Shown: positions 1 to 64,000 of the stretch, piece after piece
Numbering within the stretch: the first letter of the stretch is position 1
Layout of the letters: the number at the start of each line of letters is the position of its first letter
Assembly (NCBI GenBank): GCA_965205015.1
Contig: OZ242029.1
Coordinates: forward strand, 2,688,001 to 2,752,000
Reading direction: 5' to 3'
Origin: Candidatus Poribacteria bacterium
Lineage (GTDB): Bacteria > Poribacteria > WGA-4E > WGA-3G
DNA: 64,000 bases
The notes under the pieces: model-generated
Seen by the model: the letters and a program-made list of their open reading frames with translations, nothing else
Told to the model about the DNA's origin: nothing
Database searches by the model: none
Translations under genes and position numbers: made by a program

Positions 1-1262
1 CGCCCTGCCTTTTGCGTTTCCGCCTGAAATAATTGACTCATTTCTCTAAAGAGGTCCAGTTGTATCTGTGAGTCGTTCGTCGTTTCCAGTGGATCGCTTG
101 ATAAATCGTAGAGTTCCAATGGCTCAAAAGGACTGTTGTGCAATAATTTAGTGTCCCCACGCCGTATGGCATGCTGACACTGCCCCAGAAATCGCTGTCC
201 GCCCTCTCTTCGCAACCAGTAGAGAATGCGGTCAGAGAAGTCTTGCTGTTCCCCTTGGAGTGTTTGCCAAATTGAACGTGCTTCGATTTCGTGAGTGATC
301 GGGACTCCAGCTACCTCACAGACTGTCGGGAAAAGGTCCATCAGCAAGGCCACCTGATCGGTGACATGTCCCTCCGGAACATGCCCTGGCCACATTGCAC
401 AGGTCGGGACTCGGATGCCGCCTTCGTACATTTCACCCTTTTGCCCGCGTATGGGACCGTTATGTGCGCCGACGTCCATCGACCCGCCATTATCAGAGGT
501 ATAAATAACGAGTGTATTGGACAGCTGATCCGTTTCAACAAGCGTATCAAGTACTCGCCCAATACCAGCATCCATGTGCTCAACAAGCGCAATGTATTTG
601 GCGCGCTGTGGAGAAATGTCCGGCTCGCGTTCCCTGACGCGTTCCACCCAATCATCCGGCGGTTGGATCGGTGTATGTGGCGCGTTATATGCAAGATAGA
701 GGAAAAAAGGAGACTCGGATGATTCTGCCTGAGCACGAATGAAATCCGTACTCCATTCCGTGAAGAGGTCTGTGGCGTGTCCTCTCGGATCGATCGTATC
801 GAAGCCGTGTTGCATGTAATTGATATCGTGTCGGAGATGTGTGTAGTAGTCATCCATCATATCGCCGAGAAAACCGTGGAAATGGTCGAAACCCCGTTTA
901 CATGGATGGTTCTCCGGTTCAAGTCCAAGGTGCCACTTACCGATGAGTGCGGTCTGATACGCCTTCCGCTTCAAAATTGATGGGAGTGTGACGGCGTCCT
1001 GTCGAAAGTAGCCCCAACTGTTTTCTGGATGGGTGCGGATTACGCCCGGCACTCCGACTCGGTCGGGGTAGCGTCCGGTCATGAGAGCGGATCTACTGGG
1101 AGAACAGACGGAGGAATTGGCATAAAATTGGGTAAATCGCACCCCGTTTTCGGCGATTCTGTCAATATTGGGCGTCTGAATTGATGGACCGTTGTGAGCT
1201 GAAATATCACCATAACCGTGGTCGTCGGCGAGAATAAGCAGTACATTCGGGGACTTCGTCAT
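1..1262 (-). CDS. Sulfatase (arylsulfatase family), 3'-truncated by window edge
   Basis: Manual translation of the minus strand from the ATG at 1262 gives MTKSPNVLLILADDHGYGD...ANSSVCSPSRSALMTGRYP...IGKWHLG...YNAPHTP. It carries the CxPxR formylglycine motif. It is absent from the ORF track because there is no stop codon in the window. Confidence 0.9.
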   Translation of the reverse strand, partial: MTKSPNVLLILADDHGYGDISAHNGPSIQTPNIDRIAENGVRFTQFYANSSVCSPSRSALMTGRYPDRVGVPGVIRTHPENSWGYFRQDAVTLPSILKRKAYQTALIGKWHLGLEPENHPCKRGFDHFHGFLGDMMDDYYTHLRHDINYMQHGFDTIDPRGHATDLFTEWSTDFIRAQAESSESPFFLYLAYNAPHTPIQPPDDWVERVREREPDISPQRAKYIALVEHMDAGIGRVLDTLVETDQLSNTLVIYTSDNGGSMDVGAHNGPIRGQKGEMYEGGIRVPTCAMWPGHVPEGHVTDQVALLMDLFPTVCEVAGVPITHEIEARSIWQTLQGEQQDFSDRILYWLRREGGQRFLGQCQHAIRRGDTKLLHNSPFEPLELYDLSSDPLETTNDSQIQLDLFREMSQLFQAETQKAG

Positions 1263-1378
1263 AATGTTTCCTTGACAGATGTAGGCGAATCCTAAACTCG
1301 TCCATGCCTCAGTGGCGTCGAGGAATGAGTGCAACCGGTCGTTCAGAGAACGCCCCAGCTGCACTCGGTTTGTCTGGT

Positions 1379-2167
1379 CTATTGCCGAGCTTTAATGCTG
1401 CCCCATGTGGTTGCAAGCTTACCAGAAGGCTCAACAGGCAGGAGTGTTCGCATTCCTTTTTCCATCAATTCCTTTATATCTTCTGCTTCCAGCACAGAAG
1501 CGAAAATTGCGACCTCATAGAGTATACCATCGAGGGTCTCTGAAGTGTTGTTGGTCCAACCACCGATGTTGACATCCGTGTCATTCCGAGGTGCCGGTTT
1601 ACCCATCCCGCCAACAGAAGCGATTTCCTCAGCATTTTCGTAGATCTTGATGGTATCCTTTGCGTCGTAAGTTGCGGTCATGTACAACCATTCATCTTTC
1701 TTCACTTGACTTTGATTCCAGGCACCTTTCCAACCGCCGTTCGCGAAGTAAGCTTCCCAACCGGTGCCGGAGCTGCTTGTCCTGAAGGCGTAATTTGCCA
1801 CTGTACCCGCCGCGGGTCTTTTGCCGAGAATATGTCCATACCCGTTCTCGGATTTGTTGACATACACCCATGAAGTGATTGACCACGCCTTTTCCAGATA
1901 CATACTGTCGGAATCTGCGATGATAACCCGATCATTTTGTCCATTTAAGCTTAGAGCGGCGGGACCCTTATTTGGTCCTTTGACCCATTTTCCGCCCTGA
2001 AGTTCACCGTGATTCTCGTTTCCAGAGATATCCTCGATTTGATCGCCTTTCCCTTCGTCGAGTAGCCAAATGCCTCTTGCGGTTTCAAAATCTATCTCTG
2101 CATAGGTTGGGACTGCGAAGGTCAAACCGATGGTGATAATCGCTAAGCAAACTATAACGGATTTCAT
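1379..2167 (-). CDS. Secreted LamG/concanavalin A-like domain protein (paralogue A1; its RBS is interrupted by the structured element)
   Basis: Signal peptide, W-L-L-D-E-G...D-I-S-G-N-E-N-H-G LamG-like pattern, C-terminal VEPSGKLATTWGSIK; highly similar to 2671..3453. Confidence 0.85.
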   Translation of the reverse strand: MKSVIVCLAIITIGLTFAVPTYAEIDFETARGIWLLDEGKGDQIEDISGNENHGELQGGKWVKGPNKGPAALSLNGQNDRVIIADSDSMYLEKAWSITSWVYVNKSENGYGHILGKRPAAGTVANYAFRTSSSGTGWEAYFANGGWKGAWNQSQVKKDEWLYMTATYDAKDTIKIYENAEEIASVGGMGKPAPRNDTDVNIGGWTNNTSETLDGILYEVAIFASVLEAEDIKELMEKGMRTLLPVEPSGKLATTWGSIKARQ

Positions 2168-2173
2168 GTTTAC

Positions 2174-2574
2174 CTGTTCTTAAAAACCTATGTTTTTCCG
2201 AAGAAATCCATAAATTTCTAAAGGGTTCCTAACCCCTGTTACGGCACCCGTCAGTGTCTAAGCCTACCTATACCCAACTGTGCCTGCCACGTTAGCAGAA
2301 GATATAGGCGGCTTGCATATCCCAAGAAACACGGGATATGGACGAACCGTCAAAGTTAGCACCGAAATGCTAACGCCTTTTTCTCGCCCCGTACTCTATT
2401 TTCCAGGCTCATCAACGGGTATTTGAACCTGTCGGGCAGCCCTACGTGGTTCTTGTAGGTTGCATTGGTTTTTGCGACTGCCAGAGGCGGTATGTGGGAA
2501 TCGAACCCACCGAGAATGCCTACATTTACCGCGAAACATAGAAAAAACAAGAAAAACAACTATGTAGGAATGAC
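2174..2574 (-). ncRNA. ~400-nt structured non-coding element (copy E1) between SD and start codon
   Basis: Homologous to 23789..24204 (57/60 identical at the 5' end, covarying hairpins throughout); absent from the equivalent site of paralogue 2671..3453. Confidence 0.8.
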
Positions 2575-2670
2575 TCCTAAAGGTTGAATTTACCGTTAAA
2601 GAACATTTACGTCGGTGTGTCCCTTTAGTTGTTCAGGTGACCCACCGACTGCGCCCAATTTGTTCAACGC

Positions 2671-3453
2671 TTATTGAGATTTGATGTCTGCCCATGTCGT
2701 TGCGAGTTTGCCAGAAGGTTCAACAGGAGTGACTAAGGACGGGAGTCCCTCGTCCATCAGGGTGTTTACGTCTTCTTCTGACAGCGCGACACTAAAAAGC
2801 GCGACCTCAGAAAGCATACCGTCAAGGGTCTCTGTGGTATTGTTGGTCCAACCGCCGATGTTGGTGTCAGTATCATTCCGGGGTGCCGGTCCACCAAGAC
2901 CGCCAACAGAACCGATTTCAGCTCCGTTTTCGTAGATTTTGATGGTGTCTTCTCCATCATAAGTTGCGGTCATGTACAACCATTCATCTTTCTTGACGGT
3001 TCCTTGATTCCAAGCCCCTTTCCAGCCGCCTCGCGAGTAATATGCTTCCCAGCCGGTACCATTGCCGCTTGTCCTGAAGGCGTAATTTGCCACCGTCCCA
3101 GATGCGGGTCTTTTGCCGAGAATATGTCCAAAACCGTTCTCGGTGCTATTCACGAAAACCCATGCAGTGATTGTCCACGCCTTCTCCAGATACAAACTAT
3201 CGGAGTCAGCAATGATAACCCGATCATCTTGTCCGTTCAAACTTAGGGCAGGCCCATTCGGTCCGTCGACCCATTCTCCGCCCTGAAGTTCACCGTGATT
3301 TTCGTTTCCAGACATATCGTTGATCATATTGCCTTCGCCTTCATCGAGTAACCAAATGCCTCGTGCGGTTCCAAGGTCGATCTCCGCATAGGTCTGGACT
3401 GTGAAGGTTAGACTGATGATAAGAATCGCTAAGCGAATTATAGTGGATTTCAT
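2671..3453 (-). CDS. Secreted LamG-like domain protein (paralogue A2; intact RBS TTAGGAGGTAAAATG)
   Basis: Tandem paralogue of 1379..2167; C-terminal VEPSGKLATTWADIK. Confidence 0.85.
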   Translation of the reverse strand: MKSTIIRLAILIISLTFTVQTYAEIDLGTARGIWLLDEGEGNMINDMSGNENHGELQGGEWVDGPNGPALSLNGQDDRVIIADSDSLYLEKAWTITAWVFVNSTENGFGHILGKRPASGTVANYAFRTSGNGTGWEAYYSRGGWKGAWNQGTVKKDEWLYMTATYDGEDTIKIYENGAEIGSVGGLGGPAPRNDTDTNIGGWTNNTTETLDGMLSEVALFSVALSEEDVNTLMDEGLPSLVTPVEPSGKLATTWADIKSQ

Positions 3454-3497
3454 TTTACCTCCTAAAGGTTGAATGTGCCGTTAAGGGATGTTTTGAA

Positions 3498-3584
3498 TGG
3501 GCAGATACAAGACCTGCCCCTACAAGTGGGCAGATACAAGACCTACCCCTACAAGTGGGCAGATACAAGACCTGCCCCTACAAG
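3498..3584. repeat. 3 x 29-bp tandem palindromic repeat (GTAG-type REP-like)
   Basis: TGGGCAGATACAAGACCTGCCCCTACAAG three times head-to-tail with one mismatch in copy 2; GGGCAG/CTGCCC stem followed by CTAC. A related single copy lies near 26087-26113. Confidence 0.85.
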
Positions 3585-3585
3585 A

Positions 3586-4605
3586 TCATAATTCACCGTA
3601 ATTAACCGACTCTTCTGAATTTACCGCCTGAATCAGTGCGATGATGTATCCGAACTGGAATGCCCATGCCTGTCGAACCCTACCAGAAACACCGGAGGGC
3701 GATGGATCGTCTGGATGTCCTGGTGCGTGATCAGGCATTAGCATGTAGGGGTATTCTACATCTCGAAGCGTCTGTGCAACTTTGTGCATGTCCAAGTGTC
3801 CCTCGTCGGGCCAGACCTCTTGGAAGTTGTGCAGTCCGCCTCGGATGTTACGAAAGTGAATGTTGAAAAGTTTTTTCTGCTCACCAAAATAGCGGAGGAT
3901 TTCGTAGAACTCAGTGCTTGGATCGTCTAAACCCTCGGACACTGTGCCGCAGCAGAAATTAAAACCGTGATAGGGACTATCCACAATTTCAGCGTAACGT
4001 TTCAAACCATCAAAGATGGGATAATTCCACCGTTCAACGCCTCTCAAAATAGGTGCGGGTGGATCGTTTGGGTGACACGCCATCTGGATTCGGTTCGCTT
4101 CGGCGACTGGGATCACACGTTCAAGGAAATACGCGATTCGATCAAACGCTTCTTCCCGACTGACCTCACCTGCTTCTGACAACGTTTCGTTATCGTACTT
4201 GGAAAGGTCGAATGTGCTGTAACTTGAGCCACCGCGCCCGAGTGTGCTCTCCGTCCGCTGATGGTTTAGGATGCAAAAATTATAATTTAAACCTCGCAAT
4301 CCAGCCGCTGCAGCGTTCTCGATCATTTTACAAACGGCATCAATATCTCGATCGCGCTGCGGATCTTCGGCAAGCGTAATGCTCCTTGGAAGCCCAATAT
4401 GAATCATCTCCAGGCTAACACCTGCTTCCGCCGCTTCCGCTTTGTGTCGAGCCAGCGTTTCGGTTTCGGTATTCTCAACGGAGGCATCCATGTGCGTTAC
4501 CCCGTGGCGCACGAGGAATGCCAACTCTTTGGGAGATGTTCCGATTCCTTGGACACCGACGTGCATCGCTGCCTTTTTGTGTGATTGTTTCTCAGGTGTA
4601 TCCAT
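3586..4605 (-). CDS. Mannonate dehydratase family protein (UxuA-like)
   Basis: Motifs LNYNF, ACHPNDPP, GFNFCCG, IHFRNIRG, MPDHAP. Start moved to the ATG at 4605, behind an AGGAG SD. Confidence 0.8.
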   Translation of the reverse strand: MDTPEKQSHKKAAMHVGVQGIGTSPKELAFLVRHGVTHMDASVENTETETLARHKAEAAEAGVSLEMIHIGLPRSITLAEDPQRDRDIDAVCKMIENAAAAGLRGLNYNFCILNHQRTESTLGRGGSSYSTFDLSKYDNETLSEAGEVSREEAFDRIAYFLERVIPVAEANRIQMACHPNDPPAPILRGVERWNYPIFDGLKRYAEIVDSPYHGFNFCCGTVSEGLDDPSTEFYEILRYFGEQKKLFNIHFRNIRGGLHNFQEVWPDEGHLDMHKVAQTLRDVEYPYMLMPDHAPGHPDDPSPSGVSGRVRQAWAFQFGYIIALIQAVNSEESVNYGEL

Positions 4606-4855
4606 CGTTTTGTTCTCCTGTGCCAATTGCGTGTGCCGTATCAACTGTCGGGCTAAAACGTTATCTGCACATTGTAACATACTTAAAAAATTAGGTCAAT
4701 TCAAAATGAGAGCACCGTCAGAGGCATTTGGTTTTCAGTACATCAAACTCACGTTGAGATTGGCGATTGACAATTCCTGAGAGGTGTGTTAAGTTAATGC
4801 CAATCTTTTAGACCTAATTCTGCGTCACAAACTTAACTGAAAGAGGGAAATTCTC

Positions 4856-5161
4856 ATGGAAAAAGAGATTAGAAACGACATCAAAGGCATTGATCGGTTT
4901 ATATTTGAAGCCGGGGCGGACCGAGCACAGCTCCATCTTCATATCTCCGAAGTCGGACCTGGCCAGCGAGCACATCCGCCACATACACACGACGGTCAAG
5001 AAATTTTCTACGTATTTTCCGGTGAAGGCGAAGTCTTGTTTGGGGATCAGACACATCGTGTCAGCGACAACGAAGCCGTCCATGTTGATTGCCAGGTTTT
5101 ACACGGCATACGTAACGTCGGTGAGACACCCCTCCGCTATGCCGTGATTATTGCAAAATGA
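4856..5161 (+). CDS. Cupin-domain protein
   Basis: HPPHTHDGQEIFYVFSGEG ... HGIRNVG cupin motifs. Confidence 0.85.
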   Translation: MEKEIRNDIKGIDRFIFEAGADRAQLHLHISEVGPGQRAHPPHTHDGQEIFYVFSGEGEVLFGDQTHRVSDNEAVHVDCQVLHGIRNVGETPLRYAVIIAK

Positions 5162-5215
5162 CCTGTCGCGATCACGCGCGGTGAATAACCGCGCTTTGCA
5201 CAATCCGCGCTAACG

Positions 5216-5653
5216 CTATTCCGAAGATTCTACAGGCAGTCCCTCCGAGCGTAATTTATAAATCCCATAGACCCCGACAGCGATCAGGACAATTCCGACA
5301 GTTGCTAAGCCGCGCCGCACCCAAATCGGTTGTAAAAAGATCGGCAAATTGACGATAAACCATCGGGGTTGTAGGAGTTTTGACATGGCGATGCCGAAAT
5401 ACAGTGCTCCATAAGCGATAAGACCGATGTCGCTCGCTAATTCCTGCTTTCGAGGCGTGACGGGCAGTTTGAACGGGTTGAGGAGATAGTCGCCAGAGAA
5501 GATTAAGGCGATTCCGACAACCAGAAAGATGGAGAGAATTGTACCTGGATACCCTGAACTCCGGAGTGTTATCAACAAACCGATACTGAAACACCCCAAT
5601 ATGAGGCTCATTACCCCTTGCATAATTTGGTAGTTTCTATTTCGTGAGACCAT
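5216..5653 (-). CDS. Hypothetical membrane protein (about 4 TM segments)
   Basis: Hydrophobic segments; start inferred at MVSRN, downstream of the permease stop. Confidence 0.55.
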   Translation of the reverse strand: MVSRNRNYQIMQGVMSLILGCFSIGLLITLRSSGYPGTILSIFLVVGIALIFSGDYLLNPFKLPVTPRKQELASDIGLIAYGALYFGIAMSKLLQPRWFIVNLPIFLQPIWVRRGLATVGIVLIAVGVYGIYKLRSEGLPVESSE

Positions 5654-5693
5654 ATTTGCCTTAAGCGCGGAATGAACGTATTTATCGGGTAAT

Positions 5694-6686
5694 TTACGAG
5701 GCGGAAGATCCAAGTCGGATGCGCGGGTCGACCAGTGTGTAACTGATGTCGGTAAGTAATAAACCGACAATATACAGTACAGAACCGATGTAAACCATAC
5801 TGCGCACGATAGCGAAATCCTGGGCATGGATGGCTTCTATTGTAAAACCGCCAAGCCCTGGAATTGCGAAAAACGCTTCCATTACCAAACTTCCCATAAA
5901 GAGCAACGGAATTACCAAGACCACATTCGTCAAAATCGGAATCATTGCGTTCTTCAGGGTATGTTTAAAAAGAACGACTGCTTCACTCAACCCTTTTGCG
6001 CGTGCTGTCCGTACATAGTCCCGATTAATCTCTTCAAGAAATAGCGTTCGGTAAAAACGGATCCCGGTGCCGACCCCACCAATAATGCCGATAACCACTG
6101 GTAGAATAACGAACTTCAACATGTCTGTACCTGTATCATATCCAGAGATTGGGAAAAGTCGCAGCATTTTTCCGAACACCCACTGTCCACCAATAATATA
6201 GAACAGTGTTGAGACGGACATGAGAATAACGGCAAGGATTGTTCCCCAGAAGTCGACGTAGGTTGCGCGATAGTAAGCGACAATCATTGAAACGGTAATG
6301 TTTACCAGAACGCCGATCAGAAAGGTCGGGAGCGCAATCGCGAGACTTGCCCACATTCGTTGAGAAATCTGTGATGTGATGTCAATGTTGTTGGCATCCG
6401 ATGTTCCAAAATCAAAGAAAAAGAGTTTCACCGATTTCTCGAAAAAGATCGTCTGTGTCAAAGACTCGGTCCCGGAGGCTTTGGTATTGAACCAGAGGGG
6501 CAGATGATAGCCGTTTTGTTTCTTCCAATTGTCAATATCTTCCTGCGTAATGTTTTTCTCACCGAGGATGCGTTGTGCCATCTGGTCAGGAGAACTAACG
6601 ACAAAGAAAAGTAAAAATACAGTGATGTTCACACCGATCAAGATTGGGATTGCGTAGAGGGTCCGGCGGACAATGTAGGTGATCAT
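5694..6686 (-). CDS. Peptide/nickel ABC transporter permease (DppB/OppB-like)
   Basis: MITYIVRRTLYAIP start; EAA loop DYVRTARAKGLSEAVVLFKHTLKNA; C-terminal DPRI. Confidence 0.9.
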   Translation of the reverse strand: MITYIVRRTLYAIPILIGVNITVFLLFFVVSSPDQMAQRILGEKNITQEDIDNWKKQNGYHLPLWFNTKASGTESLTQTIFFEKSVKLFFFDFGTSDANNIDITSQISQRMWASLAIALPTFLIGVLVNITVSMIVAYYRATYVDFWGTILAVILMSVSTLFYIIGGQWVFGKMLRLFPISGYDTGTDMLKFVILPVVIGIIGGVGTGIRFYRTLFLEEINRDYVRTARAKGLSEAVVLFKHTLKNAMIPILTNVVLVIPLLFMGSLVMEAFFAIPGLGGFTIEAIHAQDFAIVRSMVYIGSVLYIVGLLLTDISYTLVDPRIRLGSSAS

Positions 6687-6691
6687 TAAAA

Positions 6692-8827
6692 TTAAACACC
6701 CCGTTCCCGTTTCCAAATTGTGATCACAGCCGGAATAGTGCCTAAAATAAGGAGCGTGATACATACCCATAGGGGCCAGACAACGGGTTGATTCCATGCC
6801 TCCCGATTTTCCGTCCGCTGACCAGCATTAATGCGAACATACTTAAGCGTTCCACCGCCCAAGGCGTTCGGTTTACTGTTCTTCACCCATTGATGCGACA
6901 GACCGAAACTAACAGGGTGAAAGGTGAAGACCCACGGTGCATCTCGTTGAAGCAGATGATTCATTTCGCGAATGAGTGCCAACCGTTCTGGCGAGTTTTC
7001 CATATTTTTCATCTGCTCAAAGCGTTTGTTGTATTCGGCGTTATCGTAGTTTGCAGTGTTTTCACCCCCGTGAACGACTCTGGCATTTGGTCCATAGAGG
7101 AGAAATAGAAAATTTTCGGCATCAGGGTAATCTGCGCGCCATCCCCATGAGATGATTTGGAAGTTCCCGTTCTTCACTTTATCCCGAAATCGGTTGTAAT
7201 CCGTCGTGCGGTTCTCCATCGTAATGCCGAGTTGATCCAACTTATTCCGCATCCACATTATGTGGGGTGTAGCCCCTGCGGAGTTCCAGGCGTTGTCAAA
7301 AGTGACGACGAGGGGTTTTCCCTTACTATCCTGTCCATCTGGGTAGCCGGCTTCTGCGAGAAGTTGTTTGGCTTCTTCAATGGATTTGCGAACCGGATGT
7401 TGCTTTTGGGCATCCCAATTATAGACATAAGGGTTCATGCCGCTTTCGCCCGCCTCGTGCCCAAAGATACCGGGCGGAATGGGATTATGGGAACTAACCC
7501 CGCGTCCATTGTAGAAAATTTCAACGTACTCCTCATAATCTAAAACGATCGAAATGGCTTGACGGAGTTTCTGCTTTTCCACTGTATTCCCACCAAGCGT
7601 ATCGTCCAACATATTAAAAGCGAGGTATCTCGTCGTCGGTTCAACACTGGTGCGTAGCACGATACCTTTCGCGTTCATCTCCTCACTTATCCTCGGATCG
7701 CCTGTATCGTTAAACGTGACGGCACTGTCAAATGTGTCCGAAGAGATGCCGGAAGTATCATAGTATCCCTGTAAGAATTTATTCCAGCGTGGAATGTATT
7801 CCTTTTCCAATTTGTAGACGATTCTTGGAATAAAGGGAACAATTTCCCAGGCATCGTCTAACAGTCCGGCTTCCCTATCACCAGGTTCTCCGCTTGATGG
7901 GTAACGCACCACCCGATAATTCTCATTCCTGACGAGAATTATCTCTTTGTACGAGAGCAGGGTTTCTATCCGATAGGCACCCGTTCCGACAGGAAATCTG
8001 TCAATCGTAATATTCCGATCTTCGACTGCGGGTTGACTGTAGAAATCAATTGCCTCTTTCGGCATGGGTGAAAAGAATGGCATCGCTAACCAATAGACAA
8101 ACTGCGGATACTTCGTCTTAAGGATAATCCGATAGGTGTATCGGTCCACGACTTCGACACCCGGAAAAGGGGCGTCCTGCTGTCCGTTAGCAATAGCGGC
8201 TGAATACGCTTCCATGCCGAGGATATAATCCTTCAGCGTGCTAAGAATAGGACAGGAAACCCCCGGATCCGCCATTCGTTTAATTTGATAGACATAATCC
8301 GCAGCGATGAGTTCACGCGTGCCTGTCATTGGGAAATCTTTGATCTCATTGAAGCCTTTAACATCTGATTTCGTTAAGTTGTGGTAATGCCACTTCCCAT
8401 CTTCAGTCTTTGCAAAACAGGGATGTTGCTGATACGTAATCCCTGGACGGATGCGGACTTCATAAACGGCACGCGCCACGGATTTCGCCGGCGCGTTTGG
8501 TGATAACTGCTGTCCGTTAGCATCTAAGTAGCGGGGTTGCGGCACCGCCTCTGCGGTCAACGGGATGAGTTCGTAGGGTCTTTTCAGGTAATGATATTGC
8601 AGCGGAGGTTCATAAATCTGCTGGATGAACCTATATTCGTCCGAACTGTAGGAGATCGCTGGATCGAAGTGTTTCGGTTCTTCACTGAATGTACTATAGT
8701 AAATTTCTTGATCGTGTTCGGATTTAGGATATGGATTATTCGGCACACCACAACCAAAGAGAAAAAGAGTGAGTGTTAAGGCTACACAATATCGACTTGA
8801 AAATTTCGGCAATACGATTTGCATCAT
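6692..8827 (-). CDS. ABC transporter substrate-binding lipoprotein, family 5 (peptide), with C-terminal TM helix
   Basis: Lipobox LFGC; motifs FDPAISY, PVGTGAY, LRQAIS, WRADYPDAENFL. Confidence 0.9.
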   Translation of the reverse strand: MMQIVLPKFSSRYCVALTLTLFLFGCGVPNNPYPKSEHDQEIYYSTFSEEPKHFDPAISYSSDEYRFIQQIYEPPLQYHYLKRPYELIPLTAEAVPQPRYLDANGQQLSPNAPAKSVARAVYEVRIRPGITYQQHPCFAKTEDGKWHYHNLTKSDVKGFNEIKDFPMTGTRELIAADYVYQIKRMADPGVSCPILSTLKDYILGMEAYSAAIANGQQDAPFPGVEVVDRYTYRIILKTKYPQFVYWLAMPFFSPMPKEAIDFYSQPAVEDRNITIDRFPVGTGAYRIETLLSYKEIILVRNENYRVVRYPSSGEPGDREAGLLDDAWEIVPFIPRIVYKLEKEYIPRWNKFLQGYYDTSGISSDTFDSAVTFNDTGDPRISEEMNAKGIVLRTSVEPTTRYLAFNMLDDTLGGNTVEKQKLRQAISIVLDYEEYVEIFYNGRGVSSHNPIPPGIFGHEAGESGMNPYVYNWDAQKQHPVRKSIEEAKQLLAEAGYPDGQDSKGKPLVVTFDNAWNSAGATPHIMWMRNKLDQLGITMENRTTDYNRFRDKVKNGNFQIISWGWRADYPDAENFLFLLYGPNARVVHGGENTANYDNAEYNKRFEQMKNMENSPERLALIREMNHLLQRDAPWVFTFHPVSFGLSHQWVKNSKPNALGGGTLKYVRINAGQRTENREAWNQPVVWPLWVCITLLILGTIPAVITIWKRERGV

Positions 8828-8938
8828 TCTTCCTCAAGACTTGGTAAATATGCCGTTCCTGTCAGTGAAATTCGGACACGCTAACATCTTAAATTAAAAT
8901 GAATTGAAGACAGAGAAATAGAGAAGAAATTCTTGCCA

Positions 8939-9889
8939 TTATAGCGGGTCTCCATCCGTCTCCAAGTTAAGCCACTCCATTTCAGCCTGGGAAAGTTCGA
9001 GTTCCATTGCGCCGAGGGAGGAGTCCATCTCTGTTAAAGTTATAGGTCCAACGATTGGAAAAACGGGGAATGGGATATTCAAGCAGTATGCGAGGGAGAC
9101 CTGAATTGGGGAATAGCCGTGTTTTGCCCCTAATTTCTTTGCGCGTGCGAGTCTTTCAAAGTTGTCGTCGTTGTAGTAGACGCGCACCATATCTCCGTTT
9201 TCGCGATTTTCCGGTGTGAACGCGCCGCTGAAGAAACCTCGTGCTTGCGAAGACCAAGGCATCAACGGGAACTGACTCTCTTTATGCCATTTGCGTGCGG
9301 CATCGTCGACGCAGATACACCCCGCCCACATCGGTTCCATCGGCACGGCGAGACTGATGTTATTGCTACAAGAGACAAATCCCGCCAGTCCGTTTTCAGC
9401 GGCATAGGCGTTGGCATCAATAATGCGCTGAGGGTGCCAATTAGAAGCAGCAGCCGCTCGAATGCGCCCTGCACCGATCTCGTCGTTCAGGTAATCAATG
9501 ATGGTTTCAACGGGAATCACGGGGTCGTCGCGATGGAGCATGTAGAGGTCGATATAATCGGTGCGAAGTCGGATGAGACTTTCATCGAGATCGCTTTTGA
9601 GTTCTTCGGGGGAGAGACGGGGACGCGGCACCCTGCCTTGTGGATGTCCGCCTTTGTCAATGAGAAAAACTTCGTCTCGGTTGCGGCGTTGGCGCATCCA
9701 GAGACCGATAAGCATTTCACTATCACCGCCTCCATAACCGTGCGCTGTGTCGAGGGTATTTCCGCCGGCTTCAAAGAAAGCGTCGAGCATTTCAGTGCTA
9801 TAATCGAATTTGACAGGTGAAAATACCATGGTACCCAGAATCAGATGCGAGATCTCTTTGGTGACTCCGGGAATTTTTATATGTTTCAT
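8939..9889 (-). CDS. Aldo/keto reductase
   Basis: Motifs LILGT, LDTAHGYGGGDSE, SLIRLRTDYIDLYMLHRDD. Confidence 0.9.
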   Translation of the reverse strand: MKHIKIPGVTKEISHLILGTMVFSPVKFDYSTEMLDAFFEAGGNTLDTAHGYGGGDSEMLIGLWMRQRRNRDEVFLIDKGGHPQGRVPRPRLSPEELKSDLDESLIRLRTDYIDLYMLHRDDPVIPVETIIDYLNDEIGAGRIRAAAASNWHPQRIIDANAYAAENGLAGFVSCSNNISLAVPMEPMWAGCICVDDAARKWHKESQFPLMPWSSQARGFFSGAFTPENRENGDMVRVYYNDDNFERLARAKKLGAKHGYSPIQVSLAYCLNIPFPVFPIVGPITLTEMDSSLGAMELELSQAEMEWLNLETDGDPL

Positions 9890-10180
9890 TACAAACGTTT
9901 CCCTTTTTTATTTGGGCATACGGGTTGTGCCCTTTGTAATTACAGAATATAGGGGAATTATAGCAGATTTTCAATCCAAAATCCAGAAGAAAATGTGTCA
10001 ATCGCTCATAATATGTTTGACACCAATCCGATACATCGCATAAAATTTCAGTTACGAGAAATAAGAGCAGGACATACGCAATTTGCGGGTGATACGCTAC
10101 AGTTCACACGCCGCTGGCGAGGTTTCAAACCTCGCCAGCACAGGGGCTGCGTAAGTCCTAAAGAGATTGGAGGGAAACCA

Positions 10181-11194
10181 ATGAAGATCACAGGCTTTGA
10201 ATACCGGACCATCTCTATTCCCTTTATTCCTGCAATACAGGAGCACTCGGGCATGGAGTATCCGACCACCTTGGTTTGGGTGCACACAGATGAAGGTTTG
10301 ACAGGATTGGGTGAGAGCAATTCCCTGAACAGCGATATTACAGACCAGGCTGGTCAAATCGCCGAAAGATACGTCGGCAGAAATCTTTGGGATATTGATC
10401 TCGCTTCGGAGTCATTTGTTTTCCAGTGCGCCTTTTACGATTTGGCAGGACAGGCGTTGGGTGTGCCTGCGTATAAGTTAATCGGTGAGAAATATAGGGA
10501 TAGCGTTGAACTCGCCTATTGGTCGCCACCAATGCCAGCGGAGGCGACAGCAGCAGAGGCAGAACGCGCCGCGAACATGGGTTTTCGGGTGCATAAACTT
10601 AAGGCTCGGCAGGCGAATATTGTCGAAACCGCGCGTCTCATCAAAGAGGCATGCGGACCTGATTTCCAGATTCGTGTGGATCCAAACACGGAATTTGGAG
10701 ATTTGGAGACCGGTCTCCGACTTGCGGAAGCGTTACTGCCATATAATATTGAAGTCTACGAAGACCCGATCCGATTTGAGGATTTGTCTTGGTATCGTCA
10801 GATGCGAGAAGAGGTGGAAGTCCCGGTCGCTCGACATTTGGGAGCACCGCCAGGCATCTTAGAGAATATCCTTGCGGGTGCAGTGGATGCGGTCAACATG
10901 GGTGGGAACGTCGCCGGACTCCGCAAAAGTGCCGCCGTTGCTGAAGCGGCTGACTTACCAATCTGGGTGCAGATCTTTGCATTCGGTTCATGTGTCGCGT
11001 CGACCTTCGCGGCGCACATTGCATGTACACTGCCAAATTGCACAATGCCGATTGATGAACTCCCACACATCCGCGTTGACGATCTCTCTGGGGGCAGTAT
11101 GGACCTCTCAAACGGGGCAATCCACCTATCGGATGCACCAGGATTGGGTATCAGCCTTGATATGGACGCGGTTGAGCGGTATCGGATTCGTTAG
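10181..11194 (+). CDS. Mandelate racemase/muconate lactonizing enzyme family (enolase superfamily)
   Basis: Motifs TDEGLTGLGE, YDLAGQALGVP, KLK, RVDPN, EDP, PGLG. Start at MKITG, behind a GGAGG SD. Confidence 0.85.
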   Translation: MKITGFEYRTISIPFIPAIQEHSGMEYPTTLVWVHTDEGLTGLGESNSLNSDITDQAGQIAERYVGRNLWDIDLASESFVFQCAFYDLAGQALGVPAYKLIGEKYRDSVELAYWSPPMPAEATAAEAERAANMGFRVHKLKARQANIVETARLIKEACGPDFQIRVDPNTEFGDLETGLRLAEALLPYNIEVYEDPIRFEDLSWYRQMREEVEVPVARHLGAPPGILENILAGAVDAVNMGGNVAGLRKSAAVAEAADLPIWVQIFAFGSCVASTFAAHIACTLPNCTMPIDELPHIRVDDLSGGSMDLSNGAIHLSDAPGLGISLDMDAVERYRIR

Positions 11195-11384
11195 AGAATA
11201 GCAGGCGGCGGTCAGTTTCAGCAATTACGGATAAGTGTTGGCACGGCGATTGTGGGATCGTGGTATGGCATGCGGACAGAGCATCGTTTTGGGAGGCACC
11301 CGGTACGGTTAGGAAACCGCACCTACCGGATGTAGTTGACCGATCATTTGAAACCGAGAGCCACAGTATAACGTTTTTATTTCA

Positions 11385-11725
11385 GTGATACTACCCAACG
11401 CCTAAAGGCGTGGGAGACCTCGGTTTCATAGCGATTGCGGTTTTCGCGCAAGCGTCCACCGTCTGACTATCGCTCCACCAGCAGGCTCTTATTCCGAATC
11501 AGATCGGCTTTATCTGGTTTAGGTCCAGGGTACCCCAGCCTGCAAAAGATTGTAGTTGGATAGCGAAACAAGGCGTAGGGTTATAAATCCGCATTCGGCT
11601 TATATGCACGCTATCCGATATACTTTTAGAGTGGTATGGCACTTCGCACCGTATAACCCCTTTCTACGAGGGCGGTTAGGACTCTCTCAAGCGAGAGAGG
11701 TAGAAATCCTAACCAAGTGCTGATA
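11385..11725 (-). mobile_element. Probable non-autonomous IS200/IS605 derivative with omegaRNA-like right end
   Basis: On the minus strand it ends ...CCCACGCCTTTAGGCGTTGGGTAGTATCAC, resembling an IS605 right-end hairpin plus TCAC. This is preceded by a NLLQAG..* TnpB-tail-like peptide. Strong 5' hairpin GGTTAGGA...TCCTAACC; no transposase ORF. Confidence 0.6.
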
Positions 11726-11728
11726 TTA

Positions 11729-11757
11729 ATTATACCACAATTTGAGAAAGATTGCAA
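11729..11757 (-). promoter_or_regulatory. Sigma70-type promoter TTGCAA-17-TATAAT reading into the element
   Basis: Minus strand: TTGCAA tctttctcaaattgtgg TATAAT. Confidence 0.7.
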
Positions 11758-11946
11758 ACCTTTTTGAGTCCACTCGTAACCTCTTGTTTTCTGTTTCTTG
11801 GATAAGAGGCGCGGAGGTTACCGATTGGACCCACACTTAAAGGAATGGGCTTTCTTGACAATGCCCGTAAAAGAGAAGTGTGGACGAGGAAAATGCATTC
11901 CATTCTTCTCAATGCGCAAACCACCAATAGCGTAAGGAGAGATACA

Positions 11947-12144
11947 ATGGCTTCGGAATCGTATTGGAAAGTCCTACAGAAATCAAACCGTATGCTGGCG
12001 TTAAATTGGGAAACACTTGTATCAGCACGCACTGAAGGCGATAAGAAGCGGATAAGGAGAGCGGAGCGGAATTATTTCCAATCCTTGCGGAGTGCTATGG
12101 TAGCAACGCAAAATGCGGTTTCAGAGCGGATAACTGCTCGATGA
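11947..12144 (+). CDS. Small hypothetical protein (65 aa)
   Basis: AAGGAGA SD before the ATG at 11947; its stop overlaps the next start (ATGA). Confidence 0.6.
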   Translation: MASESYWKVLQKSNRMLALNWETLVSARTEGDKKRIRRAERNYFQSLRSAMVATQNAVSERITAR

Positions 12145-12920
12145 ACAATATTATGAGTACTTCCCATCTACGTTATCTACACGTTGCACAAGACGTGCTA
12201 AAGCAGATTGAGGCGACGCAAACCGAGGCGATTGCACAAGCCTCTGAAATGTGTGCAGAGACGATAGCAGCAGACGGACTTGTCTACCTATTCGGATCCG
12301 GGCATTCCCGCATGCCGGTCGAGGAAATTTTTCCACGTTATGGCAGTTTTCCAGGGTTTTTTCCCATCGTTGAATTAGCAGTTACGTTTCACAATCAGGT
12401 CGTCGGTTGCAACGGTCAACGTCAAGCACTCTTTCTGGAGAACGTCTCAGGGTATGCAGAGGTGATTCTACGCAACTTCACCTTCGGTCCCCACGATTGC
12501 ATGATGGTGTTCTCCAATTCCGGCACGAACATCCTCCCGATCGAAATGGCGATGGGAGCAAAGGCACGGAACCTCCCCGTCATTGCAGTGAGTTCAATCG
12601 CGCACAGCAGCGCGTCTTCCTCAAAACACGCCTCCGGCAAACGCCTGTATGAAGTCGCGGATCTAACGATTGACAACTGTAATCCGCCGGGAGATGCTGT
12701 CGTAGACATTCCGGATTTGGCGTATCCTGTGGGACCTACATCCAGCATTGGCACACTGTCGATTGTCAATGCCATTAAATGCCGTGTTGCAGAACTCCTG
12801 ACAGCGCGTGGGAAACCGCCTGTCGTATTGACCGGTGCGCATTTCCTCGGACCCGAAGAATCGGCGAAGCAGATTGAAAAGGCTTATGACGATTATAAAA
12901 CTCGCGTTCAAGGTAGTTAG
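12141..12920 (+). CDS. SIS (sugar isomerase) domain protein
   Basis: Motifs LFGSGHS, FSNSGTN, GDA, VGPTSS. Confidence 0.85.
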   Translation: MNNIMSTSHLRYLHVAQDVLKQIEATQTEAIAQASEMCAETIAADGLVYLFGSGHSRMPVEEIFPRYGSFPGFFPIVELAVTFHNQVVGCNGQRQALFLENVSGYAEVILRNFTFGPHDCMMVFSNSGTNILPIEMAMGAKARNLPVIAVSSIAHSSASSSKHASGKRLYEVADLTIDNCNPPGDAVVDIPDLAYPVGPTSSIGTLSIVNAIKCRVAELLTARGKPPVVLTGAHFLGPEESAKQIEKAYDDYKTRVQGS

Positions 12921-13027
12921 TGCGCCACAATTTTTCCATTGACTTTTCTCCCACGAATCTATATACTTTAAAAAGTACGCAAAACGCTGGGTTTCCCGAA
13001 GTAAGTTTGCATCCGATGGACATTCCG

Positions 13028-13627
13028 ATGCCGAAAACTACCAAAAGAATCGCGGTGATGGGTGGGACATTCAATCCCGTTCACTACGCGCATCTGATCA
13101 GTGCTGAACAGGTTCGGACAGGGTTAGGTTACGATAAAATTCTGTTCATTCCTTCTGCGAGACCGCCGCATAAGGTGGCAGACACTGATATTATCGAACC
13201 GGAACATCGGTATCAAATGGTGCTTTTAGCAATCGCAGGGAATCCGCATTTTGAAGTATCACGCATTGAATTGGAGCGCGCAGGTCCGTCCTATACTATC
13301 GAGACGCTCAAAGCCTTGAAAAAATTGTATGGAGAAACGACTGAACTGGCATGGATCATTGGGGCGGACTCTCTTATTGAGTATAAAGTCTGGAAGGATT
13401 TCGATGAAGTGTTGGAGCAATGCGTTATGATCGCGACGACACGCCCGAATTACGACCTGAATCGAGTTCCATTAGAAATTCGCAAACGGGTTACCACCTT
13501 TCCGATAATAGGCGTTGATATATCCGCCACAGTTATCCGACATCGGGTGCGGAAAGGTCATTCAATCCAGTATCTCGTGCCAGAAGATGTCCGCGCTTAT
13601 ATCGAACAGCGTCGGCTATATCTATAA
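13028..13627 (+). CDS. nadD: Nicotinate-nucleotide adenylyltransferase
   Basis: Motifs GGTFNPVHYAH, PPHK, SYTIETL, IIGADSL, ISATVIR; start position inferred. Confidence 0.92.
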   Translation: MPKTTKRIAVMGGTFNPVHYAHLISAEQVRTGLGYDKILFIPSARPPHKVADTDIIEPEHRYQMVLLAIAGNPHFEVSRIELERAGPSYTIETLKALKKLYGETTELAWIIGADSLIEYKVWKDFDEVLEQCVMIATTRPNYDLNRVPLEIRKRVTTFPIIGVDISATVIRHRVRKGHSIQYLVPEDVRAYIEQRRLYL

Positions 13628-13673
13628 TTGAAGCCGTCCGTTTAAAAAATCAGAGTACCTAAAAAATAAGGAA

Positions 13674-13925
13674 GTGAAAGACGTGCAACATACATGTAGT
13701 ATGTGTGGGACAGTTTACGATTTCGTATGGAAAGAGGGAACCCCTTTACCGAAGAACTTCCCTTTCTGTAGTGCGCGATGTAAAGCAGCAGACTTGTCAA
13801 AATGGTTGAACGAGGAATACACTATCAGCACCGCACTCCCAAATATGATTGTGTCGGATACCGAACACGAGATTCTTGCCGAGCTCGCCCAATTAGGTGT
13901 GCGTCCTGACGATGACACCGACTGA
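13674..13925 (+). CDS. yacG: DNA gyrase inhibitor YacG
   Basis: CxxC...FPFCSARCKAADLSKWLNEEY signature. Confidence 0.85.
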   Translation: MKDVQHTCSMCGTVYDFVWKEGTPLPKNFPFCSARCKAADLSKWLNEEYTISTALPNMIVSDTEHEILAELAQLGVRPDDDTD

Positions 13926-13972
13926 TTGAAATAGTGGTGGGAGGTAAGGTTTAGAAACCACGTTTATATGAG

Positions 13973-14575
13973 ATGAATTGCACATTAGCGGAACTCCGGG
14001 CACACCCGAAGTCAATCGAAATTCAGAAGTATCTCTCAGACAAGCTGAGTGAGAAACGCTATCAGCACGTTCTCTCTGTACAAGAGATGAGCGTTGATTT
14101 AGCACATGTTCATGGCGCCAACGTCTGGCATGCCAACCTCGCTGCGCTTTTGCATGATAGTGCAAAGTGGATGAGTGTGCAAGAATTACACACCGAAATA
14201 CAGCGCTACGGGATTCGTCTGGACCCGGTTGAAGAGCAGAATCCGTCTCTTTTGCATCCATTCATCGGCGTGAAAATTGCAATAGAGAGGTTTTCTGTAA
14301 CAGAACTCGAAGTCCTTGAAGCTATTCGAAACCATACCACAGGTAGCCCCTCAATGGGTATTATTGCACAAATACTATATGTTGCGGACTTTGCAGAACC
14401 AACACGGACCCATCAGGAGGTCGATGTCGTGCGGAAGTTAGCCTACACAGATTTGGACCGAGCGGTGCATCATGTGGCACGTAGGGAAATTGTGTATCTT
14501 TTAGAAAAAGGGGTATTGATTCATCCGAATACGCTTCATACCTATAACAGTACGTTAGAAAGTAGCGAGCTTTAA
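13973..14575 (+). CDS. yqeK: HD-domain Ap4A hydrolase YqeK
   Basis: Motifs KRYQH, LLHDSAK, LLH, AIRNHTTG, YVADFAEP; nadD/rsfS context. Confidence 0.88.
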   Translation: MNCTLAELRAHPKSIEIQKYLSDKLSEKRYQHVLSVQEMSVDLAHVHGANVWHANLAALLHDSAKWMSVQELHTEIQRYGIRLDPVEEQNPSLLHPFIGVKIAIERFSVTELEVLEAIRNHTTGSPSMGIIAQILYVADFAEPTRTHQEVDVVRKLAYTDLDRAVHHVARREIVYLLEKGVLIHPNTLHTYNSTLESSEL

Positions 14576-14741
14576 AAACAGAGGCGGTTTCCATGCGCCG
14601 CCGGACGAGTCATCATTACATCAAAAGTGCAGCGTCTTGATAGTGCCAAAGCACGTAAGCCCAAATAACGCGCCGGGCTGGCTCTACGGAAAGGCACGTC
14701 AAATGTCAAAACCTGACCGAACCGCAAGGAATACATAAAAA

Positions 14742-15197
14742 ATGGGAATCGAAAAGGATACATTAGATATGGTAAAAGCTGCAGCATCTGCAGCGATGAG
14801 TCGACGTGCACGGGACGGAGTCATTCTGGATCTGCGGAAACTTGACGGTTTCACGGATTTCTTTGCAATCTTTAGTGGCACTTCTGATATTCAAGTAGAA
14901 GGTATATCACAAGCCGTGATTGAGGAACTCGAAACGAACTGGGCACAGCGTCCTTGGCATCAGGAGGGTGAACGCAAAGCAGATTGGATTCTGTTGGACT
15001 ACGTGGACTTTGTCGTACATGTTTTCCTTTCTGATCGGCGTTCCTACTATAACCTGGAACGCTTGTGGGCTGAGGCGAACCGGATTGAGTTGCCAGAATT
15101 AACGATGCCTATCCCGCAAGAAACATGGGAAGAAGAGATGGATCCTGATGGTGCGCTGGTTTTTGGTGAGCAGGAGGAAACCACGTCAGAGGGATAG
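14742..15197 (+). CDS. rsfS: Ribosome silencing factor RsfS
   Basis: WILLDYVDFVVHVF...YYNLERLW. Confidence 0.92.
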   Translation: MGIEKDTLDMVKAAASAAMSRRARDGVILDLRKLDGFTDFFAIFSGTSDIQVEGISQAVIEELETNWAQRPWHQEGERKADWILLDYVDFVVHVFLSDRRSYYNLERLWAEANRIELPELTMPIPQETWEEEMDPDGALVFGEQEETTSEG

Positions 15198-15265
15198 GTG
15201 CGTTTCGGCGAGAAGCGTCGTTAAAATTTTGAAAGTGAGGCTATGGGGGGTATTGCGAAGATAGG

Positions 15266-16000
15266 TCAATCAATGGCAAAGAGGAGAACTGTGACGTTAT
15301 CGGTGCCGCCGTAATCGAGTGCTTTATCGACGAGATTTTCTGACGCTTCTTCAATATTGCGAGCCGCCATAATAATCTCAGCAATTTCATTATCGTTGAC
15401 GATCATGTCATGCAAGCCATCGGTACAAGCGAGGACGATGTCCCCTGGACCAAGTGGGTAGGCATCAGCGCTGACGGTGACAGTGGGCATCAGACCGACA
15501 GCCTGTGTGACAATATTTCGTTTTTCATGAACGCGGCTCTCTTCGGGCGTTATTTCACCCTTTTCGACCATCTTTTGAACGAATGTATCATCTGTTGTTA
15601 TTTGTGTAATCTTTCCATCGCGTAAGACGTAAAGCCGGCTATCCCCGACATGCACATAAGCGAGGTAGCTGAAGGTGACAAAGCCTGCGATAAGGGTTGT
15701 GCCCATACCCCGTGCCTTGCCAGTGTTCTCCGCTGCGGTGTGGATACGCTGATTCGCTTCCTCCGCGAGTTCGGTCAAGACGGCGAGTCTTTTCATAGGC
15801 CCTAAATCGCTCTGCGGAGACGCTTGGGTTTTTGCCCACTCCTGAATAATCTCAAGAGCGATAAGACTCGCGACATCGCCGCTTTCATGTCCACTCATAC
15901 CATCGGCGATGGCAAATAACTGGAGTTGCGTATCAAAATAGTATCGGTCTTCGTTTCTTTCACGAAGTTTACCTGTGTCTGTTTTTGCTGCAAACTGCAT
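15266..16000 (-). CDS. PP2C-family Ser/Thr protein phosphatase
   Basis: Motifs RERNED, ADGMSGH, GMGTT, HVGDSRLY, CTDGL, GGTDNVT. Confidence 0.92.
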   Translation of the reverse strand: MQFAAKTDTGKLRERNEDRYYFDTQLQLFAIADGMSGHESGDVASLIALEIIQEWAKTQASPQSDLGPMKRLAVLTELAEEANQRIHTAAENTGKARGMGTTLIAGFVTFSYLAYVHVGDSRLYVLRDGKITQITTDDTFVQKMVEKGEITPEESRVHEKRNIVTQAVGLMPTVTVSADAYPLGPGDIVLACTDGLHDMIVNDNEIAEIIMAARNIEEASENLVDKALDYGGTDNVTVLLFAID

Positions 16001-16245
16001 CTTTCTATCGCCCGGGTCGTCTGTGGTTAAGAATATAAAAGGCTTATGAGTGCTTATTCAGGAAGGTGCCAGATGCATTCAGAAGGACCACATATCTTCT
16101 TTGAAATGTCGACTGCATAGAAAAACGATGAAAGTAAGATACGGTTTCAAAATTCGCAGAACTTCTGATTTTTCGGGTAAAATGGGATCTAAACCCCAGT
16201 AATTATTTCGTTGGAATTTGAGCATTTGCTATTCATAAAATAAAC

Positions 16246-17409
16246 ATGTACATAGAGCGGTTATCCACCAGTCCAAAGCACCATTTCTTCGGCTACTACG
16301 GCATTAATCCGTGGGATAGCACGGCAAGGTACCACCTGGCGTTAGAGACAGATTTTCATACGCACCGTCCTCTACCCGAAGATGTAGCAACGGTTGGACT
16401 GATTCATCGCGAAACGCGCGAATTTATCCCACACGCAAAGACCGCTGCTTTTAACCTTCAACAGGGAAGTATGCTGCACTGGATAAACGGTAGCGAAAAT
16501 GGCGAACACGACGCTGCCCGTACGGAATTCACGTTTAACGATTGGGAAGATGGCAACCTTGTATCGCGTGCTCTAAATCCGGGGACGGGTACCCTCCGAA
16601 CAATTCAGGGTGCGATCGCGGCAGTGTCCCCGACTGCCCCCCTTGCCATTGGGCTTAACTATGGGCGGATGGCACACTGCCGTGCTGTTGTCGGCTACGC
16701 TACGCACACTAAATCCAGCGAGGTCATAGCACAACCCGAGGACGACGGCTTATATCAACTCAACCTCCAAGACGGGAGTTCTGAGCTTATCCTCTCTATC
16801 GCGGATGTCATCCGAGCGAGCGGGGATGAACGGATGGTAGGCAAACGAACTTGGTTCAATCACGTTCTGTTTAATACAGATGGAACACGACTTCTATTCT
16901 TCTGTCGAGTCCGTCGAGAGACAGGGCACTGCACCTCGCTCTGGACAGTCAATCCTGATGGTTCCGATTTGGAAATGCAAATCCCGTTTGACTATCGAGT
17001 GTCTCATTTCGACTGGCGCACTCCTACGCGGATTCTCGTCTCTTCAGATCTATCCGGTCAGATGGGATTTTTTGAATTCACAGATGGGGTCCGAGACTTC
17101 GCGCCGATTGGATGCGGTGTCCTGCCGAGCGATGGGCACGCTTCCTTCTCACCGGACCGAGAGTGGCTACTTTGTGATACGTATCCTCGCGGTACAGAGC
17201 GTTTGGCGCAGCTTATGGTTTACAATATCGCTGAAAACCGCAAGATTGTTTTGGGCGAATTTCATCATGAAGAACAGTTCGTTGGAGATATTCGATGCGA
17301 TCTACATCCGCGCTGGGCACCCGATGGAAAAACGATTACCTTCGACTCCGTCCATGAAGGCTCCCGACAGATATATCTCGTGGAGATACCGCACACAGAT
17401 CCCCTATAG
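16246..17409 (+). CDS. TolB-like beta-propeller protein (oligogalacturonate-lyase-like family)
   Basis: Motifs HHFFGYY, FNLQQG, DGHASFSPD, RCDLHPRW, FDSVHEG. Confidence 0.65.
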   Translation: MYIERLSTSPKHHFFGYYGINPWDSTARYHLALETDFHTHRPLPEDVATVGLIHRETREFIPHAKTAAFNLQQGSMLHWINGSENGEHDAARTEFTFNDWEDGNLVSRALNPGTGTLRTIQGAIAAVSPTAPLAIGLNYGRMAHCRAVVGYATHTKSSEVIAQPEDDGLYQLNLQDGSSELILSIADVIRASGDERMVGKRTWFNHVLFNTDGTRLLFFCRVRRETGHCTSLWTVNPDGSDLEMQIPFDYRVSHFDWRTPTRILVSSDLSGQMGFFEFTDGVRDFAPIGCGVLPSDGHASFSPDREWLLCDTYPRGTERLAQLMVYNIAENRKIVLGEFHHEEQFVGDIRCDLHPRWAPDGKTITFDSVHEGSRQIYLVEIPHTDPL

Positions 17410-17543
17410 AGGAAACCTGCGGGATAATGAAGTAAGTCCTTCAATCTCATAAATCGTAGCCCGTAATGAAATGGAGGGCGGATTCGAGAAAGGACCGTTA
17501 AAGTTCAAACCCACGTCATTTAACCGCAAGGTATAATTAAAAA

Positions 17544-18605
17544 ATGTTCCGAGATGATTGTTCTCATGAAAAGATTGGGCGATTGCCAAGCATTGTGACG
17601 TGTCCCTTTGCGAATGTTAGGGAGCATCGCGAGGCTATCGTTTTAACAACGGATCCGGCGTGGAAGGCTGTTAGGGGTATTGACGTTAACACGCAACAGC
17701 CGATCTATGTTGAGGGTAACACGCGAGCAGATATGGCTGCGCTCGCAGCGTCGTGTGACGGCGAAGTGGTTTACGGTATCGGGGGAGGTTTGGCGATTGA
17801 TACTGCCAAATATGTTGCTGCTGCGAAAGCGTTGCCACTCATCGTACTCCCCACCATTCTATCAACTGATGCGTTTCTTACGGATGCGACAGGCGTTAGA
17901 GAAAATGGGTGTGTCCGCTATCTTCCCTCAACAGCACCGGACACTGTTATTATAGATATGGATGTCTTGTGTAGTGCCCCTGCCGCCATGAGGGCGAGTG
18001 GTGCTGCGGATGTTCTCTCAATCGCGACGGCGCTCTGGGATTGGCAGGAGGCGGAGCAGATGGGAACGAATCCAGCGAATCAACAATTGACGCCACAAGC
18101 GGTTGGCATAGCGACCACGCTTCTCCAAACGCTTCTGGATAACGCACGGGAAATCGGGCGCGGGACGCCAACTGGCTTGAAGCTCCTACTCGACCTGCTC
18201 TGTATGGAGGTCCAACTCTGTTATCAATGCGGACATAGTCGCGTTGAAGAAGGAAGCGAACATTACTTTGTCTATGCCATTGAAAACCATTTGACATTCA
18301 CAGAAAAGAGGGGTCCCGACAGCGAGGCTACAAATGAGGACCCGCTTTTACACGGTGAATTGGTAGGACTTGGTATCCTCCTGATGGCTGTGTTGCAATC
18401 GCAGCCCTGGACACAGTATCGTCATGCGTTGGAATGTTTGCAGATTAATTACCGTCCGTCGGCTGTTGCCCGTGATGCAATTGCCGAAACGCTTATTAAC
18501 CTATCCGACTACGTCGCGCAACACCAACTCCCATATACAGTAGCGACCTCTTTACGGATCACTCCTGATATTGCCGAAAGGACGATACAAACGATATTGG
18601 ATTAA
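17544..18605 (+). CDS. Glycerol-1-phosphate dehydrogenase-like oxidoreductase (EgsA/AraM-like)
   Basis: Motifs GIGGGLAIDTAKY, PTILSTD, SGAADVLS, GSEH, LHGELVG. Confidence 0.7.
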   Translation: MFRDDCSHEKIGRLPSIVTCPFANVREHREAIVLTTDPAWKAVRGIDVNTQQPIYVEGNTRADMAALAASCDGEVVYGIGGGLAIDTAKYVAAAKALPLIVLPTILSTDAFLTDATGVRENGCVRYLPSTAPDTVIIDMDVLCSAPAAMRASGAADVLSIATALWDWQEAEQMGTNPANQQLTPQAVGIATTLLQTLLDNAREIGRGTPTGLKLLLDLLCMEVQLCYQCGHSRVEEGSEHYFVYAIENHLTFTEKRGPDSEATNEDPLLHGELVGLGILLMAVLQSQPWTQYRHALECLQINYRPSAVARDAIAETLINLSDYVAQHQLPYTVATSLRITPDIAERTIQTILD

Positions 18606-18615
18606 GCCTGAGGAC

Positions 18616-19701
18616 ATGGAGAAGCAAAACGAAAAAATGACATTAAACACCCAAATTTCCGAACTGCACCAGCAGGCACTCGTGATAGACTCGCATAACG
18701 ATGCGATTGTGGCACATATCCGTCGAGGGGTAGGGGTTGGGTCACCCAACCCCTGCGACGAAAACACCCAAAATACCACAGATCCCCTTGGTACGATCGC
18801 TTACCTGCGCGGACCTGTGCCGCCTGAAGAGGAAGCTATCGGTATCCAGCTCAACATACCGAAAATGCGGCAGGGAGGTATTGATGCCGCCTTTTTCGCT
18901 GTTGATGTGACACGCGCGTGGAAAAATCATCTCGCCTATGCCTTAGATGCATTCGGTTGGTTCGAGGCAGAAGTGGCAGCAAATGCCAACGATATCTGTA
19001 TCGCACGGAAGGCAAGTGACATCCGAGCAGCGAAAGCCGCTGGCAAACTCGCCGCAGTGCTTGTGATTGAAAATAGCGAAGCTGTCGAACGAAGCCTTAA
19101 TATTCTGCGATCATTGTATACACTTGGTGTTCGCTCAATTGGACTGACCCATAATCTGAATACATGGGCATCGACAGGAAACGATGAAGAGGATATGGGA
19201 GGCGGCTTGACGCGATTCGGTATGGCATTAGTCAAAGAGATGAATCGCCTTGGCATGCTCGTGGATGTTTCCCATATTAGTGAGCGTGGATTTTGGGATG
19301 TGCTGGAAATATCGGAACACCCTGTCATTGCGTCCCATAGCAATTGCAAAACCTTGTGTCGTCATTCGCGGAACCTCAGCAATGAGCAGCTAAAAGCTTT
19401 AGCGGCTAATGGCGGGGTTGTCGGTGTCACTTTTGTTCCAGGGTTTATCACTGCTGACGGGTGGACGAAGATGCCTCCGTTGGCGCAGTTGCTCAATCAT
19501 TTTGCCTACGCAATCGACATCGCTGGCATTGATCATGTCGGCATCGGATCAGATTTCGACGGTGGTGGTGATCTACTCAAGGATGCCGGTGAGTTTATTA
19601 AGATCGCTGAAGGTTTAAACGAGCGTGGTTATTCTGATGAAGATATCCGAAAAGTGCTTGGGGAAAATCACCTACGTGTTTTTGAGGCGGCGTGCGGATA
19701 G
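18616..19701 (+). CDS. Membrane dipeptidase family (peptidase M19)
   Basis: Motifs IDSHND, GLTHN, EMNRLGMLVDVSH, ASHSN, HVGIGSDFDG. Confidence 0.9.
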   Translation: MEKQNEKMTLNTQISELHQQALVIDSHNDAIVAHIRRGVGVGSPNPCDENTQNTTDPLGTIAYLRGPVPPEEEAIGIQLNIPKMRQGGIDAAFFAVDVTRAWKNHLAYALDAFGWFEAEVAANANDICIARKASDIRAAKAAGKLAAVLVIENSEAVERSLNILRSLYTLGVRSIGLTHNLNTWASTGNDEEDMGGGLTRFGMALVKEMNRLGMLVDVSHISERGFWDVLEISEHPVIASHSNCKTLCRHSRNLSNEQLKALAANGGVVGVTFVPGFITADGWTKMPPLAQLLNHFAYAIDIAGIDHVGIGSDFDGGGDLLKDAGEFIKIAEGLNERGYSDEDIRKVLGENHLRVFEAACG

Positions 19702-20709
19702 GTCAAGTGTGTCGGAGATAGACTGCCACACCTCATCTACAGTGATTTTTTTCATACAGATATTATCTTTACATTTATCCGTGAATTGCTTACAGGGGTT
19801 GCATGGCACATCGTGACGAATGGTTTGATGTAACCCACCGAGGGGTTGAAATCGGGTGTGGTTGCCGGGACCGAACAAGGCAACAGTGGGTGTTTCGACC
19901 GCTGCGGCAATGTGCATCGGACCGGTATCGTTTGTGAGAAAGAGATCGCACTTTTCAATACAGGCGGCTAACTCCCGAACCTGAAGGTTTCCAGCAAACG
20001 GAACGGCACGCGTAGCCATCAGTTTCGCGACAGTATGTACGAGGTCCGCCTCCTTTTGTCCCCCGAAAATCAGGACCTCAGCATTGAACTGCCGAACCAG
20101 TCTATCCGCAATAGCTGCGAAGCGATCGGGCATCCATTCTCGTAACTTCCAACCTGCCCCTGGAAAGATGCCCACCTTTAAACCTGTCTGGGGAACACCT
20201 GCAGCATCAAACCGCTGCGAAGCATCTGTGCGCTCAGATTCAGCAAGAAACAGTTCGAGTTTTTGATCCACTGCTGGGATTCCGACTGCATGTAACAGAT
20301 CAAAGTAGTGTGCCGTGGCGTGTTTGTTCCCTTGCTCAAGGACCTGAACGGTACAAAGCGCGCCTTTACCAACACGCGCAGTGGCACCGCTAAAATACAT
20401 CAGCAGCGCAGTACGGAATTTCCGCTGTAGGTCAATAGCCAGCGTAAATTTACGTTCACGTAAGACGCGAACAGTCCGTAACATCTCGCCCGTATCCTTA
20501 CCTTTGGCGGACCGATCAAACGTAATTATCTCATTGAGGTGTGGATTTTCTCGAAGGACATCCGCTGACTGTTTTCCGACAAGCATAGCGATATACGCCT
20601 CTGGGAAATGGGCGCGGACCGCTCGAATAGCGGGCGTTGTAAGCACAATGTCGCCAAGGGAGCTGAGGCGAATGAGCAGAATTCTTTGAGAAACCATCTG
20701 TTCAACCAA
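19672..20709 (-). CDS. Glycosyltransferase family 9 (LPS heptosyltransferase-like)
   Basis: Motifs RLSSLGDIVL, NDTGPMHIAAA, VALFGP, PCNPC. Confidence 0.9.
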   Translation of the reverse strand: MVEQMVSQRILLIRLSSLGDIVLTTPAIRAVRAHFPEAYIAMLVGKQSADVLRENPHLNEIITFDRSAKGKDTGEMLRTVRVLRERKFTLAIDLQRKFRTALLMYFSGATARVGKGALCTVQVLEQGNKHATAHYFDLLHAVGIPAVDQKLELFLAESERTDASQRFDAAGVPQTGLKVGIFPGAGWKLREWMPDRFAAIADRLVRQFNAEVLIFGGQKEADLVHTVAKLMATRAVPFAGNLQVRELAACIEKCDLFLTNDTGPMHIAAAVETPTVALFGPGNHTRFQPLGGLHQTIRHDVPCNPCKQFTDKCKDNICMKKITVDEVWQSISDTLDLSARRLKNT

Positions 20710-21859
20710 CGACCTGTTTTTCGAGATTATTTAGCGCATCTTCAACCAACGTGTCTATATCTAAATTCGATTCTGCGTCCGCTAATTCGGTAAGCGACGC
20801 TCGAGTAGCCGGGTGCTTGGGGACAAAGAGCGAACAACAATCTTGGTGTGGGCGTGTGGATACGTCAAAAGTGCCGATCCGCTGTGCTTTTTCGATAATT
20901 TCAGCCTTATCTTCACCGATAAGTGGACGCAGAATTGGGATATCGGCGATCGCTTCAATCGTTCTAAGGTTTGTTAGGGTTTGGGAAGCGACTTGTGCGA
21001 GGCTTTCGCCAGTGACGAGTGCCTCTGCATTCACCATAGCGGCAATACGCTGGGCAATTCGGGTCATCATTCGCCGATACAGCAGCACTCGGAAGGGTGC
21101 CGGTGTTGCGGCGACGATAAGCTGCTGAAGTTCAGCAAACGGAACGAGATAGACGGTACTGCGATAGTTTGATACGGCTAAAATCTGTGTGAGTTCAATC
21201 ACTTTCTCCAAGGAAGCTTTATCGGTATACGGATAACTGTAGAAGTGAATAAAAACGGCTTTCGCGCCACGTTTTATCATTTGCCACGCCGCAACAGGGG
21301 AATCAATTCCGCCAGACAACATAACGAGCACTTTACCACTCACACCGACTGGCAGCCCCCCAATCCCTGGAATCTTCTCGGTGGAGATATACGCTGCATT
21401 ATGTGTTATTTTCACCCAGCATACTAAGTCGGGATTATGCATATCGGCTCTCGTGCTTGTTTCTTTGACGAGATAGCCCCCAACCTCTGCACTCACCTGC
21501 GGAGAGGTTAATGGAAAGGTTTTATCTGTCCGACGTGTCTCGACTTTAAGGGATTCGTAGGAAGTATTTTGGATGTGCCGTAGAGCAGTCTCTTTAATTG
21601 CGGTGATGTCTCTTTCGGTACGTGAAGAGAGTTCAAAATGAGCAATACCCATGACCTGCCGCAGACGTTTCTTAACTTCCGCGATGTCAGCATTCTGCCC
21701 GAGATGCACGAGAATTCTATCGTGAAGTCGTTCTACTTCTGCGTATCCTGTACCGCGTAGCGCGAGTTTGATGTTATTCACAAGCCGTTTCTCAAAAAAC
21801 ACCCTGTTTTTGCCTTTGAGTCCAACTTCGGCGTAATGAATAGTAAATAATTCTTCCAT
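20702..21859 (-). CDS. thiI: tRNA 4-thiouridine synthase ThiI
   Basis: Motifs EVGLKGKNR, THUMP domain, SGGIDSPVA, TGESLAQVASQT, DCC. Confidence 0.93.
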   Translation of the reverse strand: MEELFTIHYAEVGLKGKNRVFFEKRLVNNIKLALRGTGYAEVERLHDRILVHLGQNADIAEVKKRLRQVMGIAHFELSSRTERDITAIKETALRHIQNTSYESLKVETRRTDKTFPLTSPQVSAEVGGYLVKETSTRADMHNPDLVCWVKITHNAAYISTEKIPGIGGLPVGVSGKVLVMLSGGIDSPVAAWQMIKRGAKAVFIHFYSYPYTDKASLEKVIELTQILAVSNYRSTVYLVPFAELQQLIVAATPAPFRVLLYRRMMTRIAQRIAAMVNAEALVTGESLAQVASQTLTNLRTIEAIADIPILRPLIGEDKAEIIEKAQRIGTFDVSTRPHQDCCSLFVPKHPATRASLTELADAESNLDIDTLVEDALNNLEKQVVG

Positions 21860-22014
21860 CTTTTTAATTTATGGCCTCCTGGGCTGCGCTCCGCTCCGCT
21901 TACGCGCAGGTTCTTTGTCTCGTCCAAAACGCGTAGCTCGTAATGAAATAGAGAGCGGATTTCAGAACGGGACGTTAGCGCACAAACCCACGTCACTTAA
22001 CCGCAAGGAATAAT

Positions 22015-22130
22015 TATAGTAAGTCCCACAATTACGTGGACACTGGGGCGAGGTTAAAAACCTCGCCAGCGGGATGCAGGATGGTGCTGCTGCTCCCTGA
22101 GGTGTTAACTTATTTTTCGACTTTACTATA
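22015..22130. mobile_element. MITE-like repeat (TATAGTAA...TTACTATA ends, internal GGCGAGG/CCTCGCC hairpin)
   Basis: A second copy lies at 49424..49542; the internal hairpin also occurs near 10112-10139. Confidence 0.6.
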
Positions 22131-22862
22131 AAAAGTCCGAACAGCATCCGTCAAACGAAAGTGAAGTTTGGCAACGTCCTCCAACGTAGCACTTCCATGC
22201 CGTGCGACTAATTCTTTACCCGCTTCTACGACTTGATACGCACCTCTCGGCAAACGCATCTCATATTTTTCCGACAGGATTTCCATGGCATTCAGAAAAG
22301 CATCTCGAGCGATGATAGAGGCGGCAGCAACGGCAATATCCCGTTCTGCTTTTGGGACCTGTATTATCTCTATCCCTAAGTGGATACCACGGGCAATTCC
22401 GCCTTGAAATGGAACAGGGGCATCTTGTTGCAAACGTGGTTTTCCCCTCATGCGTTGGCTGAGTTCTTGTGTGATGAGATCGTCCTTAGAAAATCTGTCA
22501 ACCAGCGTGTGTTTCGCGCCGACCCGAGCCGCTAAAGTATGAATGGCTTCTGCATGAAGTGATGCCAAAAGGTGGTTTAAGTTTTGTCCTCGCCTACGGA
22601 AATCGTTATAAAGGGAATTATACGCCTTCGGCATTCTTTCCACGACGACAATATGTCGTTCATAGTGCTGGTGCATCAATTCAGCAAGGTTCCGAATACG
22701 ACGATTTGAGAGTGTTTTCCCATCGGCGACCCCCAAATCCGAGAGCGTTTCTCGACAGTCTGCATCCACGTAGACGGCTGCGACGACGAGCGGACCGAAA
22801 TAATCACCCTTTCCTGCTTCATCTGTGCCGATCCATGCGTCCCAATTGTGTATTGTGTTCAT
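22110..22862 (-). CDS. rnhC: Ribonuclease HIII
   Basis: Motifs IGTDEAGKGDYFGPLVVAA, VDRF, KAE, VAAASIIAR, AKLHF; lacks the long N-terminal TBP-like domain. Confidence 0.8.
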   Translation of the reverse strand: MNTIHNWDAWIGTDEAGKGDYFGPLVVAAVYVDADCRETLSDLGVADGKTLSNRRIRNLAELMHQHYERHIVVVERMPKAYNSLYNDFRRRGQNLNHLLASLHAEAIHTLAARVGAKHTLVDRFSKDDLITQELSQRMRGKPRLQQDAPVPFQGGIARGIHLGIEIIQVPKAERDIAVAAASIIARDAFLNAMEILSEKYEMRLPRGAYQVVEAGKELVARHGSATLEDVAKLHFRLTDAVRTFYSKVEK

Positions 22863-22911
22863 GGCATCTACTGCGATTTGTGTGTCTCGTATTTCTGTAT
22901 TGTTTCTGTTC

Positions 22912-23481
22912 TTATGCTGAATCCCGAAGTGTGGCGAATTCGGTAACCTGTTTGCCCACGGCTTTGACGCGTCCCGTCAATTCAGCATCGTATAAATTAC
23001 CGTCCGCATCAAACGCCTCAGATGAGTTTGGGATTGATACGTCGTTTGGTACAACCCATGCGTGAAGAGCAGTGCCTACCGTCCGTAACATAGAAAGCGC
23101 GTTCACCGCGCCCATTCGTCCCCCGGATACACCGATGAGTCCGATCACCTTATTCTCAAATTCATCGAATCCCATCAGATCGAGTGCGCTTTTAAGGACA
23201 CCACTAAAACTTCCGTGGTATTCGGGCGATCCGAGAAGTATACCGTGTGCGCGTTTCACCTTTTCCCGTAACTTGAAAACCCCAGGCGGATAGTCGCTTT
23301 CGCTGGCGACAGAACCTTGGAAAACGAGGTCATATTCACCGAGTTCAAGCAACTCGACCTCGGCACCGGCGTCTTTAGCAGCAGAGAGCGCAATCTGGAG
23401 CGCAGCATGTGTTGAACTCCCCTGTCGCAAACTCCCACAGATGGCAACAACATAGATGGATCGATCATCGGTACTCTTCAT
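22912..23481 (-). CDS. NADPH-dependent FMN reductase
   Basis: Motifs ICGSLRQGS, SPEYHGSFSGVLKSALD, GVSGG. Confidence 0.9.
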   Translation of the reverse strand: MKSTDDRSIYVVAICGSLRQGSSTHAALQIALSAAKDAGAEVELLELGEYDLVFQGSVASESDYPPGVFKLREKVKRAHGILLGSPEYHGSFSGVLKSALDLMGFDEFENKVIGLIGVSGGRMGAVNALSMLRTVGTALHAWVVPNDVSIPNSSEAFDADGNLYDAELTGRVKAVGKQVTEFATLRDSA

Positions 23482-23685
23482 TTTGGCATCCTTTTCAGAA
23501 AAAATAAGATGGGGCAATCGTCGTCAATGCAGCTTCTAAAACATATTGAAGAAACACCCAAGCAAATAAACCTTGTGGGACTAAAGTGTTCTTTTCCTAC
23601 ACACCCTTAGCATATCACAGAAATTAGGGTATGTCAAAGGATTTTTATCTGTTTCCAGTAGAAAACGCGCAAATGCAAATTTTCC

Positions 23686-23788
23686 TTGACATATTTGGGT
23701 GCTTTCCTATATCATATTCCTATGCGTTAAAACGCGGGTCTCTTTTTAAGATTCGCACAGTGCGTTAATTTTGTTTTAGACATGAGGG
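23686..23788 (+). promoter_or_regulatory. Sigma70 promoter (TTGACA-17-TATCAT) and leader, duplicated upstream of the next paralogue (~25118-25220)
   Basis: TTGACA tatttgggtgctttcct ATATCA/TATCAT region; near-identical block GTTAAAACGCGGGTC...AGACATGAGG in both copies. Confidence 0.65.
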
Positions 23789-24204
23789 GTCGTTCCTAAA
23801 TAGTTGTTTTTCTTGCTTTTTCTATGTTTCGCGGTAAATGTAGGCATTTTGAGGGGTTCAAGTCCCCTCTCCCGCATCCCAGTAGCATCGTGCGATACCC
23901 AAGCACACCCGACGAAAACCACGTCGGTTCTACTGTGAGGGGTTCATACACGAGTGAGACGAACCCTGACACTGTGAGGACACTCGGAAGTAAAATAAGG
24001 CGTTAGCATTTCGGTGTTAACTTTGTGGGTTACACCATACCTCGCGCAACCTTGAGGTATGCAAGCCGCGTATCGCTTCTGACGACGTATCAGACGACAC
24101 TGGTGATATTCAGGCTTAGAGGCTGTCGAGTCTCGTCATAAGGGGGTAGGATCCCCGTAGAAATCTGTGGGTTTAAATAGAAATACATAGATTTTTACTA
24201 ACAG
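23789..24204 (+). ncRNA. ~416-nt structured non-coding element (copy E2) between SD and start codon
   Basis: Homologue of 2174..2574; absent from the duplicated leader of 25229..26023. Confidence 0.8.
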
Positions 24205-24212
24205 ATATATTC

Positions 24213-25004
24213 ATGCGTTTAATGTTGTATTTATTTGCCGTTTCACTCTTAATGGTAGGCAGTGCGCTTACCACACACGCTGTGGTCCAAGACGACGGCT
24301 TAATCCTTTATTTCAGTTTCGATGACGCAAAAAACGGAACAATTATGGATGAAACCGGTGGCGGAAATGATGGTGTCGTTGATGGCGCAGAGATTGCTAC
24401 CGACGAAGTCGTCTACGGCAAGGGATCCTTGTTATGTGATGACGGTAATGACAGTGTGTCGGTTGATACTTTTAAAGAATTAGAGGAATATACAGACAAT
24501 TCCTATCTTTTCTGGCTCAATTTCACCGACGTGAATTCCGGGGCGTGGAATCAAATCATAGCAAAAAAAGCACCCGGTTCTGACCGTTCTCCGGGGATAT
24601 GGACTTGTAACCGCGCCAGTTTGCATATCCACTATCGGTTCAATCCGGGTAACCAAGGCACACTCTGTGCGGGTCCCGAGGGAGAAGATGACGAATTTGC
24701 AGTCGGGGACTGGCATCACATTGCAGGTGTCAAAGAGGGTGACCAGTTGAAGTTCTATGTTGATGGAGAAGTCGTTGTGGAGCAGAGTGTTCCGGCGAGT
24801 CACGCGCAAGGTGCGGAGAAACTCTATATCGGTAAAACGGGTTATAACGCTGCGCTCTTCTACATTGATGACCTCTATGTCTATGACAGAGCACTCAGTG
24901 CCGATGAAGTAGAAAATATCATGGAGGGGGGGCTTCTCACGCCTGTGGAACCTCAGGACAAACTCGCCACGACGTGGGGACACCTGAAAACACGCCGTGA
25001 TTAA
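24213..25004 (+). CDS. Secreted LamG-like domain protein (paralogue B1; RBS interrupted by the element)
   Basis: Signal peptide; motifs LILYFSFD, WHHIAGV, IDDLYVYDRALS; C-terminal VEPQDKLATTWGHLK. Confidence 0.87.
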   Translation: MRLMLYLFAVSLLMVGSALTTHAVVQDDGLILYFSFDDAKNGTIMDETGGGNDGVVDGAEIATDEVVYGKGSLLCDDGNDSVSVDTFKELEEYTDNSYLFWLNFTDVNSGAWNQIIAKKAPGSDRSPGIWTCNRASLHIHYRFNPGNQGTLCAGPEGEDDEFAVGDWHHIAGVKEGDQLKFYVDGEVVVEQSVPASHAQGAEKLYIGKTGYNAALFYIDDLYVYDRALSADEVENIMEGGLLTPVEPQDKLATTWGHLKTRRD

Positions 25005-25228
25005 TTTCGTTCTTCCCTGAAACAACTTGTAGGGACGGCTTCTATGTCGTCCCACATCTATTTCCCCATTTGTGTCTGCCTATTTCTCGAATACACACCC
25101 CACCGCACATATTTTCCTTGACATCTTTAAGTTTTTTCGTGTATCATATTCTCACGAGTTAAAACGCGGGTCCTTTTTAAAGACTCACACAGTATGTTAA
25201 CTTTGTTTCAGACATGAGGAGGTTACTC

Positions 25229-26023
25229 ATGCGTTCAGTTATGTATGTACTCGCCGTTGCCCTATTAGTCATAGGCAGCGCACTCTCCACAGATGCCGCA
25301 AAGGTCGAAGATAAGGGGTTAATCCTTTACTTCAGTTTCGATGAAGCAAAAGGCGGAAATCTTGAAGATGGAACCGGTGGCGGAAATAACGGTGAAATCG
25401 TTGATGGGGCGAAGATTGTCAAGGATGAAGTTGTCCATGGCAAAGGTTCAATGTTATTTGCCAAGCCGGGGGACAGTGTGCAGGTCGATTCCTTCAAAGA
25501 ATTAGAAGATTATACGGACAACTCCTATCTCTTCTGGCTCAACTTTACGGATCCAAACTCCGGTGGCTGGGATCAGATTATTGCAAAAAAAGCTCCCGGC
25601 TCTGACCGTTCACCCGGTATATGGACCTGTAACCGTGTACCTCTGTATATCCACTACCGGTTTAATCCCGGTAACGCCGGCACGCATTGTGCAGGTCCCG
25701 ATGGAGAAAACGACACATTTGATGAGAATAAGTGGTATCACATTGCAGGGGTCAAAGAGGATGCCCAGTTGATGTTCTATGTCGATGGAAAAGAGGTTGT
25801 GAAGATAGCCGTTCCGAAGGATCACGCACAAGGTGCGGAGAAACTTTACATCGGTAAAACGGGTTATAACGCTGCGAAGTTTTACATTGACGATCTCTAC
25901 GTTTACGACAGAGCCCTGAGTGCGAAAGAGGTTGTAAACGTTATGGAGGGTGGACTACTTCCTGTTGAACCTCAAGACAAGCTCGCCTCTACGTGGGGAC
26001 AACTGAAAAGAAATCGTGACTAA
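25229..26023 (+). CDS. Secreted LamG-like domain protein (paralogue B2; intact RBS GAGGAGGTTACTCATG)
   Basis: Tandem paralogue of 24213..25004; C-terminal VEPQDKLASTWGQLK. Confidence 0.87.
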   Translation: MRSVMYVLAVALLVIGSALSTDAAKVEDKGLILYFSFDEAKGGNLEDGTGGGNNGEIVDGAKIVKDEVVHGKGSMLFAKPGDSVQVDSFKELEDYTDNSYLFWLNFTDPNSGGWDQIIAKKAPGSDRSPGIWTCNRVPLYIHYRFNPGNAGTHCAGPDGENDTFDENKWYHIAGVKEDAQLMFYVDGKEVVKIAVPKDHAQGAEKLYIGKTGYNAAKFYIDDLYVYDRALSAKEVVNVMEGGLLPVEPQDKLASTWGQLKRNRD

Positions 26024-26056
26024 TTTCACACCCTGAAAAATGTAGGGACGGTGCCC

Positions 26057-26158
26057 TGAAGATTAAGAATTTAATTCGGTAATATGTGGGCAGGCACAAG
26101 ACCTGCCCTACAATGTCTTTTTTGGGATAGGATTACCGAAATATTTATTTAAACTTCA
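26057..26158. mobile_element. MITE-like insertion carrying a REP-like palindrome
   Basis: Imperfect TIRs TGAAG...TTCGGTAAT / ATTACCGAA...CTTCA. It interrupts a hairpin that is uninterrupted downstream of paralogue B1 (~25029-25060). Confidence 0.55.
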
Positions 26159-26192
26159 TTATGCTGTCCCACACCTACTCTCTCATCGGCGT

Positions 26193-27548
26193 ATGTTTAC
26201 GCATCAATGCCGTCTATTTCCCACAGTGAAAACTTTAATCCCCTTTTTTCTTCTGCTCATTTCGCTTGCATCGATACAAGGATGGTGCGATACTGAACAA
26301 GCACTCAACGGCAGGCTTGAACGCGGTGTACGCTACCTTGACAGCGAACGGTACGATCTGGCACTCGCCGAATTTCAAAGCATCCGAGAGGAATTTACGA
26401 CATCAGAGAATGTTCGGAGTTTCGCCGAATGTTATATCGGTATTGTCTATCAGGAGCTTAACAGTTTCAGCGAGGCCGTATTGGCATATCAGAGGGCTTT
26501 GGCACTGAAAGCCCCGCCGGATGTGCAGGGAACCGCGCACCTTCATTTAGGCATTGTCTACAAGACCCAAGGCGAATTGACGCTTGCTGAAAACCATCTC
26601 AGACAAGCACTCGCCCTGCTTCCTGAAATCGCAGAAGTCCACATCCACCTTGGGGATGTGTATGTACTTCAACACCGCTTGAACGCGGCTGAAACAGCTT
26701 ATCGTGCGGGTATCCGCTTAAATCCTGACCATACCGAGTCCTATTATGGATTGGGCAGGGTGTCAGAACTGCAGGATCGTCTGCAACAGGCAATGGAATA
26801 CTACGATGCCGCGCTTATTCGAAATCAATATCTACCACAGGCGCATTATCGGCGTGCCCTCACTTATCGGCGGCTTGGAGACAGTGAGCAAGCCGCGGCG
26901 GCTATGACACAGTTTCGACACTTGAAAACTTACGAGGACACGCTACATGAGTATCGGGAGGCACTCTATCTAAATCCGAATCTACCGGTGCTATACATCA
27001 AATTAGGGGAGCTTCACGAAGCATATAGCAATTTAACAGCAGCCGTTCGGGTTTATGAAACTGCTATACAGGTGCATCCATCTTACTTACCAGCGTATAC
27101 GCATCTCGGCGAAGTCTTCATCAAACAACGAGCCTTTGAAAAAGCGGCATTGGTGTATCGGAAATCTACAGAAATCGCATCAGACGACCCACAGACATGG
27201 TTGAAGTTGGGGGTCATCTATATCAACCAACAGCAGTTTGAACCGGCGATTGCAGCGTTTAAGCGTGCAATCGTTGTAGATAGCACAGCAGCGGCAGCCT
27301 ATAACAACTTGGCGCGCCTTTATGCTGGACTCGGTAAAGAGATGCAACGGGCGATTGACTTAGCGAAACATGCTGTCTCTTTGGAACCAAGTGCGAGACA
27401 CTACGATACGCTTGCATACACCTACTACCGCAACACACAATATGCGGAAGCTTCGGAAGCGATTCATCGTGCCCTCGCGCTGGCACCAGATGTAGACGCC
27501 TACAACAAACTCCTCTTAAAAATTCAAGCGGCGCAGAAGGAGAAATAA
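26193..27548 (+). CDS. Secreted tetratricopeptide-repeat protein
   Basis: Repeated AHxxLG/YxxAL TPR units; signal-peptide-like N-terminus. Confidence 0.88.
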   Translation: MFTHQCRLFPTVKTLIPFFLLLISLASIQGWCDTEQALNGRLERGVRYLDSERYDLALAEFQSIREEFTTSENVRSFAECYIGIVYQELNSFSEAVLAYQRALALKAPPDVQGTAHLHLGIVYKTQGELTLAENHLRQALALLPEIAEVHIHLGDVYVLQHRLNAAETAYRAGIRLNPDHTESYYGLGRVSELQDRLQQAMEYYDAALIRNQYLPQAHYRRALTYRRLGDSEQAAAAMTQFRHLKTYEDTLHEYREALYLNPNLPVLYIKLGELHEAYSNLTAAVRVYETAIQVHPSYLPAYTHLGEVFIKQRAFEKAALVYRKSTEIASDDPQTWLKLGVIYINQQQFEPAIAAFKRAIVVDSTAAAAYNNLARLYAGLGKEMQRAIDLAKHAVSLEPSARHYDTLAYTYYRNTQYAEASEAIHRALALAPDVDAYNKLLLKIQAAQKEK

Positions 27549-28337
27549 ATGAAAAAAGGAATATGTATTGGGTCATTACCCGGTAATTCGACGGAGGCAC
27601 GATTTAAACTGGCGAAAGAAGCCGGTTTTGACGGCGTTGAAATCGGTACCCTCGTAAATGATGCTGACCGGTACGAGACGAAAGAGATCGCAACGCGGCA
27701 TCAATTGGAAGTGTTCAGTGTGATGAATAGCAAGCACTGGTCATGTCCACTTTCGGATGCAGATGACACGGTTCGTGCCGAATCGCGAGAAGGCATGCTT
27801 GACTCCATAGCGACGGCAACGGCTGTCGGTGCAGACGCGGTGTTACTCGTTCCTGCTGTTGTCAATGAAGCGACTCACTACGAAGCGGCGTATGAACGTT
27901 CACAGGCAGAAATTCGTAAACTGATTCCAGAGGCGTCAGAAAAAGGGATCACAATCGCTATTGAGAACGTTTGGAATAAATTTCTACTCAGTCCGATGGA
28001 ATTTTCACGGTATCTGGATGAATTTGAGGATGAGACGGTAACAGCCTATTTTGATGTCGGTAATATTGTACTTTACGGGTATCCACAACACTGGATCCGC
28101 TCTCTGGGTCGTCGGATTTCTAAAGTGCATATCAAAGGTTTCAACGCAAACGAGCAGCGATTCACGTATCTAATCGAAGACTGCACAATTGATTGGAACG
28201 CTGTCATGGCAGCCTTGGGAGATGTCGGGTATGATGACTACATGACTGCAGAGCTTCCCGTTGACGAAGACAATCCGGGGGGTCGGGTGCATGGTATCAG
28301 CGATGATATGGACAGGATTCTTGCGGGGAGCGTTTAG
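27549..28337 (+). CDS. Sugar phosphate isomerase/epimerase (xylose-isomerase-like TIM barrel)
   Basis: Motifs AGFDGVEI, IAIENVWNKFL, YFDVGN, VHIKG. Confidence 0.85.
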   Translation: MKKGICIGSLPGNSTEARFKLAKEAGFDGVEIGTLVNDADRYETKEIATRHQLEVFSVMNSKHWSCPLSDADDTVRAESREGMLDSIATATAVGADAVLLVPAVVNEATHYEAAYERSQAEIRKLIPEASEKGITIAIENVWNKFLLSPMEFSRYLDEFEDETVTAYFDVGNIVLYGYPQHWIRSLGRRISKVHIKGFNANEQRFTYLIEDCTIDWNAVMAALGDVGYDDYMTAELPVDEDNPGGRVHGISDDMDRILAGSV

Positions 28338-28385
28338 CACTAAACCCAAAAGGCTAACGCAATTGGAAAGTTCTTTAAAAAATAA

Positions 28386-29186
28386 ATGGAAATTATCATT
28401 CAACCGACTTATGCGCAACTTGTGGCGGTTTCAGCGGACATTATCCGAGACGCGCTTATAAAAAAGCCGAATCTCGTTTTGGGACTGGCTACGGGTAGCA
28501 CGCCGATCGGGCTTTATGAAGCCTTGGCACAGATGCACAAGAGAGAGGGACTCGATTTCTCAGCCGTGACGACTTTTAACTTAGATGAGTACGTCGGGAT
28601 TCCACCGAACCATCCGCATAGTTATCACACTTTCATGGAGACCCACTTTTTTAGCGCTGTTAATATCTCTGCCGAGAATCGCCATATTCCACAGAGTACG
28701 GCTGTCGCACACGAGGAATTTTGTGAGCAGTACGAAACCGCAATTGTAAACGCAGGTGGCATCGACATCCAAGTGCTCGGGATTGGAAAAGATGGGCACA
28801 TCGGTTTCAATGAACCGAGTTCATCTTTGGGATCTCGGACTCGCATCAAAACTTTGACGCAGAGTACGCTCGAGGCAAACGCGCCGCATTTCGGAGGGAC
28901 CGTGGCTGCAGTGCCCAAAATGGCGATTACGATGGGAGTAGGCACGATCATGGAAGCGCGACAGTGTCTGCTGCTGGCAAGTGGGGCATCGAAAGCGGAA
29001 GCGATTGCCCACGCGGTGGAGGGACCTATCACAGCGGAAGTACCAGCATCGGTGTTACAGATGCATCCCCGAGCGGTTGTCATCGTCGACGAAGAAGCGG
29101 CTTTGCAATTGAAACGCATAGATTATTATAAACAGGTTTATGCGAACAAGCAGAAACTGTTGTCTCAGGCATCAGCCGTCAGTTAA
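28386..29186 (+). CDS. nagB: Glucosamine-6-phosphate deaminase
   Basis: Motifs LGLATGSTP, TFNLDEYVG, LGIGKDGHIGFNEP, AITMGVGTI. Confidence 0.95.
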   Translation: MEIIIQPTYAQLVAVSADIIRDALIKKPNLVLGLATGSTPIGLYEALAQMHKREGLDFSAVTTFNLDEYVGIPPNHPHSYHTFMETHFFSAVNISAENRHIPQSTAVAHEEFCEQYETAIVNAGGIDIQVLGIGKDGHIGFNEPSSSLGSRTRIKTLTQSTLEANAPHFGGTVAAVPKMAITMGVGTIMEARQCLLLASGASKAEAIAHAVEGPITAEVPASVLQMHPRAVVIVDEEAALQLKRIDYYKQVYANKQKLLSQASAVS

Positions 29187-29190
29187 GAGG

Positions 29191-30684
29191 TTATCGTTTA
29201 ACGGAGGTTTCTTTTTGCTGATGGTTTCCGACGGCTGGCTGCTCTGCATCGGACAGACCGTACTCTTTTACTTTCCGTTGGATTGTTCGTCGACTCACTT
29301 TGAGAATTTCTGCGGCTTTTGCCTTGTTATTGTCTACAGATTCAAGCGTTGCGCGCAGTGCTTCCCGGTTAATCTCATCAAGCGACATACCAACCTCTAC
29401 ATTTAAGCGTTGCCCACCATTATCGGCACTCACTTGCCAAACATCAGGCACCGTAGGGGCTGGGTAACCCAGCCCGTACTTTGAAAACTCTGTTCCTGTT
29501 GCTTTGAGAATACGTTCCGGCAGGTGAATCTGCTGGATTGTCGATTGGTTAGACATAACAACCATGCCTTCAATACAGTTTTTCAATTCGCGGACATTTC
29601 CTGGCCAATCATATTTCATCAATGTCCGAACCGCCTCTGGTGCAATCGTAATGAGAGACTTACCGTTCTGTTGGCTAAACTCTTCAAGGAAATCTTTAAC
29701 GAGCAAGGGAACATCTTCAATACGTTCCTGAAGTGTTGGAAGGTAGATAGGCACTACGTTAAGCCGATCATAGAGATCTGGGAGGAATTCTCGACTTCTG
29801 GAAGCGGTTTCCAAATCGTGATTCGTGGCGCACACAACACGGACATCAACCTGAATTGTCTTGTCACCACCGACCCGTTCAAATTCACGTTCTTCGAGGA
29901 CCCGCAAAAGACGAGCTTGATTGGATAGACTGAGTTGCGAGACTTCGTCAAGAAATAGGGTACCCCCGTGTGCGAGTTCAAATCTTCCGATGCGTTGATG
30001 ATACGCGCCACTAAACGCCCCGCGTTCGTGACCAAAGAGTTCAGATTCTGCGAGGTTTTCGTTTAGCGTTGCACAATTGAAGGCAATAAGAGAACCGCGT
30101 CGCAAACTGCGATGATGGATCGCACGGGCGACCAATTCTTTTCCCGTACCCCGTGCACCGTATATCATTACAGTCGCTTTTGTCGGTGCGATCTGCGTAA
30201 TCATGTCGCGAATTTTCGTGATCTGAGGCGACTTGCCTGTGAGACGACGTAATCCTTCTTTCTCATCTATTTGTGATTGTAATTGCCGATTTTCAAAAGC
30301 GAGACGTTGGTTTTCGAGGGTCCTCTGCAAAAGTGCCGCCAGATGGACAGGATTCACCGGCTTCGGTAGAAAAAAGGTGTCTTTATATGCCAGCATCGCT
30401 TTGATCCCAATATCGGTTTCCAGGATGTTAGGTTCTGTAATAAAAATCACACCGACATCGGGTTGATGTTGTGCTGCAGCATCGAGCAGTGTCAATCCAT
30501 CAATCCGTTCCGCTCTCAATTGTGCGATAAGAATATCTACCTCGAGGTGCTCAATATGATGAAACGCTTGATACATATTTCCTGTAACGACGAGATGCAA
30601 CCCTTGACCTGCGAGTGTTTCACAAACAAGTTCTCGTTCCGTCCTGTCGGCATCTACAATAAGGACTGTTTTTTGCGTGTTCAT
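29191..30684 (-). CDS. Sigma54-dependent transcriptional activator (NtrC family) with atypical receiver domain
   Basis: Motifs GTGKELVARAIH, ESELFGHERGAFSGA, GGTLFLDE, WPGNVREL; C-terminal Fis-type HTH. Confidence 0.9.
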   Translation of the reverse strand: MNTQKTVLIVDADRTERELVCETLAGQGLHLVVTGNMYQAFHHIEHLEVDILIAQLRAERIDGLTLLDAAAQHQPDVGVIFITEPNILETDIGIKAMLAYKDTFFLPKPVNPVHLAALLQRTLENQRLAFENRQLQSQIDEKEGLRRLTGKSPQITKIRDMITQIAPTKATVMIYGARGTGKELVARAIHHRSLRRGSLIAFNCATLNENLAESELFGHERGAFSGAYHQRIGRFELAHGGTLFLDEVSQLSLSNQARLLRVLEEREFERVGGDKTIQVDVRVVCATNHDLETASRSREFLPDLYDRLNVVPIYLPTLQERIEDVPLLVKDFLEEFSQQNGKSLITIAPEAVRTLMKYDWPGNVRELKNCIEGMVVMSNQSTIQQIHLPERILKATGTEFSKYGLGYPAPTVPDVWQVSADNGGQRLNVEVGMSLDEINREALRATLESVDNNKAKAAEILKVSRRTIQRKVKEYGLSDAEQPAVGNHQQKETSVKR

Positions 30685-30952
30685 GGTCGGAGCACCTTCC
30701 AAAATCCCAGATTTTCCACTCAAGGCATTTTGTAAAAAAAATCTTTGTTTAAAATTGCAAATTCATGTAAACTATAAAATCATCAAAATCTTCAGTATAT
30801 TACGGTAGTCAATGCGTTACCCTCGTAGTACCTATAGACTCGACTGGCGTATTCCACAAGCCCGATCTTTTAGGATAGGGTCACTGACAATATACGATAG
30901 AATTATAATATCTGATACCCAGAATTTTATTTGCACTTTTTTGGAGGAATGA

Positions 30953-31600
30953 ATGGACAAAAAGCTCAGTTCTCTGTATAGACTCGGTGGCCTTACTGGT
31001 GGCTTGAGTGGCTTTCTCATGTTTGTTTCAAGTATTTGGTTTATTTTTGGTTTATCGACTCTTTCTTCGCTTCCATCAGAAGAACAACTTGAACTCATGG
31101 GAAGAATCGGAGTTTATCACGGAATAGGGGTCGTTTCAACCATTTTAATGGTGCCAATGCTATTAGCTGGATATGGTTTACTTTCTTCAGACGCTGGTTC
31201 CCGCAGTACTCTCGGAGCAAGCTTCGCTATCCCTTGGCTTATCATAGAATTGATAGCCCATTGTTCACAAACTGCTCCGTTAAACTCGCTCTCCGAACTT
31301 GCCGGTGAATCGACAACCGCGGCGATTAGCACGTCCTTCTACGCACTGTGGGCGGAGTGGGGTGAAGCACTTTTCATGACGGGTGCGTTCTTGTGTGCGC
31401 TTCTTGCAATTTGCTACGGTTCCGCGCTCCACTCGTGGGGGAATCCGGTTGCGGGTTATCTATTCTTTGCTTCAGGGATCGCCTTTCCAGTGGGGGCTCT
31501 TTTAGACTTCGGGATACAATTGCATGTGCTCATCCGGGGCATCGCGTTCCTGTTCTTTGCGGGTATCCTAATACAAGCACCAGATGAAGACGAGATATAG
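30953..31600 (+). CDS. Hypothetical integral membrane protein
   Basis: About 6 hydrophobic segments; GGAGG SD. Confidence 0.7.
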   Translation: MDKKLSSLYRLGGLTGGLSGFLMFVSSIWFIFGLSTLSSLPSEEQLELMGRIGVYHGIGVVSTILMVPMLLAGYGLLSSDAGSRSTLGASFAIPWLIIELIAHCSQTAPLNSLSELAGESTTAAISTSFYALWAEWGEALFMTGAFLCALLAICYGSALHSWGNPVAGYLFFASGIAFPVGALLDFGIQLHVLIRGIAFLFFAGILIQAPDEDEI

Positions 31601-31658
31601 TAGACGATAGCATTAAAACAACAGTCCTTTTCGCGTAAGGTTCTCATAGAACCTTACG

Positions 31659-32426
31659 CTATTCCTCGTCCTCATTTAGCAATCTCTCCAACTCTGCCAA
31701 GATATCTTCTTCGTCGCTGTCTGCCTCGGTGGTGTCTGCCTCGAGAGTCTCCAAATCGGATCGAAATTCTATAAGGTTGCTGAGATAACGTTCACGGGTA
31801 ATATTTTCTGCTTCACCGTGTTCCTCGCGTAAACATTCGCCACAGAACTCCCCGATCTGTTGAATTCCAGTATCGATATGTTGCAATGCTGTCGCTGTAT
31901 CGTCCTCTTGCAGGCTCAATTCTGCTTTGGCGATGCTGTGCATCATGAGCATGTAACCCTTGTACTGGTAACTCCGCCAAGCGATTTCGGATGGGGCACA
32001 GTCGCGTGCCAAATTTGTTACTGCCAGATTCATAGCAGTATCGCGCTGAACATCTTCCCAGCGTTTGATCCCTGCGAATAGGAGATAACGGGTATAACGA
32101 TGAAAAGATTCCTCAAAAAGGGTTTCCCATTCCTCCGACGCCAGTTGAAATCCCTCGCGGGTTCCGTGCTGTTCTTCATGCTCTCGTAACTTTGCGAAAA
32201 AGTAATCGTAATAGGACTCTACGCCGTGTGGACGCATACCATCGGGGCGACCGGTCGCGTAAATGCGCGAAATAGTGAAAGCATTGGGTTGTACGACGAC
32301 GACTTCCCTGCCATCTTCAATTTGTAGAACACTCACAGGACGTTCTGCATCAAGGTTTAGCGACTCAAGTATTCGGTCAAAGGTTTGAACCCACCGGGTG
32401 TTTCTCTGTATAGAATCATTCGCCAT
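31659..32426 (-). CDS. Conserved hypothetical protein (GRPDGxRPHG motif)
   Basis: Long ORF with SD. From recall, the motif resembles the N-terminal part of PVC-group 'UvrB/UvrC motif' proteins; function unknown. Confidence 0.6.
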   Translation of the reverse strand: MANDSIQRNTRWVQTFDRILESLNLDAERPVSVLQIEDGREVVVVQPNAFTISRIYATGRPDGMRPHGVESYYDYFFAKLREHEEQHGTREGFQLASEEWETLFEESFHRYTRYLLFAGIKRWEDVQRDTAMNLAVTNLARDCAPSEIAWRSYQYKGYMLMMHSIAKAELSLQEDDTATALQHIDTGIQQIGEFCGECLREEHGEAENITRERYLSNLIEFRSDLETLEADTTEADSDEEDILAELERLLNEDEE

Positions 32427-32469
32427 TGATATATCCTTTTTTTAATGGTTGTCAGTTGACCGAAGACCA

Positions 32470-35400
32470 TTAAAGCATCTGAAAATAATCTTGGAGTGGC
32501 GTGACTGTAATATCTCCTCGCTGCAACGCGTCAATGGCGTTAACAGCCGCAGCCGCACCGGGTATGGTTGAGAAGATCGGAATATCATGTGCTATCGCCA
32601 TCTCGCGAATTAGGAGTTCATTAGGACGGTGTAAGTCCCCGGTCGGCGTATTGATAATGAGATCTACGGCGTGATTTTTGATGTAATCATGAATCGTCGG
32701 TCTCCCTTTACCGATACTAAAAACCAGTTCTGACTCCATTCCATTGCGCAAAAGTACCTTTGCGGTTCCGTGTGTAGCGATAAGTTCGAAGCCCATATCC
32801 GTCAGTTTCTTGGCGATGAAGATAATGGCACGCTTGTCTTTGTTCCTCACACTGATGAAGACCTTACCGCTGAGCGGTAAAGTATAACCACACGCCTTTT
32901 GTGCCTTGGCAAAGGCGCGGGAAACATCAGTATCAATTCCCATAACCTCTCCAGTCGATTTCATCTCAGGCCCCAAGCGCGTGTTTGAACCCGGAAAGCG
33001 GTTAAAAGGAAATACCGGTGCTTTGACACTGAAATACGCGGGTTCAATTTCGTTCGTAAAGCCAAGTTCAGCGAGGGACTTGCCAGCCATCACACGTGCT
33101 GCGAGTTTTGCTAATGGCACACCAATGGCTTTACTCACAAATGGGATAGTTCTGGATGCCCGCGGATTCACCTCAAGCACATAAATCTCATCGTTTTTTA
33201 TGGCGTATTGGACGTTCATTAAGCCACGTACATGTAGTGCTTTCGCCAAGGCATAGGTGAAGGTTTTGAGATTTTCAATCTGTTCATCCACGAGCGTATA
33301 AGGCGGCAACACGCAATCACTGTCCCCTGAATGGATGCCAGCCTCCTCAATGTGCTCCATGATACCACCGATGACGGTCAGGTTTCCATCCGATATTGCA
33401 TCAACATCTACTTCAATCGCTTCTTCAAGGTATTTATCAATGAGTACAGGATGTTCAGGTGAAGCTTGAACAGCGGAGTGCATGTATTCGTGCAGGAGTT
33501 CTTCATCGTAAACGATCTGCATGGCGCGTCCGCCTAAAACATACGACGGACGAACGATAACAGGGTAGCCGAGTGCCGCTGCAATAGGGGCAGCTTCCTC
33601 ACTCGATGTCGCTGTTCCGTTAGGCGGTTGCATTAACCCGATGTCGTCTAAAACCGCTTTGAAAAGACGCCGATCCTCCGAACGCGCGATATCCTCAGGA
33701 CTCGTGCCGATAATCGGCACACCTGCATCTTTGAGCGCAATCGCAAGGTTCAACGGCGTCTGCCCACCGAATTGAACGATAACACCAGAAGGCTTCTCCT
33801 TGTGATAAATATTGAGCACGTCTTCACAGGTTAACGGTTCAAAGTAAAGCCGGTCGGAGGTGTCATAATCGGTACTAACGGTCTCTGGATTGCTGTTTAC
33901 CATGATGGTTTCATAACCATCGGCTTTGAGTGCGAGTGCGGCATGAACACAACAGTAGTCGAATTCGATCCCCTGGCCAATACGATTCGGACCCCCACCA
34001 AGTATCATGATTTTGGGTTTATCAGACGGACGCACCTCATCTTCACTCGAACAGGTCGAATAATAGTAAGGTGTTTCTGCTTCAAACTCCGCGGCACAAG
34101 TGTCAACCGTTTTGAAAGTCGCATCAACGCCGAGTCCCTTTCGACATTCACGGATGGTTTCTTCGGGAACGTCATAGATATCCCCGAGCTGCCGATCTGA
34201 AAATCCAAACTGCTTTGCTTGCTGGAGGAGTTTTCTCGTGAACTCTCCATCTGTTCCAGGTTTTTTTAAATGCTGATCGATGTGGTGTCGAGTATCGGAT
34301 TCGGACAAGGCGTTTTCAAAATCAACAATTTCCTTCATATTGTAGAGGAAAAATGGATCAATGTGTGTGTAAGCGTGAATTTCCTCAATGCTCATCCCAC
34401 GCGCAAGAGCTGCTTTAATATAAAAGATTCGTTTGACGTTCGGAATACTCAACTTGCTCGGTAGTTCAGAAAGTGGTAATTCCTCAAGTGGATGGTTATC
34501 TAAACCGTGCCATCCGGTCTCCAACGAGCGCAATCCTTTTTGTAACGCCTCTTTAAAGGTTCTTCCGATAGCCATTGCCTCGCCGACGGACTTCATCTGT
34601 GTTGTGAGCGTTTCATCGGTCCCTTGGAACTTTTCAAAAGCCCATCTCGGAATCTTGACGACCACATAATCGATAGTCGGCTCAAAGCAGGCAGGTGTTT
34701 CAGCAGTGATGTCGTTAGGGATCTCATCTAAATTATAGCCGACAGCGAGTTTTGCTGCGATTTTCGCAATTGGAAACCCGGTGGCTTTTGACGCAAGCGC
34801 GGAACTCCGGGAAACGCGAGGGTTCATCTCAATAACGACCTGTTTGCCAGTCTTTGGATCAACAGCAAATTGGATATTGGAACCGCCTGTGTCTACACCA
34901 ATCTCACGGATAATCTTAATCGCTGAGTCCCGCATCAGTTGATATTCTTTATCCGTCAATGTTTGGATAGGTGCGACGGTAATACTATCACCGGTGTGGA
35001 CTCCCATAGCATCGACATTTTCGATGGAGCATATTATGACGACGTTGTCTGCCCCATCGCGCATGACTTCCAACTCGAATTCCTTCCACCCGATGACGGA
35101 CTCTTCAATGAGCAGTTCGCTGATTGGACTCAGCGCAAGCCCTGATGCGACCATTTTTTCATATTCTTCGATGTTGTAAGCGATGCCGCCCCCTGTGCCA
35201 CCGAGCGTAAACGCAGGACGAATGATTGCAGGGAAGCCAATCTCTTGAACGAGCGCGAGTGCCTCTTGTACCGAGTGGGCAATGCCGCTTTGCGGAACTG
35301 CCAATCCGATTTCTGTCATCGCCTCTTTGAAGAGGGCGCGATCCTCTGCCTTTTGGATAGCAGGCAATTTCGCCCCAATGAGTTCAACTTCATATTTGTC

Positions 35401-35724
35401 TAATACACCAGATTCCGCGAGTTCAACAGACACGTTCAAAGCGGTTTGTCCACCGAGTGTTGGCAGCAATGCTTGCGGACGCTCCTTGGCGATTATAAGC
35501 TCTACTGTGTCCGCTGTAATTGGCTCAATGTAGGTCTGATCGGCGAAATCCGGATCGGTCATGATAGTGGCAGGATTGCTATTGACGAGGGTGATTTCGT
35601 ACCCTTCCTCTTTGAGAGCCTTACACGCCTGCGTCCCAGAATAATCAAACTCACAAGCCTGTCCAATGATAATGGCACCGGATCCGATAATTAATATTTT
35701 TCTTATATCTGTTCGTTTTGGCAT
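32470..35724 (-). CDS. carB: Carbamoyl-phosphate synthase large subunit
   Basis: MPKRTDI...[10 protein letters not shown]; duplicated ATP-grasp domains; C-terminal MGS domain. Confidence 0.98.
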
Positions 35725-35869
35725 TTTTTAATTATCCGCAAAGCGTTAAACGAAATCGTTTGTTTATTCTCTATTTCTCTCATATCCGCCTGCCGAACCT
35801 GAGACTCGTCTCCGATACAATACTTAAAAGCACGAGTATCGGGTTCGGTTGTTGCAGGTTAAGGTATAA

Positions 35870-36958
35870 TTAAAAATCCATCATTTCTGTAAACCGCGAG
35901 AAGAGATAACTGGCATCGTGCGGACCCGGCGATGCCTCCGGATGATACTGCACAGAAAAGATGGGATATTCTCGATGTTGTATCCCTTCAAGTGTGTCAT
36001 CATTCAGATTGATGTGTGTAACGTCAACACTATTGGGGAGTGAATCGATATCAACGCAGAACCCATGATTTTGTGAGGTAATTTCGACTCGGTTCGTCTC
36101 AAGGTATTTGACGGGTTGGTTTGCACCCCGATGTCCAAATTTGAGTTTAAATGTCTTCCCGCCAAGCGCAAGTCCCAATAGTTGATGTCCTAAACAGATG
36201 CCGAAAAGCGGCTTTTTGCCTATTAGCGTTTGAATTGTCTGGATCGCATAGTCAACGGGCATCGGGTCCCCTGGACCATTTGAGAGAAATACACCATCTG
36301 GTTCCGCCGCGAGGATCTCTTCAGCGGATGTTCTCGCTGGTACGACTTGTACCTCGCAACCGTGTTCGGTCAGTTGGCGCAAAATGTTATATTTAATGCC
36401 GAAATCGAGGGCGATGACGCGATATTTAGGGTGGACGTTATTTTCCTCAATTTGTTGCCACGCATACGAACTCGGACACGTCACCCGTTGCACCAAGTCC
36501 CAGCCTACCAAACCGTGCCATGCTTTAGCTTTCGTGACAAGGTGCTCAGGATTCAGATCCTCCGTAGAGAGACATCCGTTCATCACCCCGTGAACACGAA
36601 GACGGCGGGTGAGTGCGCGGGTATCAATGCCTTGAATCCCAATAATATCGTGTTCAGCAAGGTAAGAATCCAAACTCCATTTTGAACGCCAATTGCTATA
36701 GTATGCACTGTATTCACGAACCACAAACCCTTCCACCTGTGGACCGATAGATTCTACATCCGCTTCGTTACAACCGTAATTGCCTATCAACGGGTATGTC
36801 ATCGTCACGATCTGTCCTTTGTAGGAGGGATCGGTCAAAACTTCCTGATAGCCCGTCATACTGGTATTAAAGACGACTTCACCGGCGGTTTCACCTGTCG
36901 CGCCGAACTGCTCGCCTTCAAAGACTGTCCCGTCCGCTAATGCGAGAATCGCTTTCAT
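35870..36958 (-). CDS. carA: Carbamoyl-phosphate synthase small subunit
   Basis: Motifs [39 protein letters not shown]. Confidence 0.98.
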
Positions 36959-37042
36959 GTTTTTAATTTTCCTTGCGGTTCGTTCAGGCGGATTGCGTGA
37001 GGAACGGTCCTCTCCATATATCCGCCTGCGTGTTTTTGCGAA

Positions 37043-38410
37043 TCAACGCTGAATGCGCGTGTGGCATTCAGCGGGGTGTTTCTGCGTATTGTTGCAGGCT
37101 ACGTGCTTTTTATCGTGAGTTGGGGGCACTCCTATTCTGTTGCCCTCCCTGAGTGTAATCGCCTGCCACCCCTTAAGTTCCCAACCTCCGAAAGGAGTGT
37201 TTTGACTTTTTGAACGAGATTTTGTCACGTCAACCTGACTGACGAAGTCGGGATTAATTACTGTCACATCTCCGACTGCCCCCATAGAAAGGGTTCCACG
37301 ATTGATGCCGAGTATATTTGCTGGAATAGCGGTCATTTTTGAAATCGCCTCAGCCACAGTAAGGTGTCCCGGTTCGACGAGGGACGTAAACACCAGTGGC
37401 ACGCAAGTCTCCAGGCCGATAATTCCATTCGGTGCCGCAAGCATGCCTTGTGCCTTTTCTTGTGGGGTGTGCGGGGCGTGGTCAGTCGCGATTGCATCAA
37501 TTGTGCCATCGCGTAAGCCTTCAATAACGGCTTCAATATCAGTTTGGGTGCGCAATGGCGGATGCATCTTGGCATTCGTTCCCTGTTTTTCTATTTCCTT
37601 ATCGGTAAGGATCCAGTGATGTGGACATGCCTCGGCAGTCACATGGACCCCTCGGCGTTTTCCTTGACGTATCAATTCAACTGCCCCTGCCGTGCTCACA
37701 TGAAGAACATGTAGGTGTCCTCCTGTCATCTCTGCTAACATGATGTCACGAGCGACGATGATGTCCTCCGCAGCGTTCGGGCTTCCGATAAACCCCAATT
37801 TTCGAGACGTTTCTCCTAAATTCATGACGGCTCCTGCGTTGAGGTTGTGCTCTTCACAGTGAACCATGATTGGAAAATTGAGTTCCGCGCTCAAAGCGAG
37901 TGCGTCGCGCATAAGGGCGGCGTTCATGACAGTAACACCATCATCACTGAAGCCAATTGCGCCGGCGGCACGCATCCCACGCATATCCGTGAGTTCATCA
38001 CCCGCGAGATTTTTGGTAATACTTCCGAAAGGGAACACGTTTGTCTCCGCTGTCTCACGCGCGATGTCGTAAATCTGCTCAATCTTTTCGGGTGTGTCGA
38101 TAACGGGAGACGTGTTTGCCATACAAGCGACCGATGTGAACCCCCCTGCTGCAGCTGCAGCCGTGCCCGTCGCAATCGTCTCTTTATGTTCAAAACCGGG
38201 TTCACGCAGATGGACGTGCATATCGATGAATCCCGGTGTAACGATCAGCCCTGTTGCGTCATAGACAGTGGCGGGTGAAGATTCGGAAACGCGTTTTTCT
38301 CCACCACCGACCGCCTTAACTTTGCCGTTGACGATAGAAAGATTGCCAACTTCATCAATGTTGTTAGCGGGATCAATGATACGTCCGTTCGTGATAAATG
38401 CGTCGCTCAT
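37043..38410 (-). CDS. pyrC: Dihydroorotase (class I)
   Basis: Motifs PGFIDMHVHLREPG, ATDHAPH, SKSQNTPF. Confidence 0.95.
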   Translation of the reverse strand: MSDAFITNGRIIDPANNIDEVGNLSIVNGKVKAVGGGEKRVSESSPATVYDATGLIVTPGFIDMHVHLREPGFEHKETIATGTAAAAAGGFTSVACMANTSPVIDTPEKIEQIYDIARETAETNVFPFGSITKNLAGDELTDMRGMRAAGAIGFSDDGVTVMNAALMRDALALSAELNFPIMVHCEEHNLNAGAVMNLGETSRKLGFIGSPNAAEDIIVARDIMLAEMTGGHLHVLHVSTAGAVELIRQGKRRGVHVTAEACPHHWILTDKEIEKQGTNAKMHPPLRTQTDIEAVIEGLRDGTIDAIATDHAPHTPQEKAQGMLAAPNGIIGLETCVPLVFTSLVEPGHLTVAEAISKMTAIPANILGINRGTLSMGAVGDVTVINPDFVSQVDVTKSRSKSQNTPFGGWELKGWQAITLREGNRIGVPPTHDKKHVACNNTQKHPAECHTRIQR

Positions 38411-38961
38411 TCCTCGTCCTTTTCATAAATCACTGCCGAATCTACGCCACTCTCTTCGGCGAGTTTCACCCTGACGAACTCTTTTCGGGAGGTGGGAACA
38501 TTTTTACCGACATAATCGGAGGCAATTGGCAATTCGCGGTGGCCTCTATCAATCAGCGTCACCAATTGGATTGCAGCGGGACGACCGAAATCCATCAGCG
38601 CGTCCATTGCCGCCCGAACGGTCCGCCCGGTGTAGAGTACCTCATCGACTAAAATGACCCATTTTCCCTCAATCTCAAAAGGAATATCGGTACTGTTGAC
38701 TTGGGTGTGTGTCTCATGGAGATTGATATCATCACGGTAGAGGGTGACATCAATCGCGCCTACATCGACTTCAATATTTTCGATCCGCTCAAGGTTTTCG
38801 GCAATACGGTGTGCAAGAATATCCCCCCGACTTTTTACGCCGACGAGTACGAGATCGTCAATGTGTTTATGATTGTGCTCTAAAATCTCGTGGGCGATCC
38901 TGAGTAAGGCGCGACGAATTTCTTCAGTGTTCATGACTTGTGCTTTTTCACGCATTTGCAT
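38407..38961 (-). CDS. pyrR: Pyrimidine operon attenuation protein / UPRTase PyrR
   Basis: Motifs RIAHEILE, DVTLYRDD, LVDEVLYTGRT, DRGHRELPI, YVGKNVPT. Confidence 0.95.
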   Translation of the reverse strand: MQMREKAQVMNTEEIRRALLRIAHEILEHNHKHIDDLVLVGVKSRGDILAHRIAENLERIENIEVDVGAIDVTLYRDDINLHETHTQVNSTDIPFEIEGKWVILVDEVLYTGRTVRAAMDALMDFGRPAAIQLVTLIDRGHRELPIASDYVGKNVPTSRKEFVRVKLAEESGVDSAVIYEKDEE

Positions 38962-39000
38962 TTGTGTGTCCCGTATCAGTGTATCGCTTGCGTTTTGCTA

Positions 39001-39039
39001 ATAAAAAAAGCCTCTCCCGTCTAATGTGACGAGAAAGGC
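39001..39039 (-). terminator. Intrinsic terminator (attenuator) of the pyr leader
   Basis: Minus strand: GCCTTTCTCGTC acatta GACGGGAGAGGC followed by TTTTTTT. Confidence 0.85.
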
Positions 39040-39103
39040 GTCATCCAATCGATTCCAATGGACAGTCTACAGTATGATTCCAATTCAAATTGTGTTTTTG
39101 CAT

Positions 39104-39138
39104 CCTTTTTTCAACCTCTCTGGATTGGATTAAAAAGG
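39104..39138 (-). promoter_or_regulatory. PyrR-binding RNA hairpin
   Basis: Minus strand CCTTTTTAATCC AATCCAGAGAGGTT GAAAAAAGG matches the PyrR consensus ARUCCNGNGAGGYU. Confidence 0.88.
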
Positions 39139-39170
39139 GTTTTTGACATCAACGCTCTACTTCTTGCTAT

Positions 39171-39199
39171 ATTATACTACATTTGCGTGTTAATTGCAA
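39171..39199 (-). promoter_or_regulatory. Sigma70 promoter of the pyr operon
   Basis: TTGCAA-17 nt-TATAAT on the minus strand. Confidence 0.75.
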
Positions 39200-39208
39200 A
39201 CTTTTTTC

Positions 39209-39814
39209 TTATGCCCTTTGTTCTACCATGCTTGAGAGGATGCCGAGGATTTTGTCGCACTGTACGATCGGGTAAATTACCATATCAATGTGGAGTCTTT
39301 GCCCTTCCAATTTGAGGAATCGCCAATCTGTCCCCGAAGTGGTAGCCCCATAGATATAAGGGATGTCATTGCCTTTTTCAGTGTTAAAGCGTTGTGCGGC
39401 GAGCATCTCGGCAACACACTGTCCGAGACCTACAGTTAAATCGTCTTTCTTTGCCTCGACAAGAATAATGACGGGTGCTTCTAAAAAAGATTGTACAGGC
39501 GACAAACTCACTAAAAAATCACAAACCCCGGTCAATCCATTTTCGTCATCAATGTTGAAATCAATACCAGAAAAGAGACTGATGCGACGTTCCAGTTGTT
39601 CTCGGAGTTCAACGAGAATATCAGCGATAATCAGTTCTGATTTTGCTTTTTCTGTGTTAATGGTGATCGCTAACGGTACATTTCGTGCTAAAGTCGTTGT
39701 AAGATGTGCGCTCGGATCCACCGACGCTATTTCAGAAAAAATGCCTGCGGATTCAACGATCTCTAATTGAAACGCTGTTCGCACCATTTCTAATGTAAAA
39801 TTGCTATACGCCAT
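39209..39814 (-). CDS. Hypothetical protein, probable PD-(D/E)XK fold
   Basis: Motifs GVCDFLV, LVEAKK, GQCVAEM, YGATTSG, WRFL. Confidence 0.7.
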   Translation of the reverse strand: MAYSNFTLEMVRTAFQLEIVESAGIFSEIASVDPSAHLTTTLARNVPLAITINTEKAKSELIIADILVELREQLERRISLFSGIDFNIDDENGLTGVCDFLVSLSPVQSFLEAPVIILVEAKKDDLTVGLGQCVAEMLAAQRFNTEKGNDIPYIYGATTSGTDWRFLKLEGQRLHIDMVIYPIVQCDKILGILSSMVEQRA

Positions 39815-39823
39815 TTCTAAACC

Positions 39824-39895
39824 TCATGTCTTTTGCTCTACCATGCTGGAAAGGATACCGAGGATTTTATCGCATTATGCAATTGGGTATACTGT
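39824..39895 (-). pseudogene. 3' remnant of a paralogue of 39209..39814
   Basis: Encodes ...YPIA*CDKILGILSSMVEQKT*, matching the C-terminus of the adjacent gene. Confidence 0.7.
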
Positions 39896-39963
39896 TATAA
39901 TAGATATAGCACTTAAAAATTTCTTCTGTCAAGGAAATAAAAAACAAAGCCCTTAACTTTTGA

Positions 39964-40317
39964 TTATTGTCGTTGACGAATCCGAACCCGTCCGGGAGAA
40001 ATAACACTGAAAGTCTCCAGGAATTGGGAACCTTGATTCGCGAAAACATTTGAGATGCTTTTTGCTTTGGCTTGCTTTGACAGACCATCAAGGCGGATAA
40101 GAATAACCCCCGTGTGGATGCGCCCTTGACGGAAAACAAGTTCACCGAAGTCCTTATCTTCCGTAATTAACAGCGCACCATTTTGGTTAGCTTGATCCAA
40201 CACAGTTTCATCGTCAATACTTGGGGCAAACTCGGCAACGTATAAAACATTATGTCCATCCTGCCGAAGGGTTTCTACAATAAGTTTATCAACGTTTTCG
40301 TCTGCTATGAGATTCAT
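39964..40317 (-). CDS. DUF5615 PIN-like toxin (VapC45-like)
   Basis: Motifs MNLIADENV, DDETVL, LITEDKDFGEL. Confidence 0.85.
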   Translation of the reverse strand: MNLIADENVDKLIVETLRQDGHNVLYVAEFAPSIDDETVLDQANQNGALLITEDKDFGELVFRQGRIHTGVILIRLDGLSKQAKAKSISNVFANQGSQFLETFSVISPGRVRIRQRQ

Positions 40318-40550
40318 GGGGCTTGTTCTGATATAGGATAAACGACATCAGCGCGAAGGACTTGGGCTGCAAAAAGAAAAGCTGCGCGAATACCCTCCTC
40401 GGTTAAGCGTGGATATGCCTCAAGCAATTGTTCAATCGTTTCGCCTGCTGCGAATTTTTCTAAAATCAATTCGACAGGAATGCGGGTCCCGGCAATAACA
40501 GGTTTTCCCATCATAATAGATGGATTTGATTGGATCCATTTCGTATCCAT
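40314..40550 (-). CDS. DUF433 antitoxin
   Basis: NPSIMMGKPVIAGTRIPV...YPRLTEEGIRAA; overlaps the toxin start. Confidence 0.9.
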   Translation of the reverse strand: MDTKWIQSNPSIMMGKPVIAGTRIPVELILEKFAAGETIEQLLEAYPRLTEEGIRAAFLFAAQVLRADVVYPISEQAP

Positions 40551-40703
40551 TTTTACTTCCTCCTTTTAATGACCATATTGCCTCAATACGTTGGAAAACC
40601 CACTATTGAATCGGTTTGTGGAATGCTTTTACAATGTAGTGATTTTTCCATTAGTATTATACCATCCGTTAACATCAGAAATCACAGAAAATAAAGACGC
40701 ACG

Positions 40704-41486
40704 CTATTCGTCCTGAATGGCACTAATCTCATCTTCGGAAATCTTATGAACGCTTTTCGGATTAAACGTCTGTGTCGTATCTACGCGGAGGGCTACCTCA
40801 ATCCTGCCACCCGTTAGTACAAAGAACTGGATCAGGAAGCCACCCCCTTGCATCGATTCCACCTGATATTCTTCTGCATCGAGATCTCCGAGCCACTCTG
40901 GTAACGTCTCTTCAAAGTTCGGATCCGCAGTGACCCGATCCGGCAACGCAATAATTAGCGTCCCCGGAGCATCACCGATTGCGTCACCGATGACCTCTCG
41001 TCTTTCTACCATAAACGGGACGACGCGACTGGCATATTCAAAATCATCGGAGTCGGTGCGTTCTGGTGGCACAAGTCCCCAGGTCAAGTGATGGATAAAC
41101 GGATTCCCATATCCCTGCCCAAGCATGTGTTGCAGTGCCGCCCTGTCAACCGGATGCACAACAGCAACATAGTCGAACCATCCGTCATCGCGTGCTGGGC
41201 TCTCTATCGGTAATTGTGCAGAGACATTGATATAATCGCAACCGTCAACAGGCGATGGATAACACCGGGCATCCCATCCGTTGACATAGCCGAGTTGTTT
41301 CAGACCATCAGCAACGAGATGAGGGGGATCACAGAAAATAGCGGCATGATCCATATTCGGATAGATTTCTACACCTGCTCCCATGACACGCTCCGCGACC
41401 TCAGTCGCCTCTGCAAAACGGAGATCGGCGTTTTCAATTGTCAAGTAATCAGAAAAATTTGTTGGTAATGTAATTACGTTTTTCAC
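40704..41486 (-). CDS. Hypothetical protein (possible VOC/glyoxalase-like)
   Basis: GTG start behind GGAGG; motifs MDHAAI, FIHHLT, LIQFF, IEVALR. Confidence 0.55.
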   Translation of the reverse strand: MKNVITLPTNFSDYLTIENADLRFAEATEVAERVMGAGVEIYPNMDHAAIFCDPPHLVADGLKQLGYVNGWDARCYPSPVDGCDYINVSAQLPIESPARDDGWFDYVAVVHPVDRAALQHMLGQGYGNPFIHHLTWGLVPPERTDSDDFEYASRVVPFMVERREVIGDAIGDAPGTLIIALPDRVTADPNFEETLPEWLGDLDAEEYQVESMQGGGFLIQFFVLTGGRIEVALRVDTTQTFNPKSVHKISEDEISAIQDE

Positions 41487-41695
41487 GAGGAACCTCCGTC
41501 TGTATCTCGAAGGGAAGGAATTGGGATAAACGATAAATCCGGTGGATAGTATAAGTTTAACAGAAATAGCGCCCATACGCAAGTGCTTTTTGATAAAATT
41601 TGTCAGCCAAAAGTTGTTGAAAAAAGTGCACATCTCTGCTAATGTTAATATAGGCTTTTAAACCAGCCTTAGACTCAAAAACAGAGGAGCAATCC

Positions 41696-42484
41696 ATGAG
41701 AACAAATACCTTTCGAGAACTACTCAACGCTGACAAACCGACAGTCGGCACGCATATCCATACCACCTGGCCCTCCATCGTTGAGGCGATCGGACACACA
41801 GGATTGTATGATTATGTGGAATTTGTAGGGGAGTACGGTCCGTTTGATCTACACGATCTGGATAATTTGTGTCGAGCGGCTGAACTGCACAATATCTCCA
41901 CAATGATTAAAGTCGACCAAGAGCCACGAGGTTTCATCGCGCAACGTGCGATCGGTTCTGGCTTCCAGAGCGTGCTTTACGCCGACTGCCAAAACGTTGA
42001 AGATGTCAAGGAATGTGTGAGGATTACGCGGGCAGATACTCCCGAAGATGGTGGGAGTTACGGTGTAGCGACCCGCCGGTTTTCCTATATGGGGTATGGG
42101 GGAGGCCCAGAATACGTCCAGGCGCTTCGTGATGTCGTCAACGTCATTATGATAGAGAAAAAAGGGACGGTTGACAACCTTGAAGAGGTGCTATCTGTCG
42201 AAGGTGTTGACATGATTCAGTGGGGCGGTTCGGATTATTCGATGAGTATCGGGAAGGTCGGTCAACGCGGGGCTCCGGAAATCCAGGAAGCACACGATAA
42301 AGTGTTCAAGACGGCTGTAAAGATGGGGGTACCCCCGCGCGCTGAAATCGGGAGTCCCGACGACGCGAAACGCTATCTTGATATGGGAGTCCGGCATTTC
42401 TGCATCGGCACCGATATTTCCGTCCTCTATAGTTGGTGGCGGGAAAATGGTGATGGCTTACGGAAAGTTATTGAAGGGCATTAG
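41696..42484 (+). CDS. HpcH/HpaI aldolase family
   Basis: Motifs YDYVEFVGEYG, IMIE, GVDMIQWGGSDYSMSIG. Confidence 0.88.
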   Translation: MRTNTFRELLNADKPTVGTHIHTTWPSIVEAIGHTGLYDYVEFVGEYGPFDLHDLDNLCRAAELHNISTMIKVDQEPRGFIAQRAIGSGFQSVLYADCQNVEDVKECVRITRADTPEDGGSYGVATRRFSYMGYGGGPEYVQALRDVVNVIMIEKKGTVDNLEEVLSVEGVDMIQWGGSDYSMSIGKVGQRGAPEIQEAHDKVFKTAVKMGVPPRAEIGSPDDAKRYLDMGVRHFCIGTDISVLYSWWRENGDGLRKVIEGH

Positions 42485-42491
42485 AGGGGGC

Positions 42492-42590
42492 ATCGGCTAT
42501 CGGCTATCGGCTATCAGTATGTGGCGGTTGCAATATTTGTTTCTGCCATGGAAGTTCCGCCCGACAGCCGACAGCCGACCGCTGACAGCC
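42492..42590. repeat. Heptamer tandem repeats in inverted arrangement between convergent genes
   Basis: (ATCGGCT)n ... (CCGACAG)n can form a long hairpin; likely terminator-like. Confidence 0.6.
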
Positions 42591-42591
42591 A

Positions 42592-43320
42592 TTAAAGCAT
42601 CGCTTCCATCCGTGCCGCGACCCAGTCCACAGCGACATCGATCATCGCTTGTCCCTTTTCGACTGACGCCAATTTTGCCTGATGGTGATATTCTCGGTCG
42701 GATTTCGCCTGTCCTGCATCTGATATGGTGAGTTTCGCGCTATCGTAATCGACACCGTTCCAATCAACATTTTCTGCGAAAGCAGCGAGAGCGAATGCCG
42801 TCTCGAATTCCGCCGCGTGTCCGGGGCAGACTCCAGATTCCATCTGCGCTTTGACCAGCTCTTCATCGTACGCTTCCCAATAGGAGTGAAATTCGATATT
42901 GATACCGAGTTTCTCCCGGTAGCCATCCAAACGCTGATGCACGGGACCGGCGTTTCCGGCATGTCCATTGACAATCAGGATATTGTCAATGCCATGTCGG
43001 CGCATACTGTCAGCGACGTCATAAAGCACTTCGCCAAAAACCTCCGGACGAAGCGTGAGCGTGCCTTTGTGATCCATCCAGTGTTCCGACACGCCGATCG
43101 CCAAAGGCGTTGTGACGATAACCCGTGGGAACAACTTCTCAGCCGCCAATTTGGAGACATACACCGCGCTTTGCGTATCGTGATACATCGCCAAATGTTC
43201 ATTGTGTTGCTCTGTGCTACCTGTTGGAATAATCGCGCCCTTGAGCGTGCCGGCATCAATGGCTTCTCGGACATATCGCCGTTGGTTTTCCCATAGTAGC
43301 ACGGATTTGATTTGAGACAT
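42592..43320 (-). CDS. Creatininase family amidohydrolase
   Basis: Motifs PTGSTEQH, GVSEH, NGHAGN, HAAEFET. Confidence 0.9.
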   Translation of the reverse strand: MSQIKSVLLWENQRRYVREAIDAGTLKGAIIPTGSTEQHNEHLAMYHDTQSAVYVSKLAAEKLFPRVIVTTPLAIGVSEHWMDHKGTLTLRPEVFGEVLYDVADSMRRHGIDNILIVNGHAGNAGPVHQRLDGYREKLGINIEFHSYWEAYDEELVKAQMESGVCPGHAAEFETAFALAAFAENVDWNGVDYDSAKLTISDAGQAKSDREYHHQAKLASVEKGQAMIDVAVDWVAARMEAML

Positions 43321-43333
43321 TATTTAACCTCCA

Positions 43334-44368
43334 TTATTGCCGCAGAACGCCACACGTATCAAGTGTGTCTCGGATCGCTACAATTCCATCTTCCATCGAT
43401 TCCCGGTCTGGCGGTAGATAGTCTTGCAAGCTCTCCCAGTCATAGTCGTTCTGTTCTGTGTCCTTATTTTTAAACAAAATTTTAGTGCTGTAATCTCGGA
43501 TTTCGTTGAGCGTCCATTCGTAGATATAGAAACCGAAAATGTCCGCATGTAGAGAGACATCACTCTGTATCTCCCTGAGATACGCTTCCAAAACGACTTC
43601 GAACCGTTCACCTGTGAAAGAGACTAAATCTTTTTCAGGTGGACCGAAGCAGACGCCATCCCAATCGATCAAATGCAGTCGGTTTTCGGTATCCAAAATG
43701 AGATTGCCCGGGGTTGGATCGCCGTGTGTAACCACAAAAGATGTTTGTGATGCCGCCGCGGCGCGTCCTAATTCATCGTATCTATCCATTGTTTCTAAAA
43801 TCGAAGATTGGTGTGTTGCGAGTGCCTCAAGCAGTTGCTTTTGGTATTGATTCTGAGAAGGGATCTTTTTCGTAGAAGACTCAAGTGCGGCGTAAAGTTC
43901 ATTTCGTAACGGCAAATCATACTTCGCTACCGGGAGACAACTCGGATCAATCATGTCTATGGAACGATGGAGTATGGCTAAAAGTGCTGCCGTCTGACTG
44001 AGTTCGGCATCAGTAAAATCTTTTCCAACTTTCCACAAATCCCACCGGCTTTTACCCTCAATGAACGGAAACAGCGCGACGCTAAAGTCGTGCCACTGGA
44101 TGCTCAGCGTGAGATCTCGCGTTTTCAAGGGTGCGACAACGCCAGGTACGTCGCATCGGTCCTGCAGAAGTGCCGCAATCCGCAAGGAGGTATACGGGAT
44201 GGAAATAAACACTTTGGCAAAATACTTCTCGCCGGTTTCGGATACCAGGATGTAGCCGTAACTGTCCTCGCCTTCAGGAAAAAAGGTGATGGACTGCAAG
44301 GGCAGCGCGTAGGCAGTCTTGAGGTGTTGTAGTAATTCCGTTTTATCAAAGGTGTTGTCAACTTTCAT
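43334..44368 (-). CDS. Aminoglycoside phosphotransferase-family kinase
   Basis: THGDPTPGNLI ... LIDWD ... PEKDL. Confidence 0.85.
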   Translation of the reverse strand: MKVDNTFDKTELLQHLKTAYALPLQSITFFPEGEDSYGYILVSETGEKYFAKVFISIPYTSLRIAALLQDRCDVPGVVAPLKTRDLTLSIQWHDFSVALFPFIEGKSRWDLWKVGKDFTDAELSQTAALLAILHRSIDMIDPSCLPVAKYDLPLRNELYAALESSTKKIPSQNQYQKQLLEALATHQSSILETMDRYDELGRAAAASQTSFVVTHGDPTPGNLILDTENRLHLIDWDGVCFGPPEKDLVSFTGERFEVVLEAYLREIQSDVSLHADIFGFYIYEWTLNEIRDYSTKILFKNKDTEQNDYDWESLQDYLPPDRESMEDGIVAIRDTLDTCGVLRQ

Positions 44369-44656
44369 ATCTGAATCTCTTGAAGTAACTGTCAATTTCA
44401 TCCCTTAACTCAATACCTGCCATTTCAAAGGCATCCAATAGAGCTGCGTAAGTTCCTTCTCCACCGATAAAATTCCAGAGTTCTTCTGCTATCAAAATAT
44501 CATCCTGTAGATCTAACATTCCTCTCATTGTCCACCGTTTGTACGGTTCTGGTTCGTAAGGATTATAGGGGATGCCAATCAAGGCATATAGCGTGTCTCG
44601 GGACTATAGGACTGGAATTTAGCACGCATACACTCCTTAATTTTCTCTTTAATCAT
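44358..44656 (-). pseudogene. Internally deleted type II restriction endonuclease (TdeIII/MjaII-like)
   Basis: The N-terminus MIKEKIKECMRAKFQSYSPETRYMP is joined out of frame to the C-terminus LIGIPYNPYEPEPYKRWT...ELWNFIGGEGTY; the central catalytic region is missing. Confidence 0.7.
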
Positions 44657-44680
44657 CGTCTGTCGTTGTGAGGACATTCA

Positions 44681-46255
44681 TCAATTCCTTTTCTCTTTCA
44701 AGTGGAATATTGTTTCGGAATATGCTGATTCTCGATTCTTTTCTGTCCGATTCAAAACAGGACGCTTGTGTTGATGGATGATACACATCCCCGCCTTTTC
44801 TGCGATAGTTGGATACATATTAAACTTATCGTTTGCAACGATAAAAACATCGTAATCATCAGTTAGAAACCGCTTACAGTTCTTGAAAACTTCTGCTACG
44901 CCGTGAATGTATGATTCTCTCGCCTCGCGTCCTTTTCCTCTAAACAAGGGACCAATTTCTAATTCATCTAACCTTTTGAAACCAAAGAGATCATAGGCAT
45001 AAGCGTGCTGCTCATGGTAGTTGATAAGTCCAACATAGGGAGGACTTGTAAAGATACCTTTAATTCTTTGTTTTTGGGCAATCTCTGCGAATTGTGGATC
45101 TATGTGTTTCAACATCGTGAGGATGTCAATCGTTCGTGAATCACCCGTTAGACAGTGTTGAAAGGTGTCCGTTTTTAATTTACCGAACTCCACCCATCGT
45201 TGTACGCTATCTCTACAGTATCGCTCCCACCAGCTGAGGATTGAAAAGAGCGGTTTGCAGACTTTTCCATGTTTTCGGCAATAATATGTTGTTGTCACGG
45301 GTTTCCGTAGCGTGCCTAAATCTGCGTGTGTCGTCGCTCGGCACGAGCGAATCGTCCGGCTTAATATTAACATCAAGGCGTTTTGTATTGAAGGGTCTTC
45401 TACTCTTCTAATCAAACTATAGACGAGATCAATCTCGGCTCTAACTCCCGGAAGATACCACCGCTTCATAAAGCGAGTGGAATCAACTGGCATCTGTATC
45501 TCAATTTGGTACTCGGCAACAAGTTTATGATAGGTTTCTAAAAAAGCGGCTTCCTTCTCAGCGCCGTACTGCTTTTGATTGATTTCACCTGCTCTGACTC
45601 GGCGTTTAAAAGAAATTGGAAAGTATTGATTATTGAAGTCTGTAAGTTTTTCTGCGAGTTTAGCCTCAAATTCGGCTATTCCAGATGTAGCGACAAAATT
45701 TTTGAGGGCTGCCGTGATTTTCTGGCTTTCCTCATACAAACGCGTCAAATTATATGCTGTCACCTTGGCGTTGCCAATAAAAGCATTAAACGCCGAAACA
45801 TCAATACCAATTGCGTGCATCCCAAGTTCGTTGGCTTGAACCAAAGTCGTCCCACTCCCACAGAACGGATCAAGCACAATATCACCCGGTTGAAAATAGA
45901 CATCCCGTTTAAATTTGTCGGTATGAGCGCCCAAAAAATAGGCTACGAGTTGCGGGATGAATTTGCCTTTATAGGGATGCAACCGGTGAACATGCTTTGT
46001 TGTTTCTGCCTCTTTGACTTTTTCAAAGGATAGCGTCCAGTTCAGGTCATCACCCAGTTCGTCTTTCCACTGTGTTTCACGGTGGTTTAGACTATAATAC
46101 TTCTCAAGACTTTGCACCGGAATCAACGTTGACCCTTTATCTGCAACAGATTCAATCCTGCCATACTGGATTAAATATGTAATATTCGCAGGCGTAACGT
46201 TTTTATTTAGGTGCTTTGAAGCCCATTGGCTTGCCTGTTTAAGTGTAAAAAGCAT
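44681..46255 (-). CDS. Type II DNA methyltransferase (probably N4-cytosine)
   Basis: Motifs HPYKGKFIPQL, DPFCGSGTT, TSPPY. Confidence 0.9.
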   Translation of the reverse strand: MLFTLKQASQWASKHLNKNVTPANITYLIQYGRIESVADKGSTLIPVQSLEKYYSLNHRETQWKDELGDDLNWTLSFEKVKEAETTKHVHRLHPYKGKFIPQLVAYFLGAHTDKFKRDVYFQPGDIVLDPFCGSGTTLVQANELGMHAIGIDVSAFNAFIGNAKVTAYNLTRLYEESQKITAALKNFVATSGIAEFEAKLAEKLTDFNNQYFPISFKRRVRAGEINQKQYGAEKEAAFLETYHKLVAEYQIEIQMPVDSTRFMKRWYLPGVRAEIDLVYSLIRRVEDPSIQNALMLILSRTIRSCRATTHADLGTLRKPVTTTYYCRKHGKVCKPLFSILSWWERYCRDSVQRWVEFGKLKTDTFQHCLTGDSRTIDILTMLKHIDPQFAEIAQKQRIKGIFTSPPYVGLINYHEQHAYAYDLFGFKRLDELEIGPLFRGKGREARESYIHGVAEVFKNCKRFLTDDYDVFIVANDKFNMYPTIAEKAGMCIIHQHKRPVLNRTEKNRESAYSETIFHLKEKRN

Positions 46256-46337
46256 TTTACCTGTATTGCCCTTGTGCTGATACTTTTTGATAGAAAACGA
46301 GTTTACGTCTGTGTGATGGGTATTACGGCAGACTTGT

Positions 46338-46778
46338 TCAATCTGCGGGAGGCGACTCCACTTTCTGAAGAACTACCTTGCTGTCGCTCTCCAACTTCAA
46401 GGATTCAGCGATATTTCCCATGTTAATCGCAATCTTGAACTGATGCGTAGAAGTCGAAAACCGTCCTAAATAATCTCCCTCAGGCACATCTCCATAGTTT
46501 TCAACGAATTTAATCTGAATTGTTTGACCTGTTGCAAACGTTGCTTCAAGCGTGTCCCCAAGTTCCCAACCGCGTTCGGTGAATGGAGCGATGTAGAGGT
46601 CAGTGACAGCGTTGCCGTGGTCGTCGATTTCGACAATTGTCCCGGAGAGCGATGTCGTTTGTTCGATCTCTGGTGCACTCGTTTTTTGACTGCATCCGAT
46701 AAGGAGTGCTATCGTCATGAAAAGGACTATGAACACTAATTTTGAATAATGTGGACAGGATTGATCGTGGAATTTCAT
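46338..46778 (-). CDS. Lipoprotein with SAM hydroxide adenosyltransferase (DUF62) C-terminal-like domain
   Basis: Lipobox LIGC; GTIVEIDDHGNAVT...YGDVPEG...IAINMGN. Confidence 0.65.
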   Translation of the reverse strand: MKFHDQSCPHYSKLVFIVLFMTIALLIGCSQKTSAPEIEQTTSLSGTIVEIDDHGNAVTDLYIAPFTERGWELGDTLEATFATGQTIQIKFVENYGDVPEGDYLGRFSTSTHQFKIAINMGNIAESLKLESDSKVVLQKVESPPAD

Positions 46779-46969
46779 TCTGGTGTATACCTCCATGCGT
46801 TTTTTAGAAACTGCCTTAAGTATAAAGTATAGTGGAAAGGTAGGCGAATGTCAAGGAAAAGAAAAAAAGATTTCAAAGGAATTTCGTTTGACGCCTAAGT
46901 GGATTTGTGCTATTCTCTTTTCGGCATGGTTTCCTGTAAAACATGCGATAATAAATCAGTGTCAAGGAG

Positions 46970-48097
46970 ATGAATATGTCTAAAAAAATGAGTTTTTGTG
47001 CTAAGTTTTCAAAATCTGTAAATGCCGCTAAAATTGTGCTTCTGTTATTCGGGATACTGTTGAGCCTTTCGGGCTGTGAGAAGATAACGCCACCGATGTT
47101 ACCAGAGGTCAGCACTCCAGATACGGAGCCCCTCACAGTGATGACTTACAACGTCTACGTGGGTGCGAATATGGAATCGCTTTTAGGGATAACAAATCTT
47201 GTGGAAGTTCCCGGGGCGGTTGCCGAGGTTTACGCGGCGTTCCAGGCGACAGATTTTCCGGGACGGGCTGTAGGCATTGCGAGTGCTATAAAGGCGGATC
47301 AGCCACACATCATCGGACTTCAGGAGATTGCGTTGATACGCACACAAAGTCCGGGAGACCGGCTCACAGGCGGAGAACCCGCTGAAGAGGTCGTCCTTGA
47401 TTTTCTCGAAATTTTGATGGCTGCCCTTCAAGCAGAGGGCTTAAACTATCAGGTCGCTGCGAAGGTCCAAAATTTTGATGTCGAAATGCCGATGAGTGCA
47501 GAGGGATCCTTCGTCAACTATGATGATGTCCGCTTGACCGATTTCGATGTGATTCTCACACGAGCGGATGTTACCGTCTCACGTCCCACCACAGTCAATT
47601 ATACAAATATCTTTTCAGTGGAAGCCCTTTTCATTGAAGTCCAAAGAGGTTATGTCGCAATAGATGCCACCGTCTCTGGAAACACATATCGCGTTGTCAA
47701 CACGCACTTAGAGTCTTTCGTGCAGGATGTTCGGGTTGCACAAATGCAAGAACTGATAACCGACCTTGACAGCGAAACGTTGCCGATGCTTTTGTTAGGA
47801 GATTTCAATACACCCGCTCCCGACGGCACGGCTTATCAGATGTTGGTCTCCGCGGGGTATGTGGACGTGTGGCAGATGGATTCTGAAGGCACCGGCTACA
47901 CCTGTTGTCAGGCAAAGGAACTGCAGAATGAGATAAGTGAACACTGGAAGCGGATCGATCAGATTTTTGTCCGAAATTTGGAACTTCCGACTTCTGTCAT
48001 GACATACACCGTAGGGGATACCCCTTCAGAACGGTTGCCTTCCGGGTTATGGCCCTCCGACCACGCCGGAGTCGTCGCACATCTCGCGTTTGAGTAG
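46970..48097 (+). CDS. Endonuclease/exonuclease/phosphatase-family lipoprotein
   Basis: Lipobox LSGC; motifs VMTYNV, GLQE, NTHLE, LGDFN, RIDQIF, PSDHAGV. Confidence 0.88.
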   Translation: MNMSKKMSFCAKFSKSVNAAKIVLLLFGILLSLSGCEKITPPMLPEVSTPDTEPLTVMTYNVYVGANMESLLGITNLVEVPGAVAEVYAAFQATDFPGRAVGIASAIKADQPHIIGLQEIALIRTQSPGDRLTGGEPAEEVVLDFLEILMAALQAEGLNYQVAAKVQNFDVEMPMSAEGSFVNYDDVRLTDFDVILTRADVTVSRPTTVNYTNIFSVEALFIEVQRGYVAIDATVSGNTYRVVNTHLESFVQDVRVAQMQELITDLDSETLPMLLLGDFNTPAPDGTAYQMLVSAGYVDVWQMDSEGTGYTCCQAKELQNEISEHWKRIDQIFVRNLELPTSVMTYTVGDTPSERLPSGLWPSDHAGVVAHLAFE

Positions 48098-48218
48098 TCC
48101 GACATCGTTTGACTGCCTAAAAAAGTGAAGCGCGCGGCGATGGAATCTGAAAATCCATCGCCGCGCGCTTTCTGTTTCATCGAGGACATTTCTACTTGAA
48201 AACTTTGAGCGTGCCGTT

Positions 48219-49376
48219 TTACTTGGGGTAGGGATAGACACTGCCATCTTCACCTCGGACCACGACTGCGCTGTTGTTAGACTCGCGCTTTTGTCCATTA
48301 TCATTTGCCTTGAAATGAGAAATGACGGTCGCCCCCTGATAATCTGTGATGTTAGCAATCGCGTCGCGAACCGCTCCGGGTTCCGTTGATTGCGCATTTT
48401 CGATGCCTTGGGCAAGTAACCGCACTGCATCGTAGCCACCCGCGGCAACACCACCCGCAGATGTTCCAGGGAACGTAGCCTCGAATGCAGAAACGAATTC
48501 TGCCGCCTGGGTCCGATGGAAGTTGCTACAGTGGTAGGAATTTGTGAGCAGAGACTTATCCGCTATCTCCGTATGCAGGGGTGCGACATCCCAACCGTCG
48601 CTGCCAATAAAGGTGGATGTAATCTCCATTGCTCTCGCTTGCTCCATGATCAAAGGGACCTCTGGCGGGAAACTGGCGAGAAAAAGGACATCTGGGTTCA
48701 CGGCTTTGATGCGCTCAAGTTGCGCGTCAAACATTGTATCACCGGGCTCATAGACCTCCTCGGCAACAACACTGCCACCGCGTTTCATGAAATTGGCACT
48801 GAATTCTTCAACAAAACCGCCAGAATAGACATCCTGATTCTGCCAAATTATCCCTGCCGTTTTCGCGCCAAGTTCATCTACTGCAAAATTTGCCATGAGT
48901 TCTGCCTGTAACGCATTGGAAGCACCAACGATAAAGATGAAATCGCCCGTTTCCGTCACATCTTTACCTGTTGCCCCTGCAAGCACTGGAATCGTGGCAA
49001 CGGGACCGACCTTCACAGCATGGCTTGAAAACAGGGGACCTATAATCCCAACAACGTCTCCCATCTCAGCGAAGTCTGTTGCAGTCTGAGCAACTGTATC
49101 CGTCATCTCCTCTTTAATAACGAATTCCAGCTGCCTTCCGAGGACCCCACCCGCGGCATTGATCTGTTGCTGGGCAAGCTCAGCCCCTTGGGTGAAATCG
49201 GTATAATCCGGCTGGCGAATCAGTCCCACTTTAAGTGTGGGCATGGTATCAGTATCAGGTGGCGTGACCATCTCCTCGGTCATCCCCATATCACGCATCC
49301 GTTCACACCCGGATAAAAACGCAACCGAAAGTGAAAGCAGGACGCACAGCGTCACTATAAAAATTTTTGAGTTCAT
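48219..49376 (-). CDS. ABC substrate-binding lipoprotein (branched-chain amino acid/LivJ-like)
   Basis: GAELAQQQINAAGGVLGR, IIGPLFS, GSDGW, GYDAV; start MNSKIF behind AAGGAG. Confidence 0.85.
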   Translation of the reverse strand: MNSKIFIVTLCVLLSLSVAFLSGCERMRDMGMTEEMVTPPDTDTMPTLKVGLIRQPDYTDFTQGAELAQQQINAAGGVLGRQLEFVIKEEMTDTVAQTATDFAEMGDVVGIIGPLFSSHAVKVGPVATIPVLAGATGKDVTETGDFIFIVGASNALQAELMANFAVDELGAKTAGIIWQNQDVYSGGFVEEFSANFMKRGGSVVAEEVYEPGDTMFDAQLERIKAVNPDVLFLASFPPEVPLIMEQARAMEITSTFIGSDGWDVAPLHTEIADKSLLTNSYHCSNFHRTQAAEFVSAFEATFPGTSAGGVAAGGYDAVRLLAQGIENAQSTEPGAVRDAIANITDYQGATVISHFKANDNGQKRESNNSAVVVRGEDGSVYPYPK

Positions 49377-49423
49377 AAGATTCTCCTTTAATAGTAGTAG
49401 GCACACGCCGTGTGCCGGAACTT

Positions 49424-49542
49424 TATAGTAAAACCCGTAATTACTTATACACCAACACAAGGGCGAGGATACAATCCTCGCCAGCGGTGGTGGGGTGTTT
49501 GTTCCCTGACGAACTGTAAACATATTTTTGGATTTTACTATA
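49424..49542. mobile_element. MITE-like repeat (second copy of the 22015..22130 family)
   Basis: TATAGTAAA...GGCGAGG-CCTCGCCAGCGG...TTTACTATA. Confidence 0.6.
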
Positions 49543-49683
49543 ATAGTAACTCAAGTTACCACCTTTATAGCATCATCTGTTAGATTGTGCCTGTGAGGAC
49601 GCGGAAAGGTGGTGTTTGCATACCTAAAATCTATAAGTAGCAACTTGGGTTAATATAGCACAAAATAGGGGTTAGGAAAAATA

Positions 49684-52656
49684 TTAATTCCGCGCTTCAG
49701 GCGTAACAGTCAACGCCACTTGCTCCCCATCTCGAATAACAACAACTTCGACGGGTTCTCCAATTTTCACAGCATCGAGGGCATAGGTGTAATCGTAAAT
49801 GTTAGCGATCTTCTGTCCGCCAAATTCGACGATAACATCGCCACCCTTCAAACCGGCTTTATCGGCAGGACCCCCAGCGCGAACGCCGGAGAGTTTAACA
49901 CCAGTGCCTTCCGTTGTATAGTCGGGAATCGTGCCAAGATAGGCACGCAACGTATCGCGACTCCCACCCTCTGGCTGGCTCCGTTCGACCTGGACGTATT
50001 CTGGACGTTCAGGGATACTAATGACGTCTAAAACAATACCGTGCGCTAATTGAGAGATCCGATCAAGTCCGTCATAATTGAGGGTTTCTATATCATCCGT
50101 TGGACGGTTATAGTCTTCGTGTCCACCGGTGAAGAAGCTAAGCACTGGTACCTCTTTCGGATAAAAAGCCGTCACGTCCGTTGGTAGATACGGATCGGTT
50201 TGTAATGTTAGATTGAAACCGATAGGAACATTCCGCTTTTCAATGAGTTTCGTCCACACAGATGACGAACCGACCCCTTGCAAGATGAGGTTGTTGTCAC
50301 GGAGTCGTCCCACCATATCGAAGTTGACATACGCTACCACTTTATCTAAGGGAACGATTGGATGGTTAACAAAGTGGGTGGATCCGATGAGTCCGAGTTC
50401 CTCTCCCGACCAGAGTGCGAAAATAACGCCTCTGTTAAATTTTTCGGGATATGCTTTGGACGCTTCACTGAGGGTCCTCGCCAATTCTAAAACGACAGCA
50501 GTACCGGAGGCGTTATCATCTGCCCCGTTGTGAATCTGCCCTGCTTCGTCCTTCCCCGCGAGGGAACCGATTTCGCCGTAGCCGATATGATCGTAGTGCG
50601 CGCCGACAACGACGTACTCGGTGTCATCCGTTAATTGCGGCGGTGGGAGCAGCGCGATGACATTCTGATCGGTTTTCTTAACCTTCTCAACCGAAACGAC
50701 GATTTTGACTTTGACATCGGGTAACGGAAATTGTCCAAGGAAGTGTGGGTTTTCCACGTCAAGCCCTGATTGCACTGTTTTTAAATCCTTGCCAGATGGT
50801 GCAAAAAGCGCATTCGCGACGGTATCACTAATTGACGCAGCGACAATGCCAGAGTCTGCGAGGCTACTGTCGAAGTCGAGAGGGATCAATTGACCCGCAT
50901 TTGGAGAGTTCGGACCGGCGACGACGAGAAACGCCTGTGCGCCGTGCTCCCGTGCTTGCATCGCCTTGTATCGGAGCCCCGCATACCGATTCAGTTGTTG
51001 ACGGCGTTCGGGTTCAACTTCTTCAGGGACATAACGGAGGGCGACGACAATTTTGTCCTTCACATCTAACCCTGCATAAGCGTCATACCCTTCACCTAAC
51101 TCGCCGGGGACGGTTAACCCGTATCCAACAAAGACGACTTCGCCTTCAACGACACCGTTACGGGAGAAAGAGAGCGGCTGAAAATCTTGTTCTACGCTGA
51201 ATTCTAATGCCTGTTCAGCACCATGTACCTGACGTGTAATGTAGAACCGATTTTCCTCAGATATAATCTTCCGCCCCGCAGTGAACTCAAATTCTTGTCC
51301 AAATCCTCGTAGGTGACTCACTTCATCACCGACAGACTTGAGAGCAAGTTCTTCAAATTGGGTGGCGATATGCGCTGCTGCGCGTTTCGCGCCTGCTGAA
51401 CCCGTCATTCTACCTTCAAGGGCATCGTCTGCCAGAAATTCAATATGTTGACGGATACTCGTTTTTTTAGAAGGTTTCGAGTTGGAAACCGTTTGGACGG
51501 AAGGCACAAATGAATTGGGATTCCTTGGTGACGAGATAACAGCATTCAGGGCAGCTTCATGATTCCAGTCGGCAAGGTAAAGTTGCGAAACCTCTTGACT
51601 GTTCCGATTCGAGGTCCAGCACAAACGGCTGCCGTCTGGTGAAAAGACAGGTAGCCCGTCAAATCCATCGGTTGTGGTAACACGAACCGGTTCGTGTCTA
51701 CCTCTCCCATCGACGAGATATAGCTCAAAGTTAGAGAATCCAAGTTTGTTAGAGGCGAAGATAACATACGCACCGCTCGGGTGGAAGTAGGGTGCCCAAG
51801 ACATGCTATTGAAATCGGTGAGTCGCCGCACACTTGAGCCATCTGTCCGCATTGTGTAGATGTCGGCTTCGCTGCCGTCAGGTGTAAAGTGTCGCCAGAC
51901 GATGTGCTGCCCATCGGGTGTAAAGAAGGGACCCCCATCATAGCCCGGAGAATCCGTCAGTTGAATTTGGTCGGAGCCGTCGGCGTTCATGATATAAATT
52001 TCGCCGAAATAGGCAGGATCGACTTCCAACTGTTTCAGGTCCTTTGGGGAGAGTTGACTTTTGGGGTATGCGTTCCGCAGTGAACAGAAAACGATACGTT
52101 TGCCGTCAGGCGAATAGGAGGCTTCAGCGTCGTAGCCGGGCGCGTCTGTCAGTTGTTTGAGGTTACTTCCGTCTCGGTTTGCCGAGAAGATGTCCATCTT
52201 TTCATCGTAATCCCAACTGTAGCGTCTCTCTTTTCCCGATGCCCGGAATTTCAGCTCCTCTTCCTGTTTCGCTTCCGCAAAGGCATCGTGGTGGGTCGAC
52301 GCATAAAGCACTTCATCCGTCCCTGGACGGAAGAACGCACACGTTGTCTTCCCTACACCCGTTGAGACGCGGTGTGTATCCCCTGTTAGTAAGTCTAAAA
52401 GATAGATTTGATAGAACGGGTTATCCGATTCGCGTTCACTTTGGAAGATGAGTGCGTTGCCGTCTTCAGAGAAATACCCCTCGCCGGCGCGTTTTCCATC
52501 ATAAGTGAGTTGTCGGATATTGCTGAGAAATTGGGACTCGTCGGCAGAGCTTGCGTCTGTTCCATCTGACGGCGCGTGCTGTGCTTGCACCTCGTCTGTT
52601 AGGAAAACAGCAAAGAATATCGCGCAGGAAAAAACGAGCCATTTGATATAGCGCAT
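49684..52656 (-). CDS. Secreted M28 aminopeptidase with TolB/PD40 propeller, PA and PDZ domains
   Basis: PD40 repeats; motifs GAHYDH, GADDNASG, SGEELGL, NFDMVGR; C-terminal PADKAGLKGGD (PDZ). Confidence 0.9.
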   Translation of the reverse strand: MRYIKWLVFSCAIFFAVFLTDEVQAQHAPSDGTDASSADESQFLSNIRQLTYDGKRAGEGYFSEDGNALIFQSERESDNPFYQIYLLDLLTGDTHRVSTGVGKTTCAFFRPGTDEVLYASTHHDAFAEAKQEEELKFRASGKERRYSWDYDEKMDIFSANRDGSNLKQLTDAPGYDAEASYSPDGKRIVFCSLRNAYPKSQLSPKDLKQLEVDPAYFGEIYIMNADGSDQIQLTDSPGYDGGPFFTPDGQHIVWRHFTPDGSEADIYTMRTDGSSVRRLTDFNSMSWAPYFHPSGAYVIFASNKLGFSNFELYLVDGRGRHEPVRVTTTDGFDGLPVFSPDGSRLCWTSNRNSQEVSQLYLADWNHEAALNAVISSPRNPNSFVPSVQTVSNSKPSKKTSIRQHIEFLADDALEGRMTGSAGAKRAAAHIATQFEELALKSVGDEVSHLRGFGQEFEFTAGRKIISEENRFYITRQVHGAEQALEFSVEQDFQPLSFSRNGVVEGEVVFVGYGLTVPGELGEGYDAYAGLDVKDKIVVALRYVPEEVEPERRQQLNRYAGLRYKAMQAREHGAQAFLVVAGPNSPNAGQLIPLDFDSSLADSGIVAASISDTVANALFAPSGKDLKTVQSGLDVENPHFLGQFPLPDVKVKIVVSVEKVKKTDQNVIALLPPPQLTDDTEYVVVGAHYDHIGYGEIGSLAGKDEAGQIHNGADDNASGTAVVLELARTLSEASKAYPEKFNRGVIFALWSGEELGLIGSTHFVNHPIVPLDKVVAYVNFDMVGRLRDNNLILQGVGSSSVWTKLIEKRNVPIGFNLTLQTDPYLPTDVTAFYPKEVPVLSFFTGGHEDYNRPTDDIETLNYDGLDRISQLAHGIVLDVISIPERPEYVQVERSQPEGGSRDTLRAYLGTIPDYTTEGTGVKLSGVRAGGPADKAGLKGGDVIVEFGGQKIANIYDYTYALDAVKIGEPVEVVVIRDGEQVALTVTPEARN

Positions 52657-52761
52657 CTCAATCCCTCCGATTGTGGTATGACCTTCTCATAAACGTGCGA
52701 TAATGCCCTTCGCATTTGGACGCGTACGCCGCAAAATCGCACGGCTACAAACAGGTTGATG

Positions 52762-53613
52762 CTATAGGTATTGCGCTGCTTTCTGTTTGAGGAACGCGAG
52801 ACCCTCTATGGCGAGGCTCTCGGCACTCGGTGCGATGTCGCGCCAGATGCAGGTCGCTGCGGCGATTTCCTTGACTGCCGGTGTAAATGATTCAATCACG
52901 AGCCATCTGTCGTAATTTACCTTTGCGAGTGCACCGAAGACGCCGTCCCAATCTACAAGTCCTGTGCCTGGTGTACCGCGGTCGTTTTCACAGCAGTGAA
53001 CGTGATGTAAGAAATCGCCCGTCGCGATGATAGCGTCCGCTTGATTTTTTTCCTCAATGTTCATGTGGAACGTGTCCAGATGCACCTTGAAGTATGGGCT
53101 GCCTACTGCTTCACACAGTTTAACGGCGTCTTCGGCAATGTTGATGAAGTAGGTTTCGAACCGGTTAAGCGGTTCACTGGCGAGCGTAACGCCGTATTTT
53201 CCACCGGCTTCACACACCTCTTGCAAACCTTCAACACACCATTCCCACTCCTGTTCGTTTCGACCGCGCCCAACGAGTTTACCGACAGCACTATACATGG
53301 GTCCAACGAGCGTATCGGCACCCAATTCGGCGGCAATTTCACAACACCGCTTGAGATAGGTTTTTCCGTTTTCGCGAATCGCAGGATCTTCGTCGATTGG
53401 GTTCCTGTCCCCTGCCATGATATTACATCCGATGGTTTCTAAGCCGGTATCCTTCAGTAATGCTTGCGTGTAAGGGATATCCACTGTATCTGGATCAAAG
53501 ATGGGGATTTCGACGCCATCAAACCCCATGTCGGCGACTTTAGGGATCAGGTCTGCGGTTTCTCTGTCAAACTTATCCGCCCAGAGTAATAAATTTACAC
53601 CAAACTTTGGCAT
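52762..53613 (-). CDS. D-tagatose/D-psicose 3-epimerase family
   Basis: Motifs EPLNRFE, HLDTFHMNIEE, HCCENDRG, VIESF. Confidence 0.88.
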   Translation of the reverse strand: MPKFGVNLLLWADKFDRETADLIPKVADMGFDGVEIPIFDPDTVDIPYTQALLKDTGLETIGCNIMAGDRNPIDEDPAIRENGKTYLKRCCEIAAELGADTLVGPMYSAVGKLVGRGRNEQEWEWCVEGLQEVCEAGGKYGVTLASEPLNRFETYFINIAEDAVKLCEAVGSPYFKVHLDTFHMNIEEKNQADAIIATGDFLHHVHCCENDRGTPGTGLVDWDGVFGALAKVNYDRWLVIESFTPAVKEIAAATCIWRDIAPSAESLAIEGLAFLKQKAAQYL

Positions 53614-53865
53614 TCTGTATTGTTCTCCTTAATAACTGAATAACATGTACTGGAATGTGTACTATTTTTTGCAGTTTAGCACAAGTTGGAAAGCGTTTCA
53701 ACTTTTTTATAGCATCCTTTCAGAGCCATTCAATTTTGGGTGGACTCTTGGAAGAATGAAGCGGGGGTTTTATGAGAGAATTGAATGCCTCTAAGATGTG
53801 CTGGCGTCTTCAGATGCTATGCAGCATATAGGTTAGGGTAAGGTGCTGTGAAGGAGATATGAAAG

Positions 53866-54076
53866 TTTCACAGTAAGCGTTTGAGAAAGGGGTTTTGTAA
53901 CTCCCGCGAAACATAGGTGTGGTATAGGGTTAGAGCCGTTTGGCGGACGTTACCTTTTTGGGTGTTTACTGTGAAATTTTAAAATTGGGACTCAATTCCG
54001 ATCCCTTGAAAACGCAGTCATAGTGTGGGTTTAGAGCCACTTTGGGAATTTCGTGATTTTTGGGTTTACTGTGAAA
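53866..54076. repeat. Inverted/direct repeat block, possibly IS-end or MITE remnants
   Basis: TTTCACAGTAA at 53866 is inverted to TTACTGTGAAA at 53966 and 54066 (100-bp period), each preceded by TTAGAGCC. Confidence 0.5.
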
Positions 54077-54341
54077 AGATTGTTTTGTTGAAATAGATAT
54101 AACATTTTGGTAAATTATGACGTTAAAATGTTTAACATTTTTCTGAATGTTCTTGCTGAGGTGATGCTATGTGTGTATCGTCTGAATGCACGTCGCATTT
54201 GGGCGAGTACGCCGCAAATCGCGGATTGACACGGATTTTACGGATTTCGCGGATTTTTGGGACTTCTGGGTATCGAGTACTGTCTGTTGAGTATTGCGTT
54301 TCGTATCCGTTGATCCCTATGATTTTCGCGGTAGTTTTTTG

Positions 54342-54556
54342 TAGGTTGGGTTGAACGCAACTTCACCGGAACCCCGCAATCCTCGAAAACCTCGGACAGA
54401 CAAAAAATATCAATATCTCCAACTCCGTCGTGAAACCCAACGAAAACCTTGAAAGGTTGGGTTTCGCTGCTTTTCCGTGATGCAGCAGAGTTCCCACAAG
54501 ATTAGCGGTCCTTGAGTATATCCTGATTTAGATCAATTCCGCTCAACCTAACCTAC
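54342..54556. repeat. GTAG-family REP pair (REPIN-like)
   Basis: GTAGGTTGGGTTGAACG...GTGAAACCCAAC / GTTGGGTTTCGC...CGCTCAACCTAACCTAC. Confidence 0.7.
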
Positions 54557-54577
54557 GACTGGAATCCCGAAAAATTC

Positions 54578-54606
54578 GTGACAAAAAAATTCTTTTTTGC
54601 TATAAT
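54578..54606 (+). promoter_or_regulatory. Sigma70-type promoter GTGACA-17-TATAAT
   Basis: Read directly from the sequence; upstream of the structured leader and MTase. Confidence 0.65.
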
Positions 54607-54611
54607 ATATT

Positions 54612-54952
54612 TGACGTGAACGTAAGGCTTTGAAAGCACCTTTACTAATAAAGGGATGTTCACGTCAGGGCAGCTTCCTAATTCATTAGGCGCGCCGCAG
54701 GTACTACCAATACCCGCGACGCTTCAGCACTGCCATAGAACAGGTATGACAGCGCTGGTTTCTATTGTATCACAATATACGCTTGGCGTGTGAGATTAAT
54801 AGAGACCAGCACCCTATAGGGAAGGTTGCCGAACACCTTTCTATTATCTCCCGACGCGCCTATCAGCGCGCCCACCCCTATAGTCCTGTCATTTTCTTAG
54901 ATTTAGAGAAAAGGGTATTCCTTTTTCTCATGTTGCAGCCTACCAGAGGACT
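54612..54952 (+). ncRNA. Candidate structured 5' leader/ncRNA
   Basis: At least 6 nested perfect or near-perfect stems (see findings); only one copy in the window, so no covariation evidence. Confidence 0.45.
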
Positions 54953-56422
54953 ATGAACATTCGATTTGCACCCAACACGCTATATTACGGCGATTGCCTT
55001 GATATTATGGCTGACTTTGAGGACAAGTGTATCGACCTGATCTGCCTTGACCCGCCATTTAACTCAAATGAGAAATATAACAAGGTTTTCAAGGATTCGG
55101 GACTCCTTATTGATCCACAAATCAAAGCGTTTGATGATGTCTGGCTCTGGGACAACACGTCCGCAGAACGCGTTGAGCGCGTCAAAAACGCAGTTGCCAA
55201 CCCTGCATCAAAGGTGATTGCTGGGTTTGAAGGATTCATTCCGCAAAGTAAGATGTTGTCCTACACCTCCTACATGGCAGAACGCCTCTTTATGATGCAC
55301 CGCATACTCAGGGATACAGGAAGCATCTACCTACACTGCGATCCCTACGCCAGCCACTACCTCAAACTCATAATGGATGCGATCTTCGGTGAGAAGAACT
55401 ACCGGAATGAGATTGTATGGCATTATCGCAGGTGGACAGCAGGAAACAGAAACTTTCAACGGATGCATGATGTTCTTTTCCGATATACAAAATCAGATGA
55501 TTTCAAATTCAATGTACAATATGAACCCTATGGCGATTGGATAAAGAAGGATTATTCATACACAGATAACGACGGTAGAAGATGGCGTTGGCACACTGTT
55601 AAAGGAAGAAGATACAAAGTCTATCTTGAAGATGAAAATAGAGGAGTTAAATTAAATGATGTATGGCAGATACCGCATTTAGGATCAACTGCCAATGAAC
55701 GGCTCGGCTACCCAACCCAAAAACCGATCGCACTCTACGAACGCATCATCAAAGCGTCCTCTAACCCCGGCGACCACGTGTTAGACCCTTTCGCGGGCTG
55801 TGGCACAACCATAGAAGCTGCAAAGAAAAACGGGAGGGATGTTATCGGTATAGACATCCTGCCCTTCGCACTCCGTTTGATAAACCGCTACCGCCTTGCC
55901 CCTAACGGTATAACGCCGCTTCCGATCGAAGGTGTGCCTGTTGATATGCACACCACCCGTCAACTTGTGAGCACCGCTCCGTTCAAATTCCAGGACTGGG
56001 CGATCTCACTCATAGATGGCTTGGCATCCAACCCACAGAAAGTTGGCGATGATGGTATTGACGGATTTGGGGTGTTCCTTAACACGCCAGATAATATGGA
56101 TCGCAAAGCGATTATCGTTCAGGTTACAGGTGCCTCCGGCTCACAGAAGGCGAAGTTTGATAGACTTCACGCGAATATCCGAAACGAGAACGCCGCGATG
56201 GGAATCTTAATCACACTCGACGCGCAGATCGCACAACACAATTGGAAACACACCTTAGACCCTATAAGGATGGGTGAAACCACTTACGCTCCTATCCAAT
56301 GTTTTTCTATTGAAGAATACTACCGAAACAACGAGCGATGGGATCGGATATTGACCCTCCCCCCACTGGCGAATCCATGGACTGGGAAGCACATGCAGCA
56401 AAAGATTTTATTTGATGCGTAA
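54953..56422 (+). CDS. N6-adenine DNA methyltransferase (beta class) fused to an Mrr-like C-terminal domain
   Basis: LDPPF, then YPTQKP and DPFAGCGTT; C-terminal FQDWA...GDDGIDG...IVQV. Confidence 0.88.
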   Translation: MNIRFAPNTLYYGDCLDIMADFEDKCIDLICLDPPFNSNEKYNKVFKDSGLLIDPQIKAFDDVWLWDNTSAERVERVKNAVANPASKVIAGFEGFIPQSKMLSYTSYMAERLFMMHRILRDTGSIYLHCDPYASHYLKLIMDAIFGEKNYRNEIVWHYRRWTAGNRNFQRMHDVLFRYTKSDDFKFNVQYEPYGDWIKKDYSYTDNDGRRWRWHTVKGRRYKVYLEDENRGVKLNDVWQIPHLGSTANERLGYPTQKPIALYERIIKASSNPGDHVLDPFAGCGTTIEAAKKNGRDVIGIDILPFALRLINRYRLAPNGITPLPIEGVPVDMHTTRQLVSTAPFKFQDWAISLIDGLASNPQKVGDDGIDGFGVFLNTPDNMDRKAIIVQVTGASGSQKAKFDRLHANIRNENAAMGILITLDAQIAQHNWKHTLDPIRMGETTYAPIQCFSIEEYYRNNERWDRILTLPPLANPWTGKHMQQKILFDA

Positions 56423-56555
56423 AGAAGAAAGTTCTATGAAACACAATAGTAGTTGCGACGACCGTCGGAATACTTCAGATTTTTCTCTAATGTTGAAACA
56501 AAATGAATAAACCAAAGGGCGCGACTCACATTGTCCCTTAACTTTATAAAAAAAC

Positions 56556-56801
56556 ATGTTTACAGCACAAGCACACCTCAGGACTCAATCCCGTGGGACG
56601 CTGTTATCCAGCAAGGAAATCACCGGGGCAACACAACTGGAGCTCGAGACTTCTGCAGAACATTGGGCACAGCAGAAGCTTCACGACCTCGGCTATCGGT
56701 CAATCCCGTATGCCGAGGGGTATTGGCTACGCGACGGGACGCTTAAGCATTACGACTGGGGCAACATCGTTTTGACGCTCGAACTCATGGAGGAAACGTA
56801 G
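56556..56801 (+). CDS. Hypothetical protein, in frame with the next ORF
   Basis: ORF only; its TAG is immediately followed by an in-frame ATG (56802..57176). Confidence 0.35.
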   Translation: MFTAQAHLRTQSRGTLLSSKEITGATQLELETSAEHWAQQKLHDLGYRSIPYAEGYWLRDGTLKHYDWGNIVLTLELMEET

Positions 56802-57190
56802 ATGCCGATTGGAAGTGAATTTGATAGAGACATCGTCAGACCGAAACATCAAATGGCCGTGCCAGGGCTTGGCGTTTTTATTGCACCGAACGCTGTCGCA
56901 CGCCTATTTCAACTTCATAACTATACGAAGTGCCCGCGGCTCTGTCCCCAGAAGGGAAACAAACGCGTGCTTTACCCTATTCTCCGACCGAATGTCAGGC
57001 ACTGCCCACGCTATTACCATCTCAGGCAGGCAGCACGGTTCAAAAACGAAAAAAGGAGAACTCTTGTAGATGTTGAACGGAATTTAACACGACCGCATAT
57101 TATATTCCGAAGACTCTTGAAAGACGCTCAAAAAGTTATACATAGGATAATTCCTTCAAAGCGTCTCGCTTTGTAGATTGGATAGGGACA

Positions 57191-57874
57191 ATGAGAGAAG
57201 CCGTAGTAGAACAGGCAGTCAAAACCTATTTTACCGACAAATTTCCACAATTTTCAGTATCCCAACAGTGTGAAATCCAATTTGGCACGCGACACGGCAT
57301 CGCGGACGTTGTGCTGCATCAGCCGATTCAAGATGGAAAAGGGTACTTTGTCGCAATTGCGGAGTGCAAGATATTACCTCTCCCCATCCTACGAGCACAA
57401 GCGAGAGCACAATTGAAAAGTTATATGAGTGCGACTAACACACGGTATGGCATTCTCGCTGTCGGCACGGATCCCCGGCATTGGGAGTTTTGCGAGAATA
57501 AATATAACAATTGGTTTGCTGAGATCAATAGGGAAGATTTTGAATGGGGCATTAAGAATTGGGAGCCTGTATCGGCAGCGGCTTTAACCATAGACGAACA
57601 AGCAAAGCATAGAACTTCGCACTGGTGGAAACGAGCTGCCCAGTTTTTAGGCGTTCTGTTTATTGTTAGCATCGCGTCACTTTTGTTGCTGTGGCCGGAT
57701 CCGCCAGAGCCAATTGTTTATATCACGCGGACGGGAAAAAAATATCATACCTACACCTGCGAGTTCTTGGCGGAGCGCGGCGTAGAAAAATTCGCGATTT
57801 ATTTCGATGAAGCCGAAAAGAATTATGACCCTTGTGGGATTTGCGATCCGTATAGAACAGCAAAATCAAGATAA
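57191..57874 (+). CDS. HsdR_N-like PD-(D/E)XK domain + TM helix + C-terminal Zn-binding (Ada-like) module
   Basis: ADVVL...AECK...QLKSYM...YGIL; TM segment FLGVLFIVSIASLLLLW; VYITRTGKKYH..C....C..C. Confidence 0.7.
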   Translation: MREAVVEQAVKTYFTDKFPQFSVSQQCEIQFGTRHGIADVVLHQPIQDGKGYFVAIAECKILPLPILRAQARAQLKSYMSATNTRYGILAVGTDPRHWEFCENKYNNWFAEINREDFEWGIKNWEPVSAAALTIDEQAKHRTSHWWKRAAQFLGVLFIVSIASLLLLWPDPPEPIVYITRTGKKYHTYTCEFLAERGVEKFAIYFDEAEKNYDPCGICDPYRTAKSR

Positions 57875-58178
57875 TTCCCTGCGGTTCACCAATAAAGAGA
57901 CGAAAACAGTCCTCATTATCAACGAGCATATGCGTCTATCTGGCATCCCAGAGGAAGTGCATCGGTATGTCGTCAACGGCAGGACGCCTTTAGAGTAGTT
58001 TATTGACCGCTACAAGATCACGCAGGACAAAGATAGCGGTATTGTTAACGACCCGAACGGCTGGTTTGAGAACTCCCGCGATCTCATCACAGCGATTGAG
58101 CGGATTGTTTATGTGAGTGTGGAGTCTACGCGGATTATTGAGGGGTTGCCTTCTGAGTTGACTTCTGATGGATCTTAA
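57875..58178 (+). pseudogene. C-terminal fragment of a type ISP restriction-modification enzyme
   Basis: LSGIPEEVHRYVVNGRTPLE*FIDRYKITQDKDSGIVNDPN...IVYVSVESTRII; TAG at the usual Trp position. Confidence 0.8.
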
Positions 58179-58262
58179 TTTTTCCGTTTTCGTCTTGATT
58201 TCCTTCCTCATTTATGATAAAATAAATTACATCTTCAAAACGCGCATCGTCCATAAAATGAG

Positions 58263-58571
58263 ATGCCCATAAAAACGCTACTGTTTTTCCCGCTGCTATT
58301 CTTTGCCCTCGTGCAGCCTCTCTGCACGGCGCAGTTAGAGGTTCCCGATGACACGCTCAGAACGGACATCGCCGTGCTGAAAACGGAACTTAAGCATGTA
58401 AAAGAAACCGTCAATAACGGCTTTGCCACTGTTCAAAAGAATTTTGACAGAAAAAATAATATCATCATCACCTCCATCGGTCTACCTTTGGTGATCCTTG
58501 CAATAGGGGCGACCCTGTGGAGCATTTTATTACATAGGTGTATCACCAAAAACGCCCTCCCACGGCGTTAG
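58263..58571 (+). CDS. Small secreted/membrane coiled-coil protein
   Basis: Signal peptide, heptad segment and TM helix; architecture similar to 62260..62729. Confidence 0.55.
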   Translation: MPIKTLLFFPLLFFALVQPLCTAQLEVPDDTLRTDIAVLKTELKHVKETVNNGFATVQKNFDRKNNIIITSIGLPLVILAIGATLWSILLHRCITKNALPRR

Positions 58572-58804
58572 GCTATTTGCTACTTGTTAAATTTGAGCAA
58601 CAAAACTTGTCTTAACTTTGCTGATTTTTGGTCTAAATTAACGTTGGAACTTCACCTGATCTCCTTCAACAAAGAAAAATAGAAATGATTAGTTCACATA
58701 TACCTGTTTCTAAGTGGATATTAAATTTAGCAATAAAATGTTATTCCATATATTTAGATTACATAAACTCGGATATAAAGAAATAATCAAGTCTATAAAC
58801 TTTA

Positions 58805-60213
58805 CTAAAGTTTGGACAATTTTAAAGAATTAAGATGTTTGAAAGCAGAAAAGCAGGTATCCTTTCATAAACATACCACTGTTTTGAAAGGAAGGCAAAA
58901 ATGCCCCTGCTTCTCCACTTAGAAAGTATTGTATCGGATTTTCGTCATTTGTTCAACTCCCAAAACTTTGCGCTTTTTCAAGCATTTATTTTTGGGTTTA
59001 TGACTCAACCGCCTGGAGGCAGCCTGACGCACCTGTATCAGTCGAGTGGATCCGCGACACGCTATTGGTCGTTTCCGAAGTTTCTTTCCCGGGGCAAATG
59101 GGATACCGATGCGGTTGCTGCGTGCCTGATGAAAAGGCTCCAGGGCGTGTTTGCCGACTGGGTTTACGTCTATGATGCCACCAAAGCCTTGAAGACGGGT
59201 AAAACCCAATGGGGTTTACATTTTTTCCGCAACTTCAGTTATCACGGTAAACATCGCGTGAATCAATCAAAGTTTCACTTCGGACACGAGTTTGGGGCAT
59301 TAGGTTTACTCTGCGAGACAGCGGCAGATTGGTTGCTGTTTCCGGTCTGGGTGAAACTCATTGCACCTCAGACGCTCCGGGACAAAGGTGATGCGGTGTT
59401 GAAACGTATCTGTTCAAAGCTCCCCCGGGGGTTGATCCTCTTTGATAGAGGGTTCTGCCGCCGAAAAGTCTTTGAAATGCTCTTGGAACTCGGACATCAT
59501 CTGTTGTGTCGTGCGAAGTCAAATGCGGTGTTTTATCGTTTACCGAAACGTCCGAAGCGCCCCCAGCGCGGGCGTCCGAAGAAATATGGAGACCGTTTGA
59601 ACATCCAACGCTTACGGTATCAAGACGTTTGCATCCTGGAAAAAACGTATCAGGTCGCCTCAGAGGTCGTTCGGACGAAAATGTGTCCGACAGACGTCCG
59701 ACTCGTCGTGATACGCACCCGAGTCAAACCCTCAAAACCGTATCGGTATTTCTGTGTCTTTACAACAGATATGACCTTGGAGCTCCCGAAGATCGTTGAA
59801 TACTACCGGCAGAGGTGGCAGATAGAAACAGCGTTTCGAGATGTCAAGCAGCATTTCGGATTTGATGCCTATCGGGTCAAGTCTCGCAAAAGCATCAATC
59901 GCTTCGTGCAGCTGAGTTTCGTCGCAGCGTCTCTGACGAAGTTGGTCTTCTTGAAGTTTGGGTCTCGGTATCCCTCGGATCGCGTGAGCGTCAAAGAGGT
60001 CTGCGAGCATCTCGGGATTCATTGGTATCATCCGAAGCACTTGACCCAAGGGTTACGGGTCGCTTATTTACAGTCGCACCTCAGAGCGTTGGAATATTCT
60101 GCGAGTTCCCAAGAAGAGACCAACTCACAGAATATTCATCCCATATCTGAACACGATACCACGCTACCTTTCGACAAAGCAGCTTGAAACTTACAATATT
60201 GTCCAAACTTTAG
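58805..60213 (+). mobile_element. Complete insertion sequence (IS4-superfamily/IS701-like)
   Basis: 16-bp TIR CTAAAGTTTGGACAAT / ATTGTCCAAACTTTAG; 9-bp direct repeat TAAACTTTA at 58796-58804 and 60214-60222. Confidence 0.9.
58901..60187 (+). CDS. DDE transposase
   Basis: VYDAT (D), LFDRGF (D), YRQRWQIETAFRDVKQHFG (YREK-type E). Confidence 0.92.
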   Translation: MPLLLHLESIVSDFRHLFNSQNFALFQAFIFGFMTQPPGGSLTHLYQSSGSATRYWSFPKFLSRGKWDTDAVAACLMKRLQGVFADWVYVYDATKALKTGKTQWGLHFFRNFSYHGKHRVNQSKFHFGHEFGALGLLCETAADWLLFPVWVKLIAPQTLRDKGDAVLKRICSKLPRGLILFDRGFCRRKVFEMLLELGHHLLCRAKSNAVFYRLPKRPKRPQRGRPKKYGDRLNIQRLRYQDVCILEKTYQVASEVVRTKMCPTDVRLVVIRTRVKPSKPYRYFCVFTTDMTLELPKIVEYYRQRWQIETAFRDVKQHFGFDAYRVKSRKSINRFVQLSFVAASLTKLVFLKFGSRYPSDRVSVKEVCEHLGIHWYHPKHLTQGLRVAYLQSHLRALEYSASSQEETNSQNIHPISEHDTTLPFDKAA

Positions 60214-60376
60214 TAAACTTTAATGAAAGATTTTAAATCCACAATTTTCAAGTCCAAAACTACTTATTGCGAAAAGTAAAACATAACACTCGACAATCAA
60301 TCGCATACGAAATGAAGGAATACTGAATTGGAATGGCCGCACTTTTATCCGGATAGTGGATAAAGAAGGGGCAAAT

Positions 60377-60826
60377 ATGTTTGATACACTCAATATTCCA
60401 AGTTTAGACAGACTCGAAATTGTAGAGACCTACGCGTACTACGATCAACCTGTTCTGTTCTCCTGCAAAAATTCTGAGGGTCATCTTTACCTTGTTGTAG
60501 CTGCAGATGAAAACGATCAATATGAAACTTGGCTCTACGCGAAGGTGTCCGTTGAGTGTCTCAACCTCGTTCGTTCCGGTGCGATTGATCTTCACGACGC
60601 ATTCGCGGATCCTGAAGGTGGGTGTTTACTTCAAGGGCGGTTTTCCTATGACGCTCCGACCTCCCCCCAGATTGAATCCATTGAGGCACATCAAGTCTCC
60701 GAGGATATGCTTCCACTCTCCGGTGAATGCCTTGATCTCGAAACTGAGACGCGCCCTGTGCCCAGCCAGGCTGAACCCATGCTAAAAAACAACCAAGACT
60801 TAGATATACTGCCATCGGAAATTTAG
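60377..60826 (+). CDS. Hypothetical protein (DUF6575-like)
   Basis: YAYYDQPVLFSC...YLV...WLY pattern, recognised from recall only. Confidence 0.5.
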   Translation: MFDTLNIPSLDRLEIVETYAYYDQPVLFSCKNSEGHLYLVVAADENDQYETWLYAKVSVECLNLVRSGAIDLHDAFADPEGGCLLQGRFSYDAPTSPQIESIEAHQVSEDMLPLSGECLDLETETRPVPSQAEPMLKNNQDLDILPSEI

Positions 60827-60971
60827 ACGCTTATCTCACTTGAGTGTGTGAGACCCTACGCAGTGTTCGGCAATTTGATGTCTGTTGAATTTCAGCAACA
60901 AGACTTGTCTGAACTTCACCGGTGTCGGGTCTCGATTAGCGATGGCATTTCACGATATTGAAAGGATAAAC

Positions 60972-61748
60972 ATGTTAGGTGCGATTATAGGTGACATTGT
61001 CGGTTCCGTCTACGAGTGGGATCGGATTAAAACCAAGGAGTTTCCGTTCCTCACGGATGCCTGTTTTTTCACAGATGATACCGTGTGCACTGTTGCGGTC
61101 GCGGATATACTGCTGCACGGTCTTCCGCCCGCGGAAACGATGCAGAATTGGTGTCGCCGGTATCCGGACTGCAGTTATGGTGGCAACTTTGGATACTGGA
61201 TTTATACCGACCCACCCAAACCCTACGACAGTTTTGGCAACGGTGCAGCGATGCGGGTGTCGCCAGCGGCGTTCCTGAACCGCAACAGCGATGTGGCGGA
61301 TGCCCTCGCTGCTGCTGACAGTGTCACCGAAATCACGCACAATCACCCTGAAGGCATGAAAGGTGCACGCGCGACCACACACGCTATCTATCTGGCGTTT
61401 CACGTCGAGAGTCCTGATAACATCCGTCGCTTTATTGCTTCTGAATATGGGTATGACCTGACACAGACAGTGGACGACATTCGTCGCGATTACGGTTTCG
61501 ATGAGTCATGTCAAGGGACAGTGCCGCAAGCGATCACTTGTGCTTTGGAGTCAGACAGTTTTGAGGATGCTGTGCGGAACGCGATCTCACTCGGTGGTGA
61601 CGCGGATACACTGGGTGCGATTGCGGGTGCTATTGCCGAGGCGATGCACGGTATCCCAGAGACGCTCCAGGCACAGGCGGAAACCCGTTACCTCGCGAGT
61701 GCCCCGGAGATGCTTAGGATTCTAAAGGGGATGTATGCGTTGGTTTGA
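60972..61748 (+). CDS. ADP-ribosylglycohydrolase (DraG/ARH family)
   Basis: Motifs MLGAIIGDIVGS, FTDDT, GNGAAMR, THNH, GGDADT. Confidence 0.92.
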   Translation: MLGAIIGDIVGSVYEWDRIKTKEFPFLTDACFFTDDTVCTVAVADILLHGLPPAETMQNWCRRYPDCSYGGNFGYWIYTDPPKPYDSFGNGAAMRVSPAAFLNRNSDVADALAAADSVTEITHNHPEGMKGARATTHAIYLAFHVESPDNIRRFIASEYGYDLTQTVDDIRRDYGFDESCQGTVPQAITCALESDSFEDAVRNAISLGGDADTLGAIAGAIAEAMHGIPETLQAQAETRYLASAPEMLRILKGMYALV

Positions 61749-61789
61749 GCGCGATGCCCAGAACGTGGTGTTAAAGGAACCGCTGCAGA

Positions 61790-62212
61790 AACGCCGAATG
61801 TGGGCGTTCATACCTCAACTATTTCTCGTCTTTCCGACCCGTTTCACTCAACAAAGTCAAGGCTTTCTTTTGGATGTCGAGTGCCACGGCTAATCTCCCA
61901 ACGTGTTGCTCCAGTTGAGCGATCCGTTCCGTATCCTCCTTGGATGGCTTACCGCTTGATTCAAAAAGGGAGGCGGCATTTTCAAGGAGTTGCTGTTTCC
62001 ATTTTGAAAGTTGTTCTTCGCTGATGTTATGTCGCTGACACAGTTCCGCTTGGGAACTTTCACCGCGGAGTGCCTCAAGGACAACTTTCGCTTTAAACTC
62101 AGGGGTGAAGTTTCTTCGTTTTCGTTTCGTCATCGGAGACTCCTTTCAAGTGGATTGGTATTATAGCACAATCTTGGTTTAGAGAGTGGCCCGAATTTCC
62201 GGTGGCAGTACA
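61790..62212 (-). mobile_element. Truncated IS3-family element (IRL + orfA; orfB lost)
   Basis: IRL TGTACTGCCACCGGAAATTCGGGCCAC at 62212. OrfA 61819..62133 has an HTH_Tnp_1 pattern (RRNFTPEFKAKVVLE...KWKQQ). No integrase ORF follows. Confidence 0.8.
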
Positions 62213-62259
62213 ACCTACCGCCTTTCACTTTTTCAGATTTTGTGAGTTGTTTTGGCTGT

Positions 62260-62729
62260 TTATGGATTGGCAGTTCGTTGTTGTTTGAGTGTTTCGATTT
62301 CTTGGGTAAAAGACTCTATTTTTTCTTCTTGGTTGCGTATACGTTGTTCAATTACCCTCCTCTCTTCAGGGGTGAGTTCCTCAATCCGTTTTTCCACCAG
62401 TTCGAGAACAATTTTTCAAAAGATTCTTGCGACTGTATCCGATCTGTTCTACTACGCCATGCTATGAAAATTTGTGGAATGCCAACGGCTAAGACGATGA
62501 GGGCTATGAGTCCGCCTATAAGGGTTGTAACGAGCGAAAGTCTCTTATCAATGCTCTCATTCTTAGTGTTGATATGCTCTTTCATTCGCGTCTTGGAGTT
62601 GTTAATTTCTTTCTGGACTTCCTCCTTAACAATCAAGCGGATTTTATCAAGATCAGCATCCGCTAACTCACCAAGTGCAGGCATCGCGATTGCACAGAAC
62701 AGTATTGAGATAAGCAAAACAATTTTCAT
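62260..62729 (-). pseudogene. Secreted/membrane coiled-coil protein with a frameshift in an A5 run
   Basis: The ORF stops at 62352. Adding one A near 62412-62416 continues it as EKIVLELVEKRIEEL...QEIETLKQQRTANP* to 62260. Confidence 0.55.
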
Positions 62730-62879
62730 GATAATACCTTTTTTGTGCTGTGTTCGGGGTCAGTGATGCGGATAGTATAGTAGTTTCAGCAGTGTTTGTC
62801 AAGAAGAAAAAGGCTTTTCTGTACATCTATAAACCCGCACAGAAATCCCAATTTAAAAATGTTATAAAAACGTAACATT

Positions 62880-64000
62880 TTATCGGAAAAGATATTTCGG
62901 TGCCAACACCGTTAACGACACACCGCGGGCAATTAGAAGCAGTGTGAGCGCGCCCCATAGTCCATGATTCCCAAAAGGCATCAACAGATAGATTGCGCTT
63001 AAATAGAGCAGTGTTGACAGAATTGCAGAGTTCCGTAAGGCTCTTGAGGCAGTCGCCCCAAGGAAAATACCGTCCCAAATGTAGGCGGCGACGTTAATCA
63101 CGGGGGCGACGATTACCCAAATAAGATAAACTTCTGCATGTTCGACAAGCGACATCTGATCTGTAAAAACATACAGCAATCGTTCTCCAAAGCACACAAA
63201 CGTTAGCGTAATCACACCTGCGAACAGGAATGCCCAGAGGAAGATGAGGCGCGTTGTCTGTTTCAGATTTTGGAGGTCCTGCGCGCCTTTGTATTTGCCA
63301 ACCATACTTTCTGCTGCAAAAGCGAAACCGTCAATCGCGTAGGACAATAGATTAATATACTGCAACAGAATGGTGTTAATTGCCAAGAAGGTATCACTCA
63401 AGGCGGCGGATTTTGCGGTGAAATAGGCATGACTGAATACGAGGCAGCACGTCCTGATGAAGATATCCGCACTGATGTTAAGGAACCGCTTGAGTTTAGA
63501 AAATGCTAAGATTTCTCGGAAATTCCATTTTGGCAAAATACCGCGATAATATCTCGAAAAGAGGAGAACTGCTATAAATAATCCGATATACTGCGCAATG
63601 ACAGTCGCTAAAGCGATTCCGTCTACCTTCATGTTGAGTAGCCTCACAAATACCAGATTTAAGACGATATTGGCGAGGTTCACCACAATGGTCAGTAACA
63701 TTGGGTAGCGGGCATTCTGTAACCCCAAAAATACACCGTGAAAGGCGTGCAGACACAATGTTGCAGGCGCAGCATAGATACGGATATGGAAGTAGATGCG
63801 GGCGAGATGTTCTACATCAGGACTCGCATCAATGAGGCGGAAACTGAGATCAATTAGCTGCCACTGGAGGATAAGGAGTAATAGGCTTGACGTGATACCG
63901 ATGCATATCGCTCTTAGCAGCAAATGTCCACATTCTCGGAGGTCGTTTTCTCCGAAGGCTTGCGCTGTCAATCCCGTGGTTGTCATTCGGAGAAACCCAA
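62880..64000 (-). CDS. MATE-family efflux protein (DinF-like), 5'-truncated by window edge
   Basis: Motifs GFLRMTTTGLTAQAFG, NIVLNLVFV, GIALATVIAQY, DGFAFAAE, DGIFLGAT. Confidence 0.92.
   Translation of the reverse strand, partial: GFLRMTTTGLTAQAFGENDLRECGHLLLRAICIGITSSLLLLILQWQLIDLSFRLIDASPDVEHLARIYFHIRIYAAPATLCLHAFHGVFLGLQNARYPMLLTIVVNLANIVLNLVFVRLLNMKVDGIALATVIAQYIGLFIAVLLFSRYYRGILPKWNFREILAFSKLKRFLNISADIFIRTCCLVFSHAYFTAKSAALSDTFLAINTILLQYINLLSYAIDGFAFAAESMVGKYKGAQDLQNLKQTTRLIFLWAFLFAGVITLTFVCFGERLLYVFTDQMSLVEHAEVYLIWVIVAPVINVAAYIWDGIFLGATASRALRNSAILSTLLYLSAIYLLMPFGNHGLWGALTLLLIARGVSLTVLAPKYLFR

Follow-up and report, generated by a model that had tools for sequence, protein, structure and literature searches.

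Two homologous 400-nucleotide structured elements lying between Shine-Dalgarno sequence and start codon of poribacterial LamG genes may form a new type of mobile or translation-linked RNA

Introduction

What is a 400-nt structured sequence doing between the Shine-Dalgarno (SD) sequence and the start codon of an apparently intact bacterial gene? The question arises from a 64,000-nt stretch of a Candidatus Poribacteria genome (contig OZ242029.1), which was analysed as a whole and is called the window here. An earlier note on this DNA had described an RNA element of about 400 nt that splits the ribosome-binding site (RBS) of a LamG gene, with the empty site in the adjacent paralogue and a homologue on the other strand at the same SD/ATG spot of a different LamG gene. 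To our knowledge, no natural element is known that inserts into the short spacer from SD to start codon and leaves the gene intact. A search of the main text of published papers turned up no account of an element of this kind.

Results

Two elements at the same position of unrelated LamG leaders

The split RBS, the homologue and the empty site were all found again, with two amendments: the insert, E1, measures 400 nt (2174–2573) and not 401, and a second empty site, that of gene D beside the homologue E2, had been overlooked (Table 1). Each element separates an SD-like sequence (AGGAG or GAGGGG) from a LamG start codon (ATG), and both (2/2) are oriented in gene sense. The minus strand of the E1 locus reads ...TTTAGGAG, followed by the element, which starts with TCATTCC and ends with AAGAACAG, and then by GTAAACATG. 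The empty leader of gene A, the upstream paralogue of gene B, reads ...TTTAGGAGGTAAAATG, and that of gene D, the empty-site neighbour of gene C, reads GACATGAGGAGGTTACTCATG.

Table 1. Positions of E1, E2, their internal parts and the neighbouring LamG genes within the window.
Feature	Position	Strand	Description
E1	2174–2573	minus (RNA sense)	400-nt non-coding insertion element; border can slide 2 nt left
SD-like AGGAG of LamG gene B	2574–2578	minus	adjoins E1 5' end; can pair with UUCCU, element nt 4–8
LamG gene B	1379–2167	minus	262 aa, intact; ATG 2167–2165, 6 nt 3' of E1
LamG gene A	2671–3453	minus	tandem paralogue, 75% identical to B; empty site, AGGAGG 3458–3463, ATG 3453
Near-invariant 5' block	2515–2573	minus	U-rich; its CUAUGU can pair with a 3'-proximal ACAUAG
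tRNA-like module of E1	2487–2532	minus	predicted; acceptor-like stem GCGGUA/UACCGC, 3-bp mini-hairpin, T-arm 2494–2510, loop UUCGAUU
Three-way junction	2435–2482	minus	closing stem and two hairpins, all differing in sequence from E2
Hairpin 4	2388–2431	minus	loop and downstream strand form an H-type pseudoknot; direct reading, as folding tools exclude pseudoknots
Invariant 8-bp hairpin, UUCG loop	2355–2374	minus	
3' domain	2222–2351	minus	hairpins 5, 6, 7, hpX (E1 2241–2251) and 8
3'-terminal hairpin 9	2174–2214	minus	then conserved U5 tract and AACAG end
Promoter-like site TTGACA-18-TATCAT (11/12)	23686–23715	plus	some 75 nt upstream of E2; also conserved in front of empty-site paralogue D
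SD-like GAGGGG	23784–23789	plus	adjoins E2 5' end
E2	23790–24204	plus	415-nt homologue of E1
tRNA-like module of E2	23831–23875	plus	predicted; T-arm 23851–23869, loop UUCAAGU
LamG gene C	24213–25004	plus	263 aa, intact; ATG at 24213, 8 nt 3' of E2
LamG gene D	25229–26023	plus	tandem paralogue, 73% identical to C; empty site, GAGGAGG 25216–25222

At both loci the flanks align with the empty paralogue leader on each side of the insertion point, which is in both cases the AGGAG^G position, after AGGAG and before G/A-T-A. The two host leaders are unrelated to each other, and the host LamG proteins of E1 and E2 can be aligned solely over their last 45 residues. The element is therefore seen as a discrete unit of 400–415 nt, filled in one member and empty in the other of two unrelated tandem LamG pairs. 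These two independent filled/empty pairs, sharing one insertion position, support the earlier proposal of an RBS-linked and mobile element, with a site specificity that rests on two insertion sites and one fragment with the 5' neighbour AAGG; both full copies studied (n = 2) come from the window.

The promoter-like site is kept upstream of both E2 and paralogue D, which places E2 within the 5' UTR. Both interrupted genes have retained an intact reading frame, and the dN/dS values of B and C against their own paralogues (0.21 and 0.18) indicate that they are under purifying selection. An SD motif was present at 11/39 naive starts of window ORFs, compared with a background of 12%.

Element ends and coding content

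A search for terminal inverted repeats found no inverted pair joining both ends in E1 or E2, and nothing clear was seen of a target duplication, with a 2-nt AG ambiguity at locus 1 alone. The terminal inverted repeats and target-site duplication by which MITEs are recognized are thus lacking. What the two loci do show is a fixed short motif beside the insertion, no inverted repeats or duplication, and an exact empty site, the combination that marks IS200/IS605 omega-RNA elements. Near-end hairpins at both termini share 13 invariant of 45 columns and are weak as DNA folds (−2.7 to −9.4 kcal/mol).

No ORF conserved between E1 and E2 was found, as the earlier note had stated. A peptide starting with MFRGKCRH was considered and rejected: it is conserved only within the conserved DNA block, and its remainder is unrelated between the copies. 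The open-frame translation of E2 matched no called protein in a set of 5.8 billion proteins. Among the 39 window ORFs scanned, we detected no matching transposase, nuclease or reverse transcriptase, and neither IscB/TnpB nor Y1 TnpA; the sole transposase is an unrelated DDE transposase. Descent of E1/E2 from the DDE transposon at 58901–60187 was rejected for want of any sequence similarity. Guide-like complementarity or identity between the element and its own flank revealed nothing common to E1 and E2. Of the 16 nt that precede the site, the leader of gene A departs from the E1 flank at a single one; that A is nonetheless unoccupied argues against currently active guide-directed homing.

A multi-helix fold on the sense strand

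E1 and E2 are 70.9% identical over 419 columns and are the two copies present in the window. Their 5' block is identical at 57/60 nt, and two conserved words occur twice each in the window (two matches in 0/100 shuffles); the block and the conserved words listed earlier were confirmed in both elements. A candidate third copy at 29103–29142 (nhmmer E = 0.049) lies inside a coding region and was discarded as a chance match.

RNAalifold, applied to both copies, yielded 112 pairs, 20 of which are changed on both sides, compared with 0–3 in slid-partner controls. When the structure was taken from one copy alone and tested on the other, 19/21 changed pairs were kept, a value reached by 0/5000 shuffles; the reverse direction kept 19/27 (reached by 11/5000 shuffles). 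The antisense strand gave 20/60 and 23/67 in the same test, no better than shuffles. Compensatory substitutions were found in at least ten helices between copies 29% diverged, and about 15 helices and a pseudoknot are packed into 400 nt. A hand-made helix table with hand-chosen registers holds 81 pairs (43 the same, 7 one-sided, 31 two-sided and 0 broken); the conclusions drawn here are based instead on the one-copy structure test and the slid-partner controls. All eight helix pairs listed in the earlier note exist and were recovered by independent MFE folds of E1 and E2. The sense-only compensatory changes support that note's claim of a complex RNA fold under selection, as do the MFE z-scores of −4.8 and −2.7 obtained for the two copies. 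As this two-copy comparison indicates, a multi-helix fold is kept under selection, on the sense strand only.

The 3' domain is the best-aligned part of the element and contains most compensatory pairs; its hairpin 7 is two-tier and closed by AAGCC/GGCUU. The loop of hairpin 4 can be read directly as pairing through CCCGU/ACGGG in E1 and CGAGUG/CACUCG in E2. A loop-loop contact of the 2445–2455 hairpin with the hairpin 6 loop was rejected (10/11 in E1, lost in E2).

At the borders, RNAalifold helix 1 pairs element nt 4–8 (UUCCU) with the SD in both copies, leaving a hairpin loop of 3 nt, and helix 2 is an end-to-end helix predicted in both. The end-to-end helices 2–4 are sequence-invariant between E1 and E2 and hence without covariation. 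ACAUAG has two mutually exclusive partners: CUAUGU of the 5' block, or a sequence inside hairpin 9. The terminator scan flagged no site on the sense strand, and hairpin 9 is AU-rich. An antisense terminator at the UUCG hairpin was rejected as well (1 site found, 1.0 expected).

A predicted tRNA-like module

Adding to the earlier note, model alignments point to a tRNA-like acceptor/T-arm module of about 45 nt in both elements. The mascRNA model aligned with it end to end at 18.9 bits (E1) and 20.1 bits (E2), with a threshold of 42.5. The 17-nt T-arm matches tmRNA models, tmRNA_permuted scoring 10.5 and 9.4 bits with a threshold of 47. A stretch of the E1 module matches a tRNA-His gene's 3' end at 26/26 nt. 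ARAGORN reported 0 tRNA or tmRNA genes in the element, and there was no full Rfam tRNA or tmRNA match. The putative module shares an acceptor stem and T-arm, and the absence of an anticodon arm, with mascRNA/menRNA (RF01684) and the tRNA-like domain of tmRNA; unlike these, it scores far below threshold and has neither CCA nor a tag reading frame. mascRNA is eukaryotic.

Comparison with known RNA families

Neither E1 nor E2 matched any family of Rfam (15), even at E ≤ 10, so the resemblance to raiA or Poribacteria-1 motifs suggested in the earlier note was rejected; T-box was likewise without a match. The covariance model of the group I core (P3–P9) matched neither copy, whether at the gathering threshold or relaxed to E ≤ 10, and in the three allowed border placements the element is preceded by G, A or G and not by the U that precedes group I introns. 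The group II models gave no match at E ≤ 10 either, and the signs of that class differ (5' GUCAU/GUCGU versus GUGYG; 3' ACAG versus AY; domain V not seen). Both copies end in AACAG, with a terminal G, under one of the three placements. IStrons combine a group I intron with IS200/605 or IS607 genes or ends; E1 and E2 have no group I match and no ORF. Among the families within Rfam 15, HEARO (RF02033) and other omega-RNA-like models did not match at E ≤ 10.

A covarying structured 5'-UTR domain, as in riboswitches and other cis-regulatory leaders, is present in E1/E2. Candidate expression platforms are the SD-UUCCU hairpin and the alternative ACAUAG pairings, which are invariant between copies. 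The large bacterial non-coding RNAs OLE, ROOL, GOLLD and raiA are all Rfam families and were found by comparative analysis in uncultivated bacteria. E1/E2 resemble them in size and structural complexity, but those RNAs are free-standing genes, whereas E1/E2 are inserted inside an RBS and match none of them.

Copies in other sequence collections and a 400-nt skip

A scan of genome contigs with a short 16-mer returned at least 119 loci; none of the 119 loci listed (0/119) showed likeness beyond the seed, and one 24-nt chance match among them lay on a Prevotella contig. Metagenome contigs scanned with a 20-mer gave a single match, attributed to chance. Viral contigs contained 0 matches to the element sequence, plasmids nothing except the match to the tRNA-His 3' end, and phages no match to the full element. 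CarB identity, at 92–95% with proteins of Poribacteria, is 58–72% in the five genomes reached through the loci examined, none of which is poribacterial. E1 recurs, with 8 differences, in a 556-nt contig of a DNA run that belongs to a different study. Loose contig ends of sponge sequencing runs hold further diverged members of the family. With them the comparison gains one more T-arm stem (the third) and two more versions of hairpin 6 (the third and fourth), each of which is self-complementary.

One contig of RNA run X17 (depth 109) skips exactly the 400 nt, as does one contig of the DNA run (X5) that holds the 556-nt copy; RNA runs X14 and X16 contain 0 such contigs. Contig alignment independently gives the 400-nt skip with the 2-nt border ambiguity. 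In the skip contigs, the shorter side measures just 24–25 nt at 88% likeness, and such joints often stem from paralogues. Because the skip occurs in a DNA-run contig as well as in an RNA-run contig, it does not demonstrate splicing.

In RNA runs X14 and X16, the contig depth of the 5' half (2378–2608) is far below that of the 3' half. Contigs ending near 2382 continue into E2-like sequence, and contig depth cannot rank parts, so that no processing site is shown. Other contig joints (2175->2673, 2107->3453, 2197->2357 and go-backs) look like paralogue or strain rearrangements. Runs with small shares (X9–X13, X15 and X18–X20) were left out of any reading of habitat.

Discussion

We tentatively favour, without calling it probable, the explanation that E1 and E2 are multi-copy, non-autonomous, site-specific insertion elements of sponge-associated Poribacteria whose sense-strand RNA is the functional part. 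The element would enter as DNA at the SD core by means of an enzyme encoded elsewhere in the genome, and its RNA would be made by read-through transcription from the host promoter. This RNA may serve the life cycle of the element, either as the guide or scaffold of a nuclease or recombinase linked to a transposon, or as a ribozyme. The guide/scaffold proposal follows from a geometry (flank, conserved scaffold, host-driven transcription) that mirrors IscB/TnpB omega-RNA elements. An interrupted LamG gene might be tolerated because its paralogue adjoins and many genes of the organism start without an SD.

IscB omega-RNA scaffolds are described as adjoining a guide outside the transposon, needing outside transcription and showing an orientation bias, and gene-less, PATE-like derivatives are described as well (PMC10055086). 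The likeness to the IscB/TnpB elements of IS200/IS605 covers a large structured RNA on a transposon, a short fixed insertion motif, exact excision, the lack of inverted repeats and duplication, a scaffold adjoining the flank, host-gene transcription with orientation bias, and gene-less copies. E1/E2 differ in matching no HEARO model, in the absence of a nuclease or Y1 transposase gene from the window, in a motif that is G-rich (AGGAG; TACCT on the other strand) and not AT-rich, and in their weak terminal hairpins and tRNA-like module. Against the insertion-element reading stand the missing partner enzyme in the window, the missing omega-RNA match in Rfam, the want of any flank complementarity common to both copies and the weakness of the terminal hairpins. 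In addition, all 400 nt are structured, beyond the needs of known guide scaffolds, and both hosts are LamG genes, which could instead mean a gene-specific function.

It is possible, if somewhat unlikely, that E1/E2 belong to a class of SD-homing mobile RNAs not known before, catalytic or ribosome-engaging in nature. Such an RNA would be either an intron of the SD-AUG spacer that rebuilds the RBS or a portable structured initiation module that contains a tRNA-like domain and takes the place of the displaced SD, in the manner of a bacterial IRES-like cassette. For the intron form, no part of a bacterial mRNA other than this spacer would let an intron fold free of ribosomes.

As a reading in its own right, a new kind of intron seems unlikely to us. 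Self-splicing or removal by a host enzyme would rejoin AGGAG to GUAAAC-AUG in E1 and GAGGGG to AUAUAUUC-AUG in E2, rebuilding the RBS with SD-AUG spacings of 6 and 8 nt, respectively, and spread to further SDs would come from pairing of the 5' UUCCU with AGGAG/AGGGG. Consistent with this, both copies lie in sense orientation within a transcribed leader, the SD is intact in both filled leaders and can pair with element nt 4–8, the complexity is ribozyme-like, the element ends in G under one border placement, and both interrupted genes are under purifying selection; a leader location may also spare a folding ribozyme from ribosome traffic. The exact skip in the X17 contig would fit removal, but the same skip in DNA run X5, its absence from X14 and X16 and its short, 88% alike side weigh against that use of it. 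Against the intron itself speak the lack of group I or II matches at E ≤ 10, the base before the element, the 5' GUCAU/GUCGU in place of GUGYG, the domain V not seen, and the 3-nt loop of the SD-UUCCU hairpin, too small for a P1/P10-type guide.

IStrons are a close precedent for a mobile structured RNA in host-gene sense that is rendered harmless by its own RNA. ORF-less IStrons exist, and IStrons are reported from Firmicutes and Fusobacteria alone, 58% of them intragenic (PMC4227781). E1/E2 depart from them in having no Rfam group I core, no U before the 5' border and the SD-AUG spacer as their site.

We regard a cis-acting translation or regulatory module retained in the mRNA as improbable, in any of three forms. 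A fold closed by the 5' part (UAGUUGUU, CUAUGU) and the 3' part (ACAUAG, AACAG) could join SD and AUG as in the split RBS of T4; the element itself could recruit the ribosome; or a riboswitch-like attenuator could switch between the long-range closing stem and hairpin 9 with its U5 tract. All three fit with both copies lying right beside the start codon and with the intact host genes. The end-to-end helix predicted by RNAalifold in both copies favours the first, but the helices concerned are invariant and without covariation support, and outside even the best closing helix there remain about 11 nt 5' and about 3 nt 3'. For ribosome recruitment, the tRNA-like module could contact the ribosome or tRNA-binding factors. 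The switch draws on the two mutually exclusive ACAUAG pairings, both from conserved sequences, and on the U5 tract after hairpin 9; the AU-rich composition of this hairpin and the absence of a flagged sense-strand terminator speak against it. We know of no riboswitch that is 400 nt long, lies between SD and AUG, or is present in one paralogue and absent from the other. Two independent exact insertions are, moreover, left unexplained by a host regulatory leader. A split RBS with an intervening hairpin is itself an established mechanism, which shortens a spacing of 22 nt to 5 nt and one of 27 nt to 11 nt (PMC3014915). In that account, phage T4 genes 25 and 38 share with E1/E2 an RNA structure between SD and AUG, but theirs are single hairpins over 22–27 nt and fixed parts of the gene, whereas E1/E2 are 400-nt insertions with presence/absence variation.

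Very improbable is an inert relic, once mobile and partly derived from a tRNA gene, that knocked down one copy in each of two redundant pairs and has no present function: both interrupted genes do have a paralogue next to them, E1 shares an identical stretch with a tRNA gene 3' end and no partner enzyme is nearby in the window, but the compensatory substitutions in at least ten helices, a near-invariant 59-nt block inside otherwise diverged copies, the additional self-complementary helix variants in other samples and the intact host ORFs all speak against it.

If the family is as it seems, it would add a new large structured bacterial RNA of ribozyme-like complexity from an uncultivated sponge-symbiont phylum. 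Whether the element is taken out of the RNA, bridges SD and AUG, recruits the ribosome on its own or is a guide-RNA transposon exploiting highly transcribed leaders, the mechanism would be new biology, and the element could provide a portable translation-control or RNA-guided module as a tool. E1 and E2 may represent an RNA of a new type, either mobile or linked to translation.

The element splits two ribosome-binding sites at the same position

E1, the structured RNA element in the leader of LamG gene B, lies between TTTAGGAG and GTAAAC-ATG (insert running from 2573 down to 2174), whereas the tandem paralogue, gene A, carries the uninterrupted leader TTTAGGAGGTAAA-ATG. Both leaders align on either side of the insertion point. 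The insert measures 400 nt with a boundary that slides by 2 nt, and aligning run contigs to the locus gave the same size ('skips 400, both 2'). Its homologue E2 sits in the leader of LamG gene C, whose upstream region aligns with that of the element-free paralogue D up to the insertion point, including a promoter-like TTGACA-18-TATCAT. Paralogue D had gone unremarked in the earlier note. Proteins B and C resemble each other only in their last 45 residues. The two pairs of filled and empty sites are independent, with the same RBS position and gene orientation in both. Because both insertions fall exactly at AGGAG^G, in leaders unrelated to each other, an insertion element is a better explanation than a leader passed down with the gene; the opposite course, precise loss that restores a perfect RBS on two occasions, is much less probable.

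Genes B and C are intact, with dN/dS values against their own paralogues of 0.21 and 0.18 (dS 0.72 and 0.97). Of the 39 naive start codons in the window, just 11 have an SD motif in front (background 12%), so SD-independent initiation is common in this organism and a gene need not fall silent without a nearby SD. Directly before the ATG of 4 of the 39 genes, a near-identical A-rich stretch (A/T-AATTAAAAA) replaces the SD and may be a lineage-specific initiation motif.

The two LamG subfamilies (genes A and B, genes C and D), unrelated elsewhere in sequence, have a motif in common near the C-terminus, PVEP..KLATTWG.[IL]K, which falls in the last 45 residues and is possibly a signal for sorting or anchoring. 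RNA-library contig depth over these genes reaches hundreds, depth being an unreliable measure of expression.

Features of the window and anatomy of E1 (E1 nt 1 = window 2573)
Feature	Position	Strand	Remarks
LamG gene B	1379-2167	minus	Laminin_G_3; element-filled leader
E1	2174-2573	minus	
GC-rich stem	2597-2649	minus	7 bp, GTCGGTG...CACCGAC; between gene A and gene B leader
LamG gene A	2671-3453	minus	tandem paralogue of B, 75% protein identity; empty site
Palindromic units	3498-3584		upstream of gene A
A-rich stretch genes	starts 17544, 21859, 35724, 36958		Fe-ADH-like gene, thiI, carB, carA
E2	23790-24204	plus	between GAGGGG and ATATATTC-ATG of gene C
LamG gene C	24213-25004		element-filled leader
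Similar palindrome	~25018-25050		after gene C; preceded by CTTGTAG
LamG gene D	25229-26023		ATG at 25229; tandem paralogue of C, 73% identical; intact GAGGAGG-TTACTC-ATG; empty site
PyrR binding site	39003-39141	minus	RF00515, 57.3 bits, passing the threshold; precedes pyrR-like and carbamoyl-phosphate synthase genes
N6_N4 DNA methylase	44681-46255	minus	sequence unrelated to element
N6_N4 DNA methylase	54953-56422	plus	sequence unrelated to element
DDE transposase (DDE_Tnp_1/DDE_5)	58901-60187	plus	sequence unrelated to element
U-rich block	E1 nt 1-59		near-invariant
UUCCU	E1 nt 4-8		able to pair with SD of leader
tRNA-like module	E1 nt 42-87		acceptor-like stem, 3-bp mini-hairpin, canonical T-arm
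Three-way junction	E1 nt 92-139		
Hairpin 4	E1 nt 143-186		loop pairs with downstream strand; sequences differ between copies
UUCG hairpin	E1 nt 200-219		invariant
Hairpins 5, 6, 7, small hairpin hpX, 8	E1 nt 223-352		hairpin 7 two-tier, closed by AAGCC/GGCUU
Hairpin 9	E1 nt 360-387		followed by U5 and AACAG end

Upstream of gene A, a 29-nt unit with the palindrome GGGCAG...CTGCCC occurs three times in tandem (96% matches); together with the similar palindrome after gene C it possibly forms a REP-like repeat family. The GC-rich stem, which has a weak, chance-level TLS-PK5 match, could serve as a processing or termination hairpin in the intergenic space.

The fold is selected on the strand of the gene

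E1 and E2 were the only copies that nhmmer and blastn found in the 64-kb window. They share 70.9% identity over 419 columns, differ at three of the first 60 nt, and no reading frame conserved between them was found. Folded separately by MFE, they converged on the same helix series; the z-score was -4.81 for one copy, with none of 100 shuffles as stable, and -2.71 for the other, with 2 of 100. RNAalifold predicted 112 pairs in 19 helices for the two together, with two-sided changes in 20 pairs, of which 0-3 were left when partners were slid by 1-3 columns.

Since that structure is derived from the same two sequences that it scores, and is hence circular, we added a one-copy test, in which the MFE structure of one copy alone was projected through the MAFFT alignment and scored in the other. 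Across the well-aligned 3' half, the E2 structure kept 19 of 21 changed pairs in E1 (shuffle mean 9.0; 0 of 5000 shuffles reached 19), and the E1 structure kept 19 of 27 in E2 (matched by 11 of 5000). Results for the whole element were weaker (32/54, 14 of 5000 shuffles; 29/68, 1649 of 5000); MAFFT misaligns the variable 5' half. The antisense strand had no excess of kept pairs (20/60 and 23/67, both under the shuffle means). The element fold is thus selected on the gene strand, and this compensatory evolution argues that the transcript is the selected product. The analysis covered two complete copies plus a handful of 30-nt fragments.

The 5' block and a tRNA-like module

CUAUGU in the 5' block can pair with ACAUAG near the 3' end, with a local hairpin and the acceptor-like stem as alternatives for the block. 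Its invariance between copies makes these pairings indistinguishable. The loop contact GAACC/GGUUC proposed in the earlier note is possible in both copies, but its sequence is the same in each. The split RBS of T4 genes 25 and 38 (excerpt of PMC3014915) provides a precedent for a translational or regulatory module, including one bridging SD and AUG. That reading depends on helices that do not vary between copies, and we consider it improbable.

The tRNA-like module adds to what the earlier note had described. E1 and E2 align end to end with the Rfam model of mascRNA/menRNA, a tRNA-like RNA without anticodon arm, at 18.9 and 20.1 bits; these scores lie far under the threshold of 42.5, so the likeness is a resemblance and not membership. 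Each T-arm has a 17-nt match to tmRNA models. Latilactobacillus curvatus plasmids carry a tRNA-His(GTG) gene whose 3' end, comprising T-arm, acceptor strand and discriminator C, is identical (26/26) to E1 nt 65-90 (of a 401-nt query), and corresponding stretches of both copies match various phage and plasmid tRNA genes. ARAGORN found no tRNA or tmRNA in the window. The 11-mer opening the E2 T-arm (23850-23860) has an exact repeat where hairpin 4 begins (23936-23946), and E1 hairpin 4 likewise opens with a T-loop-like GGTTCAAAT, which hints at internal duplication of a T-arm-like unit.

Comparison with known RNA families and mobile elements

At gathering thresholds, the sole Rfam 15 match in the window was the PyrR site, an ordinary attenuator away from the element. 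At E<=10, E1 and E2 returned only scraps, with no HEARO, riboswitch or self-cleaving ribozyme; the suspected likeness to raiA or Poribacteria-1 found no match, nor did group I or group II introns or T-boxes. The base preceding the element is never U, its 5' end is not GUGYG, and it has no terminal inverted repeats. A Pfam scan of the 39 window ORFs found no reverse transcriptase, IscB, TnpB, Y1 transposase or recombinase; it did find one DDE transposase, unrelated to the element. The region holding this gene and the methylases is possibly mobile or rich in restriction-modification genes. Scans of large sequence collections found no homologues, one having been seeded with a 16-mer, which is too short.

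Our tentative preference is for a mobile element whose RNA would serve the element itself. A transposon-borne guide RNA is the closest working model. According to excerpts of PMC10055086, IscB omega-RNA scaffolds adjoin a guide outside the element and need transcription from outside, their elements are biased in orientation towards transcribed sites, and gene-less derivatives exist. The element shares this geometry, but every sequence-level membership test run was negative.

Sequencing runs and the spread of the family

For the window's CarB, 120 proteins were listed at 92-95% identity, and each of the eight listed matches that bore a name was Candidatus Poribacteria. Part of the locus occurs in 20 of 22 listed sequencing runs, most labelled sponge metagenomes and six of them RNA libraries. 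Assembled contigs were compared at 88% likeness: those of three RNA runs, which come from two studies, and those of one DNA run belonging to a third. A 556-nt DNA-run contig holds E1 with its flanks (8 differences, 1 gap). Contigs that skip exactly 2174-2573 turned up in the DNA run, at depth 10.8, and in one of the three RNA runs, at depth 109; the two remaining RNA runs had none. The site thus also exists as DNA without the element, and the skip is no proof of splicing; with a shorter side of just 24-25 nt each, below 30 nt, the skip contigs may even derive from a paralogue. Removal from RNA as an intron is attractive, as it would account for why the site is tolerated, for the orientation and complexity of the element, and for the SD and its spacing having been kept; we consider it unlikely. 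That the element is a relic deserves very little credence, and the remaining probability goes to something not thought of.

Beyond the window, one run-derived copy of the element carries a third T-arm (stem GGGGG/CCCCU, loop UUCAAUU), with AAGG immediately before its 5' end, and in each of two copies hairpin 6 takes a new form that is again self-complementary. Loose contig ends leave E1 at conserved-block borders and continue into other family members, several of them E2-like; the element family is therefore diverse in sponge-associated communities.

Follow-up and report, generated by a model that had tools for sequence, protein, structure and literature searches.

Miniature non-autonomous derivatives of IS200/IS605-type insertion sequences (MITE- or PATE-like elements) are short, ORF-less and multi-copy, have the ends of an autonomous insertion sequence and are presumably moved in trans. 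Introns of the spliceosomal or group II type are recognized by conserved GU...AG termini and a TACTAAC motif whose branch-point A is conserved, or by a 5' GUGYG together with domain V, and group I introns by covariance models of their catalytic core (P3–P9, P7 being G-binding). Group B (IS607-type) IStrons such as BcISt1, CboIStron, and CsISt1 are transposons joined to a group I intron that splices itself; ORF-less forms are known, insertion occurs after a G-ending site without duplication of the target, and the element begins with U and ends with G (PMC4227781, section 15; bioRxiv 10.1101/2023.11.20.567912, section 5). For CsISt1, section 15 of PMC4227781 describes insertion after an AG site, a ...CAG end, and a first U that belongs to the element itself, and the same section gives the rule relating target and end dinucleotides in IS607-type insertion. 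Section 5 of bioRxiv 10.1101/2023.11.20.567912 places a structured RNA in the 5' part of an IStron and an omegaRNA at its 3' end, reports that IStron introns match the group I model of Rfam, and describes the omegaRNA (or reRNA) of TnpB as several stem-loops, the first of which (the nexus) pairs with the 3' end of the scaffold in a pseudoknot. According to the abstract of PMC4227781, IStrons were found in Firmicutes and Fusobacteria only, whereas the elements described below are from Poribacteria.

Here, we analyzed a 64-kb stretch of DNA (the window; 64,000 nucleotides) from a Candidatus Poribacteria bacterium, in which an insertion, E2, had been proposed to be a spliceosome-like intron with GT...AG ends. 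E2 is an ORF-less element of 415 nt with T...AG ends (23790–24204, plus strand; delimited by comparison of filled and empty sites), and a second ORF-less copy of 400 nt, E1 (2174–2573), is placed on the minus strand by GTCATTCCTA at 2565–2574. The two align at 70.9% over 422 nt with E = 7.6e-40, a similarity far above chance, and their 3' ends read ...TTTTTACTAACAG in E2 and ...TTTTTAAGAACAG in E1. E2 starts directly 3' of the Shine–Dalgarno sequence (SD) GAGGGG (23784–23789, plus strand; AGGAG in the empty orthologues), which is its insertion target, and is followed at 24205–25004 (plus strand) by the 8-nt spacer ATATATTC and a secreted LamG-domain gene (ATG at 24213; Laminin_G_3, E = 1.1e-18). 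E1 follows TTTAGGAG and stands, with the right end AAGAACAG, 6 nt upstream of the ATG (2167–2165) of a gene of another LamG lineage. We consider it likely that E1 and E2 are ORF-less, non-autonomous elements derived from an insertion sequence of the IS607 family in Candidatus Poribacteria, with the scenario for mobility and translation set out below.

The host gene of E2 has a promoter-like site, TTGACA-18-TATCAT (23686–23715, plus strand; 11/12 consensus matches), which is repeated with the same 11/12 matches at 25118–25147, upstream of an empty paralogue. The duplication of promoter and leader claimed in the original prediction is indeed found, at 23676–23787 and 25108–25219 (81% identity; repeat family D5), and the empty and filled copies of E1 and E2 are all present in the sequence as it had described them. 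Namely, the empty leader of the E2 type (25108–25231, plus strand) consists of GAGGAG (25216–25221), GTTACTC, and ATG (25229) and reads GACATGAGGAGGTTACTCATG, while the filled site reads GACATGAGGGG, the insert, and then ATATATTCATG; the empty paralogous site of the E1 type (3451–3470, minus strand) is AGGAG/GTAAA ATG, the slash marking the insertion point. The E1 pair, in which TTTAGGAG is followed by the insert TCATTCC...AACAG and GTAAACATG when filled and directly by GTAAAATG when empty, and the empty orthologous sites in close relatives (L003 and L007–L009; ...GACATGAGGAG/GTT(T)ACTCATGCGTTTAATG) place the insert directly behind the final G of the SD, and the element is thus T...AG and not GT...AG. 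The predicted boundary was off by one base, since the G of its "GT" is that of the SD; the alignment of filled and empty sites suggested at the time fixes the boundary after AGGAG. The target ends in ...AGGAG and the element in ...AACAG, and no target-site duplication was found in the filled/empty pairs compared. Sequence comparison shows that E2 was inserted at the DNA level, directly behind the SD (AGGAG) of the LamG gene and without duplicating its target. The idea that conserved termini at equivalent sites reflect a precise insertion has held up, while the mechanism indicated is DNA transposition of the IS607 type instead of RNA branching. On both sides of E2, the flank no longer matches the empty site (AGGAG has become AGGGG, and GTTTACTC has become ATATATTC); this copy may be an immobile fossil.

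Longer members of the family with the same ends, the autonomous partners whose existence had been considered, encode a serine-recombinase TnpA and TnpB. The right-end homology (E2 positions 233–416) abuts the stop codon of the TnpB ORF at seven loci, where it lies downstream of tnpA and tnpB (L092, L094–L096, L098, L099, and L102), and the left end of E2 (TCGTTCCTAAATAGTT...TTTTTCTTG..., 23790–23830, plus strand) is found 5' of tnpB in L093 and 5' of a resolvase-type (serine-recombinase) tnpA in L103. Pfam domains in these relatives are Resolvase (E = 1.4e-15), OrfB_IS605 (1.5e-27), Cas12f1-like_TNB (4.7e-21), and HTH_OrfB_IS605. These homologies show the ends of E2 to be, by sequence, those of longer elements that code for TnpA, a serine recombinase, and for the nuclease TnpB, and the absence of target-site duplication and the G-containing target, whose last dinucleotide AG is also the last of the element, are those of IS607-type insertion. 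In all these respects, namely, IS607 ends, full-length relatives with TnpA and TnpB, a G-ending site behind which the element inserts without duplication, a first base that belongs to the element, and a ...CAG end as in CsISt1, the family resembles the Group B IStrons; its ORF-less copies have a parallel in the derivatives of BcISt1, and it shares with IStrons the arrangement of a structured RNA in the 5' part and the omegaRNA at the 3' end (PMC4227781, section 15; bioRxiv 10.1101/2023.11.20.567912, section 5).

Family matches were present in 4 of 5 and then in 37 of 150 genomes of the phylum Poribacteria, with up to 7 matches per genome; the copies were collected by similarity to E2, and the variants seen are biased accordingly. 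Copies 95–98% identical to E2 stand in front of different genes at other loci and in other genomes, and sites are filled in some genomes and empty in others, both of which speak indirectly, from sequence, for the mobility of E2-type elements. Within our limited pattern and blastn searches, no copy was found outside Poribacteria-type records: a 21-nt element pattern had no match in genome contigs, a 20-nt pattern had a single match in metagenome contigs (L001), a 30-nt degenerate pattern had none in viral contigs, and blastn of the element against plasmids gave no match. Being short, ORF-less, and multi-copy with the ends of an autonomous insertion sequence, the E2 family is also like MITE- or PATE-like derivatives, but it differs from them in that its internal segment is a conserved, covarying RNA module and its insertions cluster at ribosome-binding sites.

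The right end of E2 (24025–24204, plus strand; ~180 nt) is delimited by homology to the tnpB-linked right ends and by covariation. In the longer members, this region overlaps the 3' end of tnpB, the stop codon of which is inside the second stem-loop region, and continues to the right transposon boundary, the homology to E2 positions 233–416 reaching ...AACAG; this is where the omegaRNA of IS605/IS607 TnpB is located. In E2, sequence inspection found no small ORF with a start codon closing at the right-end stop codons. A first stem-loop, GUG-GGUUA-CAC (24025–24035), corresponds to the nexus and is followed by further stem-loops, and the pseudoknot partner UAAC (24199–24202) of its loop is within the "TACTAAC" motif. 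In an alignment of 37 of the 46 right-end references, with eight near-duplicates and L113 omitted by hand, pairing holds in 98.4% of cells, with compensatory changes in 25 of 46 pairs; none of 500 shuffles reached the observed score, and slid controls were 36–49% paired. GGUU(A/C) pairs with (U/G)AAC in all 36 rows with letters, the variable pair between the first loop and the 3' end being C-G in 20 rows, A-U in 16, and unpaired in none, and the neighboring variable base of the motif is paired in 37 of 37 rows.

TACTAAC had been noted as the consensus of a fungal branch point, but it is one of three 3' variants: the 56 distinct right ends have AGGAAC (27), ACTAAC (24), or AAGAAC (5). Because both variable bases of the motif covary with their pairing partners in the scaffold, the alignment indicates that "ACUAAC" is a pseudoknot strand of the scaffold, not a branch point. 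By the same covariation, the right ~180 nt is a predicted RNA scaffold that bears the characteristic mark of TnpB guide RNAs, namely, pairing of the loop of the first stem-loop with the bases that directly precede the flank. No Rfam family matched the scaffold at the gathering score or in permissive scans, and the label "omegaRNA" thus rests on position and architecture and not on family membership. By analogy with the guide position after the right end that follows from section 5 of bioRxiv 10.1101/2023.11.20.567912, the first ~16–20 nt of flanking DNA after the element would be the putative TnpB guide. The reading as a spliceosome-like intron in a bacterium is hereby replaced by that of an element derived from IS607 and TnpB, the "branch-point" motif of which is explained base by base, and this would be of relevance to TnpB/omegaRNA systems and to structured RNAs.

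Between the two ends, the ORF-less copies carry a module of ~190 nt composed, on the plus strand of E2, of a tRNA-like minihelix (23831–23875), a three-way junction (23880–23935), an H-type pseudoknot (23939–23986), and a hairpin (24002–24021). From 55 matches, 49 distinct copies were retained after removal of exact duplicates and of matches with <150 profile positions; in these, pairing extends to 94.8% of cells, compensatory changes are seen in 27 of 53 pairs, and none of 500 shuffles reached the observed score. The module profile matched none of the 11 loci that are TnpA/TnpB-linked, right-end-only, or left-end-only; that is, the module is confined to the ORF-less copies, in which it takes the place of the genes. 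In contrast to the IStrons, the structured RNA is thus not found upstream of tnpA here, and the ORF-less form differs from TnpB omegaRNA in having the tRNA-like/pseudoknot module fused to its 5' side.

The minihelix has an acceptor stem GCGG/CCGC, a linker resembling U8-A9, a D-like hairpin AAUG-UAGG-CAUU, and a T arm GAGGGG-UUCAAGU-CCCCUC, with 2–3 nt between the D and T arms and no anticodon arm. All three of its stems covary (helices 1–3; compensatory changes in 6/14 pairs), a pair of the D stem, for example, being C-G and U-A in 25 and 23 rows, respectively, and the T loop and UAGG loop are conserved. It is tRNA-like, therefore, in its acceptor, D, and T arms, with UUCRANU in the T loop and GG in the D loop, while ARAGORN detected 0 tRNA or tmRNA genes in the 64-kb window. 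The same combination of an acceptor stem, a short D-like hairpin, and a canonical T arm without an anticodon arm is found in minihelices of the mascRNA type (RF01684), a eukaryotic family, from which that of E2 differs in its acceptor of only 4–6 bp, the absence of a visible CCA, and its embedding in a transposon RNA. Indeed, mascRNA was the best Rfam match of E2 but remained below threshold (20.1 bits; gathering score 42.5). In the three-way junction (helices 4–6; compensatory changes in 11/16 pairs), a closing stem CAGUAG/CUACUG surrounds two hairpins with A-rich loops of the AAAACCA type, and in the pseudoknot (helices 7–8, with covariation), GGGGUUC...GAACCCU is interleaved with CGAGUG...CACUCG, the loop sequences being almost invariant and compensatory changes in the second stem coming from E1 only.

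When the whole window was scanned with all 4227 Rfam families at the gathering score, nothing was found at the element and only a PyrR site elsewhere, and permissive scans of E2 (E up to 10) and six related loci (E up to 1) gave chance-level matches only (mascRNA, 0.22; blv_FSE, 0.78; Six3os1_3, 2.6; a T-arm fragment of tmRNA, 0.096; SpF43, 0.63). The minimum free energy of E2 as a single sequence (z = -1.8) is uninformative on its own, since 4 of 100 shuffles fold as well. In the literature searched, the coverage of which ended short of the supplements of the IStron papers, we found nothing on IS607 elements that target an SD, on a tRNA-like module attached to an omegaRNA, or on either in Poribacteria. 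The ~190-nt module is thus undescribed, with no counterpart in Rfam or in the literature searched.

A conserved, covarying RNA to which no function is assigned, in an element tolerated in front of housekeeping-type genes, might be an IStron-like intron in which the module and the ends constitute a new, non-canonical ribozyme that splices itself out and restores the distance between SD and ATG, making the insertion harmless. E2 has no SD near the ATG, and with its first U and last G it has the termini of a group I intron or IStron; U...G ends are also predicted, however, by the IS607 rule for DNA targets and ends, and are hence not discriminating for an intron. We regard self-splicing of this kind as improbable. 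Neither E2 (E up to 10) nor the six other loci (E up to 1) gave a group I or group II match in Rfam, unlike the IStron introns, and with a U...AG boundary, ACTAAC in only 24 of 56 right ends, variable bases that are paired, and no group II match, E2 does not have the features of a spliceosomal or group II intron. The order of helices does not map onto P3-P4/P6-P7-P3'-P8-P7' of a group I intron, the 5' strands of the pseudoknot being 5 nt apart, and copies without a left end, and therefore without any 5' splice site or guide pairing there, retain the module and the downstream gene. The original prediction had itself named variable termini and an SD just before the ATG as signs against an intron, and its reading is weakened because the termini vary and an SD-like AGGA precedes the ATG within 27 of the 56 right ends.

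Transcript data are in line with this, albeit weakly: assembled contigs from four RNA-library runs had no spliced junction, with neither junction of the element covered and rare forms dropped by such contigs. The contigs of the four runs do show the middle of the element, the strand not being given and carry-over of DNA being possible. Gaps in the contigs, which do not cover 23642–23855 and in X2, X3, and X7 do not extend beyond 24176, are not evidence either way, nor is the higher depth over ~23856–24069, which is summed over several family members. The shares of 0.08–0.10 in the RNA runs represent the conserved middle of family members. Splicing of the element is, in sum, not supported.

The positions of the insertions distinguish the family further from IStrons: the sampled copies are mostly between SD and ATG, and none of the 56 distinct right ends is clearly inside an ORF. 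In 46 of the 56, the right end is 5–10 nt upstream of a start codon opening an ORF of at least 60 amino acids, and 0 of those 46 spacers have an SD-like motif; six right ends were scored as lacking a start codon, but two of them, L124 and L133, have an ATG at 8 nt, the ORF after which is interrupted by an in-frame TGA. Among 41 matches to the left-end motif, ~9 of which look like chance (L018, L034, L040, L053, L055, L056, L088, L115, and the second match in the window), 26 follow AGGAG and a further 2 nt, and 2 follow AGGGG. No common function links the host genes, which include nuoD-, gyrA-, lexA-, and thioredoxin-like starts. As the family is found almost exclusively between SD and start codon, even of such housekeeping-type genes, the SD itself appears to be its target motif, and the insertion sites suggest that AGGAG would also be the transposon-adjacent motif for TnpB. 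In several copies, the canonical left end is missing, while module and right end are kept and the gene downstream is intact (L086, nuoD-like; L122 and L139, thioredoxin-like; L144, the orthologue of the host gene of E2), which speaks against the upstream SD or the left end being required.

These copies bear on how a host gene is translated across an insertion. If GUUCCUAAA in the left end paired with UUUAGGAAC in the right end, the upstream SD would be brought next to the AUG, and the unprocessed RNA could be translated from a split ribosome-binding site; the left end GTTCCTAAA is indeed the reverse complement of the right-end variant TTTAGGAAC, with the SD 2 nt before the left-end stretch and the ATG 7–12 nt after the right end. 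The pairing does not covary, nonetheless, as one and the same left end is combined with all three kinds of right end (AGGAAC, ACTAAC, and AAGAAC); the pairing has two central mismatches in E2, the right-end bases are paired inside the scaffold instead, and copies lacking the left end or the SD persist, so that we view this arrangement as highly improbable. A closing helix between left and right ends was also considered as a candidate and was rejected for lack of covariation.

It is also conceivable that the module copies are no longer selfish and control the translation or transcription of the downstream genes, either as cis-regulatory RNAs in the 5'-UTR or as guides for a TnpB-derived regulator; such RNA-guided repressors derived from TnpB are described in bioRxiv 10.1101/2023.11.30.569447. 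The structure is kept by compensatory changes, including at a nuoD-like start shared by three genomes (L086, L087, and L120), the module and scaffold persist while the left end decays, and the guide position spans the region of the start codon. Domestication as a leader RNA is, however, hard to reconcile with functionally unrelated host genes and with near-identical copies at different loci, a sign of recent mobility; no ligand-like or regulator-linked feature was found, and copies at a shared site might be due to repeated homing and not to inheritance. We give this explanation little credence.

For a non-autonomous IS607 derivative, which remains our preferred reading, the element would be moved in trans by TnpA and kept by homing of TnpB with the omegaRNA, the first bases of the host gene serving as a guide. 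The host promoter would drive a joint transcript of element and host gene, and the gene would still be translated with the element in place, using signals at or beside the right end; candidates are AGGA in variants of the AGGAACAG type and, in those of the ACUAACAG type, to which E2 belongs, a single-stranded tail rich in A and U. Since there is no SD-like sequence in the right end (ACUAACAG) or the spacer of E2, the argument that no removal is needed is an indirect one. Where tnpB is not translated in cis, the most likely task of the tRNA-like module is one for the RNA itself, in its 5' processing by RNase P or a similar activity, its stabilization, or the assembly of the guide RNA. If the module processes or stabilizes the guide RNA or rescues translation, this would add, beside the solution found by IStrons, a new means by which the RNA of a transposon reconciles its selfish interests with those of the host. 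That the module is a new functional RNA that renders insertion between SD and start codon phenotypically silent, either as a new self-splicing or self-cleaving ribozyme or as a device directing RNase P so that a single transcript yields both an mRNA that can be translated and a mature guide RNA, seems doubtful to us; if true, it would be a functional counterpart of the IStron without a group I intron, in a family targeting the ribosome-binding site itself.

The hairpin at the 3' side of the module, GUUAGCA-UUUCGG-UGUUAAC, is located just 5' of the guide-RNA scaffold (helices 9–11), and 4 of its 7 pairs show compensatory changes. Competition of the right-end "CUAAC" with GUUAGCA of this hairpin was considered and rejected, as hairpin type and right-end type are uncorrelated. 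In L144, furthermore, the loop of the hairpin adjoining the scaffold has a large insertion.

In this window, which derives from Candidatus Poribacteria, the leader and its promoter occur twice ahead of tandem paralogues with a LamG domain (Pfam Laminin_G_3 in both genes), at 23676-23787 and 25108-25219 with 81% identity, just as the original prediction had described, and both copies contain a TTGACA-18-TATCAT promoter-like site. In the second, empty copy, the SD stands next to the ATG (GAGGAGGTTACTCATG), and in the first the two are separated by about 415 nt, namely by the ORF-less element E2. A related insert, E1, lies on the minus strand ahead of another pair of LamG paralogues and is 70.9% identical to E2 across 422 nt (E = 7.6e-40). 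In close relatives (~90% amino-acid identity), orthologues of the E2 host gene have empty sites reading ...GACATGAGGAG/GTT(T)ACTCATGCGTTTAATG, and the filled site in the window reads ...GACATGAGGGG[TCGTTCC...ACTAACAG]ATATATTCATGCGTTTAATG; a filled/empty pair for E1 gives the same boundaries. Because the orthologous empty sites and the E1 pair agree, sequence comparison delimits the element as T...AG, inserted directly after the SD without duplication (E2, 23790-24204; E1, 2174-2573 on the minus strand), and the GT...AG boundary proposed earlier is revised, its leading G being the last G of the SD. This pattern is like that of CsISt1, an IS607-type IStron, which, as section 15 of PMC4227781 describes, inserts 3' of an AG site, has CAG at its end, owns the first U and makes no duplication. 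The flanks of E2 have drifted away from the empty-site sequence, and E2 may therefore be a fossil copy.

In the related genomes, which we reached via the LamG loci, E2 had matches in four of five, with up to seven per genome, and, in a sample of 150 genomes of the phylum, in 37. Many matches span only the stretch 233-416 of E2; at seven loci, this homology starts within the 3'-terminal part of an ORF (...DRDLNGARGIFIKTVARALTVRP, then stop) and extends to ...TTTTTA(GG/AG)AACAG. The overlapping ORF is TnpB (Pfam Cas12f1-like_TNB, HTH_OrfB_IS605 and OrfB_IS605), and a gene for a resolvase-type serine recombinase lies upstream of it. Also, elements running into tnpB (locus L093) or the recombinase gene (L103) have a left end that matches the first ~40 nt of E2. 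Since their ends are common to elements encoding TnpB and recombinase, E1 and E2 are assigned to ORF-less derivatives of an IS607-family element, and the autonomous partner that the original prediction had proposed to seek is indeed present. Other ORF-less variants have different middles (L097, L100 and L101) or several different left ends, and the right end is shorter in L105-L111. At oriented position ~1240 of L097, a right-end-like AGGAACAG directly adjoins a left end (AGGAACAG/TTCCTAAAC), which suggests that one element inserted in tandem with or into another, or that the arrangement resembles a circle junction. In L144 (genome G092), an orthologue of the E2 host gene carries at the same gene start an element of a different subtype, with neither left end nor upstream SD and with ~30 nt inserted into the loop of the GUUAGCA hairpin, suggesting that the site has been used more than once or that a long-resident element has decayed at its 5' side.

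The right end has the features of a guide-RNA-type scaffold. In an alignment of 37 right ends (29 ORF-less, six TnpB-linked and two right-end-only relics, L088 and L100), the consensus structure comprises 46 pairs, with 98.4% of cells paired and compensatory changes in 25 pairs; its covariation score was matched by none of 500 shuffles, and slid controls were 36-49% paired. Pairing links GGUU[A/C], the loop sequence of the first stem-loop, to the [U/G]AAC immediately before the terminal AG, and the variable pair is C-G in 20 rows and A-U in 16, with no row unpaired and one gap. In 37/37 rows, an adjacent variable base (C, G or A) has its partner (G, C or U) at the foot of the last stem. This pairing corresponds to the pseudoknot between the nexus and the 3' end of TnpB omegaRNAs, as section 5 of bioRxiv 10.1101/2023.11.20.567912 presents it. 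The last eight bases of 56 distinct right ends are AGGAACAG in 27, ACTAACAG in 24 and AAGAACAG in five. The yeast-like TACTAAC, once read as a branch-point consensus, thus belongs to only one of three variants, and its variable bases are paired in the scaffold; it is accordingly one allele of a pseudoknot strand, not a conserved branch site. As for individual copies, the L088 relic, which corresponds to E2 positions 251-403, is flanked by a gyrB-like and a gyrA-like ORF and stands 23 nt upstream of the gyrA-like ATG, and L115, an E3-type copy, has a microsatellite-like block rich in GTAACCAG/CTGGTAAC expanded within one scaffold stem.

A module of ~190 nt, present only in ORF-less copies, separates the left end from the scaffold. 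It was recovered in 49 distinct copies, and its profile had no match in the 11 TnpA/TnpB-linked, right-end-only or left-end-only loci. The structure proposed from the 49-row alignment comprises a tRNA-like minihelix (acceptor, D-like and T arms with no anticodon arm), a three-way junction, an H-type pseudoknot and a hairpin. It is 94.8% paired, with compensatory changes in 27 of 53 pairs, and its covariation score was reached by 0/500 shuffles (slid controls, 31-43% paired); the second pseudoknot stem is almost invariant, with compensatory changes from E1 only. Rfam contains nothing resembling the module, its best hit being a sub-threshold mascRNA match to the minihelix, and ARAGORN made no call on it.

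Forty-six of the 56 right ends lie 5-10 nt upstream of a start codon opening an ORF of at least 60 aa, and two more fit this placement given readthrough of an in-frame TGA. SD-like motifs are absent from all 46 spacers. Of 41 matches to the left-end motif, about nine of them apparently chance, 26 follow AGGAG plus two bases and two follow AGGGG. Judged from the N-termini, the hosts appear to include nuoD-, gyrA-, lexA-, thioredoxin- and lysA-like genes. In L110, L124 and L133, the ORF 3' of the right end resembles a heavy-metal-associated lipoprotein, with an in-frame TGA at the first Cys position of a GMTCxxC-type motif (...GMT-TGA-G(N/S)C...), which may be selenocysteine or mark a pseudogene. 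Sequences looking like a tRNA gene cluster lie within ~100 nt downstream of L106, a short-right-end copy.

Insertions at such sites must be tolerated somehow, and fusions of IS607 elements with self-splicing group I introns are known; nonetheless, excision of the element from RNA as an intron appears improbable to us. Group I and group II signals were absent even in permissive scans, the helix order of the module is incompatible with a group I core, and no copy clearly within an ORF was seen among the 56 right ends. The left end is lost or replaced in several copies (L086, L122, L139 and L144), some of them also with no upstream SD, and yet these retain module, scaffold and downstream gene. 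Furthermore, as weak evidence, no spliced joint appeared in the assembled contigs of four RNA-library runs, which mainly span 23856-24176 and mix several family members.

Our comparisons demonstrate DNA insertion by an IS607-type element, a scaffold of the guide-RNA type and a structured module that is conserved. TnpA would mobilise the element in trans, and TnpB homing would retain it, with the guide covering the host start region. The element would be co-transcribed from the host promoter and the host gene translated with it in place, the translation signal being the AGGA in ends of the AGGAACAG type or, in those of the ACUAACAG type, an A/U-rich tail that is single-stranded. The module would most likely act for the RNA to which it belongs, whether in processing (at the tRNA-like minihelix), in stability or in assembly. 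While the element type is already known (IS607, TnpB with omegaRNA, and ORF-less derivatives), both the almost exclusive placement of the family between SD and start codon and the fusion of a tRNA-like/pseudoknot module to the scaffold appear undescribed; we found no description of either in the main texts of the literature searched or in Rfam.

A small hairpin with a T-run after it is also conserved in the leaders of both LamG paralogues and their orthologues (23723-23750 and 25155-25182 in the window); it scored as terminator-like at 23723-23736 and may be an attenuator. The four LamG paralogues have a C-terminal motif in common, PVEP(Q/S)(D/G)KLATTWGxLK, evident in the sequence at 24942-25004, 25961-26023, 1394-1450 (-) and 2674-2730 (-), and this may serve as a tag for sorting or anchoring that is specific to the lineage. 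With the paralogues or this motif, 172 related stretches were retrieved, nearly all in Poribacteria; the titles of the best 80 of the 172 are almost all Poribacteria MAGs. A 29-nt unit, TGGGCAGATACAAGACCTGCCCCTACAAG, that contains the palindrome GGGCAG/CTGCCC appears to be REP-like; three tandem copies (3498-3584) adjoin the E1-type empty paralogue, and a fourth, 76% identical, lies just past the E2-type one (26087-26115). The sole Rfam family at gathering score within the window is the PyrR binding site (RF00515), at 39003-39141 on the minus strand (57.3 bits; gathering score, 54).

Follow-up and report, generated by a model that had tools for sequence, protein, structure and literature searches.

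Upstream of two LamG genes in a Candidatus Poribacteria bacterium lie stretches of some 400 nt, each of which includes a small fold resembling a tRNA without its anticodon arm, and the question raised by this locus is what such a fold does there. The two stretches, designated E1 and E2, are part of a window of 64,000 nt (GCA_965205015.1, contig OZ242029.1 positions 2,688,001-2,752,000, forward strand), in which all coordinates below are given. A sequence-only reading of this DNA had taken both for gene leaders. That view has to be given up: both are transposon derivatives that carry a TnpB guide-RNA scaffold and lie between a Shine-Dalgarno sequence and an ATG.

E1 and E2 as IS607-family mini-transposons

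Both stretches derive from an insertion sequence of the IS607 family that occurs in Candidatus Poribacteria, and both are non-autonomous and MITE-like. E2 is a 415-nt protein-less derivative (23790-24204, + strand) recognized by ends and a 3' half common to autonomous copies and by an empty paralogous site; E1 (2174-2573, - strand), 400 nt long, belongs to the same family; its pseudoknot domain is degenerate, and its mean column identity to E2 is 79%. When five Poribacteria genomes were searched with E2 by BLAST, they yielded 7, 7, 2, 5 and 7 matches, variously full-length, 5'-half-only and 3'-half-only. At seven loci an ORF matching the Pfam families Cas12f1-like_TNB, OrfB_IS605 and HTH_OrfB_IS605 stands immediately before the 3' half, and at two (L031, L036) the left end precedes an ORF with Resolvase and MerR-HTH matches. 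Such domain matches show the autonomous relatives to encode a serine-recombinase TnpA and the RNA-guided nuclease TnpB, and alignment shows the mini-elements to retain both ends and the TnpB omegaRNA scaffold. Near-identical copies occupy different loci of one genome (97% identity among three copies in G050, 99% between two in G119). A short-form scaffold is likewise found after TnpB ORFs, and a second mini-element class (L019/L033, L009, L230, L224) agrees in ends and scaffold but is without a tRNA-like module, so that neither mobility nor carriage of a scaffold depends on the module. The module is also absent from the TnpB-encoding copies.

E2 follows AGGGG (23785-23789, + strand), at once the transposon-adjacent motif (TAM) and the Shine-Dalgarno sequence of the LamG leader into which it is inserted, and E1 follows AGGAG (2574-2578, - strand), with the same double identity. 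Because they stand after AGGAG or AGGGG in the orientation of the host gene, the elements lie between Shine-Dalgarno sequence and ATG and are expected to be transcribed from the host promoter. Each right end falls 6-8 nt short of the start codon of a LamG gene (24213-25004, + strand, Laminin_G_3, for E2; 1379-2167, - strand, for E1), and the insertion puts 400-415 nt between Shine-Dalgarno sequence and ATG. A promoter-like host site, TTGACA-18-TATCAT (23686-23715, + strand; 11 of 12 consensus matches), would read through E2 into LamG, and this promoter region is repeated upstream of an uninterrupted paralogue (repeat D4). At that paralogue (25108-25231) promoter and leader are the same but uninterrupted, which makes it an empty site for E2; the empty site for E1 is at 3493-3451 (repeat D11), and when the flanks of E1 are joined (...TTTAGGAG+GTAAACATG) they are close to that paralogue's tttaggaggtaaaatg. 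Among copies having a left end the flank is AGGAG, AGGGG or AAGAG. AGGAG was counted in 16 of the 20 copies whose left end was found by pattern, a partly circular figure because the pattern itself demanded a purine-rich pentamer, and the motif was also read directly in sequences and alignment outside the pattern search. The TAM of most IS607 TnpBs is AGGAG or GAGGG (PMC13565253, PMC11061315). The usual IS607 TAM coincides with the Shine-Dalgarno sequence, and insertions here do occupy the spacer between it and the ATG; an element family that aims at Shine-Dalgarno sequences would guarantee itself sense transcription from host promoters. For annotation, the consequence is that an apparent 400-nt structured gene leader is a mobile element between ribosome-binding site and start codon.

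From left to right, E2 is built of several parts. Its T-rich left end (23790-23830, + strand) matches the autonomous copies L031 and L036 as far as ...CTATGTTT and then diverges; in most relatives it opens TAG..TAA..TAG, with stops in all three frames. The tRNA-like module comes next, directly 5' of the RNA domains that precede the omegaRNA scaffold. The first of these, domain II (23880-23935, + strand), is a stem CAGUAG/CUACUG around two hairpins with AACCA-type loops. This is the consensus fold that RNAalifold gives for 19 long copies, whose alignment shows compensatory changes, as does that of E1 with E2. MAFFT pairs ...GAACCUCGGCGGUUCUA... of domain II with ...AACCACGUCGGUUCUA... of the tnpB 3' coding region, an alignment that is suggestive of homology between the two. 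A highly conserved, H-type pseudoknot-like domain follows (23939-23989, + strand); the putative pseudoknot, read by eye from the alignments and unscored, consists of GGGUUC/GAACCC with the loop CGAGUG pairing to a downstream CACUCG, and both strands are altered together in E1 and L023. A hairpin GUUAGCA/UGUUAAC (24002-24021, + strand) has in its corresponding place in TnpB-encoding copies an ORF-embedded hairpin GCACGGG...CCCGUGC. The omegaRNA (reRNA) scaffold and right end (24021-24204, + strand), ending ...UUUUUACUAACAG, are assigned by identity to post-TnpB sequence: the scaffold is 80-84% identical to the sequence directly after the TnpB ORFs of L014, L024, L025, L028, L029 and L030, and 76% identical to that of L034. 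In IS607 TnpB systems the guide is the ~20 nt after the scaffold (PMC11061315). On that architecture the putative guide segment of E2 (24205-24224, + strand) would cover the LamG start codon at 24213.

A conserved tRNA-like module

The module, 45-46 nt long in these two elements, lies where the sequence-only reading had placed it, at 23831-23875 (+ strand) in E2 and 2532-2487 (- strand) in E1, and its letters are as described there; with the base that follows, it extends to 23831-23876 and 2486-2532. Sequence, alignment, covariation and folding all bear on its definition. In E2 the 5' acceptor strand GCGGTA (23831-23836) is followed by a 4-bp hairpin AATG-TAGG-CATT with a UAGG loop (23837-23848), a linker TT, a 6-bp T-arm GAGGGG-TTCAAGT-CCCCTC with the loop UUCAAGU (23851-23869), the 3' acceptor strand TCCCGC of a 6-bp stem (23870-23875) and a discriminator-like A (23876), all on the + strand. 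E1 has the acceptor GCGGUA/UACCGC, the hairpin AAUG-UAGG-CAUU, the T-arm GUGGG-UUCGAUU-CCCAC and a C at 2486. The claimed structure of acceptor-like stem, small GG-containing loop and canonical T-arm with no anticodon arm holds, and the E2 acceptor is indeed the weaker, with a single U.C mismatch. L001 and L004, relatives ~95% identical, carry a G that replaces the mismatched base, so that in them the pair is restored. The 6-bp acceptor stacked on the 6-bp T-arm gives a tRNA-like 12 bp, and the UAGG loop can supply G18/G19-like contacts. Single-sequence folding yields the same three helices in both modules at modest z-scores of -1.9 and -1.7.

That the module is real and conserved is confirmed mainly by comparison rather than by these z-scores. 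Homologues were collected by an HMM of the downstream domain, and because the HMM was built there, the collection is independent of the module itself, which proved to be present in 30 of 32 distinct copies, 44-48 nt long and without an anticodon arm. In these 30 homologues 95.4% of the cells of the three helices pair, as against 39-55% with slid partners; changes on both sides occur in 8 of 16 pairs (52 cells), and none of 500 shuffles reached the observed covariation score. The T-stem is 6 bp long, or 5 bp in five copies. The loops are nearly constant: U 29/30, A 29/30, G 30/30 and G 29/30 in the small loop, and U 30/30, U 30/30, C 28/30, R 30/30 and A 30/30 in the T-loop, with a consensus UUCRANU. 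Compensatory changes in all three helices around constant loops indicate selection on pairing. Failure of the T-loop consensus or of the closing pairs in further homologues would have told against the proposal; both are conserved across the 30 copies.

Scored with a model of the module, 14 element copies from five genomes reach 62-82 bits; the next-best matches lie at 24-29 bits, and both such sequences that were checked proved to be true tRNA-Gly(UCC). Of 150 sampled genomes of the sponge-symbiont phylum, 34 have the module, each with 1-8 matches, and comparison of coordinates by hand places it just upstream of 63 of the 66 domain-II matches in the phylum sample. A literature search of titles and abstract openings found no published description of a tRNA-like module in natural TnpB elements, and no literature was found joining Poribacteria with TnpB.

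The module belongs to no known RNA family by the models applied. As predicted, ARAGORN calls no full tRNA, either in the window or in 10 element-bearing loci, and no tmRNA; the tRNA family RF00005 and RAGATH-18 have no match on either element at the gathering score or at E up to 10. The best weak match of mascRNA-menRNA (RF01684) falls exactly on 23831-23875, and its 20.1 bits (E 0.22), below the gathering score of 42.5, do not make the module a member of that family. With the tmRNA model the match is confined to the T-arm of E1, 17 nt long, and scores 12.5 bits where the gathering score is 84; the sole RAGATH match is RAGATH-32 at 11.7 bits, E 6.3. The module does have the geometry of RNase P and RNase Z-type substrates, a ~12-bp stack of acceptor and T-stem with a 7-nt UUCRANY T-loop, and its likeness to tRNA is in this sense one of working principle rather than of sequence family.

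Two further candidates were rejected. For a self-splicing, IStron-like intron there is no group I, group II or small-ribozyme match on either element at E up to 10, the last base of the 5' flank is G rather than U, the consensus fold is without the P4-P6/P3-P9 layout of group I introns, and the aligned RNA contigs, weak evidence in this respect, contain no spliced joint. Circularization of omegaRNA by tRNA-splicing enzymes was also set aside as not relevant here, the archaeal circular omegaRNAs having been reported to be without a bulge-helix-bulge motif.

What the module may do

The function that we favor, and regard as evenly poised between right and wrong, is one in processing and insulation: RNase P and a 3' tRNA endonuclease would act on the module and so set the 5' end of the guide RNA inside transcripts that read through from the host. 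Host RNase P would cut at the 5' side of the module, before G23831 in E2 and before G2532 in E1, and an RNase Z-type 3' endonuclease would cut after the discriminator-like base, after 23876 and 2486 respectively. The omegaRNA downstream would thereby be detached from the host 5' UTR and acquire a defined 5' end irrespective of the landing site, and TnpB given in trans by autonomous copies could then use it. The fuller evolutionary statement, that the transposon evolved a minimal tRNA mimic by which host RNase P and tRNA 3' endonuclease carve a TnpB guide RNA from host mRNA, is offered more tentatively, as possible rather than probable. The freed mini-tRNA of ~46 nt might even be CCA-tailed.

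The distribution of the module favors processing: it is missing where the scaffold lies inside the tnpB mRNA and present where the RNA relies on host read-through. Copies with a defective module are instructive as well. L035 has a promoter-like TTGCAA-17-TAAAAT exactly in the place of the module, ending 7 nt before domain II, and L105 has TTGGCA-18-TATCAT in place of the module's 5' half; on account of these sites, an RNA that starts approximately at the 3' edge of the module appears to be a natural variant. The argument rests on two cases, since the third defective copy, L234, is plainly truncated and has no evident promoter, and agreement with a consensus does not demonstrate that a promoter works. 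Immediately 3' of the acceptor, 26 of the 30 copies have A; all 30 then have U, and CC comes next. CCA is not encoded directly after the discriminator-like base; host tRNA genes are alike in this, 35 of 41 in G001 being without an encoded CCA and many trailers, by inspection, starting with U. A tRNA-like module cut by RNase P and RNase Z reportedly has a precedent in the mascRNA of MALAT1, and the C4 RNA precursor of phages P1 and P7 is said to be another for processing by RNase P, in work attributed to Hartmann et al. 1995.

Other observations count against processing. Bacterial RNase P prefers U before its cleavage site, and 22 of the 30 copies have A directly 5' of the acceptor. TnpB has been reported to process the 5' end of its own omegaRNA, and for that reason a host-dependent signal may be unneeded. 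The curated RNase Z model TIGR02651 gives 80-82 bits against a cut-off of 293 in all five genomes, the 80-bit match being to a metallo-beta-lactamase protein of ~290 aa. The RNA data are assembled contigs of related copies at 88% likeness, from runs sharing 10-12% of sampled words with the query, and are by nature unable to show transcript ends; nor do gaps in their cover prove anything. Domain II, the pseudoknot domain and the scaffold are covered in all four runs, the module in one, whose label as RNA is a guess; there a 690-nt contig contains a related left end, the module and domain II uncut.

That contig is equally an argument for the first alternative, which we consider rather unlikely: that the module stays uncut, as a compact self-folding 5' cap or insulator that guards the omegaRNA against 5'-end-dependent decay or the scaffold against mispairing with variable host sequence, or as an elbow docking on RNA or protein. 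The module folds alone into a three-way junction, the UAGG loop and T-loop hardly vary, which suggests that they meet in a tertiary elbow contact, and the preceding left end closes all three frames, which fits the exclusion of ribosomes from structured RNA. Yet the TnpB-encoding copies and the second mini-element class manage without a module, which cannot therefore be a required docking site for TnpB or scaffold, and the promoter-bearing L035 is wholly without it. A plain stable hairpin would protect as well, leaving the strict tRNA geometry (6+6 bp, T-loop consensus) unexplained. The earlier suggestion had been double, recruitment of tRNA-processing nucleases or a tertiary docking platform; its docking half is weakened by these two classes, and the half concerned with nucleases is the processing signal preferred here.

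It is improbable that the module instead serves the host gene, together with the conserved domains next to it, either by giving ribosomes IRES-like access to the start codon or by lowering the cost of insertion in the manner of the IStron group I intron. An ATG lies 5-11 nt downstream in 23 of the 28 copies with a recognizable right end, and by inspection about half of the copies have no Shine-Dalgarno-like sequence between right end and ATG; insertions precede genes that we take, from their first residues read by eye, to be nuoD (L015 and L016, in two genomes) and a lexA-like gene (L017). The IStrons of the IS607 family demonstrate that RNA devices which reduce the damage can arise in elements of this kind. 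The module is nevertheless 230-330 nt from the start codon, there is no group I intron or other ribozyme match at E up to 10, no spliced joint occurs in the aligned contigs (weak evidence), and the recently moved G050 copies have no nearby downstream ATG. Complementarity of left and right ends, which would bridge Shine-Dalgarno sequence and ATG, is broken in E2-type copies, GUUCCUAAA against UUUACUAAC. An end-to-end helix of this kind had been entertained because GUUCCUAAA/UUUAGGAAC are complementary in some copies, and it was rejected, no consistent covariation being seen by eye.

That the module is what remains, without function, of a tRNA gene fragment captured by the transposon, or a site acting in DNA as cruciform or for recombinase binding, is very improbable and largely refuted by the covariation, the compensatory changes in three helices with constant loops, despite the resemblance of the tRNA-Gly(UCC) acceptor GCGGGAG/CUCCCGC to the GCGG(G/U)A...UCCCGC of the E2, L001, L004 subgroup (a match weak at 24-29 bits against 62-82) and despite the position of the module at the -10 of the autonomous left-end promoter (by inspection, L031 versus L012 and L064). 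Autonomous copies are mobilized without the module, which TnpA can therefore do without. Excision by IS607 transposases, which are serine recombinases, yields the element as circular double-stranded DNA, and no hairpin is therefore required for transposition. Origin from tRNA-Gly(UCC) was rejected, the resemblance being weak only. A left-end promoter within the mini-elements was rejected as well: UAAAUG or UAAACG at the acceptor/hairpin junction replaces the autonomous TATAAT, and a promoter scan of E2 found no qualifying site at that position.

If the processing signal is real, it would be a third solution for an omegaRNA in foreign transcripts, beside self-processing by TnpB and splicing by IStrons, and a natural counterpart of engineered tRNA-guide RNA arrays. 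A 45-nt covariation-validated tRNA mimic naturally fused to a guide scaffold is also a candidate compact tag for guide-RNA processing.

Comparison with known systems

The elements share most with IS607 TnpB/omegaRNA transposons such as ISFba1 and CboIStron: autonomous relatives have a serine-recombinase TnpA and TnpB, the scaffold overlaps the 3' end of tnpB and continues as far as the right end, AGGAG or GAGGG serves as TAM, and a terminal G or AG is common to both junctions. They differ in having no RAGATH-18 and no group I intron match, and in length: the ISFba1 scaffold is 187 nt, whereas domain II to right end here is ~325 nt. The TnpB-encoding copies are themselves without recognizable counterparts of ~165 nt of the mini-elements (module, domain II and pseudoknot domain). 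Like the protein-less omegaRNA derivatives of IS200/IS605 (PATE-like), the mini-elements would need TnpA and TnpB in trans. IStrons of the IS605/IS607 type are similar in the IS607-family membership, the extra structured RNA beside omegaRNA and the insertion into transcribed host sequence; their extra RNA is a group I intron, whereas that described here is not group I by Rfam and is confined to protein-less copies.

Among tRNA mimics, the mascRNA and menRNA of MALAT1 and MEN-beta are likewise small, lie in a longer non-tRNA transcript and keep acceptor and T-arm intact while the rest is reduced, and the proposed likeness extends to tRNA enzymes defining the ends of the neighboring RNA; they are vertebrate 3' modules, however, and the present one is bacterial, lies 5' of a functional RNA and has no remnant of an anticodon arm. 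The tRNA-like domain of tmRNA also consists of acceptor stem and T-arm, is without an anticodon arm and has its D-region reduced, but its acceptor strands are hundreds of nt apart, compared with 45 nt here. Host tRNA nucleases release guide RNAs from engineered tRNA-gRNA arrays, and mascRNA-released sgRNAs are reportedly another engineered design using a tRNA-like fold (bioRxiv 10.64898/2026.08.20.745814). In these, as in the C4 RNA of P1 and P7, a tRNA fold yields a precise RNA end; C4 is a phage regulatory RNA and the others are laboratory designs, whereas the RNA that would be released here is the guide RNA of a transposon.

Fold and conservation of the tRNA-like module

The tRNA-like module carried by the two related elements E1 (minus strand) and E2 (plus strand) reads in E2 as GCGGTA (acceptor 5' strand, 23831-36), the hairpin AATG-TAGG-CATT (23837-48), a TT linker, the T-arm GAGGGG-TTCAAGT-CCCCTC (23851-69), TCCCGC (acceptor 3' strand, 23870-75) and an A (23876), all on the plus strand; the E1 module (2532-2487, minus strand) has the same arrangement. 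Both sequences are exactly those of the sequence-only reading, which also expected no full tRNA call, and ARAGORN finds neither tRNA (0) nor tmRNA in the window. The three proposed helices form in each module folded alone; the z-scores are modest (-1.9 and -1.7). At the Rfam gathering score nothing falls on E1 or E2; the sole family above threshold in the window is a PyrR binding-site RNA elsewhere (RF00515, 39003-39141, minus strand, 57.3 bits vs gathering 54). At permissive thresholds mascRNA-menRNA is the top E2 row, at precisely 23831-23875 (20.1 bits vs gathering 42.5), and a tmRNA model matches E1 at its T-arm only (12.5 bits).

To avoid selecting for the module itself, copies were gathered with an HMM built on its downstream neighbour domain and run over every locus from BLAST of E2, from a 16-mer search (no fewer than 118 stretches, most of them chance hits in unrelated genomes, and 16 new loci BLAST-positive) and from a 20-nt mid-element pattern outside the module, which matched 9 stretches of the species-genome collection, every one titled Candidatus Poribacteria. 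The 41 hits represent 32 distinct sequences, for two of which (L023, L083) the extraction window was set by hand. Thirty carry the module; L035 is without it and L105 keeps its 3' half only. With the named structure imposed on alignment A3 of the 30 module-bearing copies, 95.4% of pairs are standard vs 39-55% with the partners slid, both sides change in 8 of 16 pairs (52 cells), and the covariation score is 0.335 vs 0.143 shuffled, a value reached by 0 of 500 shuffles. The pairs vary as U-A 16, C-G 7, G-C 3 at acceptor position 5, U-A 20, C-G 10 at hairpin position 3, and G-C 19, C-G 7 at T-stem position 4. The small loop is held (U29, A29, G30, G29 of 30 copies), as is the T-loop (U30, U30, C28, R30, A30), and the 6-bp acceptor and 6-bp T-stem (5 bp in five copies) make a 12-bp stack as in tRNA. 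Given this covariation and these held loops the module is real and its fold is under selection; the T-loop and GCGG/CCGC pairing, on whose conservation in homologues the sequence-only reading had made the module depend, are retained.

With a covariance model of the module, 14 element copies in five genomes score 62-82 bits and the next-best hits 24-29 bits; two of the latter, checked by ARAGORN, are genuine tRNA-Gly(UCC). In a 150-genome sample of the phylum the module has 78 matches in 34 genomes (E<=1e-6), and BLAST of domain II, the RNA domain directly 3' of the module, scoring no more than 5 candidates per genome, finds 66 matches spread over 30 genomes; a module match lies just upstream of 63 of these 66, coordinates being compared by hand.

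Insertion sites and IS607 parentage

The alignment of E1 with E2 spans ~400 nt, has a mean column identity of 79% and contains numerous paired changes; a LamG (Laminin_G_3) gene starts just downstream of each element. The tandem paralogue beside each element-bearing gene repeats its promoter and leader (repeat D4, 23676-23787 vs 25108-25219, 81%, for E2; repeat D11, 2574-2608 vs 3459-3493, 83%, for E1). LamG paralogues without the element have a Shine-Dalgarno sequence (SD), 4-7 nt and then ATG, and the E1 flanks when joined give ...TTTAGGAG+GTAAACATG, nearly the paralogue's tttaggaggtaaaatg. Since the paralogous leaders are empty, E2 (23790-24204) and E1 (2573-2174) are insertions. An SD, AGGGG or AGGAG, precedes each, and the right end ...AACAG sits 6-8 nt before the ATG. 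What the sequence-only reading took for a gene leader is thus a mobile element between SD and start codon; the module fold of that interpretation stands and its gene-leader context falls. A promoter-like TTGACA-18-TATCAT (23686-23715) would drive transcription through E2.

The LamG secreted-protein genes form two tandem pairs on opposite strands (1379-3453 and 24213-26023), with one insertion-bearing gene per pair. A 29-nt unit (TGGGCAGATACAAGACCTGCCCCTACAAG) resembling a REP-type hairpin repeat forms a three-copy tandem array upstream of the first pair (3498-3584); one further copy, 76% identical, lies downstream of the second (26087-26115). A GC-rich hairpin (GGCGAGGTT..AACCTCGCC; repeats D9/I6/I8), possibly of a REP or terminator family, has three copies in both orientations (10109-10141, 22040-22072, 49455-49487).

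BLAST of E2 in five of the pattern-bearing genomes (7, 7, 2, 5 and 7 matches) returns whole elements, positions ~5-250 only, or ~234-417 only. At seven loci the 3' half runs on directly from an ORF ending ...HRMDRDLNGARGIF..., and ORFs preceding the 3' half match Cas12f1-like_TNB, OrfB_IS605 and HTH_OrfB_IS605, that is, the RNA-guided nuclease TnpB; a shorter 3' half, from ~300-350-nt copies, likewise follows TnpB ORFs (L231, L232). At two loci the first ~40 nt precede an ORF matching Resolvase and a MerR-type HTH, which is an IS607-type serine-recombinase transposase, TnpA. The ends being common to TnpB- and TnpA-encoding copies, the parent belongs to the IS607 family of insertion sequences; E1 and E2 have the TnpB guide-RNA (omegaRNA/reRNA) scaffold plus right end as their 3' half. 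E1 and E2 belong to a known kind, non-autonomous TnpB/omegaRNA elements of the IS607 family, and have the usual transposon-adjacent motif (TAM): the AGGAG flank agrees with the 5'-AGGAG TAM that PMC11061315 gives for ISFba1 TnpB, whose scaffold there has 187 nt and two pseudoknots. Recombination by IS607 TnpA takes place at a core dinucleotide repeated at both junctions (bioRxiv 10.1101/2023.11.20.567912), and protein-less IS200/IS605 derivatives with omegaRNAs used in trans are described in PMC10055086. The mini-elements are still mobile; one genome (G050) has three copies at different loci that are 97% identical and another (G119) two at 99%.

The right end is recognisable in 28 copies; in 23 of them an ATG lies within 5-11 nt of it, the exceptions being L012, L064, L093, L113 and L128; insertions also precede nuoD-like genes (two genomes) and a lexA-like gene (named by eye). 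A partial SD is rebuilt at some junctions (ACAG|G...) and none is kept at others, E2 included. Rfam at permissive thresholds shows no intron signature on E1/E2, assembled contigs of related copies contain no spliced joints, and no consistent end-to-end helix was found between the element ends.

Three further features were read by eye. In the autonomous copies L031 (1501-1545) and L036 the left end has TTGGCA-17-TATAAT, and since the tnpA ATG comes 6 nt behind its -10 box, the transposase mRNA may be leaderless. Most left ends open with 12 nt (TAGTTCCTAAATAG) that stop all three reading frames. The gene after the module-less copy L035 (~1785-1900) begins MEVRIEYCTA, an in-frame TGA, then NYQPRAASLADALKEKYG..., and its predicted product resembles a SelW/Rdx-type selenoprotein with a CxxU motif. 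CCAGTTA/CCAGTAA heptamer-like microsatellites lie inside RNA domains of L003 (~1100-1440, minus strand) and L083 (800-900).

RNA domains around the module

The RNAalifold consensus of 19 long copies, leaving out L083 (insertion) and L105 (truncation), recovers in order the module, domain II, a strongly conserved domain resembling an H-type pseudoknot, a hairpin and the scaffold; the whole E2 fold has z = -2.7. Only AUCC separates the module from domain II, a three-way CAGUAG...CUACUG structure whose two hairpins have AAAACCA(A/C) loops. The consensus hairpin takes the place of an ORF-embedded hairpin in TnpB-encoding copies, which are without the module. AACC in the domain II loops (23895-23903, 23912-23920) and GGUU in the loop of a small hairpin after CUUUG (~24026-24031), both invariant and showing no covariation, could make a long-range loop-loop contact; TnpB-encoding copies have GAACC in an ORF-embedded hairpin at the corresponding place. 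The acceptor/hairpin junction of the mini-elements sits where autonomous copies have TTGGCA-17-TATAAT (L031, by eye). A second mini-element class (L019/L033, L009, L230, L224) has the ends and scaffold in common and a different 5' domain, without module or T-loop, in which the GAACCAC loop motif is the only thing shared; in G050 the two classes have the same left end.

Possible processing of the module and relation to known systems

The module is folded and conserved, borders the omegaRNA domains on their 5' side and is restricted to protein-less copies, which depend on host read-through. There is about an even chance that it is a processing signal for host RNase P and a tRNA 3' endonuclease: the former would cut 5' of the acceptor and the latter past the discriminator-like base, setting free an omegaRNA whose 5' end is fixed regardless of the upstream host sequence. 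Indirect support comes from two copies with a defective module and a promoter-like site: in L035 TTGCAA-17-TAAAAT, whose end lies 7 nt 5' of domain II, and in L105 TTGGCA-18-TATCAT, which replaces the module's 5' half; a third, L234, is a plain truncation. Further indirect support is the 3' edge. An A follows the acceptor in 26 of 30 copies, next comes U in all 30 and then CC, with no encoded CCA straight after the discriminator-like base. This resembles the tRNA genes of G001, 35 of 41 of which lack an encoded CCA (ARAGORN flagged 8 as CCA-ending, but in 2 of these the CC was judged to belong to the acceptor and the A to be the discriminator) and many of whose trailers begin with U. Precedents for cleavage of tRNA-like modules by RNase P or Z also count in favor of processing.

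Against processing are an RNase Z model match far under its cut-off, the ability of TnpB to process its own omegaRNA, the second mini-element class that does without the module, and one contig, from a sequencing run only guessed to be RNA, that spans module and domain II uncut. In the assembled contigs of related copies no transcript ends were seen. A module left uncut as a stabilising or insulating cap is a possible but distinctly less probable explanation. A role in translation of the host gene is improbable, and a relic or DNA site is very improbable.

Among titles and abstract openings no report was found of a tRNA-like module in natural TnpB elements; no publication was found on Poribacteria TnpB, and those listed hold nothing relevant on RNase P processing of non-autonomous TnpB elements. 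As far as the searches show, a tRNA-like module fused to guide-RNA domains is undescribed. The module belongs to none of the mascRNA, tmRNA and tRNA families; it would work like mascRNA or a tRNA-guide array.
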